NCBI GenBank assembly: GCA_017412085.1
Contig: JAFPYS010000016.1
Span: 1,720-65,719 of the forward strand
Direction: 5' to 3'
DNA from: Alphaproteobacteria bacterium
GTDB taxonomy: Bacteria > Pseudomonadota > Alphaproteobacteria > CAAHEQ01 > UBA3637
DNA length: 64,000 bases
In this document: piece after piece, positions 1 to 64,000 of the stretch
How the letters are laid out: each line of letters opens with the position of its first letter
Position numbering within the stretch: position 1 is the first letter of the stretch
Translations under genes and position numbers: made by a program
Notes under the pieces: model-generated
What the model was told of the DNA's origin: nothing
The model's database searches: none
What the model saw: only the letters and a program-made list of their open reading frames with translations

Positions 1-667
1 CGAACTTTTTACCACGCTTCATCTTCTTCAACTTCAGCGTCGGCACCACCCGCAAAATTGTATCATATAATTCCTTTAATTTATTCGTATAGAAATGATC
101 TGCCCCTTTTAAGGCCACATATTCCACATTAACGGACGGATTTTCGCTCAACTGCTCCGCTAAGCGTGCAACGGCCGCTTCCTCCACTTGGTTATCATCA
201 GCCCCCTGCACAATCAATCCAGAAGCCGGGCAAGGTGTCAAAAAGTTAAAATCATGTGTTCCAACACACGGCGTTGCAAACACAAAACCCTGAATCTCTG
301 GACGACGCATCATCACTTGCGCCCCAATCCATGCTCCAAAGGCATAACCGGAAATCCAACATTTATTTCCATCAGAATCCAACGCCTGCAACCAATCCAA
401 GGCAGCAATAGCATCGGCTAATTCACCAGCACCCGTGCCATCCATTTGACCTGCGGATGTTCCAACACCACGGTAATTTAAACGCAACACGGAATATCCC
501 AAACCTGCAAAAGCCTGAAATAACGTATATGTTGCCTTGTTATTCATTGTCGCCCCCTGTTTGGGATCTGGAGGCAACACCAACATTAACGGTGCTGTTG
601 GATTCTCAGAGCGGTAAAAACGCCCCTCTAAACGTCCACAAGGACCCGAAAAAAACACTTCTGCCAT
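1..667 (-). CDS. alpha/beta hydrolase-fold protein (COG2945-like); 3' end runs off the window edge
   Basis: Minus-strand reading frame from the ATG at 665-667, open to position 1 and absent from the ORF track because it has no stop. Translation begins MAEVFFSGPCGRLEGRFY...LVLPPDP...LRLNYRGVG. The nucleophile-elbow position reads GYAFG, with Ala where Ser is expected. Confidence 0.7.
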   Translation of the reverse strand, partial: MAEVFFSGPCGRLEGRFYRSENPTAPLMLVLPPDPKQGATMNNKATYTLFQAFAGLGYSVLRLNYRGVGTSAGQMDGTGAGELADAIAALDWLQALDSDGNKCWISGYAFGAWIGAQVMMRRPEIQGFVFATPCVGTHDFNFLTPCPASGLIVQGADDNQVEEAAVARLAEQLSENPSVNVEYVALKGADHFYTNKLKELYDTILRVVPTLKLKKMKRGKKF

Positions 668-741
668 CGTTAAAACTCCTTTATATAGGTTACTTCTAAC
701 AAAGAAATTACAACATTTTTTTCAAAAAATCAAGATTTTTA

Positions 742-770
742 TTGACAATTCAATTAAAAAGAGGTATAAA
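742..770 (+). promoter_or_regulatory. sigma70-type promoter for the tRNA(CAU) gene
   Basis: TTGACA (742-747), 17 nt spacer, TATAAA (765-770). The tRNA 5' end lies 11 nt downstream. Confidence 0.7.
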
Positions 771-780
771 TATTGCCATT

Positions 781-856
781 GGCGGAGTAGCTCAGTTGGT
801 AGAGCGGTGGAATCATAATCCATGTGTCGGGGGTTCGATCCCCTCCTCCGCTACCA
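781..856 (+). tRNA. tRNA with CAU anticodon (elongator Met or lysidine-modified Ile2; not an initiator type)
   Basis: Cloverleaf reads by eye: acceptor GGCGGAG/CTCCGCT, D arm GCTC..GAGC, anticodon loop AUCAUAA, T arm GGGGG-TTCGATC-CCCTC, encoded CCA. It lacks the three G-C anticodon-stem pairs of an initiator. Confidence 0.9.
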
Positions 857-866
857 AAGTTTGAAT

Positions 867-894
867 AACGTCTTGTTAAACAAGGCGTTTTTTC
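867..894 (+). terminator. rho-independent terminator after tRNA(CAU)
   Basis: Stem aacgtcttg/caaggcgtt (one G-U pair), 5-nt loop, then a T run. Confidence 0.7.
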
Positions 895-1011
895 ATACCC
901 ATTTTTCGGATTTGGGGTGTAACACAAGGGTGCAACACAAACCTGTAACACCAAGACATAAAAACAGGAGTAAAAAATACCCCCATTTTTGATACACTTT
1001 TTGGCTAAAAA

Positions 1012-1452
1012 TTATCCATTATTTTGGTTTTCATGAATATCTAATTCAATATCCTGATACAATAATTTAAACGCTTCACATTCCAATAAAGTGTCGGGTT
1101 TTATATCTTTCCAAAAGGCTTCGTGAATTTTGCGCCAAGTGACAAGGGTTTTATCTCCTTCGCCTTCTTTACAGGCAAAATCAGCATCGACCTTACTAAA
1201 AGGAACAACAGAAACTTTTGTATCTTCAATAATCGCCCGTGCGTTACCGGCAGAATCTAAGATAATACTAATATCTCCCACTTGAGAGGTCTTGCCGCCT
1301 TTATAAACGCAACTAGTGGCTGTTTTCTTGCCACATAAGACCAATTGCAATAGCTCATCTGGTTTGTCCCCAAAAGTAAAGGCATCATAGGATTTGCCTT
1401 TATATGATGGATACTTTTCGACAAACTCTTGCCATAATTGTTCGGGTGTCAT
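1012..1452 (-). CDS. ASCH domain protein (YhfF/COG4405-like)
   Basis: 146 aa. FGDKPDELLQLVLCGKKTATS and the C-terminal EGEGD..WRKIHEAFW pattern are typical of ASCH/PUA-like proteins. ATGA overlap with the upstream GNAT gene. Confidence 0.75.
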   Translation of the reverse strand: MTPEQLWQEFVEKYPSYKGKSYDAFTFGDKPDELLQLVLCGKKTATSCVYKGGKTSQVGDISIILDSAGNARAIIEDTKVSVVPFSKVDADFACKEGEGDKTLVTWRKIHEAFWKDIKPDTLLECEAFKLLYQDIELDIHENQNNG

Positions 1453-2069
1453 TTATCAATCCTCTTCATAAGATATTGTTGTATTGCAATTTTAGATTTT
1501 GGAATACCTGTCTGGGATTTCCATTGCCTTGTCTTATCTAGGAACATACATCCTTGCCGCTTATAAAATTGCATGCCACTTACATTCCCCGGGCCTCGTT
1601 GGCCTTGTGCATTTTGAGGCCCATGAGTAACGGTTGCTAATTGTAAAACGGTTTCACCTTGTTGATGCAACTTTTCTATTAAAGTTTGCCACAGCGCAAA
1701 TCCAACTCCTTGCTTTTGATGTTCGGGCAAAACATAAAGAGCATCCAATTCAGTTTTAGCACCAGGAACAACTTTCTCACCTTCGGAAAGTACATGACTA
1801 ACAGCACAACCAACAACTTTTCCATCAACTTCGGCAACCAATGCAGAATAAGATGAATCTTTAGTACGAGCTTTGAACTGTTCTGGATGGGCTTGTTTTT
1901 CAACAATTCTTTGTTTTAGATAAGAAATCTTTTCGTTTAGTTCTTCTTGGGCAAGATATTGTACCCCATTGTGTAGTTCGCACGCCAAAGTGATCTTTTC
2001 TATTATATCAATGTCATCAGTTGGTGCAAGGGGACGACATTTTATAATATTATGGTACTTTTGTGTCAT
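1449..2069 (-). CDS. GNAT family N-acetyltransferase
   Basis: 206 aa. Acetyl-CoA binding motif QKQGVGFALWQTLIE (Q/RxxGxG/A) in the expected beta4-alpha3 context. Confidence 0.8.
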   Translation of the reverse strand: MTQKYHNIIKCRPLAPTDDIDIIEKITLACELHNGVQYLAQEELNEKISYLKQRIVEKQAHPEQFKARTKDSSYSALVAEVDGKVVGCAVSHVLSEGEKVVPGAKTELDALYVLPEHQKQGVGFALWQTLIEKLHQQGETVLQLATVTHGPQNAQGQRGPGNVSGMQFYKRQGCMFLDKTRQWKSQTGIPKSKIAIQQYLMKRIDK

Positions 2070-2136
2070 TTTTATTCTCCATTTTCAACATTCCATGCAT
2101 TTTATCGTTTTTTTTAAAAAAAATGTCAAGTTAATG

Positions 2137-2165
2137 TTGACATTTATCAAACAATTCTTTAGGAT
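2137..2165 (+). promoter_or_regulatory. candidate promoter for tdk
   Basis: TTGACA, 17 nt spacer, TAGGAT. Confidence 0.45.
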
Positions 2166-2227
2166 CTAAGAGAGAACAAGAATATCAACGCTGATCGGGG
2201 GAATAGGCGCAAAATGAAGGCAGGATT

Positions 2228-2809
2228 ATGGCAAAACTATTCTTTTATTACAGCGTAATGGGCGGCGGAAAAACAACCTCCCTGCTCCAAACCGAATATA
2301 CCTATCGTAGAAATGGTTTCAAACCTTTAATGATTAAGCCAAAATTGGACGACCGTGAGGGAGCTCAAAATGGTTGGGGACCGATATCCAGCCGCATCTT
2401 AACCGGGAAACACCAAGCCCTTTATGTGGACGCAATTACACCGGAAGCTTTGCAAGGTATTGACTATAACATTATTTTGGTGGACGAAGTGCAATTCTTT
2501 AAAGAAAAGGATATTAATGCCCTGTCCGAGATTGTGGACAAACAAAACATTCCTGTACTCTGTTATGGACTAAAAACAGACGTGAATGGCAACCTATTTG
2601 AAGGGACAGCAAAACTGATGGCAGTTGCCGATGAAATTACAGAAATTTCTCATCCCTGTAAATGCGGAGAAAAAGCCACACACCACGTGCGCCGCATTGA
2701 TGGACAGGTAGACACCGGTGGTACAGCCATTGCCGTAGAAAAGGGAAATGTAACTTATGAATCTGTCTGTCGCAGATGTTGGAAAGCGCTGACGGGGCGC
2801 ACAAGTTAG
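2228..2809 (+). CDS. tdk: thymidine kinase
   Basis: 193 aa. P-loop MGGGKTTSLL, VDEVQFF, and a C-terminal zinc-ribbon Cys pattern (CKCG...CRRC). Confidence 0.92.
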   Translation: MAKLFFYYSVMGGGKTTSLLQTEYTYRRNGFKPLMIKPKLDDREGAQNGWGPISSRILTGKHQALYVDAITPEALQGIDYNIILVDEVQFFKEKDINALSEIVDKQNIPVLCYGLKTDVNGNLFEGTAKLMAVADEITEISHPCKCGEKATHHVRRIDGQVDTGGTAIAVEKGNVTYESVCRRCWKALTGRTS

Positions 2810-2849
2810 GCATCCATTAAAAAAGGAGTGGAAAATCCACCCCATTTCT

Positions 2850-3071
2850 TTATTTGACGCTCATATGTCCCATCAGGCGGGAGATCTTTATTTGCGCCGC
2901 ACCATAACGACGTTTAAACTCCGGATCCTTGCACCACTTCGCCCATTTACCGTACCGAACAAACTCACGAGCCAGATGCATTTGACGCGTCTCTTCGTCA
3001 ATATCTTTTTGCTCTGACATTGCAATCGCTTCGTCTATTCCTGGGATATTGTCTTGAACATACTGCACCAT
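2850..3071 (-). CDS. hypothetical small protein
   Basis: 73-aa ORF with a good RBS (AAAGGAGAAAGG) and its own promoter. No recognisable motif. Confidence 0.5.
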   Translation of the reverse strand: MVQYVQDNIPGIDEAIAMSEQKDIDEETRQMHLAREFVRYGKWAKWCKDPEFKRRYGAAQIKISRLMGHMSVK

Positions 3072-3096
3072 CCTTTCTCCTTTCTTTTTGAATGCG

Positions 3097-3126
3097 ATTA
3101 TATGCCCCCAAAAAATTAAAAGTCAA
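3097..3126 (-). promoter_or_regulatory. promoter for the 2850-3071 ORF
   Basis: Minus strand TTGACT, 18 nt spacer, TATAAT. Confidence 0.55.
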
Positions 3127-3199
3127 GTACTCTTTTTAAATAAATTTCTTGCTTTAAAATTTTTTTTAGAGTACACTTTTCAAAAACAAGGAGTTACAG

Positions 3200-5056
3200 A
3201 TGATTAGCTTTTTTAATAAAATCGGAAACACATGGATCGCAAAAGCAATTTTTGTCGCGTTAGGTATCAGTATGATGGCCTTTTGGGGACTTGGTGGAAT
3301 TGGCAACACATCGGGTTCTGATACAACTGCTATACAGGTTGGCCGTCGTAAGATTTCGATGGCTGAGCTTGTCAAAACATTTGAAACAGAGCGTGCGAAA
3401 TTGGGTCAATTAACCGGCCAATACATTTCTCCCAAACATGCTATTGAACTTGGCCTTCTTCAAAAAGCTGTACAAACAAAATTATCCGAATCCATCAATG
3501 ATATTATCCAAGACGATTTGGGCCTTGCCGCCTCTGATGATGCGGTACGTCGTTATGTGGAACGCCACCCCGTTTTCAAGGACTCTGCCGGGAATTTTGA
3601 TCGCAACTTGTTCATGGCCTATCTTTCTCAAATGAAATTGACAGAAGGACAACTTGCCGAACAGCTGCGTGATGAGTTGGCGAATCAACACTTAAGCAAC
3701 ACGATTCGTTTTGCCTCCCCCACATCCAAATCGTTGGCCGAAATGACGTGGTATTATCAAAATCAACAACGCGACATTGAAGCCTTGTTGATTGAAGCGG
3801 ACAAAATTACCGTAACAACACAACCAACAGAGCAAGATCTAAAAGATTATTATGAGGCTTATTTGTCTGACTTTATGTTGCCAGAAACGCGGGATATTGA
3901 TTTATTGTTTGTCACACCGGATCAAGTTGCCAAAAATATTCAGGTTTCTCAGTCAGATTTAGATGCCGCCTATGAAGCTCAAAAAGCCAATTTTGAAATT
4001 CCAGAACGTCGTCACGTTTACCAAATTCGCTTTAATGATGAACAGAGCGCCGTGGCGGCAAAAAAAGGCCTGACTGCCGCAAATTTCATGACAAAAGCGG
4101 CTGATTATGGCCAAACAAATGCAACCACAGATTTCGGTATTGTCACACGAACAGAGATGTTACCTGAAATGGCTGAGGCCGCGTTTAAGGCTCAACCCCG
4201 CATGATTGTGGGGCCCGTGGAAACAGATATGGGATGGCATTTGTTAATCGTCACAGAAATTCAGCCCGCCGTTCAACAAAATAAACAAGCTGCATACAAA
4301 GAAATCAAAGAGAAAATAGTTGCGGATCTTGCTTATGATCAATTAACGGAAACATCCAGGAATTTAGAAGATTTGTTGGGTGAAGGTCTTCCTTTGAAGG
4401 AAGCCGCTGACCGTCTCGGTTTAACCACACAAACATTCAAGAATGTGGAAATTTCTGCTGCAACTTTACCAGAAAATTTAAGAAATCAAGAGTTAATGCA
4501 GGATATATTTACTCTTAAAGAAGGCGAAACAACCGCCCTTATGGAACAAGCTAATGGTTATTTGGTTGCGCAAGTTCAAAAAATTACCCCTGTACAAGCG
4601 AAAAACTTTGCCGATGTAAAAGCCGATTTAAAGAAGCTGTGGCAAACAGAGCAACAAAAAGCCATGTTGCCAGATATTATTACCAAGGCGGCCGATCAAA
4701 TGCGAAACGGATCCATCCCCGCAAGATTGGGGCATCTGATGATTATCAAACAGGCTTCTTTGCAACAACCAAAAGAATTACCCACGCAAAGTTTAACCAC
4801 CGTTTTCACACAAGGTGTTGGCTATGAAAATGCCGCGGTAACCAATTTGGCTGATGGGGCCTTAATTACTGTTGTTAAGAAAACATATTCGCCACTTATG
4901 AAAGCAGATGCTTTGCCGGAGCAACTTGAACGGTTGTCCGCTGATAATGCTCAGCTTTTATACGATGGTATCGTTGCAAGTTATGCGGATAAATTAAATA
5001 TCAAAGTAAATGATACCGCAATAAAAAAGGCATTTTCTGTATATCAAGATGAATAA
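3200..5056 (+). CDS. ppiD: periplasmic chaperone / peptidyl-prolyl isomerase PpiD-like
   Basis: 618 aa. N-terminal membrane anchor, SurA-N-like region, and a parvulin segment (ERRHVYQIRF...GWHLLIVTE). Confidence 0.8.
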   Translation: MISFFNKIGNTWIAKAIFVALGISMMAFWGLGGIGNTSGSDTTAIQVGRRKISMAELVKTFETERAKLGQLTGQYISPKHAIELGLLQKAVQTKLSESINDIIQDDLGLAASDDAVRRYVERHPVFKDSAGNFDRNLFMAYLSQMKLTEGQLAEQLRDELANQHLSNTIRFASPTSKSLAEMTWYYQNQQRDIEALLIEADKITVTTQPTEQDLKDYYEAYLSDFMLPETRDIDLLFVTPDQVAKNIQVSQSDLDAAYEAQKANFEIPERRHVYQIRFNDEQSAVAAKKGLTAANFMTKAADYGQTNATTDFGIVTRTEMLPEMAEAAFKAQPRMIVGPVETDMGWHLLIVTEIQPAVQQNKQAAYKEIKEKIVADLAYDQLTETSRNLEDLLGEGLPLKEAADRLGLTTQTFKNVEISAATLPENLRNQELMQDIFTLKEGETTALMEQANGYLVAQVQKITPVQAKNFADVKADLKKLWQTEQQKAMLPDIITKAADQMRNGSIPARLGHLMIIKQASLQQPKELPTQSLTTVFTQGVGYENAAVTNLADGALITVVKKTYSPLMKADALPEQLERLSADNAQLLYDGIVASYADKLNIKVNDTAIKKAFSVYQDE

Positions 5057-5071
5057 ACTGAGGGGGGATTC

Positions 5072-6055
5072 ATGACAAAAGAACGAAAACCGAAGGAAAC
5101 AGATAAAATTCAGGAAACGGAACAGCTTTCCAACGCAAAATCCTCAAAGAAAAGAGGGGGAAGTAAGTTCTTCCTTTATCTTATTTTTATGTTTTTGTTG
5201 GCTGCGGGAAGTGGTTTTGCCGTCTATCATATGACACCACTTGTCTTGGCTTCTTTGGCTCCCAAAACACCGATTACGCTTAAAACAATTCCGGCCGCAA
5301 AAGCTCAAAGCTTGTCCGAACAAAAAACAACGGAATTTGTTTATGGTGATCAAGTAGCAACAATTACTGTCGAAGAAAACGAAATCACCCCATCCGATCC
5401 ATTTGAAACAGAGGATCCTGTTTACACGCCCGAAGAAAAGGTTGAAGCTGTTGTACAAACACCCGTCATCGTTGAGGCGCAAATTATTCCACCACAACAT
5501 GATATCATCCAACCTGAATATAATCCGCAACCGAGAAAGAAAATGGCGCCCTATTCCGTTTTAAAAGCTATGGAATTGCGCGACGCTTTTAAAAATGGTG
5601 AAGAATGTCGTCCATTGTTGGAAGAATTGGTGGCCATACCAAACAAAAGTGCTGAAATTGACCAGGCATTGGTCAACTTGTTGCAAGCTTGCTTGGATCG
5701 TCCACTCAGCGACCAAATGAAACAGGCTTTTTATCAGGCCAGAAAACGGGCAATTTTACGCATTTTCCAAGCAAAATATCCGACATATCTTGCCTATGTC
5801 AAAACTATTCCTTACCTGTTGGCAAATATACATAAAAAACATCCCGGCACCAATAATCCTTTAGATATTTTGGATCGCATTCAAAATGCAGTAGATCAGG
5901 ATCACCCACAATTGGTCTTAACCTTAATACCAGAGCTGCCAGAAAATGTACAAGCCACATTAAATGATGTAGCAAGGTATGCCGAGGCAGAATCTTCTTT
6001 ATATAAGACATTGAATTATTTAATGAAGGCTTTATTTGATGGGGAGGAAAGATAA
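5072..6055 (+). CDS. HemX/Mic60 (mitofilin)-like inner-membrane protein
   Basis: 327 aa. One N-terminal TM helix, an acidic/Pro-rich spacer and a helical C-terminal domain. TAATG overlap with the HemY-like gene, which is the position alphaproteobacterial Mic60 occupies. Confidence 0.45.
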   Translation: MTKERKPKETDKIQETEQLSNAKSSKKRGGSKFFLYLIFMFLLAAGSGFAVYHMTPLVLASLAPKTPITLKTIPAAKAQSLSEQKTTEFVYGDQVATITVEENEITPSDPFETEDPVYTPEEKVEAVVQTPVIVEAQIIPPQHDIIQPEYNPQPRKKMAPYSVLKAMELRDAFKNGEECRPLLEELVAIPNKSAEIDQALVNLLQACLDRPLSDQMKQAFYQARKRAILRIFQAKYPTYLAYVKTIPYLLANIHKKHPGTNNPLDILDRIQNAVDQDHPQLVLTLIPELPENVQATLNDVARYAEAESSLYKTLNYLMKALFDGEER

Positions 6056-7233
6056 TGACAAAATTTTTGATTGCATTAATTGCTTTATCTGGTCTAATTT
6101 ATCTGATTGCACATGATACATGGCGCATGACGTTAGACACATCCAATTATGAAATATCCGTCTCATTTATCCTGTTTTTAACCGGTTTAGTCGTATTGTG
6201 GTGGTTGCTCGCGCAAATTAAAAAGCCCTTCAAATGGTGGAACCAATTTAAGACATGGCGCAAAAGTCAAAAACAAATAGAAAAAGAAAAGTTTTTCCCA
6301 GAATTGCTGACAGCCTTATTGAGCCATGAAACAACCAAAGCCGCTAGTTTGATGGATCAAGCACAAAAATTATACGGCAAGGATTCTAAGGAAAATTTGC
6401 TTGTCTCTGCTTTATTGGCACCACAGGCAAATGTCTTCCAAGAATTAAAAGATAAAGAACCAACGAAATTGGCTGGACTTTATGGCTTGGTTCAAGAGGC
6501 GGAGGCAAAAGGTGACTTTGAACAAATGGAAGAGTTGTTGCAACAAGTGCCGAAGTCTCAAGAGAAAACTTTTTGGGTACAACAAGCAAAAATGCATCTT
6601 GCCCTCAATCGCAGCGATTGGAAGCAAGCCCTAACTTTGGTTGAACAAAACAAAAAACATTTAACCAAAGAACAATACCGCTCTCACAAGGCTTGTTTGC
6701 TTTTAAAATTGGGACGCACAAAAGAAGCTTTCCATTTAATGCCTGGCCATCCAGCCATTGCTTTGGCCTATGCAAAAGTGGATTCAAAGAATGCTCAACG
6801 TATTTTGGAAAAAGCTTGGCATGTTGCCCCAAATTGGCTTATTTATCAAGCATATAAGCAATCTATCAAAACCTTACCGAATAATAAAAAAGTTAAGGCA
6901 ATATTAAACTTAACACGCGCCACCAGAGATCAACGCTATTCCTTGCTCGCACGTGCAGATATGGATACAGACATGCACAATTGGGCACGTGCTAAGGAGA
7001 ATTTGGAAATTTACTTGCAAAACTATCCCCTCACAAGACAGGTGGCAGACATGATGGCAAATCTTGAACGCACAGCTTGGCATCATGAAGAAGCCGCCAA
7101 TGATTGGGAACGCAAAGCGATTGAATCCGAAGATGACTCTTTATGGATCTGTACAAAGTGCGGACATACAGCCGGTGAATGGCAAATTCTTTGCCCTCAT
7201 TGCAATGCTTTTGATAGCCTGTATAACAAGTAA
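6055..7233 (+). CDS. HemY N-terminal-domain / TPR protein with C-terminal zinc ribbon
   Basis: 392 aa. Two N-terminal TM helices, TPR-like body, terminal CTKCGH...CPHCNAF. Confidence 0.75.
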   Translation: MTKFLIALIALSGLIYLIAHDTWRMTLDTSNYEISVSFILFLTGLVVLWWLLAQIKKPFKWWNQFKTWRKSQKQIEKEKFFPELLTALLSHETTKAASLMDQAQKLYGKDSKENLLVSALLAPQANVFQELKDKEPTKLAGLYGLVQEAEAKGDFEQMEELLQQVPKSQEKTFWVQQAKMHLALNRSDWKQALTLVEQNKKHLTKEQYRSHKACLLLKLGRTKEAFHLMPGHPAIALAYAKVDSKNAQRILEKAWHVAPNWLIYQAYKQSIKTLPNNKKVKAILNLTRATRDQRYSLLARADMDTDMHNWARAKENLEIYLQNYPLTRQVADMMANLERTAWHHEEAANDWERKAIESEDDSLWICTKCGHTAGEWQILCPHCNAFDSLYNK

Positions 7234-7950
7234 TTAACGACTAGATGTTCTTGTATTTGCACGCACGTGCTGCGGGCGAATGATTTTTGCGCTGTCAATA
7301 CCGAATTTTGCCAAAACTTCATGCACAACCGGATTGATTTCTCTACCCTTGTTATTTGCAGCACCTATTAATCCTTGCGTCCATTGTGCAATCGCATTCC
7401 AGTTTGGCTCTAACAGCCGAACCGTTTTGGGTTTTATCGTTGTACCTTCGTACGCGATTTTTAAATCAAAAGCATTATAGACGGCTTTATCTTGTGTTCT
7501 AAGACTACGTTCACGAGAAAAAACTGTCATGCGTGTCATACGCCCTTTTGAATCCAATAACGGGCGCAAGTAAACATCAAAACGCTCAGCTGCACGAACG
7601 CTTTCTTCGTCTTCCCATGTGCACCTATCTTTTTTCAATAAACTCGGGGCAATATCCAACTTTTCGTAGCAAGCTAACACAGATCCGTATGCAGTATTGG
7701 CCACTAGCCCCAGCATAGAAATTTTAAATGAATGATATTTTTTATCATCTCCCGCAAACAGTAAATGTTGATGGAAAAATGAATTAGCAGGCTCAGCATT
7801 TTCTATATACCCAATTGTGCGATCCTCCGCAATCCAAGACCTTACACGAGAATTTCGGCAATAACGCAACTCACGTCCTCTTTGATCGATTACTGTTTGA
7901 TCTTTTTTACGATAAAGCGCACGACTTTGAAATTGTATTAATTTTTCCAT
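7234..7950 (-). CDS. hypothetical protein
   Basis: Start moved to MEKLIQ (GAGGAG RBS), because the longer ORF begins inside the -10 box. No recognisable domain. Confidence 0.55.
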   Translation of the reverse strand: MEKLIQFQSRALYRKKDQTVIDQRGRELRYCRNSRVRSWIAEDRTIGYIENAEPANSFFHQHLLFAGDDKKYHSFKISMLGLVANTAYGSVLACYEKLDIAPSLLKKDRCTWEDEESVRAAERFDVYLRPLLDSKGRMTRMTVFSRERSLRTQDKAVYNAFDLKIAYEGTTIKPKTVRLLEPNWNAIAQWTQGLIGAANNKGREINPVVHEVLAKFGIDSAKIIRPQHVRANTRTSSR

Positions 7951-7978
7951 GTTAACTCCTCGGTAAAAATATATCAGC

Positions 7979-8007
7979 ATTATAACACATCTTTTTTATT
8001 TTGTCAA
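7979..8007 (-). promoter_or_regulatory. promoter for the 7234-7950 gene
   Basis: Minus strand TTGACA, 17 nt spacer, TATAAT (perfect consensus). Confidence 0.7.
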
Positions 8008-8073
8008 CATTTTACCCCACATACAAAAAACAGCTTGATTTTTTTTCCATTTTCCAGTAAAGTAACACATGTT

Positions 8074-8156
8074 GCGGGCGTGGTGGAATGGTAGACACGT
8101 TGGTCTTAGAAGCCAATGCCAAAAGCGTGAAGGTTCAAGTCCTTTCGCCCGCACCA
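8074..8156 (+). tRNA. tRNA-Leu (UAG)
   Basis: Acceptor GCGGGCG/CGCCCGC, anticodon loop CUUAGAA, long variable arm, T loop TTCAAGT, encoded CCA. Confidence 0.9.
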
Positions 8157-8159
8157 TAT

Positions 8160-8190
8160 AGCCCTCAACAAAATGAGGGCTTTTTCTTTT
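8160..8190 (+). terminator. rho-independent terminator after tRNA-Leu
   Basis: gccctca/tgagggc stem followed by TTTTTCTTTT. Confidence 0.75.
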
Positions 8191-8197
8191 AGAAATC

Positions 8198-8764
8198 TCA
8201 CAGTAAAGGTTGTAATGGCTGTGATTTATCCCATTTAAAGACTCCAGTATTTTTTATTTTAAATTCCAGGCACGTCTTTTCAAACTCTTTTTGATTAAAT
8301 GAATCTAAATTACGGGACAAATACATCGCCATTCTGACTGTTCCCCCATGGGCAACAATCAAAGTGTCTTGTTTGGTATCTATTTCATCAAAAAATGATT
8401 TTATCCTTTTATAAAAATCCTCAAGTGATTCAGCATGAACTTTATGGGGTTCGTGATTTAAAAGATCCCATAATTCGTTAGATATATCTTTGGCGACAAG
8501 TCCTTGTAAATCGCCCATATTCAGTTCTCTTAATCTCGCATCATAAGTAATCGGAAGGGATAAAGATTCATTAATAATGGCAGCCGTTTCTTTTGCTCGC
8601 AATAAGTCTGATGCAATAATTTTATCCATTTTAACAGAGGCAAGTTTTTTGCGACACTGTCTTGCTTCGTTTCTGCCAGTATCATTCAATGGCATATCCA
8701 AATGTCCCTGAATCCTGTTTTCAAGATTCCAATCTGTTTGCCCGTGCCTGACTAAATAAATCAT
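8198..8764 (-). CDS. histidine phosphatase (phosphoglycerate mutase-like) family protein
   Basis: MIYLVRHGQTDWN RHG motif and a later HGG motif. Start chosen at the Met preceded by the GGGGGG RBS. Confidence 0.8.
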   Translation of the reverse strand: MIYLVRHGQTDWNLENRIQGHLDMPLNDTGRNEARQCRKKLASVKMDKIIASDLLRAKETAAIINESLSLPITYDARLRELNMGDLQGLVAKDISNELWDLLNHEPHKVHAESLEDFYKRIKSFFDEIDTKQDTLIVAHGGTVRMAMYLSRNLDSFNQKEFEKTCLEFKIKNTGVFKWDKSQPLQPLL

Positions 8765-8793
8765 ATACCCCCCTAAAATCAGGTATATCAAAC

Positions 8794-9015
8794 TTAGAAC
8801 TTTTCAATGTCTTCCTGCAAGATGGACATGTTCCAATCATAGGAAATTTCGCCGTCATCCGAGTTTTTATAAACAACGCCAATAAATTCTTTACCCACAT
8901 ACACTTCGGCGGGAGCATCTTTACCTGTTCCAGGATGCAGATTGATTTCTGGATTCCAAAAAAGTTGTTGTAAATATGTTTGAATTTTTTCCATTTCTTC
9001 AGCGGTCAGTTGCAT
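8794..9015 (-). CDS. DUF3126 family protein
   Basis: 73 aa. The EVYVGKEFIGVVYKNSDDGEISYDWNMSILQEDI pattern is characteristic of the alphaproteobacterial DUF3126 family. Confidence 0.75.
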   Translation of the reverse strand: MQLTAEEMEKIQTYLQQLFWNPEINLHPGTGKDAPAEVYVGKEFIGVVYKNSDDGEISYDWNMSILQEDIEKF

Positions 9016-9044
9016 TTTTGCTCCTTTCTTTTTGTTTTATTTTG

Positions 9045-9053
9045 TGATATTAT
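9045..9053 (+). promoter_or_regulatory. extended -10 element (TGaTATTAT) 6 nt upstream of the dusA ATG
   Basis: No Shine-Dalgarno sequence lies between it and the ATG at 9060. A minus-strand TATAAT for the divergent DUF3126 gene overlaps the same bases. Confidence 0.4.
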
Positions 9054-9059
9054 ACTCGC

Positions 9060-10028
9060 ATGGCAACAAAAAAACAAGTCTTTTCGCAAAAAATCTCTGT
9101 CGCTCCTATGCTTGATTGGACAGACAGACATTTCCGTTACTTTATGAGGCTTATCACTCATCACGCAACCCTTTATACCGAAATGATTGCGACCCCGGCT
9201 CTGATTCTTGGCAACAAAGACCAGCTATTGCAATACAATCATGAAGAACATCCCGTTATTTTACAAATTGGCGGATCCGATCCAAAACAAATGGCATTGT
9301 GTGCAAAAATGGCCGCCGATTATGGATATGATGGCATCAATATCAATGCGGGCTGCCCCAGTTCGCGCGTACAATCAGGCCGCTTTGGCGCGATTCTTAT
9401 GAAAACGCCGGAATTAGTTGCCGATTGTGTAGAAAAAATGAAGGCGGCCTCCAGCTTACCCGTTTCCGTCAAAACCCGCATCGCTTTGGAAAGCAATCAA
9501 GACGGTTTTGAATCTTTATTTCATTTCGCGGATTTGGTTAAAAAAGCCGGCTGTGACCATTTGATTGTGCATGCCAGAAAAGCCAAATTGAATTGGTCGC
9601 CAGAAGATAATCGCAAACGCCTTCCTCTAGATTACGAAACAGTTTATCGCCTGAAAAAATCCTTTCCGGATATGCCCATTTCTATCAATGGGAACGTGCT
9701 GACTTTAGATGCCGCCGCAGAACACCTAAACCACGTGGACGGCGTCATGATTGGCCGTGTGGCCTATGGCAATCCTTATCTGATGAGCGAGGTTGATAAA
9801 CGCTTTTATGGAGATAAACGTCCCCTGCTTTCACGCACCCAAATTTTGGAACAAATGATTCCTTATTTAGAAAAAAATCAGCAGCATTTAAACGTTATCT
9901 TGCCACATCTGATGGGGTTGTTTCACGGCACGCCAGTGTCAAAATCATACAAACAGACCCTGAACCGCAAAAATTTGCAAGATGTTATTTCTTTTTTGTC
10001 CGATTTGAAGGGGTCACAATCCCTGTAG
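9060..10028 (+). CDS. dusA: tRNA-dihydrouridine synthase A
   Basis: 322 aa. ISVAPMLDWTDRHFRYF signature and a TIM-barrel Dus core. Confidence 0.9.
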   Translation: MATKKQVFSQKISVAPMLDWTDRHFRYFMRLITHHATLYTEMIATPALILGNKDQLLQYNHEEHPVILQIGGSDPKQMALCAKMAADYGYDGININAGCPSSRVQSGRFGAILMKTPELVADCVEKMKAASSLPVSVKTRIALESNQDGFESLFHFADLVKKAGCDHLIVHARKAKLNWSPEDNRKRLPLDYETVYRLKKSFPDMPISINGNVLTLDAAAEHLNHVDGVMIGRVAYGNPYLMSEVDKRFYGDKRPLLSRTQILEQMIPYLEKNQQHLNVILPHLMGLFHGTPVSKSYKQTLNRKNLQDVISFLSDLKGSQSL

Positions 10029-10623
10029 AAACAACCAATTTAAAGGCGTCATCCACGCGCATATCCAGCTCTTTTACCTCTTTTTTAGGCACATATAACA
10101 TAAAACCGGATGTCGGGTTGGGCGTTGTCGGCACATAGACTGTCACCATATCGTTTGGCAGCATTTTCTTAAAGCCCTCATAAACCGGCGCAGTCAAAAA
10201 AGCCACTGTCCAAACACCCTTGCGCGGATATTCCACAAGAACGGCCTTCCTAAAAGCGGCCGTGTTTCCTTGCCCCAGCAATGTTTCAAACAATTTTTTA
10301 AGTGCTGAATAAACGCCAGAAATAACGGGAATTTTGGCAATAATCTTTTGGCCTAATCCCATCAACCAACGACCAAAAATATTCACCGCCAACATTCCAA
10401 TTAAGATAAGTGCCAACACCAAGACTAATACACCCAAGCCAGGTAAACCATAAGGCAGATATGTCTCTGGATTATATTTTGCGGGGATAAAATGCGTGAC
10501 AGAAGAATCCACCCACTTAAACAATTCCACCGCTAAATACAAAGTAATTGCAATCGGCGCCGTTACTAAAATACCAGTAAAGAAATAAGTTTTTAATGTA
10601 TGCTTTGCCTTTTCGTGTGTCAT
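9985..10623 (-). CDS. DUF502 family membrane protein
   Basis: Start at MTHEKAK (AAGGAG RBS). TM helices plus the VLVEYPRKGVWTVAF motif. Its 3' end overlaps the dusA 3' end by 44 nt (convergent). Confidence 0.75.
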   Translation of the reverse strand: MTHEKAKHTLKTYFFTGILVTAPIAITLYLAVELFKWVDSSVTHFIPAKYNPETYLPYGLPGLGVLVLVLALILIGMLAVNIFGRWLMGLGQKIIAKIPVISGVYSALKKLFETLLGQGNTAAFRKAVLVEYPRKGVWTVAFLTAPVYEGFKKMLPNDMVTVYVPTTPNPTSGFMLYVPKKEVKELDMRVDDAFKLVVSTGIVTPSNRTKKK

Positions 10624-10709
10624 TGTGATCTCCTTTCTCACTCTGACAAGCAGAATAACCCAACGGAATAGAAAAGTAAAGAAAAATAAATCTATTTTCA
10701 TTTTTCCAC

Positions 10710-10738
10710 TTGACAATGGATCCAAAATCGTGTATAAA
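10710..10738 (+). promoter_or_regulatory. promoter for rplU-rpmA
   Basis: TTGACA, 17 nt spacer, TATAAA. Confidence 0.7.
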
Positions 10739-10773
10739 TATTGTCACTTTTAATTTTAACAAAGGGAAGAAAG

Positions 10774-11073
10774 ATGTTTGCAATTATTAAAACTGGCGGA
10801 AAGCAATACCGCGTCAAGAAGGATGATGTCCTCTTGGTTGAAAAGATTGAAGGCAAAGATGGCTCTAAGATTTCTTTTGATGAAGTGTTGGCTGTGGGCG
10901 ACAAAGTTGGCACCCCAACCGTAAAGGGCGCTTCTGTGGACGCCGAAATCGTGAAGCAAGCTCGCGGCGAAAAGGTGATCGTGTTCAAAAAAATTCGTCG
11001 TCATGGCTACAAACGCAAGAATGGTCATAAGCAAGATTTGACCTTAGTCAAGATTGTTGATATTAAAGCATAA
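10774..11073 (+). CDS. rplU: 50S ribosomal protein L21
   Basis: MFAIIKTGGKQYRV start, with a GGGAAGAAAG RBS. Confidence 0.95.
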   Translation: MFAIIKTGGKQYRVKKDDVLLVEKIEGKDGSKISFDEVLAVGDKVGTPTVKGASVDAEIVKQARGEKVIVFKKIRRHGYKRKNGHKQDLTLVKIVDIKA

Positions 11074-11083
11074 GGAGTAACAG

Positions 11084-12420
<1,337 letters not shown>

Positions 12421-12423
12421 TCC

Positions 12424-12452
12424 TTGACACACATAAAAGATAATGCTATAAA
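12424..12452 (+). promoter_or_regulatory. promoter for the small cysteine-rich secreted protein
   Basis: TTGACA, 17 nt spacer, TATAAA. Confidence 0.7.
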
Positions 12453-12485
12453 CAATGCAGGTTAGCTTGTTTATGGAGTTTTACT

Positions 12486-13187
12486 ATGAAACAATTCCTT
12501 TTGGTATCTACTTTATTGTTAACATCTGCGTCCGCTTTTGCCTTCGGCGGCAATTTTCGGACAAAGGCCACACGTTCCGACTTTGGCGTCACTAGTGTTG
12601 GTATTCACTATGGCGGAAAAAATCAAGCCGATGTTGACTTTGAGTGCAATGGCAAACACGAAAAGAAAGATATCTATGGTATTTGCACCTGTGAAGCCGG
12701 ATACAGAAAAGAAAACAATGTTTGTGTGGAAGATATATGTGAAACAGATGACGAGTGTCAAGAGGGTGTTTGTGTTGATAAGACTTGTCACTCCTATAAT
12801 TATTGTGTTGAAACAGATTCCAACGGATACTGTTTAAAATGGCAATACTGTGCTTATGAATCTAGTGGTAATAAGATTTTAGGTATACCCAACGCAGATG
12901 GCGGCTGTGCGGCAACTGAAAATCATCGCGTTGTTTGTTTAGATACCAATCCCTCTGGTGTTTGTGATTCTTGGATTGAACCCTGCTTAAAAAATGATGA
13001 ATATCATGAAATCATTGGTACCCCAATGGCGCGCAGTTTTTGTTGTGATTCCGGGCACGCGTTCTGTGCTTATACAAATGACAAAGGACAATGTACCTAT
13101 TGGAATTGCTGCAACACAACAGACCACACGGGCAGCACCATAGTTGGTATAAAAAATGCCCAAGGATCGTGCAACAACGGATTCTAA
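12486..13187 (+). CDS. secreted cysteine-rich protein, paralog of the N-terminus of the 52419-55406 product
   Basis: 233 aa. Signal peptide ending SAFAFGG, an EGF-like C.C..GY..EN..C unit, then three Cys/Trp repeats. Confidence 0.8.
   Translation: MKQFLLVSTLLLTSASAFAFGGNFRTKATRSDFGVTSVGIHYGGKNQADVDFECNGKHEKKDIYGICTCEAGYRKENNVCVEDICETDDECQEGVCVDKTCHSYNYCVETDSNGYCLKWQYCAYESSGNKILGIPNADGGCAATENHRVVCLDTNPSGVCDSWIEPCLKNDEYHEIIGTPMARSFCCDSGHAFCAYTNDKGQCTYWNCCNTTDHTGSTIVGIKNAQGSCNNGF
12801..13172 (+). repeat. three tandem ~37-aa protein repeats within the 12486 CDS
   Basis: The units are YCVETDSNGYCLKWQYC..GNKILGIPNADGGC, VCLDTNPSGVCDSWIEPC..HEIIGTPMARSFC and FCAYTNDKGQCTYWNCC..GSTIVGIKNAQGSC. Confidence 0.75.
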
Positions 13188-13375
13188 CGAAAATATATTG
13201 AAATGTAAAATTTCACTACAACATACTCCCGGTGAGTAATCCGTATTTGTTTTTCGCACAAAACGTAACCAGGCACTCCCAATGCAAACGGCACATGCCA
13301 ATAAATGTAAATCACAATTTTCCCCTTGATTTTTTGCTGGGTTTGGTATAGACTGTCTTTATCAAAGGAGAAAGC

Positions 13376-13984
13376 ATGCAATCTATTCAAGTGTATCAGG
13401 GGGATATACCCGCGAATATTAAGTGGCCAAAGATGATCGCCATCGACACAGAGACAACTGGATTGGATGTTGTGAAGGATCGTCTATGCCTTGTTCAAAT
13501 CGGCGATGGCAAAGGAAATGCTTGGCTAGTTCAAATTAGAAAGGGTGCGAAATACCCCAACCTCAAAAAATTATTGACCAATCCAAAGATTTTAAAGATT
13601 TTCCATTTTGCCCGTTTTGATGCAGCAAAACTAAAGGTGGCCTTTGGCATTGAGGTGTCTCCAATTTATTGCACAAAAATCGCCCATAAATTAGTATGGC
13701 CAAATAAGAAACATTCTTTGAAAAACCTATGCGAAGATATGTTGCACATTACATTGGACAAGGAACAACAATGTTCCGATTGGACACGCAAAAATTTGTC
13801 CGAAGAACAAATTCGCTATGCCGCCAACGATGTTATGTATCTGCATGCCTTAAAAGCCATTTTGGACAAGGAATTGAAAAAGAAAAAACGTGAAAGTTTG
13901 GCCGCCGCTTGTTTTCAATTTTTAAATACACGCGCCGAATTGGATATTTTAGGTTACGAAGAACCAGATTTATTTCACCATTGA
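13376..13984 (+). CDS. rnd: 3'-5' exonuclease, short RNase D-like (DEDDy)
   Basis: 202 aa. IAIDTETTGL (ExoI), HFARFD (ExoII), YAANDVMYL (ExoIII). Confidence 0.8.
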   Translation: MQSIQVYQGDIPANIKWPKMIAIDTETTGLDVVKDRLCLVQIGDGKGNAWLVQIRKGAKYPNLKKLLTNPKILKIFHFARFDAAKLKVAFGIEVSPIYCTKIAHKLVWPNKKHSLKNLCEDMLHITLDKEQQCSDWTRKNLSEEQIRYAANDVMYLHALKAILDKELKKKKRESLAAACFQFLNTRAELDILGYEEPDLFHH

Positions 13985-13996
13985 TAAGGAGATCAA

Positions 13997-14968
13997 ATGA
14001 CACCAGAAGAGATTAAGAAATCAGCTCAACACACTTTGGCTTGCGAAAAAGCTGTGTTGGATATGATGCAACAACGGATGGATGATGCTTTCGTTACTGT
14101 TGCTGATAAAATTTTACATCTTACTGGACGTGTCATTGTAACTGGCATGGGCAAACCCGGGCATATCGGCAAGAAGATTGCCGCTTCCTTAGCCAGCACT
14201 GGCACCCCTGCTTTTTTTGTGCACCCCGCCGAAGCCAGCCATGGCGACTTGGGTATGATTACAAAAAATGACCTTGTCCTTGCGCTTTCCAATTCCGGCG
14301 AAAGTAAAGAATTATTTGATATTGTCAATTATTGTAAACGTTTTGCCATTCCTTTGGTGGCCATTACCAGCGCGCCGGACAGCACCCTTGGCAAAGCCGC
14401 CGATTACATTTTACAAATTCCAAACAAACAAGAAGCCCCCGAGGCGTGTCCATTTAATATGGCCCCCACAACATCCATGATTGCAACTTTGGCGATGGGA
14501 GATGCGTTAACTGTTGCCTTGATGAACATGCGCGGCTTCACAAAAGAACTCTATCATGATCGTCACCCCGGTGGAAAATTGGGCAATGTCCTTGTCAAGG
14601 TCAAAGATATTATGGCAAAAGACGATGCTTTACCGGTTGTTCCAGATACGATGAAGATGGCGGATGCCCTGATGGTTATGTCAAAGAAAATGCTTGGTTG
14701 TATTGGCATTTTGGATGCCGATGGACATTTGGCCGGCATGATTACCGATGGTGACTTACGGCGCCACATGAGTCCGGATTTGATGACAAAATCTGTAACA
14801 GATGTGATGAATCCAAATCCAACAACCATTTCTGGCGATATTTTGGGTTCTGAGGCTTTAAATATCATGAACACCAAAAAAATTACAAACATTTTTGTCG
14901 TAGATGCTGATAATAAACCTCTTGGATTAATTCATATGCATCATTTGTTGCAAGCGGGAGTTGCCTAG
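13997..14968 (+). CDS. kdsD: arabinose-5-phosphate isomerase (KpsF/GutQ/KdsD family)
   Basis: SIS domain (VTGMGKPGHIGKKIAASLASTGTPAFF) plus tandem CBS domains. Confidence 0.9.
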   Translation: MTPEEIKKSAQHTLACEKAVLDMMQQRMDDAFVTVADKILHLTGRVIVTGMGKPGHIGKKIAASLASTGTPAFFVHPAEASHGDLGMITKNDLVLALSNSGESKELFDIVNYCKRFAIPLVAITSAPDSTLGKAADYILQIPNKQEAPEACPFNMAPTTSMIATLAMGDALTVALMNMRGFTKELYHDRHPGGKLGNVLVKVKDIMAKDDALPVVPDTMKMADALMVMSKKMLGCIGILDADGHLAGMITDGDLRRHMSPDLMTKSVTDVMNPNPTTISGDILGSEALNIMNTKKITNIFVVDADNKPLGLIHMHHLLQAGVA

Positions 14969-14970
14969 AC

Positions 14971-15984
14971 ATGTTTACCAAGCGGTCTTTATTTTTAAAA
15001 AAGCATGCTCGACGCGTTTTAATTTTTAAACATGCGCTTCCTGTTTTTGCTTTTTTATTGACCGGTCTTATTATTGTGTGGCCTCTTTTAACGCCAGAGA
15101 AGGAACGTTTTGATCTGCCCATTCAAAAATCCGATATTAAAACACCGTCTGTTGATATGGAAAATGTCCGTTTTCACGCCCAAGATGACAAAAATCGTAC
15201 GGTTACTGTAACGGCCGAATCCGTCAAAGAAATTCAACCCGAAGGACAAGTTGCACGCTTGGAAAAACCAATTGGCGTTTATACTTTGGCTGATGGAGAT
15301 ATCTTAACCAACAAAACCACCTATGGATTGGCCTATCAAACAGATAAATATTTTTTGTTTAACCAGCCCATAACAACTACCAGCAAGTCTGGCTATATTG
15401 CACACAGTCAACACGTTAAAGCAACCTACGATGGCGTTTTGGATTCTGATTATCCTGTAGACATCAAAGGACCCGCTGGCACATTAAATGCCCACGGCAT
15501 GCATTTGGAAGACAAAGGAAACCTGATCGATTTTAAAGGAAAAACTAACAGCAAAATTAATTTAAAACAAGGCAAAATGACTGTACGCACTGCCGATGGA
15601 TTATATATCAACCGCGTTCACAAAACAGTAACTGGCAAAAAAAATGTTTACATCAAACATGAAGAAAATACCTTGACAGCCGATAAGGTTATCCTCTATT
15701 ATACGGAAGATAAAAACAACAGAATCCAACGTATTGATGCAATGGGCCATGTTGTGTTAGATAATGGTAAAAACAAAATAACAGGAGATCAAGGAACTTA
15801 TAATCCTTTGACAGAAGTAATGGAAATGACAGGTAATGTGCGTTTATATCAAGGAAAGAGTTTTGTTGTCGGCGAAAAAGCCACATTAAACATGAAAACT
15901 GGAGAAAGTCATTTGCTGACAAAAGAACAAAAAGGACGAATTAAAGGAACATTAGACCCAACTGATTTAAAGGACAGAAAATGA
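14971..15984 (+). CDS. LptC-LptA fusion-like LPS export protein
   Basis: 337 aa in one frame. N-terminal TM anchor plus an LptC-like ~200 aa, then an OstA_N/LptA-like ~135 aa (ADKVILYY...GHVVLDNGKNKITGDQGTYNP...MTGNVRLYQG). There is no internal signal peptide and no separate lptA before lptB. Confidence 0.65.
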   Translation: MFTKRSLFLKKHARRVLIFKHALPVFAFLLTGLIIVWPLLTPEKERFDLPIQKSDIKTPSVDMENVRFHAQDDKNRTVTVTAESVKEIQPEGQVARLEKPIGVYTLADGDILTNKTTYGLAYQTDKYFLFNQPITTTSKSGYIAHSQHVKATYDGVLDSDYPVDIKGPAGTLNAHGMHLEDKGNLIDFKGKTNSKINLKQGKMTVRTADGLYINRVHKTVTGKKNVYIKHEENTLTADKVILYYTEDKNNRIQRIDAMGHVVLDNGKNKITGDQGTYNPLTEVMEMTGNVRLYQGKSFVVGEKATLNMKTGESHLLTKEQKGRIKGTLDPTDLKDRK

Positions 15985-16715
15985 TTAAAGAAGAAGGCGG
16001 ATTAGTTGTTACAAGTTTAAGCAAAAGCTATAAAAGACGCACCGTTTTAAAGGATGTATCCTTGAACGTCAAGCGGGGCGAAGCTGTGGGCTTACTTGGA
16101 CCAAACGGCGCCGGTAAAACGACTTGCTTTTATTGCATTACAGGATTAATTGCTCCCACACATGGCTCTATTAGTTTAGATGGGACAAACATTACACGCT
16201 TTCCTGTTTATCGTCGGGCGCGGATGTGGATTGGCTATTTACCTCAAGAAGCTTCTATTTTCCGCGGATTAAATGTAGAAGACAATATTCGGGCCGTGCT
16301 AGAATTGGTTGAACCAGACAAAGATAAGCGCGAACAGGAACTGGATACATTATTAAAAGAATTTGCGATTGAGCATTTACGCTTTTCGCCCTCGCGTGCT
16401 TTGTCCGGTGGTGAAAGAAGGCGTTTGGAAATTGCCAGAGCTTTGGCCGGTCGTCCCTCCTTCGTTTTGCTGGATGAACCATTGGCCGGTATTGACCCAA
16501 TCGCCGTCGCTGACATTAAGGAATTGGTGGGACAATTGAAGCATCGTGGTATTGGCGTTTTGATTACAGATCACAACGTGCGTGAAACATTAAGCATTAT
16601 AGATCGTGCCTATATTTTACATGATGGCGTTGTATTAAAACAAGGCGCACCAAATGAAATTATCAAAGACGAAAAAGTGCGTAAAACATATTTAGGTAAG
16701 GACTTTTCGCTGTAA
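15981..16715 (+). CDS. lptB: LPS export ABC transporter ATPase LptB
   Basis: GPNGAGKTT, LSGGERRRLEIARAL, LLDEP. ATGA overlap with the upstream gene. Confidence 0.92.
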   Translation: MIKEEGGLVVTSLSKSYKRRTVLKDVSLNVKRGEAVGLLGPNGAGKTTCFYCITGLIAPTHGSISLDGTNITRFPVYRRARMWIGYLPQEASIFRGLNVEDNIRAVLELVEPDKDKREQELDTLLKEFAIEHLRFSPSRALSGGERRRLEIARALAGRPSFVLLDEPLAGIDPIAVADIKELVGQLKHRGIGVLITDHNVRETLSIIDRAYILHDGVVLKQGAPNEIIKDEKVRKTYLGKDFSL

Positions 16716-16735
16716 AGTTTAAAAAGGGGGAGAAC

Positions 16736-17824
16736 ATGAAAAAACAAATTAAAAGAATTGGTGTTCTGACAAATGGTGGAGATTGCTCCGGCCTGAATGC
16801 AGCCATCCGAGCTGTGACATTTGCTGCTATCGCAAGAGGCTGGGAAGTATATGGTATTCATAATGGCTCTAACGGCCTTATAGTACGTCCAATGGAATAT
16901 GAACATTTGACACTATCTAGTTTTGAATTCCCCTTTGCCACAATGGGTGGAACGATGTTGGGGACGAATAATAGTCCAATTATGGTCCATGATAGCGGAC
17001 GCCGTGAAAAAATTGATGAAGTAACGATTAAAGCTCGCTTTAAAGAAGGCGTTGAAAAATTAAAATTAGATGCATTAATCGTTATTGGTGGTGATGTTTC
17101 TATTCCTATTATCGCAGGTTTATGTAAGCATGCTAAAATCGCCATGATTGGCATTCCAAAAACAATTGACAACGATGCCCCTGGCACAGACTTATCCATT
17201 GGTTTTTCAACAGCTCGAGAAGTAGTAACGGATGCCATGGATAAATTGGATACCACAGCCGCCAGTCACCATCGTGTGATGTTGGTGGAAGTTATGGGGC
17301 GCACTGCTGGACATTTAGCTTTACAGTCCGCCATTACGGGTTTTGCCGATGCTGTTTTAATTCCGGAAATCCCCTACTCGTATCCGAACCTTGTCAAACA
17401 CTTGCGATCCGCCCAAAGAAAGGGGCGTGGGCACGCTTTGGTCGTTATTGCAGAAGGCATTAAGCGCCCAGATGGACAATATTCTATGATTAATAATGGA
17501 TTAAACTTTAACGGCGTTTCCCAATATTTTGAACAATGCTTAAAAAAAGATGGATTCGAGGTGCGCACAAATATCCTAGGTCATATTCAGCGTTCCGGAA
17601 ACCCTGTTGCCGCAGATCGCCTGTTGGCTTCGGCATTTGGAGTCCGCGCCACAGAGTTATTGGCTCGTGGTAAAACAAACCGCGTTGTGGTACATCGAGC
17701 AGGATCGGTAACGGATATTTCATTACGTGAAAGTATTAAATTAGGTACGACAGGTGTCAATCCAAAGGGAGAAATTGTTCGCACGGCAAGAGCCCTTGGT
17801 ATTTATGTGGGCGAAATTAAATAA
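16736..17824 (+). CDS. pfkA: 6-phosphofructokinase, PfkA family (phosphoryl donor uncertain)
   Basis: IGVLTNGGDCSGLNAAIR, GGDVS, PKTIDND, MGR. Residues at the donor-specificity positions are Val and Lys. Confidence 0.85.
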   Translation: MKKQIKRIGVLTNGGDCSGLNAAIRAVTFAAIARGWEVYGIHNGSNGLIVRPMEYEHLTLSSFEFPFATMGGTMLGTNNSPIMVHDSGRREKIDEVTIKARFKEGVEKLKLDALIVIGGDVSIPIIAGLCKHAKIAMIGIPKTIDNDAPGTDLSIGFSTAREVVTDAMDKLDTTAASHHRVMLVEVMGRTAGHLALQSAITGFADAVLIPEIPYSYPNLVKHLRSAQRKGRGHALVVIAEGIKRPDGQYSMINNGLNFNGVSQYFEQCLKKDGFEVRTNILGHIQRSGNPVAADRLLASAFGVRATELLARGKTNRVVVHRAGSVTDISLRESIKLGTTGVNPKGEIVRTARALGIYVGEIK

Positions 17825-18739
17825 TCACTGATGTCTCAAACGCCACAAACGAAAACGTGTTTTCCATGTTAATTGTTTAAGACTCACGATATGGTCCGAA
17901 AACAAACGATCTATTTGCGGCAACAGATGCGCAGTCAATTCCTTGTTCCAAGCATGGTATACCTTATTTACCAACATCTTTATTGCAACGGCCATCCGCT
18001 TTTGTACAATGGCTAATCTATCTGTTTTATAAAATTGACGATATATCATCCTCACCCCTTCAATATAGCTATCTATTTTCATCGTTGAAAAAAATGTATG
18101 AGTTGTACTCTGTTCATTTCGACGATAAATATAGCAAGGAATGTTAGTTGTCGCATATCGATCAACCAATGAAAACAACATTGTCGCCACCGGCCAATCC
18201 TCAAACACCATTCCCTTTGAAAAACGCTGTTTTTTAAACAAACGAACATCAAATAGCTTATTTGTGACCGAAGAAAAAATTTTGGAATCTCGCACAAAAT
18301 CAGCCAATCCATTTGTCCAAACAACATAATCTTTATCACTTGGTCGCATCAGCGACTGAACGTCTTGCACCTCATCTCTCAAAAACACACGACTTGACGC
18401 AATTTGCACATTCGTTTTTTGAACAATATCGTACAACACCTGTAACGCGTAGCTAGGTAGCATATCATCCGAATCCAAAAAGGCAATCCATCCACTTTTT
18501 GCATTCTCAATACCCACATTACGTGCAACAGAAATACCTTGATTAGATTGGGTAATAATTTTAATGCGTCGATCTTTTAATGCATACTTTTTCAAAATTG
18601 CCGCTGAATCATCCTGACTGCCATCGTTGACACAAATAATTTCAATATCTTTAAAGGTTTGTCCAAGCACAGAATCCAAACACTTTTCTAGATATTTCTC
18701 CGTGTTATAAATGGGAACAATAACTGATATCTTTGGCAT
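17825..18739 (-). CDS. glycosyltransferase family 2
   Basis: ISVIVPIYNTEKYL...ICVNDGSQDDS...LDSDD pattern. Confidence 0.85.
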   Translation of the reverse strand: MPKISVIVPIYNTEKYLEKCLDSVLGQTFKDIEIICVNDGSQDDSAAILKKYALKDRRIKIITQSNQGISVARNVGIENAKSGWIAFLDSDDMLPSYALQVLYDIVQKTNVQIASSRVFLRDEVQDVQSLMRPSDKDYVVWTNGLADFVRDSKIFSSVTNKLFDVRLFKKQRFSKGMVFEDWPVATMLFSLVDRYATTNIPCYIYRRNEQSTTHTFFSTMKIDSYIEGVRMIYRQFYKTDRLAIVQKRMAVAIKMLVNKVYHAWNKELTAHLLPQIDRLFSDHIVSLKQLTWKTRFRLWRLRHQ

Positions 18740-18813
18740 AAAAATCCTTTCTTATTTTGTAAGATAAAGCCTAATCTATTTTATATTCCTTGTCAAGTTG
18801 TATCAGATTTTTC

Positions 18814-18842
18814 TTGAATAGCGCTCAAAAATTTGCTATACT
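18814..18842 (+). promoter_or_regulatory. promoter for pta-ackA
   Basis: TTGAAT, 17 nt spacer, TATACT. Confidence 0.55.
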
Positions 18843-18869
18843 TTCTCCAATCTTTTGAAAGGACAAAAA

Positions 18870-19868
18870 ATGGTATCTATTGCTGAATTTGAAAATAATT
18901 TAATAAGTAAAGCCAAAGCGAACAAACAACGTATTGTCTTACCCGAGGGCGATTGCGAGCGTGTTTTAAGAGCCGCAGATGAAGCTTTAAAACAAGACAT
19001 TGCAGATATTATTATTTTGGGCAATCCGGAAACAATCCAGGCAAAAGAAAAAGAATTAGGACTTGATCTATCAAAGGCAAAAATCATAGATCATTTAAAT
19101 GCGCCCGAATTTGAAGACTATGCCAACACACTCGCCGAGCTACGCAAAGCAAAAGGATTAACCTTAGAGGAAGCCCACGAGATGATGAAAGATGGTGCTT
19201 ACTTTGGCACAATGATGGTTTACAAAGGCGTCGCAGATGGCATGGTTTCCGGCGCAGAACACACAACCGCCAACACCATTCGTCCCGCTTTACAATTTGT
19301 CAAAACAAAACCCGGGGCAACCATAGTATCTGGGGCTTTTTTGATGTGTTATAATGGCCAATTACAAGTTTTTGCAGATTGTGCTGTAACCCCTAATCCC
19401 ACCGCTGAACAACTATCCGAAATTGCCGTGACAACCGCCCAAACGGCGCGATTGTTTGACCTTGATCCAAAAGTGGCCTTTTTATCATACAGCACAGGCA
19501 CATCCAGCAAAGGTCCGTCCGTTGATTTAGTTAATGAAGCGGTGCGTTTAACAAAAGAAAAGAATATAGATTTTGCCTTTGAAGGGCCAATTCAATTTGA
19601 TGCAGCTGTCGATCCCGAAGTTGCTAAAACAAAATTACCCAATAGCCCTGTGGCAGGTCAAGCCAACGTATTTGTATTTCCGGAATTGAATACTGGGAAC
19701 TGTTGCTATAAAGCCATTCAACGCGCCCTTGGTGACAGTTGCTTGGCCGTCGGTCCGATTTTACAGGGGCTTAACAAACCCGTGAATGATTTATCGCGCG
19801 GGGCAACAATCAAAGATATTATTAACACAATCGCTTTCACAGCGGTGTTTGCTCAAAAGAAAGGATAA
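18870..19868 (+). CDS. pta: phosphate acetyltransferase (PTA_PTB domain only)
   Basis: Start at ATG MVSIAEF (AAAGGA RBS). RIVLPEG, ADGMVSGA and the C-terminal NDLSRGA motif. Confidence 0.9.
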   Translation: MVSIAEFENNLISKAKANKQRIVLPEGDCERVLRAADEALKQDIADIIILGNPETIQAKEKELGLDLSKAKIIDHLNAPEFEDYANTLAELRKAKGLTLEEAHEMMKDGAYFGTMMVYKGVADGMVSGAEHTTANTIRPALQFVKTKPGATIVSGAFLMCYNGQLQVFADCAVTPNPTAEQLSEIAVTTAQTARLFDLDPKVAFLSYSTGTSSKGPSVDLVNEAVRLTKEKNIDFAFEGPIQFDAAVDPEVAKTKLPNSPVAGQANVFVFPELNTGNCCYKAIQRALGDSCLAVGPILQGLNKPVNDLSRGATIKDIINTIAFTAVFAQKKG

Positions 19869-19870
19869 AA

Positions 19871-21076
19871 ATGACAAAGATTTTAGTAATTAACTGTGGA
19901 TCTTCCACAATCAAATATCAACTATTTAACATGGACACCAAAGAAGTGTTGTGTTCTGGATTAGTGGAAAAAATTGGCGAATCTATCAGCCGTATTACAC
20001 ATAAAAAATTCCCAGATACAGAACAAGCAACGAAGACAGTGATTGAAGAACGCTTCCCCACACACGCCGAAGGTATGAAAAAGGCGGTGGAAATGATGAT
20101 GACAGGCGACACTGCCGTTATTACAGACATCAACGAAATCGGCGGTGTTGGGCATCGCATCGTGCATGGCGGATCCTATTTCAAACCAATGGTTGTTACA
20201 CCAGAAGTTATTGAAAACTTACGCAAAGTGATTCCTTTGGCTCCTTTGCACAATCCTGGACACTTAATTGGCATTCAGGTTGCCCAAGAAATTTTTCCGG
20301 CCGCCACACACGTCGTTGTGTTTGATACAGCATTTCATCAAACAATGCCGGCACAGGCTTATATGTATCCCCTTCCCTATGAAATTTATGAAAAGTATGC
20401 TGTTCGTAAATACGGTGCCCATGGTACAAGCCATAAATATGTGGCACGCCGCGCAGCCGAGTTATTGGGAAAGCCATTGGATCAAACAAATTTGATTACT
20501 TGCCACATCGGAAGCGGCTCCTCCATTTCCGCCATTAAAGATGGCAAATGCATTGACACCTCCATGGGTTTAACCCCATTGGATGGCTTGATGATGGGCA
20601 CACGTTGTGGATCTATTGACCCAGCCACAGTTGGCTTTTTAATGCGTAACGCCAACATGGATATTGACGCAGTCGATAAGATGATGACAAAGCAAAGTGG
20701 CCTTTTGGGCGTTTGCGGTGTCAATGATATGCGTGACGTACATGCTAAAATTGCCGATGGCGATCAAAAAGCCAAATTGGCCCTTGATATGCTGACATAC
20801 CGTATTCGTGGCTTTATTGGTAATTACTTTGCCCAATTAAACGGCCAGTTGGATGCGTTGGTCTTTACTGCCGGCGTTGGTGAAAATGATGAAATTGTGC
20901 GTCGTGAAGTCGTTAATGGCTTAACGGGTTTGGGCTTCAAGTTGAACGAAGAAGAAAACAACAAACGTCCAGGAGAATATGCCTTGATTTCTGCGGCAGA
21001 TTCTAAATTCAAGATTTATGTCATTCGCACAAATGAGGAATTGGAAATCGCTAACGAAACCTTGGCTTTAATGTAA
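19871..21076 (+). CDS. ackA: acetate kinase
   Basis: ILVINCGSSTIKYQLF, VGHRIVHGG, HLGSG-type motif (CHIGSGSS). Confidence 0.95.
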   Translation: MTKILVINCGSSTIKYQLFNMDTKEVLCSGLVEKIGESISRITHKKFPDTEQATKTVIEERFPTHAEGMKKAVEMMMTGDTAVITDINEIGGVGHRIVHGGSYFKPMVVTPEVIENLRKVIPLAPLHNPGHLIGIQVAQEIFPAATHVVVFDTAFHQTMPAQAYMYPLPYEIYEKYAVRKYGAHGTSHKYVARRAAELLGKPLDQTNLITCHIGSGSSISAIKDGKCIDTSMGLTPLDGLMMGTRCGSIDPATVGFLMRNANMDIDAVDKMMTKQSGLLGVCGVNDMRDVHAKIADGDQKAKLALDMLTYRIRGFIGNYFAQLNGQLDALVFTAGVGENDEIVRREVVNGLTGLGFKLNEEENNKRPGEYALISAADSKFKIYVIRTNEELEIANETLALM

Positions 21077-21090
21077 AAAACAGGCATAAG

Positions 21091-21116
21091 AAAACTCCCC
21101 ATTTAAGGGGAGTTTT
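21091..21116. terminator. bidirectional terminator between ackA and the pilin-like gene
   Basis: aaaactcccc/ggggagtttt stem flanked by A and T runs. Confidence 0.8.
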
Positions 21117-21132
21117 TTATTAGAGAGTTTAA

Positions 21133-21513
21133 TTATGATAATTCAACGGTTTCACCGCCAACTTTTCCATTAAAACTCTCAATAGCCATATCATGGAAAG
21201 TACCGTCTCCACTATCACAGCTCTCTGTGTATAGACGGTATCTACCACCTGAATAATCAGCACCTATTTCAGTACAAGGTGACAAGCTGCTAGGAAAATC
21301 ACCATAAACATCTGTATAAGTAACACCATCGCTGGGACGTCCTTTTTCTTCAAAGGCAATCCACGTCATATTCATGGCATTAATCAATTCATTGGCTTTA
21401 TATTTCTTCATGACTTGGGTATAACCAGCAATACCACCGATGGACAGAACGCCGATGATGGCTAACACGCCTAACATTTCGACCATTGAACGGCCGGATT
21501 CATTATTTGTCAT
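21133..21513 (-). CDS. prepilin-type (type IV pilin / T2SS pseudopilin-like) protein
   Basis: Start at MTNNESG (AAAGGAGAA RBS). Class III signal: G|RSMVEMLGVLAIIGVLS with Glu at +5. Confidence 0.75.
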   Translation of the reverse strand: MTNNESGRSMVEMLGVLAIIGVLSIGGIAGYTQVMKKYKANELINAMNMTWIAFEEKGRPSDGVTYTDVYGDFPSSLSPCTEIGADYSGGRYRLYTESCDSGDGTFHDMAIESFNGKVGGETVELS

Positions 21514-21590
21514 TTTTATATTCTCCTTTTTAACGTTAAAAATCACAGAAAACCCATTTTTGTACAAGCATTTTTCTCTCGCATATTCTC

Positions 21591-21619
21591 CTTATAACAC
21601 ACAATAAAATATCTTGCAA
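21591..21619 (-). promoter_or_regulatory. candidate promoter for the pilin-like gene
   Basis: Minus strand TTGCAA, 17 nt spacer, TATAAG. Leader is about 75 nt. Confidence 0.4.
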
Positions 21620-21626
21620 TAAAATT

Positions 21627-22589
21627 TTATCTTTTTTTGAAAAAAAATCGTTTATTATAACATTGCCTCAAAAGTTGACACCAACTTTTTTGCATCGTTG
21701 GTGGCAGCAAGGCCACCTCCTTTTCCGAAAATTTCTTCATCAAAGGCCAAAGTGTGCTATAAAACAAATCTTTATGACCTTCTGGCAAATACAACTTTGT
21801 ATTTCGAATAGACGACATTAACAACATCAAAAACACGTCACACCACTTTTTTAACAATTTTCTCTTTCTTAAATAATCGTACAGCACTTTCATAACTTTA
21901 ATAAAATCAAGGGCTCGCATATTCTTTCGATACGTCGCCCCCATTACACTATCCGAATGACGCACATAGTTATGCAACTTTTCTGGCAAATAATAGATGG
22001 ATTGGCTTGCCGTCATATATTCAACAAAAAAAACTGTATCTGTATGTGTTAATCCTTCTGGAAATTGAATATGATTTTTGTTGATAACATCCATTTTGAA
22101 TATTTTGTTCCAAGAAAAAACATTCGTCTGAATGACATTTTTTTGCGTGACAGAGCATTTTCCATCAAATTTTATAGCATAATATTCTATCTGCCCCCTC
22201 CTTGGTTTTTCCCCCTCAAGATAAATTGGTTTAATCCCACAACAAACAATATCCGACTTACTTTCTATCAACGCCTTTAACATCTTCTCACACATATCAA
22301 AATCATAAAAATCATCTGCATCACAAAACATAACATATGGTGTTTTAACCTGTTTTAATGCTAAATTCTGAGCAACTGCCTGACCTTTATTTTTTTGAGT
22401 CACAAGACGAATGCGTGAATCATTTTTTTGATATTCCTGAACAATTTCAGCACTTTTATCCGGCGACCCATCATCCACACAAATAATCTCTATTTCTTTC
22501 AAAGTTTGTCCAACCAAATGATCCAAACACTTTTTCAAGTATGGCTCACATTTAAACATTGGAACAATAATGGAAATTTTTGCCTGCAT
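21627..22589 (-). CDS. glycosyltransferase family 2
   Basis: ISIIVPMFKCEPYL...ICVDDGSPDKS...CDADD. Confidence 0.85.
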   Translation of the reverse strand: MQAKISIIVPMFKCEPYLKKCLDHLVGQTLKEIEIICVDDGSPDKSAEIVQEYQKNDSRIRLVTQKNKGQAVAQNLALKQVKTPYVMFCDADDFYDFDMCEKMLKALIESKSDIVCCGIKPIYLEGEKPRRGQIEYYAIKFDGKCSVTQKNVIQTNVFSWNKIFKMDVINKNHIQFPEGLTHTDTVFFVEYMTASQSIYYLPEKLHNYVRHSDSVMGATYRKNMRALDFIKVMKVLYDYLRKRKLLKKWCDVFLMLLMSSIRNTKLYLPEGHKDLFYSTLWPLMKKFSEKEVALLPPTMQKSWCQLLRQCYNKRFFFKKR

Positions 22590-22598
22590 TCTTTTTCC

Positions 22599-24563
22599 CT
22601 AATCTGACAAAAGTTTGTGATACTTTGGTGGCTTTTTAAAGAAAACAGGAACACCCAGAATTTTCAGAACAAAGCCACCTGTATAGCGCTTAAATGAAAA
22701 CAAAGAAAATTCATAAACATCCCTTATTATGTTAAGACGCCACAAAGTCCAAAAATAAGAAATCTTCTTATAAAACGATTCATGTTTTAAGGTATATCTT
22801 GCTACAAATTCCTCAATTCCTTTGGGCAATCTCACATGGTATTTTTTCATTGTTTCAACACATAACTTATAAAATTTAGGTGTAAACTTCGTCCGTGCAT
22901 CTGGCAACAACTTAATATTCAAAACATTATAGGCTTTCGTCAAAAACCATGAAATATAATAAGACAGCATCTTTGGGCTGGACAACTCTTTTACCACTTT
23001 AAAGGTTTCATGTAAAACATCACAATATCCACCATAATTGCTATTTATACACCCAATTGTGGAATCTGCATGCATCGTCCTGAAGTAAAGATTTTCCTTT
23101 AAAATCCCCATGCGCTCCGCCTGCAAAACACTCTCTGTAAAGAACAAAGTATCTTCATAATCGCAATTCGTCCAATGAATGCTATTTATATCTAAAAATT
23201 CTTTGCGGTAAAATGTCAAACACGCACACACCGCCATTTTAGGCAAAAACTCTCGGGCATCCGATGGCGCAAATACCGGAGGCATCTCTTTATTTAAATA
23301 AGCAAAATTCGTATATAGACTTTTATATTTTTCCCCTGTTTTCTCATCACAATCCTCTGTTTCAAACATTAACATATCTAATCGATACAGCTTCGAATAC
23401 AAATACAAATATTCCGAACAATCCTGTGAAATCGCATCGTCCGCATCCACATATTGAATATATTCCCCAGACGCTTTTTTAAGGGCTGTTTCACGTGCCA
23501 CACCCTGTTTTTGATTCATCTGTGTCAGTACCGTAATTCTAGAGTCCTTATCTGCATACTCTTTTAATATAGCCAAACTAGCATCCTGAGAACCATCATC
23601 CACGCAAATAATTTCAATTTCTTTTAATGTTTGACCAACCAAACTATCCAAGCAATGACGCAGATATTTTTCTTCATTATAAACTGGGACAATTATTGAA
23701 ACCTTTGCTTGAACGTCAGCATATAGAAACGCGGTCATTCGAAGCAAATCCAAACGTTCAGTCTCGTTTTCACAGAACTTCATAACAACGGGAAAAAACT
23801 CTTGCAGTTTTATTAAACTTGAATTTTTTAATTGATGATAATTATTCGTATCGGCTATTTTTAAATTATCAATAATACTTTTCCAACGGCTAACAACCTT
23901 TTCTTTTGTCCAATGGAATATTTCCTGCGGATTGCACACCTTCACACAAATCACTTTATGTAATGCATAAAATTTCTTTGCAAGCTGCATGACATGCACC
24001 AAAAAATTTGAAGTATCTCCAAAAGCATATTGGTTAAAACAAATATGATTTTTATTCAAAAAGGATCGATTATAAATCCCCCGTTGATATCCTTCATCAA
24101 ATTGACAATATTCATAATCCATCCACATATTTGCTTTAAATATAAGTCCAGAATCCTCTTTAAATGGCTGATAAACTTTTCCTTGCGCCAAATTTAATTT
24201 AGCACATTCTCCCATACATACATTTGCATCGTTTAACTTAGCCACTTCATACAAAGTTTCTAACACATTATTTGTTGCATAAACATTATCCTGCTCTAAA
24301 AAGGCAACAAACTCCCCTTGTGCACATTTGATGCCTTCATTCCTCGCCTCAGCAAATGAAATCTTATCTTTTGAAATAACTTTCACACGATTATCCAACA
24401 TCGCATAGGTCGACAGAACACCAAAGGTATTATCAGAAGAACCCAAATCCACACAGATTACCTCAAAATCCGATAATGTCTGGAATAAAACAGAATCCAA
24501 ACAATTTCCTAAGATATCGTCGGCATTAAAAACAGGAAGGACTACAGAAACTTTTGGTACCAT
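22599..24563 (-). CDS. bifunctional glycosyltransferase with two GT2 domains
   Basis: 654 aa. Two GT2 signatures: VSVVLPVFNADD...ICVDLGSSDNT, and VSIIVPVYNEEKYL...ICVDDGSQDAS...VDADD. Confidence 0.8.
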   Translation of the reverse strand: MVPKVSVVLPVFNADDILGNCLDSVLFQTLSDFEVICVDLGSSDNTFGVLSTYAMLDNRVKVISKDKISFAEARNEGIKCAQGEFVAFLEQDNVYATNNVLETLYEVAKLNDANVCMGECAKLNLAQGKVYQPFKEDSGLIFKANMWMDYEYCQFDEGYQRGIYNRSFLNKNHICFNQYAFGDTSNFLVHVMQLAKKFYALHKVICVKVCNPQEIFHWTKEKVVSRWKSIIDNLKIADTNNYHQLKNSSLIKLQEFFPVVMKFCENETERLDLLRMTAFLYADVQAKVSIIVPVYNEEKYLRHCLDSLVGQTLKEIEIICVDDGSQDASLAILKEYADKDSRITVLTQMNQKQGVARETALKKASGEYIQYVDADDAISQDCSEYLYLYSKLYRLDMLMFETEDCDEKTGEKYKSLYTNFAYLNKEMPPVFAPSDAREFLPKMAVCACLTFYRKEFLDINSIHWTNCDYEDTLFFTESVLQAERMGILKENLYFRTMHADSTIGCINSNYGGYCDVLHETFKVVKELSSPKMLSYYISWFLTKAYNVLNIKLLPDARTKFTPKFYKLCVETMKKYHVRLPKGIEEFVARYTLKHESFYKKISYFWTLWRLNIIRDVYEFSLFSFKRYTGGFVLKILGVPVFFKKPPKYHKLLSD

Positions 24564-24607
24564 TTCAATCCTTTATCTGGTTGCGGATTAATTAAAGAGT
24601 TCTCAAA

Positions 24608-24684
24608 TGGTCGGAGGGATCGGATTCGAACCGACGACCCCTACGTCCCGAACGTAGTGCTCTACCAGGCTGAGCCACCCTCCG
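24608..24684 (-). tRNA. tRNA-Pro (CGG)
   Basis: On the minus strand: acceptor CGGAGGG/CCCTCCG, anticodon stem CTACG/CGTAG with loop UUCGGGA, T loop TTCGAAT, encoded CCA. Confidence 0.9.
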
Positions 24685-24695
24685 ACAACGATGAA

Positions 24696-24724
24696 ATTGT
24701 ATCTGAAAACTAAAAAAATTGCAA
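24696..24724 (-). promoter_or_regulatory. promoter for tRNA-Pro (possibly also the downstream GT genes)
   Basis: Minus strand TTGCAA, 17 nt spacer, TACAAT, 11 nt before the tRNA 5' end. Confidence 0.6.
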
Positions 24725-24730
24725 GTATTT

Positions 24731-24764
24731 TTTATAAAAAATCCCCGTCTTTTGTGGCGGGGAT
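24731..24764 (-). terminator. rho-independent terminator after the antiporter gene
   Basis: atccccg/cggggat stem. The T run on the minus strand appears as AAAAAA on the plus strand. Confidence 0.7.
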
Positions 24765-24783
24765 TTCCTTTTCGCTTTACAGA

Positions 24784-26220
24784 TTATGCCTTGATAATCC
24801 CTCGTGCAAACGCATAAATTGCAATCACCGCAACGATTACCAAAACACTTGCCAATACTTTTTCTGCAAAACTCATTCGGTTATTTTGACCTTTCGCCCA
24901 AAGATAAATTGGCAATCCCGCCGCAATAAACACAACCGCCATCAGCATGTAATTCAAACCTGCGGCATAAATCAGCCAGATGGCATACAAGCTGCCTAAA
25001 ACACCAGTTAATCTGGCGGACCAACGGGAAACACCGCTTACCGTTTCGTCCTCACAAATCTTCCACAAATACAAGCAGCTGAATAAATAAGCTGGCAACA
25101 CCATGACGCCTGTAATGGACAACATTGTATTCCATGCATTGTTTGAAAAATACACCAATAACATGGCCAATTGCATCAAACCCGATGTAACCCAAAGGGA
25201 AAAGCTGGGAGCCCCTTTAGAGTTTTCTTCTGCAAAACGTTCAGGGAACGTGCCATTTTGGGCCATAGATTGAGGCATTTGTGCAACAATCATTGTCCAG
25301 CTGAGCCAGCTTGCTAACACTGCAATTAACAGACCTATATTCATTAACCAGGCTCCCCATGGCCCCACAACTGCACGCAAAACACCCGCGGTAGAAGGAT
25401 TAGCCACTCCCGCCAAACGCGCTTGTGTCATAAAACCAAATGGCAAAATTGATAACAGCACATAGATCGCCAAACATCCCAAAAAGCCCAAAACTGTTGC
25501 TTTACCAACATCATTCTGACTTTTCGCACGTCCGGACAGCACAACTGCGCCCTCAATACCAATGAAAGCCCATAAGGTAACCAGCATAGAATTTTTAATC
25601 TGTGTACCAATATCCCCTAATTTGTTGCGACTTAATTCACCCCAAAAATCAAAATCAAATTTGTCTATATTAAACACAAAAATCATAATAATACAAAACA
25701 AAATCAATGGGATAATTTTGGCAATCGTTGCAATTAAATTGATTTTTGTTGCTTGTTGTACACCACGCAAAACCAAGTAATTAAAAAACCAAATCAAAAA
25801 CGAACCACCTATAATACTGGGCAAATTATTACCCCCCGCAAACACGCCCGGAAAGAAATAATTTAACGCATCCATTGTAATGACGGCGTATCCAACATTT
25901 CCACAAATTTGGCACAACCAATAACTCCAACCAATATTAAATCCCATATATGGGCCAAACCCAGAACGTGCGTACATGTAAATACCAGATGTCAGGGCGG
26001 GTCTTAAATTCGCCAACAAACGGAAAGTATTCGCAATAAACCATATGCCCAAACCGGTGATTAGCCATGCCAAAAATACACCGCCAACGCTGGCAGAAGC
26101 CGCCATATTTTGGGGGAGCGAAAAGATTCCACCGCCAATCATAGAACTGACAACAATACCAGCCAATCCGAAAACTCCTAATTTACCAACTGCCCCTTGT
26201 TTATTTTTTTGTTTTTTCAT
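24784..26220 (-). CDS. APC-superfamily basic amino acid/polyamine antiporter (AaxC/AdiC/ArcD-like)
   Basis: 478 aa, about 12 TM helices. N-terminal GIVVSSMIGGGIFSLPQNMA motif of the APA family. Adjacent to the pyruvoyl arginine decarboxylase gene. Confidence 0.8.
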   Translation of the reverse strand: MKKQKNKQGAVGKLGVFGLAGIVVSSMIGGGIFSLPQNMAASASVGGVFLAWLITGLGIWFIANTFRLLANLRPALTSGIYMYARSGFGPYMGFNIGWSYWLCQICGNVGYAVITMDALNYFFPGVFAGGNNLPSIIGGSFLIWFFNYLVLRGVQQATKINLIATIAKIIPLILFCIIMIFVFNIDKFDFDFWGELSRNKLGDIGTQIKNSMLVTLWAFIGIEGAVVLSGRAKSQNDVGKATVLGFLGCLAIYVLLSILPFGFMTQARLAGVANPSTAGVLRAVVGPWGAWLMNIGLLIAVLASWLSWTMIVAQMPQSMAQNGTFPERFAEENSKGAPSFSLWVTSGLMQLAMLLVYFSNNAWNTMLSITGVMVLPAYLFSCLYLWKICEDETVSGVSRWSARLTGVLGSLYAIWLIYAAGLNYMLMAVVFIAAGLPIYLWAKGQNNRMSFAEKVLASVLVIVAVIAIYAFARGIIKA

Positions 26221-26242
26221 TTTATGACTCCTTTAAAAATTT

Positions 26243-26267
26243 CCCCTCAATATATAAAACTGAGGGG
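26243..26267 (-). promoter_or_regulatory. intercistronic stem-loop between the decarboxylase and antiporter genes
   Basis: cccctca/tgagggg 7-bp stem with an 11-nt loop, in the 55-nt gap just upstream of the antiporter RBS. Confidence 0.4.
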
Positions 26268-26275
26268 AAAGTGAT

Positions 26276-26878
26276 TTATTTTCTACGTTTTCCCGAACTA
26301 ACTTCCACTGGGGGAGCAAATTCAAAATTCAAAAATCCAAGTGCCGTCAAACAATATCCAAAGTTTTGTGTAATATTCACATAGTTATGGAAAAATTGGA
26401 ATTCGCTATGTTGTTGACATCCACGTATTTGTAATTCGTGATTCATAGATTTTGTAAGCCACATTTCACAGTGGGATCGCGCAATATCATCATCAATATA
26501 CGTATCAAAATATTCCACATATTCAGCGGCCCAACCACCTAAGAATTTACCACGTCTATCTTTTCCCCAAACAATACCTACACCCGTAGCAATTGCCTTG
26601 TGTTCACTAGATCGAGCGCCATTACCCGCCATAATTACTTCCAACACCGCACCATGCTTAAACGCGTGAGCCACCTGATCAACAGGCACGATATTTCCAT
26701 AAAGTTCCGGCGGCAATACGGACGTATAAGGAATGACGTTAAAATCTTGAATCTTAGCCTGCATTAACGCAGAGTCATAGCAAAATGTTTCAAATGGTTG
26801 TGGAGGAATTCCATCATCAGATTGTCCCGCTCCCCCAGTATGAAAAGCCAAAGTTGGATATCTTGTTCCTAATAACAT
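26276..26878 (-). CDS. aaxB: pyruvoyl-dependent arginine decarboxylase, AaxB-like
   Basis: 200 aa. [12 protein letters not shown]...[14 protein letters not shown]...[10 protein letters not shown], with Thr52-Ser53 at the self-cleavage site described for chlamydial AaxB. Also [10 protein letters not shown]. Confidence 0.85.
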
Positions 26879-27041
26879 GTTATCTCCTTAAAATTAAGTG
26901 TTAAGGCTTTCCGACCGGATAAGCCTATGCTCCATTTGGGGTTATAAAAATCCGTGGACAAGCTGCCCAAAAGTCTGTCTTGCCCTCTTAACAGGTTAAC
27001 GCCATATTCCAGTTGTTATTTAACAAAAAGGAGGAGAAAAC

Positions 27042-27383
27042 ATGAACAAAATAATTTTAGCAACTGCTGCCGCTTTGGCTTTAACTGTTGCTCAAGCAAA
27101 AGCAGAAACAGCCACAGGAGAAATCATTTCTATCCAAGATGATATTGTTACCTTACAAACAAAAGATGGGCAGCAAATGTCATTTAAAACAAGTGATGGC
27201 ACAACATATCGTAAAAAGACCTTAAACAAACATCATAAGAAAAAACGGGGTATGCGCGGCCCAGCAGATTGGACATATGAACCCATCGCCGAAGAGGATG
27301 ATTGGGTGGAAATTGTCTATAATCCCAAAACAGGTACTGGTGATGTCTATGAAGTAGATACAATTACAGTTTATGATGATTAA
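27042..27383 (+). CDS. hypothetical secreted protein
   Basis: 113 aa. Signal peptide MNKIILATAAALALTVAQA, strong RBS AAGGAGGAG, basic central patch. Confidence 0.6.
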   Translation: MNKIILATAAALALTVAQAKAETATGEIISIQDDIVTLQTKDGQQMSFKTSDGTTYRKKTLNKHHKKKRGMRGPADWTYEPIAEEDDWVEIVYNPKTGTGDVYEVDTITVYDD

Positions 27384-27396
27384 AAAGATACAAGTT

Positions 27397-27428
27397 AAAA
27401 AACACCCTGTAAATCAGGGTGTTTTTTA
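27397..27428 (+). terminator. rho-independent terminator
   Basis: acaccctg/cagggtgt stem followed by a T run. Confidence 0.8.
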
Positions 27429-27457
27429 TTGCATATATTCCCATTTTGTGATATAAC
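27429..27457 (+). promoter_or_regulatory. promoter (extended -10) for the 27465 gene, apparently leaderless
   Basis: TTGCAT, 17 nt spacer, TGaTATAAC. The ATG is 7 nt downstream and there is no SD. Confidence 0.55.
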
Positions 27458-27464
27458 CAATTTC

Positions 27465-27917
27465 ATGAAAAAGAGTGCTGTCATAAGAGAAACTGGTGTT
27501 TTTGTTGATGTTCAAGGGACCCTTATTAAATCGGGGAATCGCTTGGATGCTCGGCTTTATTCTAATATGGAGATTGCACGACAACGCGGCGCTCAAGTTG
27601 TTATTTTTACCATGGCGGATTCTAAAAGCATGACGCAATCTTTGCAAAAAGTAGGCGTAAATACAAACCATTTCCCAGTTAAAAATAAACACAAATACTG
27701 GGGACATGCCTTTACAGGGCTTGTTATTGATGACGTTGCACCACATTTGCAACGCTTTCTTGTCCAACCCTTTGTGTATGACAGCACCGGTCTTATTTTG
27801 GATTCAATTGCCAAGCAACTTCAAAGTAATCCCCGTCTTACATTTAACGGCGCATTGAAGCGTTATCGTCTTACACAGCGACGGTTATTGGCGCGCGCAA
27901 ACGCTCTACAACCTTAA
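27465..27917 (+). CDS. hypothetical protein, weak HAD-like N-terminus
   Basis: 150 aa. VFVDVQGTL resembles HAD motif I, but the second Asp is Gln. Confidence 0.45.
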   Translation: MKKSAVIRETGVFVDVQGTLIKSGNRLDARLYSNMEIARQRGAQVVIFTMADSKSMTQSLQKVGVNTNHFPVKNKHKYWGHAFTGLVIDDVAPHLQRFLVQPFVYDSTGLILDSIAKQLQSNPRLTFNGALKRYRLTQRRLLARANALQP

Positions 27918-29047
27918 AACATAAGTGTTGCCCTTAAACTTACAACGGTTGCCGTTTTGTGATCTCTCGTTGCGCCTGGATTAATATAAAATTGCACATC
28001 AGGTGTTAAAGTTGCAAACGATGAAATTCCAAAGGCCATATATGTTTCCAATACCGTCTCCCAAGAACGCGTGCCTGGTCCATTTGCTGATTTATTCAAT
28101 TTATTCACAGCCACCGCCACACCGGCTTGATCCAAGCTATTCCGATCCATAGGATTATTTACAATGCTTCCAAACACATAAGATTGTTTAATGCTGTTTT
28201 CCGATTTATTCACCCCATTAGCACGCGCAAACAAAGCCACCTTTTTACCAATAAATTGTTGTGCATTAAGGCTCCATCCACGGCTTGATTCCGGCTGAGC
28301 ACTCACATCTGGCTGATAATAAACCATTGCACTATATTCACCCGCAAGACCGTTGAATGTTGGCGACCACATTGCCGAAGCAAAAGAGGTCCACTTCCCC
28401 TTTTTAAATTTATTCCAACTGATTGTTTCGCCACTAACGTTATTCGCATTTTGTGCCCCAACGCTGAAACTCCATTCTGTGTTTGGCGTCCACGTAACAA
28501 AGCCCCCCCAGCTAGCCGTTGGATAAACCTCAGATGCATTTTGTGATAGAGCATAGTTCAAAAAGTTCACTTGCTGATTGCTATCATAATCCGTTCCATC
28601 AAAGTTATACATTGGGAATTGTCCAATCGTCACGGACAGTGTTTTCAAATCACCGGGCAAAACGTGTGTATAACTTAATTCATCAAAATAATTGCCATTG
28701 GAAGGGTAATCATTAACGCTGGAAAAAACGCCCAAACGATTATCCAAAGTATTTGCGCTCATCCCCCAATAACGAACAGCCGTGTATGCTGCATTAAATG
28801 TCCCGCTTCCGAACGTATCCGAATTAAACGCATTCCAACCTATGGTCCCATAATACTGTGTTTGCCATGCTGTTCCTTTGCCATTAGGGGCTCCACGCTG
28901 TGGTAAAAAAGATGCATCCAGTGAATAAGTAATTCCTGTTTTTTGATTCAAATCATTTTTAAATGCTTGATAATCTTTTGCTAAATCAAACTCTGCAAAA
29001 GCAGGTAATTCAACCAAACATATGCCTAATAATAAAAATTTTCTCAT
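27914..29047 (-). CDS. OprB-family outer-membrane porin (AaxA-like)
   Basis: 377 aa. Signal peptide, alternating beta-strand pattern, and C-terminal LTPDVQFYINPG...SLRATLMF typical of OprB-type porins. Confidence 0.75.
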   Translation of the reverse strand: MRKFLLLGICLVELPAFAEFDLAKDYQAFKNDLNQKTGITYSLDASFLPQRGAPNGKGTAWQTQYYGTIGWNAFNSDTFGSGTFNAAYTAVRYWGMSANTLDNRLGVFSSVNDYPSNGNYFDELSYTHVLPGDLKTLSVTIGQFPMYNFDGTDYDSNQQVNFLNYALSQNASEVYPTASWGGFVTWTPNTEWSFSVGAQNANNVSGETISWNKFKKGKWTSFASAMWSPTFNGLAGEYSAMVYYQPDVSAQPESSRGWSLNAQQFIGKKVALFARANGVNKSENSIKQSYVFGSIVNNPMDRNSLDQAGVAVAVNKLNKSANGPGTRSWETVLETYMAFGISSFATLTPDVQFYINPGATRDHKTATVVSLRATLMF

Positions 29048-29111
29048 ATTCCCCTCCTCGGCAGAATATAAGAACCTCCCGTAAAAAAGAACAGCTAAAC
29101 TTTAGGCGATA

Positions 29112-30680
29112 TTAGTGATGACAGCCGGCAAAGATATCCAGCTTTTCATCATACACATCCGTAGAGATCCCAGCCCATCCCAAGATAGAATGGAAAATCG
29201 CATCTTGAGTCTGTTGTTGTTTGGTTTTATTTCGCATGCATCTTTTGCTCATTCCCAACGCTTGACGTGTTGATTTGGGCATCCACACAAAAAATGGTAC
29301 TTGTTTTTGTACATCTGGTGCATCTTTAAAATCTCCGCCATGCCCATAGATTTCTCCCTCGCCCAAAGATTCACCATGATCTGATATGTACATTAAAACT
29401 GGATTATATTCGTCTGTCATTTTGGATAATGTTTTAATTAAATCTGCAATAACAAGGGACGTATAATACATCGTATTGTCATAAGTGTTCACCAATTCTT
29501 CATATGCGCAACTTGTAGAATCCGCACGATCACAATACGGCTTCCATTTTTTATATTCAGCGGGAACACGCAAATCATATCTTGGCCCATGTGAACCACG
29601 TTGGTGCAACACCACAAATGTATCCTTTGTAAACCCAGACATCTTATCACGGAATGCATCATTCAATAACATATCAACACAATCCCGTGTTTCGCAGGTA
29701 TATTCTGTTTGAATATTGCGACACACTTTATTACAACCCAATTCATTATCCAGCCACAAAAGATCTATACCGTTCTGTGACAAAATGTCCAGCGCATTTG
29801 TTGTATAAGGCAAAGCTTGCTCTTTGTAATTTTCCCTTGTAAAAGCATTAAACATACAAGGAACGGAAACGCGCGTGACAACACCACAAGATTCTGTTTT
29901 CTTAAAAACAATCATATCGCGCAAAAACGCCTGTAGCGGCTCTGCGGTATTTCTACGATAACCACTCAATGAAAAATTGGCATCCCGTGCAGATTCTCCC
30001 AAAACAAAAACAAATAAATTTTTCTTTTTCCCCTTCCAATAAGGATGAAATTCCATGCCGGCCGTTGTGTTCAATCCCTCTACTTTTTTTAAATAATTTG
30101 ATATTACACCAACCACGCCCGACACATATCCCGTTGGTACAAATTGATATCTCAAATTAAAATTCGTTTTTAAGTATATCTTGACGCTTGTTCTGTAAGG
30201 CAAAAAAATACTTAATAAAAACAACATGATAGCCAACAAAGATAAAGTTTTTCTGAAATGCAATTTAAAAGGTTCAAATTCTATTTTTAAACGCCACACG
30301 ACAATACTGGGCACTATTCCAAACAAAATTACATATACCCAAAAAGAAATTCCCATCCATTCCGTAGCTTCAAAAAAATTTGTGTCCAGTATATTCATCA
30401 ACATCGTTTTATTTAAAACCAGGTGATAGGCTGTGATAAAATAACCTGCTATTGAATTTGTAATAAGTAATAAAATGGACAATGGTTTAACCGTCTTACG
30501 CGCAAATAAAATTGACTGAAAAATCATCAACCCTGTAATACTCATAAGAATCAAAACAACAAAGACCCACGGTGAAACGGTGCTCCAAACTTGCCGCCAA
30601 AAATAAGTATTATAAACACCAACCGTCCAAAGGGCGTATATGAAACTATATGTTAAAAATGGAAGCTTAAAGTGTCTCAA
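29112..30680 (-). CDS. eptA: phosphoethanolamine-lipid A transferase (EptA family)
   Basis: 522 aa. Five N-terminal TM helices plus a sulfatase-fold domain (VLGESARDANFSLSGY, HGPRY, SDHGESLGE). Confidence 0.85.
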   Translation of the reverse strand: MRHFKLPFLTYSFIYALWTVGVYNTYFWRQVWSTVSPWVFVVLILMSITGLMIFQSILFARKTVKPLSILLLITNSIAGYFITAYHLVLNKTMLMNILDTNFFEATEWMGISFWVYVILFGIVPSIVVWRLKIEFEPFKLHFRKTLSLLAIMLFLLSIFLPYRTSVKIYLKTNFNLRYQFVPTGYVSGVVGVISNYLKKVEGLNTTAGMEFHPYWKGKKKNLFVFVLGESARDANFSLSGYRRNTAEPLQAFLRDMIVFKKTESCGVVTRVSVPCMFNAFTRENYKEQALPYTTNALDILSQNGIDLLWLDNELGCNKVCRNIQTEYTCETRDCVDMLLNDAFRDKMSGFTKDTFVVLHQRGSHGPRYDLRVPAEYKKWKPYCDRADSTSCAYEELVNTYDNTMYYTSLVIADLIKTLSKMTDEYNPVLMYISDHGESLGEGEIYGHGGDFKDAPDVQKQVPFFVWMPKSTRQALGMSKRCMRNKTKQQQTQDAIFHSILGWAGISTDVYDEKLDIFAGCHH

Positions 30681-30689
30681 TTTTTCCCC

Positions 30690-31283
30690 TCAAAACAAAA
30701 AAGGCAAAGCCGTTAACAATGGGATTGACAAATTATCATCTATATGTATTTTTTCATTTAACAAATCACCCATACAACCCAAAAACACTCCAATTAGTGC
30801 TCTATAAACGGGCAATCCAAATCCCCAATTAAATAGCATACAAACAATCATGCCTGACAAAACAAAAGCAACAGTTCCTTCGATCGTTTTTTTCCCAATT
30901 ATCCGATAATGCCCAATTGCTCGTCCCACCAATGCGGCCGCTGTATCGCAAAGCAACAAAACACTCAGCGCGAACATAACAACCACTTTAGGCATAATAA
31001 CAACCAATAACAAGGCCGCAATTAAAACATACGCCGCACCCGAAAAACCAAAAGCAGCATCTTTTTCTTTTTCTCTTAACACAGACGAAAACAAAAAGCG
31101 ATAGATACGACCACACAAAGAATTTTTATGTGTCTCATACTCTGCGATCAAAACGATTGTCGTAATGGTGCATAACATTAAGATGCACCAAACACGCGGC
31201 AAAAGCCACACCATCGCAACCATCCAAAACGAACTCAAATGGATTAATTTTCTTAAAAATTCTTGTTTTAAATTAAATGCCAT
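30690..31283 (-). CDS. CTP-dependent diacylglycerol/polyprenol kinase-like membrane protein (COG0170)
   Basis: 197 aa polytopic protein. RKLIHL near the N-terminus and CDTAAALVGRAIG...GKKTIEGT, typical of the dolichol/phytol kinase family. Confidence 0.6.
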   Translation of the reverse strand: MAFNLKQEFLRKLIHLSSFWMVAMVWLLPRVWCILMLCTITTIVLIAEYETHKNSLCGRIYRFLFSSVLREKEKDAAFGFSGAAYVLIAALLLVVIMPKVVVMFALSVLLLCDTAAALVGRAIGHYRIIGKKTIEGTVAFVLSGMIVCMLFNWGFGLPVYRALIGVFLGCMGDLLNEKIHIDDNLSIPLLTALPFLF

Positions 31284-31308
31284 CGTTAAAAAGCCCTCGT
31301 CATAAACA

Positions 31309-31338
31309 AGTATATCCCATCCACCCCAATCTTGTCAA
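31309..31338 (-). promoter_or_regulatory. promoter for the kinase-eptA operon
   Basis: Minus strand TTGACA, 18 nt spacer, TATACT. Confidence 0.6.
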
Positions 31339-31408
31339 GAAACTATTTTTTACTTGTATCTTTCCTAAAAAAGTGCTATGCTGCCCCTCACAAACGAAAG
31401 GATACATC

Positions 31409-33127
31409 ATGATGGAAATTTCTACACTTCAATCTTTTAGAATTAAGTACAAACCCGAATTGCCACGTTCTTTAAAGAAAGGCATTAAACGTGTTGCCGT
31501 TGTGGAAGGGGATAAAACAGATTCCATCACCCATCAAGAGGAGTTGAAAGCCCTATTCCCCACAACTTATGGCCAAAATGTTATTACTTTTAAAGCGGGG
31601 AAAAAGCCCAAAAAGTTGGAGGCAAAAAATTTCGGTGTGATTCTTTCTGGCGGCCAAGCACCCGGTGGACATAATGTTATTACCGGCCTTTATGACGGCT
31701 TGAAGCGTATCAACAAAAACAATAAATTATTTGGCTTTTTGGGTGGTCCAAGCGGCATTGTGGAGGGTAAATACATTGAATTAGACGATGCCTTAATCAA
31801 TAGCTATCGCAATACGGGTGGCTTTGATATGATTGGGTCGGGTCGCACAAAATTGGAAACAGAAGAACAATTTATGAAGGTATGGCAAGTATGCCAAAAC
31901 TTGAACATTTCTGGCATTGTGATTATTGGTGGAGATGATTCAAATACAAACGCGGCCTTGCTTGCCGAATGGTTGAAGGCCAAAAATGCTGGCATTTGCG
32001 TGATTGGTTGTCCAAAAACAATCGATGGCGACTTGAAAAACGCCCAAATTGAAACTTCTTTCGGATTTGACACAGCATGCAAAACTTACGCCGGTTTAGT
32101 CGGCAATATTGAACGCGATGCTTTGTCTGCAAAAAAATATTGGCACTTTGTGAAATTAATGGGGCGCAGCGCCACACACGTCGGATTGGAAGTTGCCTTA
32201 CAAACCCATCCAAATATTACCTTGATTTCTGAAGAGGTGGAAGCATCTGCAATGTCTTTGGATGCCCTTGTTCAAGGTATGGTAGATGTAATCGTTGAAC
32301 GTTCCGAAGCTGGCAAAAACTACGGTGTTGCTTTAATTCCAGAAGGTGTGATTGAATTTATTCCCGAGATGAAAAAATTGATCACGAACCTCAATGACTC
32401 CATGAGTTTGGTGGAAAGTTCCGAGGCATATAAGAACGCCAAAACAGATGCCGAAAGGTTCCAATCTGTGATTGATCACCTCAATCAAACAGCGCCCGAC
32501 AGCGCAAAGGTGTTTGATTCTTTACCAGCTTTGATTAAGGCACAATTGTTGCTCGATCGCGATCCACACGGCAATATTCAGGTATCCAAGATTGAGACTG
32601 AACAATTGCTGATTAGTATGATCAAGGCAAAATTGGAAAAACTGCGTGCCGAAGACAAATATCATGGCAAATTCTCGGGGCAAGCACATTTCTTTGGATA
32701 CGAAGGACGCTGTGCTTTCCCATCCAATTTTGATGCAAATTATTGCTACGCTTTGGGGTATAACGCTTGCGCTTTATTGCAAAGCGGCCGCACGGGATAT
32801 ATTTCCTGCATCAAGAATTTGACAGCACCCACCAACAAATGGATTGCCGGTGGTACGCCACTGACCATGATGATGACGATGGAAAAACGTCATGGACAAT
32901 TTAAACCAGTTATTCAAAAAGCTTTGGTCAAGTTGGACGGCCCCGTATTTAAAAAGCTGTTAGAAAACCGTTCCAAGTGGGCATTCAATGATGATTATCA
33001 ATTCCCGGGCGCCATTCAATACTATGGTCCAATTGATGTTACCAATGCCACAACAAAGACTTTGGAGTTAGAAAAAGGAAAAATGAAACAACGCCGATGG
33101 TTCAATCGTTTGCGTTTGTTCAGATAA
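31409..33127 (+). CDS. pfp: pyrophosphate-dependent 6-phosphofructokinase (long Pfp type)
   Basis: Start at MMEISTLQ (GAAAGGA RBS), because the longer ORF runs through the promoter region. GGQAPGGHN, GGDDSNTNA (Asp) and CPKTIDGDLK (Lys) are the PPi-specificity residues. Confidence 0.88.
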   Translation: MMEISTLQSFRIKYKPELPRSLKKGIKRVAVVEGDKTDSITHQEELKALFPTTYGQNVITFKAGKKPKKLEAKNFGVILSGGQAPGGHNVITGLYDGLKRINKNNKLFGFLGGPSGIVEGKYIELDDALINSYRNTGGFDMIGSGRTKLETEEQFMKVWQVCQNLNISGIVIIGGDDSNTNAALLAEWLKAKNAGICVIGCPKTIDGDLKNAQIETSFGFDTACKTYAGLVGNIERDALSAKKYWHFVKLMGRSATHVGLEVALQTHPNITLISEEVEASAMSLDALVQGMVDVIVERSEAGKNYGVALIPEGVIEFIPEMKKLITNLNDSMSLVESSEAYKNAKTDAERFQSVIDHLNQTAPDSAKVFDSLPALIKAQLLLDRDPHGNIQVSKIETEQLLISMIKAKLEKLRAEDKYHGKFSGQAHFFGYEGRCAFPSNFDANYCYALGYNACALLQSGRTGYISCIKNLTAPTNKWIAGGTPLTMMMTMEKRHGQFKPVIQKALVKLDGPVFKKLLENRSKWAFNDDYQFPGAIQYYGPIDVTNATTKTLELEKGKMKQRRWFNRLRLFR

Positions 33128-33141
33128 CATCAACAAACAAC

Positions 33142-33173
33142 AAAAAAGGCAGCCATTTAGCTGCCTTTTTTTA
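33142..33173. terminator. bidirectional terminator
   Basis: ggcagc/gctgcc stem flanked by A6 and T8. Confidence 0.8.
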
Positions 33174-33180
33174 TCTTTGA

Positions 33181-34116
33181 TTAATCAAAATCACGACTAT
33201 CCCTCAGTCTATCACTAATATCAAAACTTCTCGACGCTGTCTTCGATGTCCCCTCCAAGAATTTACTTACCTCAGGGAAGGACTTACAGTCAAAAGGTTT
33301 AGTAGCTTTCAGATACTCCTGGGCTTGTTCTTCAGGCAAATGTTGGCCCACTCCTTCTGGAGACATCACAACGACACCTGTTTCATCCACAATAACAGTA
33401 GAACCATCGGGCGTCATCTCAGCACGCTTTCTAGCCAATTTCCCATCGACGAATTGCCACATGACACCTTTACCCTCCTCTGTAATTAAATACACTGTTT
33501 CATTACCATTTTCAACATGATATAAACTATCCTCGCCACGTTTTAACTGGTATCCAGTATAATTTCCGGTTTGAAATGGTAAAAGTTGTGTTCCCTCTAC
33601 AGTCAGTTTACGACCATTCAAAGTCAAATCCATCTTTGGAGCACCAGTTAAAGCTTTTACTTCTTCTTGTTTCACATTATCAGCGGCAGAAATGCCCACA
33701 TTCTCAGGGCCAACAAAACCATCTGTTTTAAATCCTGAATTCATGACATCATCACGAGGGCTATAACGATCCTCTGCCGTTCTAGTAACTGCATGAACCT
33801 CATCCATCAAATCATCCGCGGCACCAACAATCTGAGGACCAATAGAATCACCAATATCACCTGCTTTAATCTCTAGCTTCTGACCCACCTTATCAGCCGC
33901 TCCTCGTGTATTATTTTGCTGAGCATCATCCATCATGGAAGACAAACGCAAAATAAGGCCAATCACCGTCATTGCCAAAGCCCCATTTAAAAAGCCCATC
34001 CTTCTGGCCTTTTTGATCTCTGTGGTAAGTTGTGTACCCAAAAGATCTATTTTCTTTTCTATCTCTCTATGTTCCTTTGATAGTTGTTCTCCGATCTTCT
34101 TAGAAAGTTTTGCCAT
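33181..34116 (-). CDS. hypothetical membrane-anchored protein, paralog A
   Basis: 311 aa. N-terminal coiled segment, one TM helix (~aa 41-58), large extracytoplasmic domain. Shares blocks with the 34253-34996 product. Confidence 0.65.
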   Translation of the reverse strand: MAKLSKKIGEQLSKEHREIEKKIDLLGTQLTTEIKKARRMGFLNGALAMTVIGLILRLSSMMDDAQQNNTRGAADKVGQKLEIKAGDIGDSIGPQIVGAADDLMDEVHAVTRTAEDRYSPRDDVMNSGFKTDGFVGPENVGISAADNVKQEEVKALTGAPKMDLTLNGRKLTVEGTQLLPFQTGNYTGYQLKRGEDSLYHVENGNETVYLITEEGKGVMWQFVDGKLARKRAEMTPDGSTVIVDETGVVVMSPEGVGQHLPEEQAQEYLKATKPFDCKSFPEVSKFLEGTSKTASRSFDISDRLRDSRDFD

Positions 34117-34147
34117 TTTGCGCTCCTTGTTTATTGTTGATAAGGTT

Positions 34148-34175
34148 ATTATATCACAATTTTCTTACCTGTCAA
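34148..34175 (-). promoter_or_regulatory. promoter for paralog A
   Basis: Minus strand TTGACA, 16 nt spacer, TATAAT, with TTGTGATATAAT as in the paralog B promoter. Confidence 0.65.
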
Positions 34176-34176
34176 C

Positions 34177-34208
34177 AAAAAACTCCCTGACTAACATCAA
34201 GGAGTTTT
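34177..34208 (-). terminator. terminator after paralog B
   Basis: aaaactcc/ggagtttt stem with a T run on the minus strand. Confidence 0.65.
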
Positions 34209-34252
34209 CAAAGCTTAAATTAAGCGAATTGAATATTTCTCGCTTTTTGCTT

Positions 34253-34996
34253 TTAGTCACGACCCAAAGAAGTCATACTCGCTTGTGGCACTGGACGTTC
34301 ACTTTCCTTTTTCAAAACATTATTCAAAGCTATCATAACATCTGAAAATTCAGTACGATTAGGATCGAAAACACGGTTAAAGTACGCATCGGCTTCTTTT
34401 GCGGGGATCATTCTCTGCTTAGCATCATCTTTTCCTTGCACAAAGAGTGCCGCGTGAGGCCATTTTAATACACATTCGCCAGTCACCTTATTGTAAGATT
34501 GCACGCACGTTAAAGTGCCTTTGTCATTAAAATGGTAAAAGAAATCAATTCCATCTGCCCATATCGAATAAGCATATCCCTTAGCAGAATTTTCGGGTAA
34601 ACACGACCCAAGCACTAATGTGTCTTTTCCCCTCTTAATGCTTGTATATAAGCAATCGCCTCCAATACGGCTGTCCACACCAGTTCCAGCTACAAACATG
34701 CCATCTTCGGGGTTAGGACCAAATACAATATGTATCTGATCATCATAATTTTTGTCATTACCAGTTAATGCGGCAATTTCTTCTTTTTCAACATTTTTAA
34801 CAGCACCGTATTCTGGTTGCTCTTGGGTGGCCTTGATCAAAGCGTCAACAATGAAACCCGCGTTGTCCTTTGCTCCATCATTTTCAGAAGCAGGACGATC
34901 ATTATTCTTTGGTGTTCCACTCAGCATATATGCAAGCACAACTGAGTTGATAATAGACAGCGTTAAAGCCACGTTAGATTTTCTATTTGTTGTCAT
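34253..34996 (-). CDS. hypothetical membrane-anchored protein, paralog B
   Basis: 247 aa. TM helix at ~aa 8-25 and an extracytoplasmic domain with 4 Cys. Its NVEKEEIAALTGNDK and IKRGKDTL blocks match paralog A. Confidence 0.65.
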   Translation of the reverse strand: MTTNRKSNVALTLSIINSVVLAYMLSGTPKNNDRPASENDGAKDNAGFIVDALIKATQEQPEYGAVKNVEKEEIAALTGNDKNYDDQIHIVFGPNPEDGMFVAGTGVDSRIGGDCLYTSIKRGKDTLVLGSCLPENSAKGYAYSIWADGIDFFYHFNDKGTLTCVQSYNKVTGECVLKWPHAALFVQGKDDAKQRMIPAKEADAYFNRVFDPNRTEFSDVMIALNNVLKKESERPVPQASMTSLGRD

Positions 34997-35026
34997 AATA
35001 CACTCCTTTGTTTATTCAACGGGATT

Positions 35027-35055
35027 ATTATATCACAACTTTTATTTTTTGTCAA
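35027..35055 (-). promoter_or_regulatory. promoter for paralog B
   Basis: Minus strand TTGACA, 17 nt spacer, TATAAT. Confidence 0.7.
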
Positions 35056-35081
35056 TCATTTTTTATTTGTCAAAAAACGAT

Positions 35082-35112
35082 AAAAAAAACTCCCACGCAA
35101 CTGCGTGAGAGT
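35082..35112 (-). terminator. terminator after rpsU
   Basis: ctctcacgc/gcgtgggag stem (one mismatch) followed by T8 on the minus strand. Confidence 0.7.
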
Positions 35113-35130
35113 TCAAAGAGTTAAGGCGAA

Positions 35131-35337
35131 TTAAAAACCTTCTGCCCAGAAACGCTTTCTTTGTGCTTTACGGGCGCGACGAACGCACTCGGTCTTCTTA
35201 CGCGCCTTCTTTTCAGATGGCTTTTCGTAATAACGACGCAACTTCATTTCACGGAAACTGCCGTCCCGTTGCATTTTCTTTTTCAAAACACGGATAGCTT
35301 GTTCCACATTGTTATCACGCACAACGATTGTTACCAA
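35131..35337 (-). CDS. rpsU: 30S ribosomal protein S21 (TTG start)
   Basis: [20 protein letters not shown]...[11 protein letters not shown]. The start codon is TTG, with an AAAGGGG RBS. Confidence 0.9.
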
Positions 35338-35386
35338 AGGAATTCACCCCTTTCAAATTGTTTGTCTTGTTGAACCAATTGCCTGT

Positions 35387-35415
35387 ATTATAGCAAACTC
35401 TCACTTAAAAATCAA
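35387..35415 (-). promoter_or_regulatory. promoter for rpsU
   Basis: Minus strand TTGATT, 17 nt spacer, TATAAT. Confidence 0.65.
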
Positions 35416-35423
35416 GCCTTTTT

Positions 35424-36791
35424 TTATGCGCCAAAGAATTCTCTTAAGTATTTTGGCAAATCAGCCACGGCCACACGTTCCTGCGCCATTGTATCGCGAT
35501 TACGCAATGTCACTGTGGCAGGTTGTTGTTCAATGGATTCAAAATCCACCGTAATGCAAAGCGGCGTCCCAATTTCATCATGACGACGATAGGCCTTACC
35601 AATATTACCGGAATCTTCCAACATCACACGACCGATTCCCGTTTTTAATAAATCAGCTTTAATTTGGTGCGCCAACGCCACGATTTGTTCATTATTGCGT
35701 TTTAAAGGAATCACAGCCACCTTTACCGGAGCCAAGTGCTTTTTCAACTTCAACACAGTACGCGTTTCGCCATTGGGTAATTGTTCTTCTGTATAAGCCT
35801 CAGTCATCACGGCCAAGAATGCCCGATCCACACCAATGGATGGCTCAATCACAAACGGCACAAACCACTTCTTTTCTTCCTCATCATACACAGCTAATTT
35901 TGCCGTAGAATCTGGATTTTTATGCACATGAGCCACCAAATTCAACTCTTCTTGATGACGGCTGTGATTACCCAGGTCATAGTCTTGACGATCGGCAATC
36001 CCCATCAATTCATCCAATCCATGCGGGAACTGATATTCCAAATCGTATGTTTTTTTGGAATAATGCGCCAAGTCCTCTTTAGCAATATCATGCACATTCA
36101 TTTTGCTTAAATCCAGTCCTTGCGCTTCCCACCATTTTAAGCAATAATCTTTCCACTTTTCCATCCAATCCAAATCGGTGCCCGGCTTCACAAAGAACTC
36201 AAGCTCCATTTGTTCAAATTCGCGCATGCGGAACATAAAGTTACGTGCAGTAATTTCGTTTCTAAAAGATTTACCAATCTGAGCAATACCAAACGGCACT
36301 TTGCGCGCCGTGGAATCAATCACATTTTTGAATTGCGTAAAGATGGATTGACATGTTTCAGGACGCAAATAAACAAACACAGAGCCATCATCCACCGGGC
36401 CAAAATTCGTCTTAAACATTGTGTTAAAAGAACGCACTTCCGTTAAATCTGTGGAACCACATTCTGGACATTTGCCATCTTTTACATGATCTGCCCGAAA
36501 ACGTGCTTTACATTTCTTACAATCTTGCAAAGGATCCGAAAAGGTGGATTCATGACCGCTGTATTGTAACACCTTGCGCATGGTTAAAATGCTGGTATCC
36601 AAACCTTCCACATCATCACGCTCATATACCATAGCACGCCACCAAGCCGCTTTGATATTGTTTTTTAATTCCACGCCCAAAGGACCGTAATCATAAACAC
36701 CTTGCAAACCACCATAAATATCCGCGCTTTGAAAAGCAAAACCACGGCGTTTGCACAAATTAACCAATTGATCCATAGAGGTTGCAGGCAT
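35424..36791 (-). CDS. glyQS: glycine-tRNA ligase, homodimeric (alpha2, GlyQS) type
   Basis: 455 aa. [31 protein letters not shown], class II motifs, and a C-terminal anticodon-binding domain. Confidence 0.92.
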
Positions 36792-36819
36792 TTTTGACTC
36801 CTTCCGATAAAATAAAACT

Positions 36820-36855
36820 GGAGGGATTATACCGCAATCCCTCCATAAAAGTCAA
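36820..36855 (-). promoter_or_regulatory. glyQS promoter overlapping the terminator hairpin of the upstream GC-rich cassette
   Basis: Minus strand TTGACT (36850-36855), 18 nt spacer, TATAAT (36826-36831). The -10 lies in the loop of the hairpin ggaggga/tccctcc (36820-36844), which is followed by a T-rich run. Confidence 0.55.
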
Positions 36856-36873
36856 GATAATTTTGTTACTTTT

Positions 36874-37209
36874 TCACCGTCCACGATGAACCGGCGCACG
36901 ATGCGGCTCTCTATGTGGTGGCGGTAACGGTGGCATTGGTTTTAAAGGATGCGGTATCCCTGGATGCATTGGCGGATAATGCCATGCAGGATGTGGCCTT
37001 GGTGGTGGAGGTGGCGGCACAACAGCCACGACCGGAGCCGGCCGCACGACAACCGTTTCAACAACTGCCGGCGCTTCTTGAAGGACAACCACCGCCGACG
37101 GTTGTTCATACACCACAGGTTTGGGCGCTGGGCGAACCGGTGTCGCCACACAGCCCGTGCTCATTAACGTTCCCAAAACCGCAAATCCCTGTACAACCTT
37201 TTTCTTCAT
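36874..37209 (-). CDS. proline-rich probable lipoprotein
   Basis: 111 aa. Signal peptide with ..LMSTGC, then a P/V/A-rich sequence (PPPPPPRPHP). Markedly GC-rich codons. Confidence 0.6.
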   Translation of the reverse strand: MKKKVVQGFAVLGTLMSTGCVATPVRPAPKPVVYEQPSAVVVLQEAPAVVETVVVRPAPVVAVVPPPPPPRPHPAWHYPPMHPGIPHPLKPMPPLPPPHREPHRAPVHRGR

Positions 37210-37217
37210 TTTGCGTA

Positions 37218-46394: not shown

Positions 46395-46820
46395 TTAACC
46401 GGCAATTCTTCCTTGATTATTTTGCTTTAACGCACCAGACATCTTAGAATTTTCATGCTCTTTTAAAATTTTCTTCAAGCCTTTTTCGGTTGGCAAAGCA
46501 GTCTTGCCACCTTTTTGCTTTTCCTTACGCCGTTGTCTTTCCCGGTAATTGTTATACATATCCCACACAATTGGTCCATATTTCATGGCCATATGGACTA
46601 ATTGCTGCATCGCAACTATCAATGCCAGGCCGCCCGTTTCAATCGCGGCACCAATTGCTATAATCGTCTTAAAAATATCGTCTATAACTTCCTCAGTTAG
46701 CGGTGCTTCTCTGTTTTTCTTGGCTTTCATTGTGGCGTAACGCATCATTAGCTTTTTGTCATGCGCATACTCTTCCTGCATTGCTGGATTATTTATGTTT
46801 TTATCTATTCCTTTTGCCAT
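46395..46820 (-). CDS. hypothetical protein with a central hydrophobic helix
   Basis: Start set at MAKGIDK (AAGGAG 9 nt upstream); the alternative starts are 6 and 33 nt further upstream. Basic C-terminus. Confidence 0.5.
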   Translation of the reverse strand: MAKGIDKNINNPAMQEEYAHDKKLMMRYATMKAKKNREAPLTEEVIDDIFKTIIAIGAAIETGGLALIVAMQQLVHMAMKYGPIVWDMYNNYRERQRRKEKQKGGKTALPTEKGLKKILKEHENSKMSGALKQNNQGRIAG

Positions 46821-46882
46821 GTTCATTTGCTCCTTCTGTCGCAATTGTCTCAAAATTACCAGCGTATGTCAACACAAAAAAA

Positions 46883-48730
46883 TCATTTCTTTTTTAAGTG
46901 TCCAATAACCGCAGTCACAGAGGCCGGCGTAATGCCGCGCATACGGCTCATCGCACCAATAGTGGCTGGACGTTCACGATCCAAACGTTCCACAATTTCA
47001 TTGGAAAGCCCTCCAACTTTATGATAATCCAGCGTATCTGGAATCTTCAGTGCTTCGTCTTTTTTAAAATCGGCAATGTCTTGTGCTTGTCGCGCCAAAT
47101 ACCCCTGATACCGCCCCTCAATTTCCAACTGTTCGGCAATTTCCGGTTCGATTTTTTTAAGCTCTGGGAACACTTCCATGACCTCTTGCCAACCCACATT
47201 TGGATAGGAAAGAAAATCAAACGGCGTGCGTTTACGACCATCCACATTGACGACAAACCCCAACTTTTTTAATTCCTTTGGTGTTTTAGATAAAGAAAGA
47301 ACTAACGCGCGTGCTTCATTTAGTTTCTTTTGTTTAGCCTTAAACATTTTCGCGCGTTCTGCGCCCACGCAACCGATTTTGATTCCCGCTGGTGTCAAAC
47401 GCAAATCGGCATTATCTGCGCGCATCGTTAAACGATATTCCGCGCGCGACGTGAACAAACGATATGGCTCATCCACCCCCAAGGTCGTGATATCATCAAT
47501 CATCACGCCCAGATAACTGTCCGCACGATCCATCGTAAATTCTTCCTTGCGCCCCAATGCTTTCAGTGCCGCATTGACACCTGCCAACAATCCCTGCCCC
47601 GCGGCTTCTTCATAACCTGTCGTGCCGTTGATTTGACCGGCCAAAAATAAGCCCGGCACCTTCTTTGTTTCCAACGTTAATTTCACTTCCCGTGGATCCA
47701 CATAATCATATTCAATCGCGTATGCATAACGCAAGATCTTAACTTTTTCCAAGCCGGGAATTGAATGAATAAAAGCGTCCTGCACATCTTTCGGCACACT
47801 GGAAGAAATCCCGTTGGGATAAATGCTTTTGCCATCCCGTGTTTCGGGTTCCAAGAAAATATGATGACTATCACGCCCCTTAAAACGTACTAGTTTTGTT
47901 TCAATACTGGGACAATAACGTGGCCCCGTCGATGTAATTTGTCCATCAAACAACGGCGCGCGATCTAAATTATCCAAAATGATTTTGTGTGTTTTTAGGG
48001 TTGTATGTGTGATATAACAAGGCACCTGTTCTTGCGGCAAGTCCTTTGTCATAAAGGAAAAAGGCCGCGGCGGATTATCTCCATCTTGGCGTTCACATAC
48101 GGACCAATCTATCGTATCACGATCCAACCGTGCCGGCGTTCCCGTTTTTAACCGGCCCAAAGTTAGACCTAATTTTTTCAGCGCCGGAGTAATACCATAG
48201 CAAGCAGGCTCACCGAAACGCCCTCCCTTTGTCTTTTCTTTACCCACATGCATGACACCATTTAAGAAAGTGCCAGTTGTCAGCACCGTTGATTTCGCGC
48301 GAACCTCTTTACCATCCACCACAACGCCCAAAACTTTACCATCCTCAATAATCAAGTCTTCCGCACTTCCTTCCAACAAATCAAGATTTGGATAATGTTT
48401 CAATTCATCCTGCATAATGCGCATATATTCTGTCTTATCGGCCTGAGCTCTGGGACCTTGCACAGCTGGTCCTTTACTGGCGTTCAACATGCGAAACTGA
48501 ATGCCCGCTTTATCTATCACACGTCCCATCACGCCATCCAAAGCGTCAATTTCGCGCACCAAAGTTCCCTTCCCTAATCCACCAATAGCAGGATTACAAG
48601 ACATATCGCCAATTGTTTTAATATGGTGTGTCACAAGCAATGTCTTTGCGCCCATACGTGCCGCCGCCGTGCAGGCTTCACAGCCCGCATGTCCACCCCC
48701 AACAACAACGACATCATATTGTTTCTTCAT
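46883..48730 (-). CDS. mnmG: tRNA uridine-5-carboxymethylaminomethyl synthesis enzyme MnmG (GidA)
   Basis: [18 protein letters not shown] motif; full-length GidA pattern. Confidence 0.95.
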
Positions 48731-48731
48731 T

Positions 48732-50045
48732 TTATTTTCCTATACAAAAATCCTTAAAGATAACGTCTAATAATTCGTCTACCTCTATACGACCTGTGAT
48801 ACGACCAAGCGCACGAGCTGCCAAGCGCAAATCTTCCGTTTTGAGTTCCAGTTCTGGCACTTGCAAGGCCGCACGTAAATGTTCCACACATTGTTTTAAA
48901 GCTACACGATAACGTTCCCGTGTAATCGCGGCACCCCCAGCAAAAGAATCCATCAAAATCACCCTAATTTCATCCCAAAGTTTTGCCACACCTTTTCCCG
49001 TTTTGGCAGAAATAAAAAAGTCTGTTTTATTTTCTTTTACTTTACATAAATCCGTTTTATTCCAAATAGTTAACACACGTTTTTTAAGTAAAGATTTTGG
49101 CAGTTTTTCTGTTTTAGGATATTTCTTTGCATCCTGAACAAACAAAATTAAATCTGCATTTTCCGCCTTTTTCACCGCACGACGAATTCCTTCCGCCTCA
49201 ATCTCTTCTTTGGAATCACGCAGCCCCGCTGTGTCGGCCAAAATCACTGGAAAACCAGCCACATCCAAATGTGCTTCCACAATATCACGCGTTGTTCCCG
49301 CCGTTTGAGATACAATCGCCACCTCTCGTTTTGTCAGCGCATTGATCAACGAAGATTTCCCTACATTAGGTGCGCCCAAGATTGCAATTTGATAGCCATC
49401 GCGCAAACGTTCCCCGCGCCGATCATCATCCAAATGCTTATCAATTTCTTTGATCAGTTTTTGAATATCACCATCAATTTCACGCTCTTTTTCAGGGGGA
49501 ATTTCTTCCTCTGGAAAATCAATAAAGGCCTCTGCATAGGCCAAATGATGCACCAACTTTTTGCGCCATCCTTCGTAAAGCGCACTTAAATTACCATCCA
49601 TTTGCGCCAGAGCTTGCTTGCGTTGTTCTTCCGTTTCCGCATGAACAAGGTCCAACAAACCTTCGGCTTCTGTTAAATCCATTTTACCATTGATAACAGC
49701 GCGACGCGAATACTCGCCTCGTTCCGCCGGACGCAATCCATCAATTTTGGAAAGGGCTTGCATAACCGAAGCAATGACACCTCGTCCACCATGAACTTGA
49801 TACTCCACCGTATCTTCGCCCGTAAAACTGTGCGGGGCCTTGAAGTACAAAACAACAGCGCGATCCAAAACTTTTTTACCCTCTTTTAAAGCAGAAAAAT
49901 AAACCTTACCCGCTTCCACTTTCTTGAGTGTTGTTAAACGTTTTAATGTCTCTTTTGCTTTTGGGCCAGAAACACGAATAACAGCCACGCCCGCGGTTCC
50001 AAGACCACTTGCCAGAGCATAAATCGTATCACCATTTTGATACAT
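48732..50045 (-). CDS. mnmE: tRNA modification GTPase MnmE (TrmE)
   Basis: DTIYALAS.., G domain [21 protein letters not shown]-terminal FCIGK. Confidence 0.95.
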
Positions 50046-50666
50046 TTATAATTCCTCCACAATCTTATAAATCTCACCACGCAGAGCAGCTATATTCAAT
50101 CCATTTTCGCTGCTTGTCACCAACATTTCTGGATAACATGCCACATGCTTTTTCCCTTCATCCATTGTGTTGGCTAACACCTGATTTAATTCAGATTCTT
50201 TTACCTTGTCGGCTTTTGTTAAAATGATTTGATACGTCACTGCAGCGCGATCCAACATAACCATAATATCTTTATCTACTTTCTTTAGGCCATGCCGTGC
50301 ATCAATCAACAAAAAAACGCGCTTTAATTGTTGGCGACCACGCAAATAAGCATGAATCAACTGGGTCCACGCTTGTACGGTTGCACGCGGTGCGCTGGCA
50401 AATCCATAACCCGGCAAATCCACCAAGAAAAACCGTGTTCCTACTTTAAAAAAATTTAACTCTTGTGTCCGCCCCGGGGTGTTACTAGCGCGGGCAATAA
50501 CCTGTCCCGTTAGAGCATTTATTAAAGACGATTTACCCACATTAGAACGTCCAGCAAAAGCAATTTCCGGCAAGCGCAGCTTAGGCAAATCTGTCTCACA
50601 ACGGGCCCCGCGTTCAAATTGAACGCCATCAGCAAACAATTGCTTTCCCCGCTCTTCAAAGGCCAT
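50046..50666 (-). CDS. engB: ribosome biogenesis GTPase YihA/EngB
   Basis: [30 protein letters not shown]. Confidence 0.92.
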   Translation of the reverse strand: MAFEERGKQLFADGVQFERGARCETDLPKLRLPEIAFAGRSNVGKSSLINALTGQVIARASNTPGRTQELNFFKVGTRFFLVDLPGYGFASAPRATVQAWTQLIHAYLRGRQQLKRVFLLIDARHGLKKVDKDIMVMLDRAAVTYQIILTKADKVKESELNQVLANTMDEGKKHVACYPEMLVTSSENGLNIAALRGEIYKIVEEL

Positions 50667-52304
50667 TTATCCCACCTTTTTCATAATATATTTTTGTTGT
50701 GCGATGGACAAGATATTACTCCACGTCCAATAAATAATCAAACCAACCGCGAATTGCCCCATCATAAATGTAAAGATGATTGGCATATACTTGAACATAT
50801 TCATTTGAGCCTTATCCGCCCCCGCCGGCTGAGGTGCCATGCGTTGTTGAATATACATTGTCAATCCCATTAAAACAGGCATCAACCCCAGATTCAAAAA
50901 GCTTGGGATCGGCCAAGGAACAAGCCCAAACAAAGTAAACACAGAGCTTGGATCTGGCGCAGATAAGTCCTTGATCCAACCAAAGAAAGGAGCCTGACGC
51001 ATTTGAAGCGATACCGACAACACTTTATACAAGGCAAAAAATACTGGAATCTGAATCAACATCGGCAAACACCCACCGGCAGGATTTACTTTTTCACGCT
51101 TATACAACGCCACCATTTCTTGTTGCAAACGCATACGATCATCTTTATAGCGTGCCTGCAATTCCTTTAATTGTGGCTGAATTTTCTTCATTTTTGCCAT
51201 TGAAATATAAGATTTTGTCGCAATCGGTAACAGTGCCAAACGCAACAACGTTGCGAACACCAGAATTGCAATACCCATGTTCCCCACCAAGGCATATAAC
51301 CATTGCAAGAAATACAAAAACGGCTTTGTTAAGAAATAAAACCAACCAAAATCTATTGTTAAATCGAATTTTGGAATATCCAACGTCTTTTGGTAAGCAT
51401 TTATCAAATTCAAATCTTTTGCACCAGCAAACAAATGAGTTGTCTTAGTTACCGTGGCTCCAGGCATCACTTTTTGTTGCCTTGTTTGGAACGAAGCAAC
51501 ATACCAACCATCCTGTTGCTGATTAGTATATTCAACTGTCTGATCTTGATCCGGAATAAAAATTGTTTGCCAATATTTATCGGTTATTCCCGTCCAACCA
51601 CCTTTTGTTTGGTAAGAAATCTCTTTCTTTTCCACCCCATCATACGCCGTTTCACGCAAACGATTATCCACCAATGACACAAAACCTGTATGAACGGAAG
51701 TTCTTTCTTGTGTCACATCATCTACCGCTCTACTTACAACACCACTTAAAGATACCAAAACGGGTTCTTTTCCCGTATTTGTCAATGTGTCCACAATGGT
51801 GAACATATAATTGTCATCCACACTGATTTGACGCGTCAAATGAAGTCCAGATCCACTCCATGTAAATGTGACGGGCGTTTCCGCAGAAACGGTTTCACCT
51901 GACACCTTCCATTCCGCCATCTTTTCAGGCAACAACGTCGATCCGTTCCACTTTAAATAAGCGATATATTTGTCTGACAACAACTCTACATCTGGACTAT
52001 CTTTGGCAATTGTTTGTTTATATTTTGTCAATTCCAAGGCATCAAAAACCCCACCATTCAGTGCAAGCCGCCCCTTCAAGGATTCGTTTTCAACTGCAAC
52101 ATGAGGTACAGAATCAGGAATGTTTTTTGTTACAATCTCTTCTTGCTTTACAAAAACTTGCTCAGCAGGCTCTTGCGTATCTGCCGCTTGTTCTTGTGCT
52201 GGTTTTGACAAATATTGGAAACCAAATAACACTGCAATAATCAGTATCATGCTCCACATCATGGAACGTTGTTCAGATTGAATTTGTTTTGGTGTTTGTT
52301 GCAT
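50667..52304 (-). CDS. yidC: membrane protein insertase YidC
   Basis: 545 aa. N-terminal TM helix, periplasmic P1 domain, and a conserved C-terminal 5-TM core (GCLPMLIQIPVFFALY). Confidence 0.93.
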   Translation of the reverse strand: MQQTPKQIQSEQRSMMWSMILIIAVLFGFQYLSKPAQEQAADTQEPAEQVFVKQEEIVTKNIPDSVPHVAVENESLKGRLALNGGVFDALELTKYKQTIAKDSPDVELLSDKYIAYLKWNGSTLLPEKMAEWKVSGETVSAETPVTFTWSGSGLHLTRQISVDDNYMFTIVDTLTNTGKEPVLVSLSGVVSRAVDDVTQERTSVHTGFVSLVDNRLRETAYDGVEKKEISYQTKGGWTGITDKYWQTIFIPDQDQTVEYTNQQQDGWYVASFQTRQQKVMPGATVTKTTHLFAGAKDLNLINAYQKTLDIPKFDLTIDFGWFYFLTKPFLYFLQWLYALVGNMGIAILVFATLLRLALLPIATKSYISMAKMKKIQPQLKELQARYKDDRMRLQQEMVALYKREKVNPAGGCLPMLIQIPVFFALYKVLSVSLQMRQAPFFGWIKDLSAPDPSSVFTLFGLVPWPIPSFLNLGLMPVLMGLTMYIQQRMAPQPAGADKAQMNMFKYMPIIFTFMMGQFAVGLIIYWTWSNILSIAQQKYIMKKVG

Positions 52305-52328
52305 TGTATCCCTTTCTGTTTTCTGCGT

Positions 52329-52357
52329 ATTTTAGCCGAAATAAAAACAAAAATCAA
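52329..52357 (-). promoter_or_regulatory. promoter for yidC-engB-mnmE-mnmG
   Basis: Minus strand TTGATT, 17 nt spacer, TAAAAT. The four genes are packed with 0-1 nt gaps. Confidence 0.55.
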
Positions 52358-52371
52358 TGTTATTTTTTTGC

Positions 52372-52399
52372 TTGACATTTCGGAATTTTTATCTACTAT
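52372..52399 (+). promoter_or_regulatory. promoter for the giant cysteine-rich protein gene
   Basis: TTGACA, 16 nt spacer, TACTAT, followed by a GAGAAGGGA RBS and the ATG at 52419. Confidence 0.6.
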
Positions 52400-52418
52400 T
52401 GTGAGAAGGGACTGGATC

Positions 52419-55406
52419 ATGCACAAGATTGTTATATTCATATCTATTCTGTTGTTTTCACTTTCTGCTTTTGCCTTTGGCGGCGGCGGTGGCGGCGGTG
52501 GTCGCAGCGCAAATCGCACCAATGAGCGCTATAAATCTGGTGTAGATAGCTTGGGTATCCACGTCGATGGCAAAGGTAACAAACCAGATATAACCTTTAC
52601 TTGTGATGATCCAAATGCAACACCAGATTCCTATGGTGTTTGCTCCTGCAACGAAGGATATAAAAAAGAAAATGACACATGCGTTCAGGATGCTTGCCAA
52701 GGATTTACTCCAAACGGCTGTATCACAGACTGCACCTCCTCCAATGGGCAAGCTTCTTACACAGAATGCAACAATTCAGGAATCTGTATTAGCAATCAAT
52801 GCCAATACGATCCTATAATCCCCGATCCAATTGAATGCAATCCTTCATGTGGCGAATGCTTAACTTGTGATACATCAAATGGCACATGTGTTATTGATGA
52901 AAATCAAGAAGATCAGCCCTGTACAAACGGTGCTTGCAAAGCAGGCGCCTGTACGAATTTATGCCAAGGGATAACACCTGATGTATGTATGAAGTGTAAT
53001 CCTCAAACAGGAAATCAGGAAATAGACACCACTCAGGATACACAACCCTGTGAAATCGGATCTATCTGTGATGCAGGATTTTGCGTTTGCGATTTCAGCC
53101 AGCATCTTGAAGGGTCGGCTGGCGCTTGCACGTGTCAACAAGGCTACTATGGTTCCGCATCTACACAATGTAATGAATGTCCAACTAATGCTTCTTGTCC
53201 CGGCGGCGAGACCTTCAGTTGTCAAAATGGTTATGAATCCAATGGCAGCGCATGTGTTTGTAACACACAAAAATTTATCAATGCTCAAGGAGCGTGTGAT
53301 ACATGTCCGACCCAAGCTACCTGTGATGGCACGGCGAACTTTACTTGCGGCGACTGGGCAAAACAAGGTGACACCTGCGTTGATCCTTGCTTGGGCCAAA
53401 CACCAACAGGATGCATAAAAACCTTAAAAGCTGCGGCGGGAAGTTGTGTTCCAGATCAATACTATACGGCATCGGAACATTATGTTTGCGCCGAAAATAA
53501 GGAATGTAACGATCAACAACAGTGCGTCTGTGTTGGATACATGAAAAATACTGTTTGCACCGCCTGTCCAGAAAAGGCACAATGCGATGGAACGAATTTC
53601 ACATGTAATGCCAGCTATTACAAGGATGGCGATGGTTGCACCTTGTGTGACACCACCAAAGGTGAGTTCATGGACAACGGAACATGCAAATGTGACAATA
53701 ATAACAACTACTATGGCACTCCAGGCTCTTGTTCCCTTTGCAATGCAACTGGCAAAATCTTAAACGGTAACACATGTGTTTGCGATCAAACACACCACTT
53801 TGTAGGCGATGATGTTTGTTCTTGTGACACTGCAAATGGTTGGAATCCAGATCCTGATGGCCTATGTATTCAATGCACACAAACAGGCACCGTTTATGAT
53901 CCTGGCACAAAAACTTGCATCTGTGATGAGTCAGCTCATTGGGTAAGCGATGGTATTAATTCTTGTCAATGTGCAACAAATTATCAGCCCAAACAAGAAA
54001 ATGCTACCACTACCTGCGTTTTAGATCCTTGTATTGCAATCCGCACACAGCATGCAAAATGTTTGAATCAATGCGAATCTGAAGCTGGCGTTGTGACAAC
54101 CGAAAACTATAACACGCTTTGCAGCAGCACAAACGATCCTACAGAAAATGATAATTGGATCTGCAATACCGAAACACACGCATGTGAAGATCCATGTACA
54201 ATCGGCGAACACAATATAGATGAATGCACCCTTAATTGGAATGCCAGCCACGGGGTCTGTGTTCCTGAATATGCCAGCACAACAACAAGTTGCACAATTA
54301 ATGGCAAATCCGGCTTCCTCTGTGATGGTGAGGGACATTGTAGATGCCCAGAAGGATCTTACATAACCGATACAGACGGCACATGTGCTGCATGTCCTAT
54401 ATCAGATGCAGACCACCTGTCCAGTAGCAATGGTTTGTCCAACACAGAATGTAACCAATGTGCTGATGCCTGGTATCAAGATGGCACATGTTATAGTTCC
54501 TGTCCAAATCCAGACACTTATTGGAGAACCAGTGATACAGGCGCATCCTGTGTTTCGTGTGACAACAAAAAAACTGCAAGCACACCTATCAGCGTAGAAT
54601 CCTGTGCAAAATGTGCTGGATTGCGTTACATAGAGCCAAACAAGTCTGGTGGACCGAAATGTTGGTCATGCAATCAATCCAAAACAACCAGCACCTATGC
54701 ATTCACTGGTAGCAACGGATTCAGAGGTGGATATGAAGCTCGTTTACAAGAATTTATTGATTTATGTAACGCCTGTCCTAATAGATTCTATAATGAAGAA
54801 ACCCACAAATGTGAGTGCTTAAACGTGGCGGGCAGTACATGTTGTGAGATTGGAAAAGTCGCGATGGATGGTCAATGCGTCTCTGCGTCATTAACTTGTA
54901 CAAGTGGTACTACTTTCTACAGCTATGATACACATTCATGTCTCCCGTGTGGAACAGAAGGGCACAAAGCAGATCGAACGACATGTGATGCGTGTGGTAT
55001 GGTCTATCTCACCAGCGACAGTACTTGCCACAACAAACCGCCCCTAGGTCAACTTATGGATAACAATGGAAATGTCTTTGACTGTACCTCTACCGTCACT
55101 GTTTTAGGTGTTACTTCACAAAGCATGTGCCAAGAGTCTTGTTCAAATCGTTTTTATTCTGACCGTACCTCTAGAACAGATTGTATTAGATGTGATGCCG
55201 CCGATGCCTATCCATCAACCGCATCTGAGTGCTCAAAATGTGCGAGTAATCGAACATTTAATGCGGACACAGGTCTATGCAGTTGCGCTGTAACCAAAAA
55301 AACAGTAACCCGTATGGTATCCGATTGGGATCCCGAAACACACACATTCTTACCTCCGGCAGAGAAAAAGGTTTCAATTTGTCCTAGACCAGAGGATGAG
55401 GAATAA
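52419..55406 (+). CDS. 995-aa secreted hyper-cysteine-rich repeat protein (EGF/furin/VSP-like CxxC modules)
   Basis: Start at MHKIVIF, downstream of the promoter and RBS; the 1045-aa ORF start lies upstream of that promoter. Signal peptide ..SLSAFA, then Gly8, then continuous Cys-rich modules. No TM helix or other anchor. Confidence 0.8.
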   Translation: MHKIVIFISILLFSLSAFAFGGGGGGGGRSANRTNERYKSGVDSLGIHVDGKGNKPDITFTCDDPNATPDSYGVCSCNEGYKKENDTCVQDACQGFTPNGCITDCTSSNGQASYTECNNSGICISNQCQYDPIIPDPIECNPSCGECLTCDTSNGTCVIDENQEDQPCTNGACKAGACTNLCQGITPDVCMKCNPQTGNQEIDTTQDTQPCEIGSICDAGFCVCDFSQHLEGSAGACTCQQGYYGSASTQCNECPTNASCPGGETFSCQNGYESNGSACVCNTQKFINAQGACDTCPTQATCDGTANFTCGDWAKQGDTCVDPCLGQTPTGCIKTLKAAAGSCVPDQYYTASEHYVCAENKECNDQQQCVCVGYMKNTVCTACPEKAQCDGTNFTCNASYYKDGDGCTLCDTTKGEFMDNGTCKCDNNNNYYGTPGSCSLCNATGKILNGNTCVCDQTHHFVGDDVCSCDTANGWNPDPDGLCIQCTQTGTVYDPGTKTCICDESAHWVSDGINSCQCATNYQPKQENATTTCVLDPCIAIRTQHAKCLNQCESEAGVVTTENYNTLCSSTNDPTENDNWICNTETHACEDPCTIGEHNIDECTLNWNASHGVCVPEYASTTTSCTINGKSGFLCDGEGHCRCPEGSYITDTDGTCAACPISDADHLSSSNGLSNTECNQCADAWYQDGTCYSSCPNPDTYWRTSDTGASCVSCDNKKTASTPISVESCAKCAGLRYIEPNKSGGPKCWSCNQSKTTSTYAFTGSNGFRGGYEARLQEFIDLCNACPNRFYNEETHKCECLNVAGSTCCEIGKVAMDGQCVSASLTCTSGTTFYSYDTHSCLPCGTEGHKADRTTCDACGMVYLTSDSTCHNKPPLGQLMDNNGNVFDCTSTVTVLGVTSQSMCQESCSNRFYSDRTSRTDCIRCDAADAYPSTASECSKCASNRTFNADTGLCSCAVTKKTVTRMVSDWDPETHTFLPPAEKKVSICPRPEDEE
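52479..52502 (+). repeat. (GGY)8 trinucleotide tract encoding Gly8
   Basis: ggcggcggcggtggcggcggtggt, immediately after the signal peptide. Confidence 0.9.
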
Positions 55407-55432
55407 GAATAATAAGAAGAAGGGAGGGTAAG

Positions 55433-56347
55433 ATGAAATTTTTAAATATATTACTTTGTTGTATTTCCTTGAGTGTAATGTCCACGGCTTATGCTCAATC
55501 CATACAAGAGTTGGAATCCTGTCAAGCGATTGTTTTACAAGCTGAAGAAGATGGTAATACTGAAGTTTATGATGAATGTGGTTTCAATGACTTACAAACC
55601 GCCATAGCTTATTGGGTACCATTGGCCGAGGAAAATGGATGGGGAAATGCATTATACGAAATCTATACACGTCACCCCACATATCCAAATATTAAAAAAT
55701 ATCTTTATAAGGCTGCCGAATTTCAACAACCTCAAGCATTAGTTATGGTTGCTGATGAGTTATTTGAGCAAAAGAAAATTCCAGAGGCTATGCGTTATTA
55801 TAATGTGGCCATTCAATCTGGGATGTTAGATGAAAACACTCAAGGAACCATTACTGGACGTTTGGCTGTCATGTATGCCGATCCAGACAGCCCCTACTAT
55901 GATCCCCAAAAAGCGTTGCCCTTATTGCAAAAAGCGACGCAACAACGCCAAGCATTACCCAACAACATTATGGGCACTCTTACTTTGTTTGGTTTGGATG
56001 GCGCACAACAAAATGCGGCAGAAGCTTTTAAATATTATTGGCGTGCAATTTTACTTGGTTGTCCGGCCGCTGAGGAAAACTTGGGCTTTTTCTTGTTGGC
56101 CAAAAACAACAAGATAGATATAAAAACTCTTATTCAAGAACTCAAATCGCGCACTTATTCTTGTGATCCAGTTCCCGAAACATCCCTGGCTTATCCTCCC
56201 TACCATTTAACATACACACCTCAACAATGTGCGGACATTAATTACTATGCCCAACGGCTGGTTGACACTTCTTTGCCATTTAAAGGAAAAGAAGAATGTG
56301 CATACAGCTCGGATATGTCAGACATGGCCCAAATTTTATCCAAGTAA
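55433..56347 (+). CDS. secreted Sel1-like (SLR/TPR) repeat protein
   Basis: 304 aa. Signal peptide ..STAYA and Sel1-type A..YY..A...G......LG..Y repeats. Starts 26 nt after the giant gene with a GGGAGGG RBS. Confidence 0.7.
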   Translation: MKFLNILLCCISLSVMSTAYAQSIQELESCQAIVLQAEEDGNTEVYDECGFNDLQTAIAYWVPLAEENGWGNALYEIYTRHPTYPNIKKYLYKAAEFQQPQALVMVADELFEQKKIPEAMRYYNVAIQSGMLDENTQGTITGRLAVMYADPDSPYYDPQKALPLLQKATQQRQALPNNIMGTLTLFGLDGAQQNAAEAFKYYWRAILLGCPAAEENLGFFLLAKNNKIDIKTLIQELKSRTYSCDPVPETSLAYPPYHLTYTPQQCADINYYAQRLVDTSLPFKGKEECAYSSDMSDMAQILSK

Positions 56348-56355
56348 AAAAGTGC

Positions 56356-56384
56356 TTGCATTTTAATTTAAAATCTGGTATAAT
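56356..56384 (+). promoter_or_regulatory. promoter for rpsF-rpsR-rplI
   Basis: TTGCAT, 17 nt spacer, TATAAT. Confidence 0.7.
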
Positions 56385-56390
56385 CTTGCC

Positions 56391-56502
56391 ATTCCGGTAA
56401 TCCTTGCTCGCTCCGGATGCGGGCTATGTTTCAGGTGGGTGCGCCAAAAAGGCTCATTCGCATAAATCGAAACGAGAAAAACCATAAGGAGAGGTAGAAA
56501 AT
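56391..56502 (+). promoter_or_regulatory. structured ~110-nt 5' leader of rpsF (candidate S6:S18 autoregulatory element)
   Basis: Unusually long, GC-enriched leader with complementary segments (ccgg..ccgg, gctcgctccggatgcgggc) between the promoter and the AAGGAGAGG RBS. Confidence 0.35.
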
Positions 56503-56880
56503 ATGCCCTTTTATGAAAATGTATTTATCGCACGCCAAGATTTAACACCCGCAAAGGTGAAAGAATTGGCCGATAAGTTTGCTGCTGTTATCAAAGAAAA
56601 CGGTGGCGTTGTTGCAAAAACCGAAGATTGGGGTTTGCGCGATTTAGCTTATAAAATTCAAAAGAACCGCAAAGGTTATTACACCATGTTGGCCATTGAT
56701 GCGCCAGCTCCTGCGGTGATCGAAATGGAACGTTTAATGCGTTTAGATGAAAACGTATTGCGTCATTTAACCATCAAAGTGGATGCCTTGGAAGAAGGCC
56801 CATCTGCTATGTTGGAAGTGCGTTCCAAACGTCAAAAAGACGATAAGTTTGATATTGAAATTGAGAAAGCTGAGGTGTAA
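56503..56880 (+). CDS. rpsF: 30S ribosomal protein S6
   Basis: [14 protein letters not shown]...DWGLRDLAY pattern. Confidence 0.95.
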
Positions 56881-56881
56881 G

Positions 56882-57103
56882 ATGGAAAAAACATTTGGAT
56901 CTCATAACTGCCCGTTTTGCAAAGCCGGCGTTAAAGAAATTGATTACAAAGATTTACGTTTGATTACAAAATACATCGCTGAACGTGGTAAAATGACACC
57001 AGCCCGTGTTTCTGGATTGTGTGCCAAACACCAACGCAGCATGGCTAAGGCCATCAAGCGCGCTCGTTTCTTGGCATTCTTGCCATTTGTAAGCGAAGAA
57101 TAA
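56882..57103 (+). CDS. rpsR: 30S ribosomal protein S18
   Basis: Start at MEKTFG, 1 nt after the rpsF stop. CPFC..IDYKD..L..YI.ERGKM..ARVSG.C.KHQR...AIKRAR. Confidence 0.93.
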
Positions 57104-57113
57104 GGAGGCTCTT

Positions 57114-57767
57114 ATGGAAATTATCTTATTAGAACGTATTGACAGACTCGGCCAAATGGGCGATGTTGTGAACGTTAAAAACGGTTATGCTCGCAATTAC
57201 TTATTCCCTCAAAAGAAAGCATTGCGTAAGACCGCCGATAACATGAAAGCTTTTGAAGCCAAACGTGCTGAATATGAAGCCATGAATGCCAAATTAAAGG
57301 CTGATGCTGAAAAATTGGCAAAAGATTTAAATGGCTTGTCCGTGACAATCATTCGTCAAGCCGCCGAAACGGGCCAATTATACGGTTCTGTGACCGGCCG
57401 CGATGTTTGTGACGCGATTGCTGAAAAAGGCTTTAAAGTGGAACGTCGCCATGTTGAATTGAATACACCATTCAAGGTGATGGGTGTATTTGATGTGGTA
57501 TTAAAATTGCACCCAGATGTTCAACAAACAATTCGCGTGAATATTGCACGTTCTGAAGCGGAAGCTCAAAAGGCTGCTCAAAAAGCAACAAAGGCCGCAA
57601 AAGCTGAAAAAGAAGCTACCGCTGTAAAAGCTGTGGCTGAAGAAGCTCCTAAGGCAGAAAAAGTCGAAGAAGCAAAGGCTGAAGAACCAAAAGCTGAAAA
57701 GAAAGCTGCTAAAAAACCAGCTGCCAAAAAGGCAACAAAGGCCAAAAAGGCAAAAGACGCTGAATAA
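57114..57767 (+). CDS. rplI: 50S ribosomal protein L9 with a Lys/Ala-rich C-terminal extension
   Basis: MEIILLERIDRLGQMGDVVNVKNGYARNYLFP, plus a ~65-aa AKE-rich tail. Confidence 0.93.
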   Translation: MEIILLERIDRLGQMGDVVNVKNGYARNYLFPQKKALRKTADNMKAFEAKRAEYEAMNAKLKADAEKLAKDLNGLSVTIIRQAAETGQLYGSVTGRDVCDAIAEKGFKVERRHVELNTPFKVMGVFDVVLKLHPDVQQTIRVNIARSEAEAQKAAQKATKAAKAEKEATAVKAVAEEAPKAEKVEEAKAEEPKAEKKAAKKPAAKKATKAKKAKDAE

Positions 57768-57786
57768 GCTTTCTTTAAAACAAATA

Positions 57787-57818
57787 AAAACGGGAACCAA
57801 ATCGGCTCCCGTTTTTTT
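57787..57818. terminator. terminator between rplI and yacG
   Basis: aacgggaacc/ggctcccgtt stem (one mismatch) followed by T7. Confidence 0.7.
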
Positions 57819-58014
57819 ATTCTTCCTCTTCTTCAGATTGGATTTTTTTCAATGCCTCATCTTCGGGCGTTTCATTGGTATGCACGACATACGTCCCTTT
57901 TAACCAACGCCCCCAATCAATGTCGGCGCACTTTTTGGAACAAAAGGGCTGATACTCCACAACGGCCTGTTTGCCGCAAATAGGACATTTTTTATTCAAG
58001 ATTGGTGTTGTCAT
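57817..58014 (-). CDS. yacG: DNA gyrase inhibitor YacG (zinc-ribbon)
   Basis: CPICGK....YQPFCSKKCADIDWGRW signature. Confidence 0.85.
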   Translation of the reverse strand: MTTPILNKKCPICGKQAVVEYQPFCSKKCADIDWGRWLKGTYVVHTNETPEDEALKKIQSEEEEE

Positions 58015-58433
58015 TAATCCCTCGGCGCTTGCGTGCGTTCACGACGTTCGTGGCGTTCCTGAGCCTCAATACACAATGTGGCAGTTGGACGCGCTTCCAA
58101 ACGCAATACACCGATTGGATCGCCCGTTTCCAAGCAATACCCATAGGTGCCATCTTCAATACGATCCAAAGCTGCATTAATTTTCTCAATCAACTTACGA
58201 TCACGATCACGGGCTTTCATCGCCAACGCTTGCTCGATTTCTTTTGTCGCGCGATCATTGATATCAGCTTCCTGCAAATCACTTTCTTGAAGGTCCGTCA
58301 ACGCTCTGGCCATACCACGCAACAAGTTACGACGCCAATCAATCAGCTTTTGTTTAAAATACTCCAGCTGGCGTTCACACATATATTCTTCTTTTTCCGA
58401 AGGACGATAGTTTTTTGGCAGTTTTACGGTCAT
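58014..58433 (-). CDS. dksA: RNA polymerase-binding transcription factor DksA (2-Cys variant)
   Basis: Coiled-coil DxxDxA tip (INDRATKEIEQA). The C-terminus YGYCLETGDPI..RLEARPTATLCIEAQ has only two of the four zinc Cys. Confidence 0.88.
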   Translation of the reverse strand: MTVKLPKNYRPSEKEEYMCERQLEYFKQKLIDWRRNLLRGMARALTDLQESDLQEADINDRATKEIEQALAMKARDRDRKLIEKINAALDRIEDGTYGYCLETGDPIGVLRLEARPTATLCIEAQERHERRERTQAPRD

Positions 58434-58460
58434 AGGGGCCTCCTTCCAGTTAGCACTTAT

Positions 58461-58489
58461 TTAATACCCGAAAATTTGGATAAAGTCAA
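58461..58489 (-). promoter_or_regulatory. promoter for dksA-yacG
   Basis: Minus strand TTGACT, 17 nt spacer, TATTAA. Confidence 0.5.
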
Positions 58490-58498
58490 GATTTATTT

Positions 58499-58828
58499 TT
58501 ATCTTTGGAATCTGGAACGCGTCCACATGCCACTGGCCACCAAGCGCAAAGTTTCGCGATTATCATTTGGTGCCACTTTATTAGGACGTGTATGTCCGCA
58601 TTTTTTGCATTTCTGAATCACATATTCTTTGCCATTTTTCATTTCATAACCCATTGGTTCCATAATACCATGGCAAGTTGAAGCCCGATCCCCTGGATTA
58701 ATATCTACGTGTTTACTGGCCAAACAATTCGGGCAATGGTTTGTATAACCATTTCCATGAACTTGTTCTCCACAAACTTCACAGGTAAAATCTTCTTGTG
58801 TTCTGGTAAATTGAGCTTTTTCTAACAT
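58499..58828 (-). CDS. RNHCP domain protein (zinc-ribbon)
   Basis: Start at MLEKAQF. FTCEVCG..., YTNHCPNCLASKHVD, CKKCGH. Confidence 0.75.
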   Translation of the reverse strand: MLEKAQFTRTQEDFTCEVCGEQVHGNGYTNHCPNCLASKHVDINPGDRASTCHGIMEPMGYEMKNGKEYVIQKCKKCGHTRPNKVAPNDNRETLRLVASGMWTRSRFQR

Positions 58829-58834
58829 GCAGAT

Positions 58835-58863
58835 ATTATAACATAAAACCCACAAAAAATCAA
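58835..58863 (-). promoter_or_regulatory. promoter for the RNHCP gene (leaderless arrangement)
   Basis: Minus strand TTGATT, 17 nt spacer, TATAAT. The ATG is 6 nt after the -10. The -35 overlaps the glgX stop. Confidence 0.65.
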
Positions 58864-60935
58864 GCTTTTTTCACTTCTTTCAACACCATCACGGACCAAG
58901 CTGGCACTTTTAATCCATTGGCGCGCACAACAGCTTTATCTGTCGCTAGTGCGATCTTCCAATTTTTCCCCGCAGTGGGTGATGGCAATTTCCACTTTAA
59001 TTCCTTATCAAATCCATTAAAAATAAAGAACAAATTTCCTGTTTCTTCTTTAATACGACAAGATAAAGCACGCACGAAGTACTCCCAATCTTTATCTTTC
59101 ATGCGCTCTGCATCTGGACGGAACCAAACACACTCCTCGGCTGTCAAAAAATTATCCTGAGATGTCACTTTGTTGGCATGTCTAAATCGGTTAAAATCTT
59201 TCACCAATTTTAACATTTCTTTGCCTTCTGGCGTCACATCTTCCCAATCCGTCCACGACAAAGCATTATCTTGTGCATATAAATTATTATTACCATTATT
59301 AGACTGCAATACTTCATCCCCAGAACGGATCATCGGCGTGCCCATGGAAAGCAATAAAGTGGCCATCAATGACTTGGCTCGAGCGAATCTGTTCCTTAAC
59401 ACGGCTTCATTGGTTGTTTTGCCTTCTTCGCCACCGTTCCAAGAAGCATTATCATCACGCCCATCTCGATTGGCCTCTTGATTTGCCTCATTATGCTTTT
59501 CATTATAACTGACAAGATCTGCCAAGGAAAAACCATCGTGTGCTGTTATAAAGTTAACAGATTCCCACGATTTTCGACCATTTCTGTCATATAAATCAGG
59601 CGATCCCAAAAAGCGCTTTGTGAAATTTTGCGCCTGCCCCATATCTCCACGCCAAAAATGACGCATCGTGTCTCTGAATTGATCATTCCATTCTGCCCAT
59701 CCTGGACGGAAAGTGCCAACTTGATATCCACCGTTACCCAAATCCCATGGCTCTGCAATCAATTTTAATCGTTGTAACACAGGATCTTGCTGAACCACCG
59801 ACAAGAAATCATTGTTGCGCGTAAAAGTGTTTTGATCATCGCGTGCCAATGTCGTTGCCAAATCAAATCGGAAACCATCAATTTGCATGCTATCCGCCCA
59901 ATAACGCAAAGAATCCATAACTAATTGCAAAACACGCGGATGTTCCAAATTAAAACTTGCGCCACAACCCGTTGTATCTTCATAATATCGCGGATTTTCT
60001 TTATTTAAACGATAATAAACTGCATTATCTATACCACGATAACAAAGTGTTGGACCAAGCTGATTGCCCTCTGCCGTATGATTGAAAACCACATCCAAAA
60101 TAACCTCAATACCCGCTTCATGCAATGTGCGCACAGCCCATTTAACCTCAGAAGTAGCCCCTGTCGCCAAATAGGGTGTATGAGGTGTCATAAACAAAAT
60201 AGGATCATAACCCCAATAATTCGTCAACCCTTTATCACGTAGAATACCATCCGTTCTAAAACTGGCAATTGGTAATAATTCAACAGCAGTAATTCCTAAT
60301 GATTTTAAATACTGAATCACTTTCTTTGTGGAAAGGCCATCAAAAGTTCCACGCAAGGCCTTATCAACTTCTGAATTCAAGGCCGTAAAGCCCTTGATAT
60401 GTGTTTCATAAACAACCTCATCACTCCAAGGAGTTTTAGGTTTTTCAATACCGCCCCAATCAAAGTAATTCTCGTCCACCACAATACATTTAGGCATCAC
60501 AGAAACACTATCTTCACGAGAAAAAGATAAATCACCTCTGGGGCTGGAAGGAATGTATCCCAGCTGGGCATTATGGGCTTCCACGGGGGCAGTCAGCTTT
60601 TTACAATATGGATCCAACACCAATTTGTTGGGATTAAAGCGCATTCCCTTTTCGGGATCATAGGGGCCATACACACGATACGCATAACGTTGTCCCCAGC
60701 GCAATCCTTCCACATATCCATGAAATACTTCATCCGTATAATTGGGCAAAACAATACGTTCTTCATTGTTACCATCATGATCAAATAAACACAGCTCAAC
60801 TTTTGTGGCATGTTTAGAAAACAAGGCAAAATTCACACCGTTTTTATCAACGGTGGACCCCAATGGATAAGGCAAACCCGCAAGCACCTTGTATGTCATT
60901 TGATGATAATACCCTTCCCCCTTGGTATTTAACAT
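58860..60935 (-). CDS. glgX: glycogen debranching enzyme GlgX
   Basis: GLPYPLGSTVDKNGVNFALFS, GH13 motifs (DVVFNHT, GFRFDLA, EPWD, FITAHDGF). An alternative start is MTYKVL at 60899. Confidence 0.9.
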   Translation of the reverse strand: MLNTKGEGYYHQMTYKVLAGLPYPLGSTVDKNGVNFALFSKHATKVELCLFDHDGNNEERIVLPNYTDEVFHGYVEGLRWGQRYAYRVYGPYDPEKGMRFNPNKLVLDPYCKKLTAPVEAHNAQLGYIPSSPRGDLSFSREDSVSVMPKCIVVDENYFDWGGIEKPKTPWSDEVVYETHIKGFTALNSEVDKALRGTFDGLSTKKVIQYLKSLGITAVELLPIASFRTDGILRDKGLTNYWGYDPILFMTPHTPYLATGATSEVKWAVRTLHEAGIEVILDVVFNHTAEGNQLGPTLCYRGIDNAVYYRLNKENPRYYEDTTGCGASFNLEHPRVLQLVMDSLRYWADSMQIDGFRFDLATTLARDDQNTFTRNNDFLSVVQQDPVLQRLKLIAEPWDLGNGGYQVGTFRPGWAEWNDQFRDTMRHFWRGDMGQAQNFTKRFLGSPDLYDRNGRKSWESVNFITAHDGFSLADLVSYNEKHNEANQEANRDGRDDNASWNGGEEGKTTNEAVLRNRFARAKSLMATLLLSMGTPMIRSGDEVLQSNNGNNNLYAQDNALSWTDWEDVTPEGKEMLKLVKDFNRFRHANKVTSQDNFLTAEECVWFRPDAERMKDKDWEYFVRALSCRIKEETGNLFFIFNGFDKELKWKLPSPTAGKNWKIALATDKAVVRANGLKVPAWSVMVLKEVKKA

Positions 60936-60990
60936 AGTACAAAAAACTGAAAAAGGAAAGAAAAATATTGTTTTTTTTTAATTTCCGTGC

Positions 60991-61785
60991 TTATTGAAAC
61001 AGTTTATCTGGAAAAATTTCTTCAATTTTTTTAACCAATTGCTCTTGTTGTTTTTTCACTGGGGTTATTTCAGGAACAATTTTCTCACAAATAATTCTTT
61101 TAAAACGAACAAAAAATTGTTCTTTTTGCGCCATTTGAACGGCAGCTTTTGTCTTCAAGCCATAATACCAACACAATTGCGCCAACACCATATTTAGGAA
61201 CGTGCGTTCTTTGGCTCTTTCAATTTTCACGGGACGACGTTCTTTGACCGCACAAAGCACTTCCTCATCAATTTTTATTTCGCCTTTTGCGCGTGGGAAA
61301 TACTGAAAAATATGTTTCAACCAAATATCTATGTGCGCAATCTGATAACTAATATTCGCCAACATATCAGCATCGCGCACATAATTTAAAACCATCCGAC
61401 AATCTTTGGGATCTTTATCCGATGGTAATTTATTGTGTCGTAAAGTCGTCTCAGCTTCTATTTTCATTTTCGGCAAATATTTTTTAATTAAATCCGCCCC
61501 TATTTTTCCATGATCCACCATCCTCAAATGCTCACCATTTTTAAATTCATGGCATCGTCCGATATCATGTAAAACCGCTGCATCTAAAATGTGTTTTTGC
61601 ATACCCTTCGAAAGCTTAGGCCTTGTATGATTAATTAGCCCCTGAGCCATCTTGACCACATCAAAGGTATGAATCAATTTATGAACGTTCCAATCCAAAT
61701 CTTCCTGTGTATCAAAATGGCAAATTTTATTGACATATTCTTGAACCAAAACACGCGTTACTTTATCTGATAAATCAATTTGCAT
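60991..61785 (-). CDS. HD-domain phosphohydrolase-like protein
   Basis: 264 aa. H..D...LHDIGR...DHG pattern. Starts immediately after the glgB stop. Confidence 0.7.
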   Translation of the reverse strand: MQIDLSDKVTRVLVQEYVNKICHFDTQEDLDWNVHKLIHTFDVVKMAQGLINHTRPKLSKGMQKHILDAAVLHDIGRCHEFKNGEHLRMVDHGKIGADLIKKYLPKMKIEAETTLRHNKLPSDKDPKDCRMVLNYVRDADMLANISYQIAHIDIWLKHIFQYFPRAKGEIKIDEEVLCAVKERRPVKIERAKERTFLNMVLAQLCWYYGLKTKAAVQMAQKEQFFVRFKRIICEKIVPEITPVKKQQEQLVKKIEEIFPDKLFQ

Positions 61786-63966
61786 TTAATTTCCTTTTAT
61801 TTCAAAACAAACAACAGCTAATGGCGGCAACACAACACGCAAAGCATATTTTTTAAAATTCCAACCGGGTTCTTCCGTTTGAATATCGCCTATGTTTTTC
61901 GTGTCACTTCCTCCATAACACTTCAAGTCAGAATTAAACACCTCGTGATACACGCCCTTTTCATCCGTTCCAACGCGGTAATTATATCGAGGAACAGGCG
62001 TAAAATTACACGCCACAATCAAAGTATGTCCTTCTTGATCCTTACGCACAAAGGTCAAACACGAATTTTCACCATCAGATCCATCAATCCATTCAAATCC
62101 GGAAGCTTCTTCATCCAAACCAAACAAAGCCGAGTGTTCTTTATAAAATTTATTTAAATCCTTGACAAGATCTTGAACTCCTTTGTGAACCGGGTATTGC
62201 AATAAATCCCATTGCAGCTCAGATTGGTAATTCCATTCGGATGTTGCCCCCAACTCATCCCCCATAAACAATAACTTTTTACCAGGATGCATAAACATAT
62301 AACTGTAATAAGCTCTTAAATTAGCGAAACGTTGCCATTCATCCCCGGGCATCCGATTTAAAATAGTTCCCTTGCCATACACTACCTCATCATGGGAAAG
62401 CGGTAACACAAAATTTTCCGTAAACGCATACAAAAATCCAAATGTCAGCTCATTATGATGATACTTGCGGTTAACGGGATCCTCTTTCATATAATTCAAT
62501 GTATCATGCATCCATCCCATATTCCATTTATAACCAAAACCAAGACCGCCAAGATATGTTGGGCGCGATACCATTGGCCATGCGGTTGATTCTTCTGCAA
62601 ATGTTGTTACACCAGTGTTTTCGGCAAACACCAACTCATTCAACCGGCGCAAAAATTGAATGGCTTCCAAGTTCTCTCTGCCACCATACTTATTAGGAAT
62701 CCATTCACCTTCCTTGCGCGAATAGTCCAAATACAGCATGCTTGCCACCGCATCCACGCGCAAGCCATCGATATGATATTCGCGAATCCAAAACAACGCA
62801 TTTGCCAGCAAAAAATTAGCCACTTCATTGCGTCCATAGTTATAGATTTTTGTGCCCCAATCCTTGTGTTCTCCCAAACGCGGATCCGCATGTTCATATA
62901 ACGCTGTGCCATCAAAATTTGCCAATCCAAAAGCATCTTTGGGGAAATGCGCCGGCACCCAATCCATAATGACACCTATGCCCGCCTGATGCAAACAATC
63001 AATTAAATATCGAAAATCACCCGGAGTTCCATAGCGACTTGTCGGCGCATAAAGACCTGTTTCCTGGTACCCCCAGCTTCCATCAAAAGGATATTCCGCA
63101 ACTGGTAATAATTCTACATGCGTAAAACCCATTTCCTTGACGTATTTTGGCAATTCTTCCGCCATCTCGATATACGTCATCCAACGACCCTCTTTACGCT
63201 TCCACGACCCCAAATGCACTTCATAAATAGAAATTGGGGCTGCGCGATCATTTTTTTCTTTGCGTTCCTTTAACCAGTCCTCATCATGCCAACTATAGCT
63301 GTTAATGTCATATACCAGACTTCCCGCTTTTGGCCGCACCTCTTGAACAAAAGCAAACGGGTCCGCTTTCAATGGCAACAATCGCCCCGATTTATCCGTC
63401 AGTTCGTATTTATAAATATCCCACTCATGAAGATTCGGAATAAAAAGCTCCCAAATACCACTTGAACCACGTGGCCGCATCATGTGGCGCCGACCATCCC
63501 AACCATTAAAGCTACCAACAACGCTTACACGTGTTGCGTTCGGAGCCCAAACCGCAAAGCAAACCCCATTAACACCCTGATGATTTATTAAATGTGCTCC
63601 CAGCTTTTTGTATATTTCTAAATGATTACCTTCATTATATAGATATAAGTCCGTTTCACCTAAAACCGGCAAAAAACTGTATGGATCTTGGGTCGTTTGA
63701 ACGTTATCTTCCGACCATTTGATTTTTAATTGATAAGGTGTATATTCCGTCGCATCTGGTAATTCCAGTGTAAAAAAACCATCCGTCAGTGTGTGCATCA
63801 TTTCACCCAATGGCGTACCATCTGGTGTGAACACAGAAACACCCATTGCGCCCGGTTGAATTGTCCGAATAACCCAACCTTTCTCCATCTGATGTTGTCC
63901 CAAGAAGGAAAATGGATCCCCTTGAAAACGACCAGCCAACATATCTGATGCAGTATTATCCACCAT
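61786..63966 (-). CDS. glgB: 1,4-alpha-glucan branching enzyme GlgB
   Basis: 726 aa. CBM48 plus GH13 motifs ([34 protein letters not shown]). Confidence 0.95.
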
Positions 63967-64000
63967 TAAATCCCCAAAATAAGCCGGGTTGTTTACCCGA

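Follow-up and report, generated by a model that had tools for sequence, protein, structure and literature searches.

The gene at 52419..55406 of the window (the whole 64,000-nucleotide stretch of DNA analysed here) encodes a 995-aa cysteine-rich protein, one of a large and fast-evolving family of uncultured rumen and gut Alphaproteobacteria that is undescribed and has no entry in Pfam or NCBIfam. What defines the family is an N-terminal leader, …AFA/FGGGG…GVDSIGIH…CDDPNA, with a shuffled set of Cys-rich modules behind it. We consider the chances about even that the protein is a Sec-exported mosaic that is held together by disulfides, diversifies rapidly and functions as a surface or extracellular binding protein. 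The first-pass annotation had described an exported, hyper-cysteine-rich, modular product, and this description is supported by the present analysis, which found no characterised bacterial homologue.

The gene, its export signal and cysteine pattern

The ORF was read directly from the sequence, with its ATG at 52419 and the stop codon at 55404-55406, in agreement with the coordinates and length given earlier. It lies on the + strand, as do all features given below. An identical protein is also called on ENA contig XIEF21-1_SAMN15829886 scaffold_530, and 52419-55406 is a genuine gene. The sequences previously assigned to it as near-consensus promoter and ribosome-binding site are both present. 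The promoter candidate is a sigma-70-like TTGACA-16-TACTAT (52372..52399), identified by consensus match only at 10/12 positions, and promoter-like sites in the region showed no excess over the shuffle expectation. The Shine-Dalgarno-like sequence GAGAAGGGA (52403..52411), read from the sequence, contains an AAGGGA box whose last base is 7 nt 5' of the ATG. The gene is situated between yidC and rpsF on an 82-kb contig and has a GC content similar to its flanks. Housekeeping genes surround the family loci in several MAGs, and orthologues and paralogues occur in bacterial housekeeping settings in at least five other assemblies. The host is diderm judging from its gene content, as MlaA, MlaC and an OprB porin are encoded in the window and an OEP/TolC-family gene on the contig. 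The MnmG of the window is identical to the one encoded by an 'Alphaproteobacteria bacterium' MAG at NCBI.

The N-terminus of the protein consists of MHKIVIFISILLFSLSAFA followed by FGGGGGGGG. Residues 1-19 (52419..52475) form a Sec-type signal peptide with predicted cleavage at AFA/F, and the A-x-A/FGG junction is kept in 64 relatives. It is the sole hydrophobic segment of the protein; the Kyte-Doolittle mean exceeded 1.6 (19-residue windows) only within residues 1-25, thus no TM helix follows the signal peptide. Since the end of the signal peptide carries no Cys, a lipobox is absent. The signal peptide, the Gly8 run and the lack of a TM helix and lipobox, all proposed in the first-pass annotation, were confirmed by these observations.

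Cysteine accounts for 114 of the 995 residues (11.5%). The three composite patterns named earlier were all found and were rare in 1000 shuffles: C-x-C-x2-GY-x(5-7)-C was observed twice against 0.01 expected, C-x2-C-P-x(3-6)-C-x-G three times against 0.03 and C-x2-C-[DN] seven times against 1.9. In the same shuffles, bare CxxC (19 vs 13.3 expected) and CxC (13 vs 13.4) did not exceed the prediction from Cys density. Self-comparison of the protein showed that modules recur well above shuffled controls, with 40 of 1653 pairs of 45-aa windows above the shuffled 99.9th percentile where about 1.6 were expected. A periodicity of about 45 aa is seen at residues 131-191, 221-410 and 401-520, and there is a duplication between residues 776 and 881-896. 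This window-based comparison was used for the repeats, as blastp of the protein against itself returned the identity match only. The number of Cys residues in the mature part was even in 47 of 61 leader-bearing proteins (p 2.7e-5); an even count would suit disulfides and four-Cys zinc sites alike. No DsbA-type active site was found in the window by a regex search, which alone is too weak for interpretation.

Module organization and relation to known domains

The mature protein begins with a leader (residues 20-61, 52476..52601) composed of FGGGGGGGG, a basic/polar stretch and GVDSLGIH…PDITF, modelled by AlphaFold at pLDDT <50. It is followed by residues 62-130 (52602..52808), in which a CDDPNA…C-x-C-x2-GY EGF-like half-module and a knot-type module of the form CxGFxPxGC…C are found; this segment adjoins the leader in 47 relatives (sub-HMM N2). 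Residues 131-224 (52809..53090; sub-HMM mid1) contain two cysteine-rich modules of about 45 aa, 131-176 resembling 146-191. In residues 225-410 (53091..53648), three GCC2_GCC3/Ephrin_rec_like-type modules (237-281, 279-320 and 369-407) are arranged around a knot-type module at 324-368, and the stretch aligns with Pfam-annotated Ephrin_rec_like repeats. It is also the best-modelled stretch of the full AlphaFold model (pLDDT 72-78). Residues 411-535 (53649..54023) represent DUF5874-like modules with the pattern C-x-C-D-x3-5-[YW]-x-G…C-x2-C…, repeated at 416/461 and 452/499. Two further knot-type modules, CIAIRTQHAKC… and CTIGEHNIDEC…, occupy residues 536-642 (54024..54344), and the corresponding sub-HMM modK matches 19 relatives. 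The C-terminal region (residues 643-995, 54345..55403) is built of CPxGxY…CxxC…CxxCxNRx[FY] modules and is conserved in several family members (alignment A6); its model reached pLDDT 75, with 80-90 for residues ~780-995.

The first-pass annotation had likened the cysteine spacing to furin-like, laminin-EGF, GCC2_GCC3 and VSP repeats. Pfam gave no match to any of the four, and hmmscan at E up to 10 with the protein and five relatives found no Furin-like, VSP, Ephrin_rec_like or laminin-EGF match. Ephrin_rec_like (PF07699, gathering score 23.1 bits) remained without a match at E<=10 even with 16 isolated modules. The likeness was borne out for Ephrin_rec_like by profile-profile comparison: hhalign of 16 family modules (A4) against 19 repeats of P0045 and P0139 (A7) gave 98.5% probability and E 2e-15 over 40 columns. 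P0045 and P0139 carry Pfam-annotated Ephrin_rec_like repeats (E 3e-50 and 7e-28) plus a protein kinase. By this profile similarity, the three ~44-aa modules at 237-281, 279-320 and 369-407 (module B) are related to GCC2_GCC3/Ephrin_rec_like repeats. They share with the repeats of eukaryotic receptor-kinase ectodomains the ~44-aa unit …C-x2-C-P-x-N-[AS]-x-C-x3-4-F-x-C-x2-GY-x3-5-C and an equal repeat period. However, the first half-unit in the protein opens with C-x-C-x2-GY and not with C-x2-C-P-x-G-T-Y-K. Unlike the receptor kinases, the protein has just three units among other module types, no TM segment or kinase, and a bacterial host.

The only Pfam match of the protein was a sub-threshold one to DUF5874 (PF19202; 25.1 bits vs the gathering cut-off of 27.1, E 2.3e-5), aligning residues 406-475 with positions 2-74 of the 74-position model. 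DUF5874 matches three of six family members, and from the sequence similarity homology of the DUF5874-like module is likely. The relatives P0005, P0017, P0020 and P0026 are arrays of the DUF5874 unit. In contrast, DUF5874 proteins have neither the FGGGG leader nor the remaining kinds of module, and their C-terminus is formed by a different domain, often DUF6273.

The CPxGxY…G-x-C-x2-C motif of the protein is reminiscent of TNFR/furin-like domains, but no significant match and no Pfam TNFR_c6 or Furin-like match was obtained. The best PDB match of the C-terminal module profile (A5) was the Fn14 TNFR cysteine-rich domain (2kn0), which is marginal at E 0.007. The furin-like unit C-x3-C-P-x-G-[YF] (PF00757) is visible at residues 643-660 and in paralogue arrays, again with no Pfam match. 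Isolated modules showed sub-threshold Pfam similarity to EGF_MSP1_1 (10 of 16, best E 9e-4), cEGF (E 1e-3) and EGF_3 (E 2e-3) and none to laminin-EGF (PF00053). At the sequence level, PDB yielded only chance-level matches for the full profile and for that of module B (L37e; LRR N-terminal caps, E 0.08). Two other candidates were rejected. Pfam 'MSC' matches to module B are an artefact of the MSC model, being confined to profile positions ~48-75, and a C-type-lectin-like C-terminal domain considered for some paralogues (W-x2-A-x-NWC…) was unsupported by Pfam and PDB sequence search. A profile comparison of A6 with A5 was disregarded as circular.

The AlphaFold models predict strings of beta-hairpin modules at low to medium confidence (pLDDT 60 for the full protein, 75 for the C-terminal part), with small beta-hairpin and short-helix modules in the C-terminal 356 aa. 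Foldseek comparison of the full and C-terminal models with PDB, and of the C-terminal model also with BFVD, returned nothing at E<=1e-3 (best E 0.036 and 0.3, respectively). The top matches of the full model, none of them significant, were all eukaryotic extracellular disulfide-rich proteins: the Entamoeba Gal/GalNAc lectin (first, at E 0.036), NELL2 EGF, Pfs25, HER2 and TNFR. TNFR1, DcR3, HER2 and R-spondin were among the weak, non-significant matches, TNFR1 and DcR3 at E 0.44 or worse. High Cys content, many CxxC pairs and family diversity behind a common targeting element are features held in common with Giardia VSPs and the Entamoeba Gal/GalNAc lectin heavy chain, as these are generally known. 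Unlike Giardia VSPs (PF03302), the protein has no VSP Pfam match and no C-terminal membrane anchor, nothing hydrophobic being found beyond residues 1-25, and the conserved element of the FGGGG-leader family is N-terminal, not C-terminal.

Family members, divergence and the Sel1 neighbour

An exhaustive profile search identified 417 relatives at E<=1e-3. The best 150 of these, together with cluster members, formed a retrieved set of 157 sequences, of which 64 carry the leader (leader sub-HMM) ahead of differing module sets. A word-indexed protein search badly under-reported the family by comparison, giving seven relatives with the full protein and four with a 35-sequence leader alignment. A scan of a genome collection yielded one locus, in a rumen MAG. 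The few relatives that carry a name all come from 'Alphaproteobacteria bacterium' MAGs, one of them from a rumen co-assembly. As a working definition we propose a signal peptide ending in A-x-A, FGG(G)n, about 10 polar/basic residues, GV[DNS]x[IF]G[IV][HY] and a first Cys-rich module C-x-C-x2-GY…C. All these elements are present in the 995-aa protein, in 64 relatives and in a paralogue located in the window itself (12486..13187). This paralogue has 233 aa, 22 Cys in the mature part and the leader …SAFA/FGGNF…GVTSVGIHYGG…DVDFEC…GICTCEAGY (leader sub-HMM E 1e-12, N2 E 1e-6). A further member was found in a relative with 83% MnmG identity.

No NCBIfam family matched the protein at E<=1, including sorting-signal and cysteine-rich-repeat families such as the Myxococcus cysteine-rich repeat and C-terminal sorting tags. 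The leader had no match in Pfam or NCBIfam, so its role is a guess. Literature on DUF5874, on GCC2_GCC3 in bacteria, on rumen alphaproteobacterial symbionts and on bacterial EGF-like proteins held nothing about the FGGGG-leader family.

Comparison with the syntenic orthologue revealed a dN of 0.41 for the 995-aa gene, against 0.029 for MnmG, 0.034 for MnmE, 0.139 for YidC and 0.199 for the Sel1 partner described below. The gene thus shows ~12-14 times the dN of mnmG and mnmE between two closely related genomes. Of its 995 residues 863 are alignable with the orthologue, and modules have been gained and lost between these genomes. As dS is saturated, dN/dS cannot demonstrate positive selection in this comparison.

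Downstream of the gene, after a 26-nt gap, lies a Sel1-repeat gene of 304 aa (55433..56347) with its own RBS, GGGAGGG. It is a probable operon partner and is probably co-transcribed with the 995-aa gene. A terminator-like hairpin 3' of it (56406..56424) is a pattern match only, with a tail that is not visibly T-rich. The product of the Sel1 gene has, by eye, a hydrophobic signal-peptide-like N-terminus and several Cys, and matches Sel1-repeat proteins in PDB at E 1e-4 to 6e-4; Pfam Sel1 and TPR matches were below threshold. The orthologue is followed by a conserved Sel1 gene in L003-L005 (74% identity) and in L006 (48%, partial), but L002, L007 and L008 have none. In matching solved Sel1-repeat structures, the product resembles bacterial secreted Sel1-like-repeat proteins such as the Helicobacter Hcp family and Legionella LpnE/EnhC. 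It differs from them in its sub-threshold Pfam Sel1/TPR scores, and its link to the cysteine-rich protein is a candidate one only. The shared-leader family, the paralogue within the window and the probable co-transcription with the Sel1 gene had been missed in the first-pass annotation.

Proposed function and its significance

After removal of the signal peptide, the protein would present a short, probably unstructured leader (FGGGGGGGG…GVDSLGIH…) and ~930 residues of small cysteine-rich modules of EGF-like/knot, GCC2_GCC3/Ephrin_rec_like, DUF5874 and TNFR/furin-like CPxGxY-CxxC types. These modules may fold into a long disulfide-stapled rod in the oxidising periplasm. Since it is common to many otherwise differently built proteins, the leader is most likely a common sorting or anchoring tag, and the variable module array and C-terminal region would provide binding specificity. 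The whole could serve for binding or as a coat, exposed on the surface or outside the cell, where it meets a changing partner, such as a host or protist surface, a phage or a predator. Fast evolution compared with the neighbours and the change of modules between close relatives are as expected for such a protein. The downstream, probably secreted Sel1-repeat protein may be a partner or assembly factor. Disulfide bonding, outer-membrane passage or surface anchoring, and binding function are all inferred here. The 'extracellular adhesin or host mimic' proposed earlier likewise goes further than the sequence, which indicates Sec export only in a diderm organism. Neither a signal for outer-membrane translocation nor a sortase-type tag was found, the adjacent genes include none for secretion, and the protein contains no recognised ligand-binding domain.

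The Sec signal as the only export signal, in a diderm organism, would also suit a periplasmic or cell-envelope protein that is retained after export, as a structural component or as a thiol/metal (Zn, Cu) buffer acting through CxxC pairs. The C-terminal CxxC…CxxC arrangement is weakly like zinc-ribbon proteins (L37e E 0.04; eL37 and LIM domains E 0.1-0.2), and the even Cys count is compatible with Cys4 sites and disulfides alike. However, the zinc-ribbon matches are not significant, the modules match extracellular EGF/Ephrin_rec_like/TNFR-type units, and very rapid divergence with module shuffling is unusual in a housekeeping envelope or metal-buffer protein, which makes this reading rather unlikely in our estimate. 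We regard as quite improbable a polymorphic secreted effector or toxin, with a conserved trafficking leader, variable C-terminal 'warheads' and the Sel1 protein as immunity protein or chaperone. The family does pair a conserved leader with variable C-terminal parts, and a small conserved gene is found directly downstream in two lineages, but Pfam and NCBIfam searches gave no domain of a toxin, of an enzyme or of the Rhs/PAAR/T6SS/CDI type, and the neighbours include no secretion-system genes. Moreover, the C-terminal region itself consists of cysteine-rich modules conserved in several members, and the Sel1 gene is missing in three of five contexts, its product having its own signal-peptide-like start by eye.

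Module B is closest to repeats of proteins of eukaryotic architecture, with a signal peptide, ten Ephrin_rec_like repeats, a TM segment (by eye) and a protein kinase, which hints at recent transfer from a gut protist or at a piece of eukaryotic DNA that was mis-binned into a bacterial MAG. Such an origin appears very unlikely for the gene, given the 82-kb contig, the yidC/rpsF neighbours, the bacterial-type promoter-like site and RBS, the flank-like GC, and the orthologues and paralogues in bacterial housekeeping contexts of at least five other assemblies. The leader, knot modules and C-terminal region also speak against it, as they match nothing of eukaryote type. Module B itself may be an old acquisition. 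A far-reaching extension of the surface or extracellular binding reading, in which we place little confidence, is that the leader FGGGG…GVDSIGIH is a new N-terminal sorting/anchoring signal for a large, hypervariable repertoire of disulfide-rich, eukaryote-type (GCC2_GCC3/EGF/TNFR-like) proteins, displayed on the cell surface by an uncultured alphaproteobacterial clade of rumen and gut. The bacteria would thereby have their own version of the variable surface coats of protists. At least one of the module types would have been traded with gut protists and would help the bacteria adhere to these protists or escape them.

To our knowledge, bacteria seldom possess disulfide-rich modular proteins of eukaryote type. 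Here, hundreds of them form one family in an uncultured alphaproteobacterial clade, covered by neither Pfam nor NCBIfam. If they were ordinary periplasmic components, the value of the finding would be limited to annotating a so far unannotated family. With the shared leader as a simple sequence marker, the family can be catalogued and a possible new sorting signal probed. The link to receptor-kinase ectodomain repeats raises the question of gene exchange between gut bacteria and protists, and the fast mosaic evolution suggests that the family proteins are likely contact points with a host, protist, phage or predator.

The cysteine-rich gene and its Sel1-repeat neighbour

The ORF on the plus strand starts with ATG at 52419, ends with a stop codon at 55404-55406 and encodes 995 amino acids. 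The protein begins with MHKIVIFISILLFSLSAFA, after which come F and eight glycines; its mature part contains 114 cysteines (11.5%). The signal peptide is the sole hydrophobic 19-mer and no lipobox cysteine was found in the sequence. Translation, hydrophobicity scan and cysteine count thus confirmed the first-pass annotation of a hyper-cysteine-rich protein with a Sec-type signal peptide, a Gly8 linker and neither transmembrane helix nor lipobox. The promoter and ribosome-binding site proposed there correspond to a promoter-like TTGACA-16-TACTAT at 52372-52399 and an AAGGGA box 5' of the ATG. The composite cysteine motifs of that annotation are present and rare among shuffled sequences, while bare CxxC and CxC are about as frequent as cysteine density alone predicts. 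Windowed self-comparison found 40 pairs scoring beyond the 99.9th percentile of the shuffled controls (~1.6 expected). It located the anticipated repeat unit as a ~45-aa recurrence at 131-191, 221-410 and 401-520, along with a duplication in the C-terminal part. The ORF is a real and unusual gene.

The local order is mnmG-mnmE-engB-yidC (minus strand), the cysteine-rich gene, a 304-aa Sel1-repeat gene (55433-56347, plus strand) 26 nt downstream, and rpsF-rpsR-rplI. The 304-aa product has several cysteines and, by eye, a hydrophobic, signal-peptide-like N-terminus, and Sel1-repeat proteins of solved structure match it at E 1e-4 to 6e-4. Co-transcription of the pair is probable, as a terminator-like hairpin comes 3' of the Sel1 gene. 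The latter is kept downstream of cysteine-rich orthologues in two lineages (loci L003-L005 and L006 of other assemblies).

Module types and predicted structure

The sole Pfam match of the query was DUF5874, full-length but sub-threshold, at residues 406-475. Furin-like, VSP, laminin-EGF and Ephrin_rec_like, for which a Pfam search had been proposed, gave no match at E<=10 in the query or in five relatives. Among the sequences recovered by the family profile are P0045 and P0139, annotated in Pfam with Ephrin_rec_like (up to 10 stretches) and a protein kinase domain. The layout of P0045 is that of a eukaryotic receptor kinase, and one transmembrane segment was recognised by eye. Query units at 237-281, 279-320 and 369-407 (module B) align with the repeats of these proteins beyond the cysteines (CP, N[AS]xC, FxC, GY). 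Comparison of 16 bacterial units with 19 kinase-protein units by hhalign (probability 98.5%, E 2e-15) indicates that module B is a divergent subtype of the GCC2_GCC3 repeat. The C-terminal halves of module B show weak EGF matches. The C-terminal modules (CPxGxY…CxxC…CxxCxNRx[FY]) match the Fn14 TNFR domain marginally (E 0.007) and resemble the Ephrin_rec_like profile weakly, over 20 columns. The earlier reading of eukaryote-style modules therefore holds for the GCC2_GCC3-like units, is plausible for the EGF and TNFR-like parts, and found no threshold-level support for VSP, laminin-EGF or furin-like modules. Positions ~48-75 of Pfam PF09402 (MSC) match every one of the 16 isolated module B units as well as many cysteine-rich relatives (lowest E 6e-17, P0048); the Pfam model seems to have taken in a cysteine-rich segment, and true Man1/Src1 homology seems unlikely.

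AlphaFold modelled the full-length protein as a string of beta-hairpin modules (mean pLDDT 60, pTM 0.26). The C-terminal 356 residues alone reached pLDDT 75 and pTM 0.58, with pLDDT 80-90 over residues ~780-995. The suggested Foldseek search against PDB and BFVD gave no match at E<=1e-3, so the C-terminal region is without a recognisable solved counterpart. The best, non-significant matches of the full model were all eukaryotic extracellular disulfide-rich proteins.

An undescribed family, its divergence and its genomic contexts

Word-indexed protein search found 7 relatives, and exhaustive profile search raised this to 417 at E<=1e-3 (137 at E<=1e-10, 30 at E<=1e-30). The protein is a member of a sizeable family without earlier description, built from parts of known general kinds; every member that bears a name is an 'Alphaproteobacteria bacterium' MAG protein. 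Scoring of 157 retrieved sequences with sub-HMMs for eight query regions showed a leader (residues 20-61) common to 64, followed by modules varying in type, number and order. Its consensus comprises a signal peptide ending S-A-F-A, F-G-G-G-G, ~10 polar or basic residues, G-V-D-[SA]-I-G-[IV]-H-x-G-G, D-I-x-F-x-C and C-x-C-N-x-G-Y…C-V. The leader has pLDDT < 50 in the full-length model and no match in Pfam or NCBIfam.

The window encodes a paralogue of 233 aa at 12486-13187 (plus strand), directly after obgE (11401-12420); it shares the signal peptide and FGG leader, and has 22 cysteines in the mature part and a C-terminal module set unlike that of the query. A relative whose MnmG is 83% identical encodes, next to mnmG, a 332-aa member (L013 11851-12849, minus strand) with a variant leader (…YAGGSIFGGG…GVYSIGIHIC…); the unassigned C-terminal 'W-x3-NYC…L-M' domain of this member recurs in several paralogues (P0018, P0022, P0019). 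Cysteine-rich proteins of related genomes with N-termini different from the leader type were found at L014 2961-4628 (plus strand; type-IV-pilin-like GRG|MVEILGVL… start, long Ser-rich tail) and L002 15480-16745 (plus strand; membrane-anchor-like start, CxxC…R…C motifs). The weak relative P0007 (L009/L010, Logan contigs of GC 32%, possibly from a protist, giant virus or bacterium) lies within a same-strand run of cysteine-rich protein genes, several of which match Ephrin_rec_like.

Divergence was compared between the window and syntenic locus L003. MnmG, MnmE, EngB, RpsF and DksA are 93-99% identical (dN 0.029 for MnmG, 0.034 for MnmE), YidC 80% (dN 0.139) and the Sel1 partner 74% (dN 0.199). 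The cysteine-rich protein shows 41% identity in the best HSP and 53% over 863 alignable residues (dN 0.41), with module gains and losses; selection is not quantifiable here because dS is saturated. In its C-terminal half the query resembles non-syntenic P0001 (72% identity) more than syntenic P0002, which suggests mosaicism.

An identical protein is encoded on an 82-kb ENA metagenome contig. The organism is a diderm, since MlaA, MlaC, OprB porin and EptA are encoded in the window and an OEP/TolC-family protein on that contig. All 120 listed MnmG matches (72-100% identity) are metagenome- or MAG-derived, named only 'Alphaproteobacteria bacterium' or 'Pseudomonadota bacterium' MAGs; one NCBI 'Alphaproteobacteria bacterium' MAG carries an identical MnmG. 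One homologue of the cysteine-rich protein was found in 'Rumen_Coassembly_mag_2400', and the sample labels XIEF21, TONG22 and SHIW14 presumably reflect ruminant-gut studies. The slot beside yidC is empty in relatives at 87%, 83% and 74% MnmG identity, and two other family members share an alternative context (rpmI-rplT, family gene, murD-like/murL). Family genes are therefore scattered beside housekeeping genes and not placed in a secretion operon.

Envelope-modification genes are abundant in the window, with a family-2 glycosyltransferase cluster at 17825-24563 (17825-18739, 21627-22589, 22599-24563) and an EptA-type phosphoethanolamine transferase gene at 29112-30680. An LRR protein gene (45128-46330, minus strand) has a weak LRR_4 match, and its contig copy a precomputed LRR_TMOD-LMOD match; with an adjoining gene of unknown function it spans 43656-46330 (minus strand). 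Two ORFs of 307 and 397 aa directly upstream of the homologue in the rumen MAG (L002 5611-7721, plus strand) were likened to the contig pair (308 and 397 aa) by ORF length alone.

Interpretation

The cysteine number is even in the query and in 47 of the 61 proteins that carry the leader (p 2.7e-5); among those with odd counts are several fragments. Even counts fit paired cysteines and Cys4 metal sites as well; given Sec export into the periplasm, disulfides would be favoured. Retention in the periplasm or metal buffering fits the data less well than the main reading below. A polymorphic effector with the adjacent Sel1 protein as its partner likewise fits less closely, and so does recent eukaryotic origin of the gene, whose GC content equals that of its flanks. 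An exported, disulfide-rich protein of modular build, with a binding or coat function, would account best for the data. The adhesin or host-mimic role put forward in the first-pass annotation is a candidate function.

Related assemblies encode ankyrin-repeat proteins, a patatin-like phospholipase and four LRR_5 proteins in tandem (L003 224-1911, L006 3466-4329 and L014 13053-20600). As such gene classes are commonly tied to host association, contacts between this clade and eukaryotic cells are possible. The exported binding or coat protein would belong to a repertoire in the course of diversification, whose common N-terminal leader would serve for sorting or anchoring.
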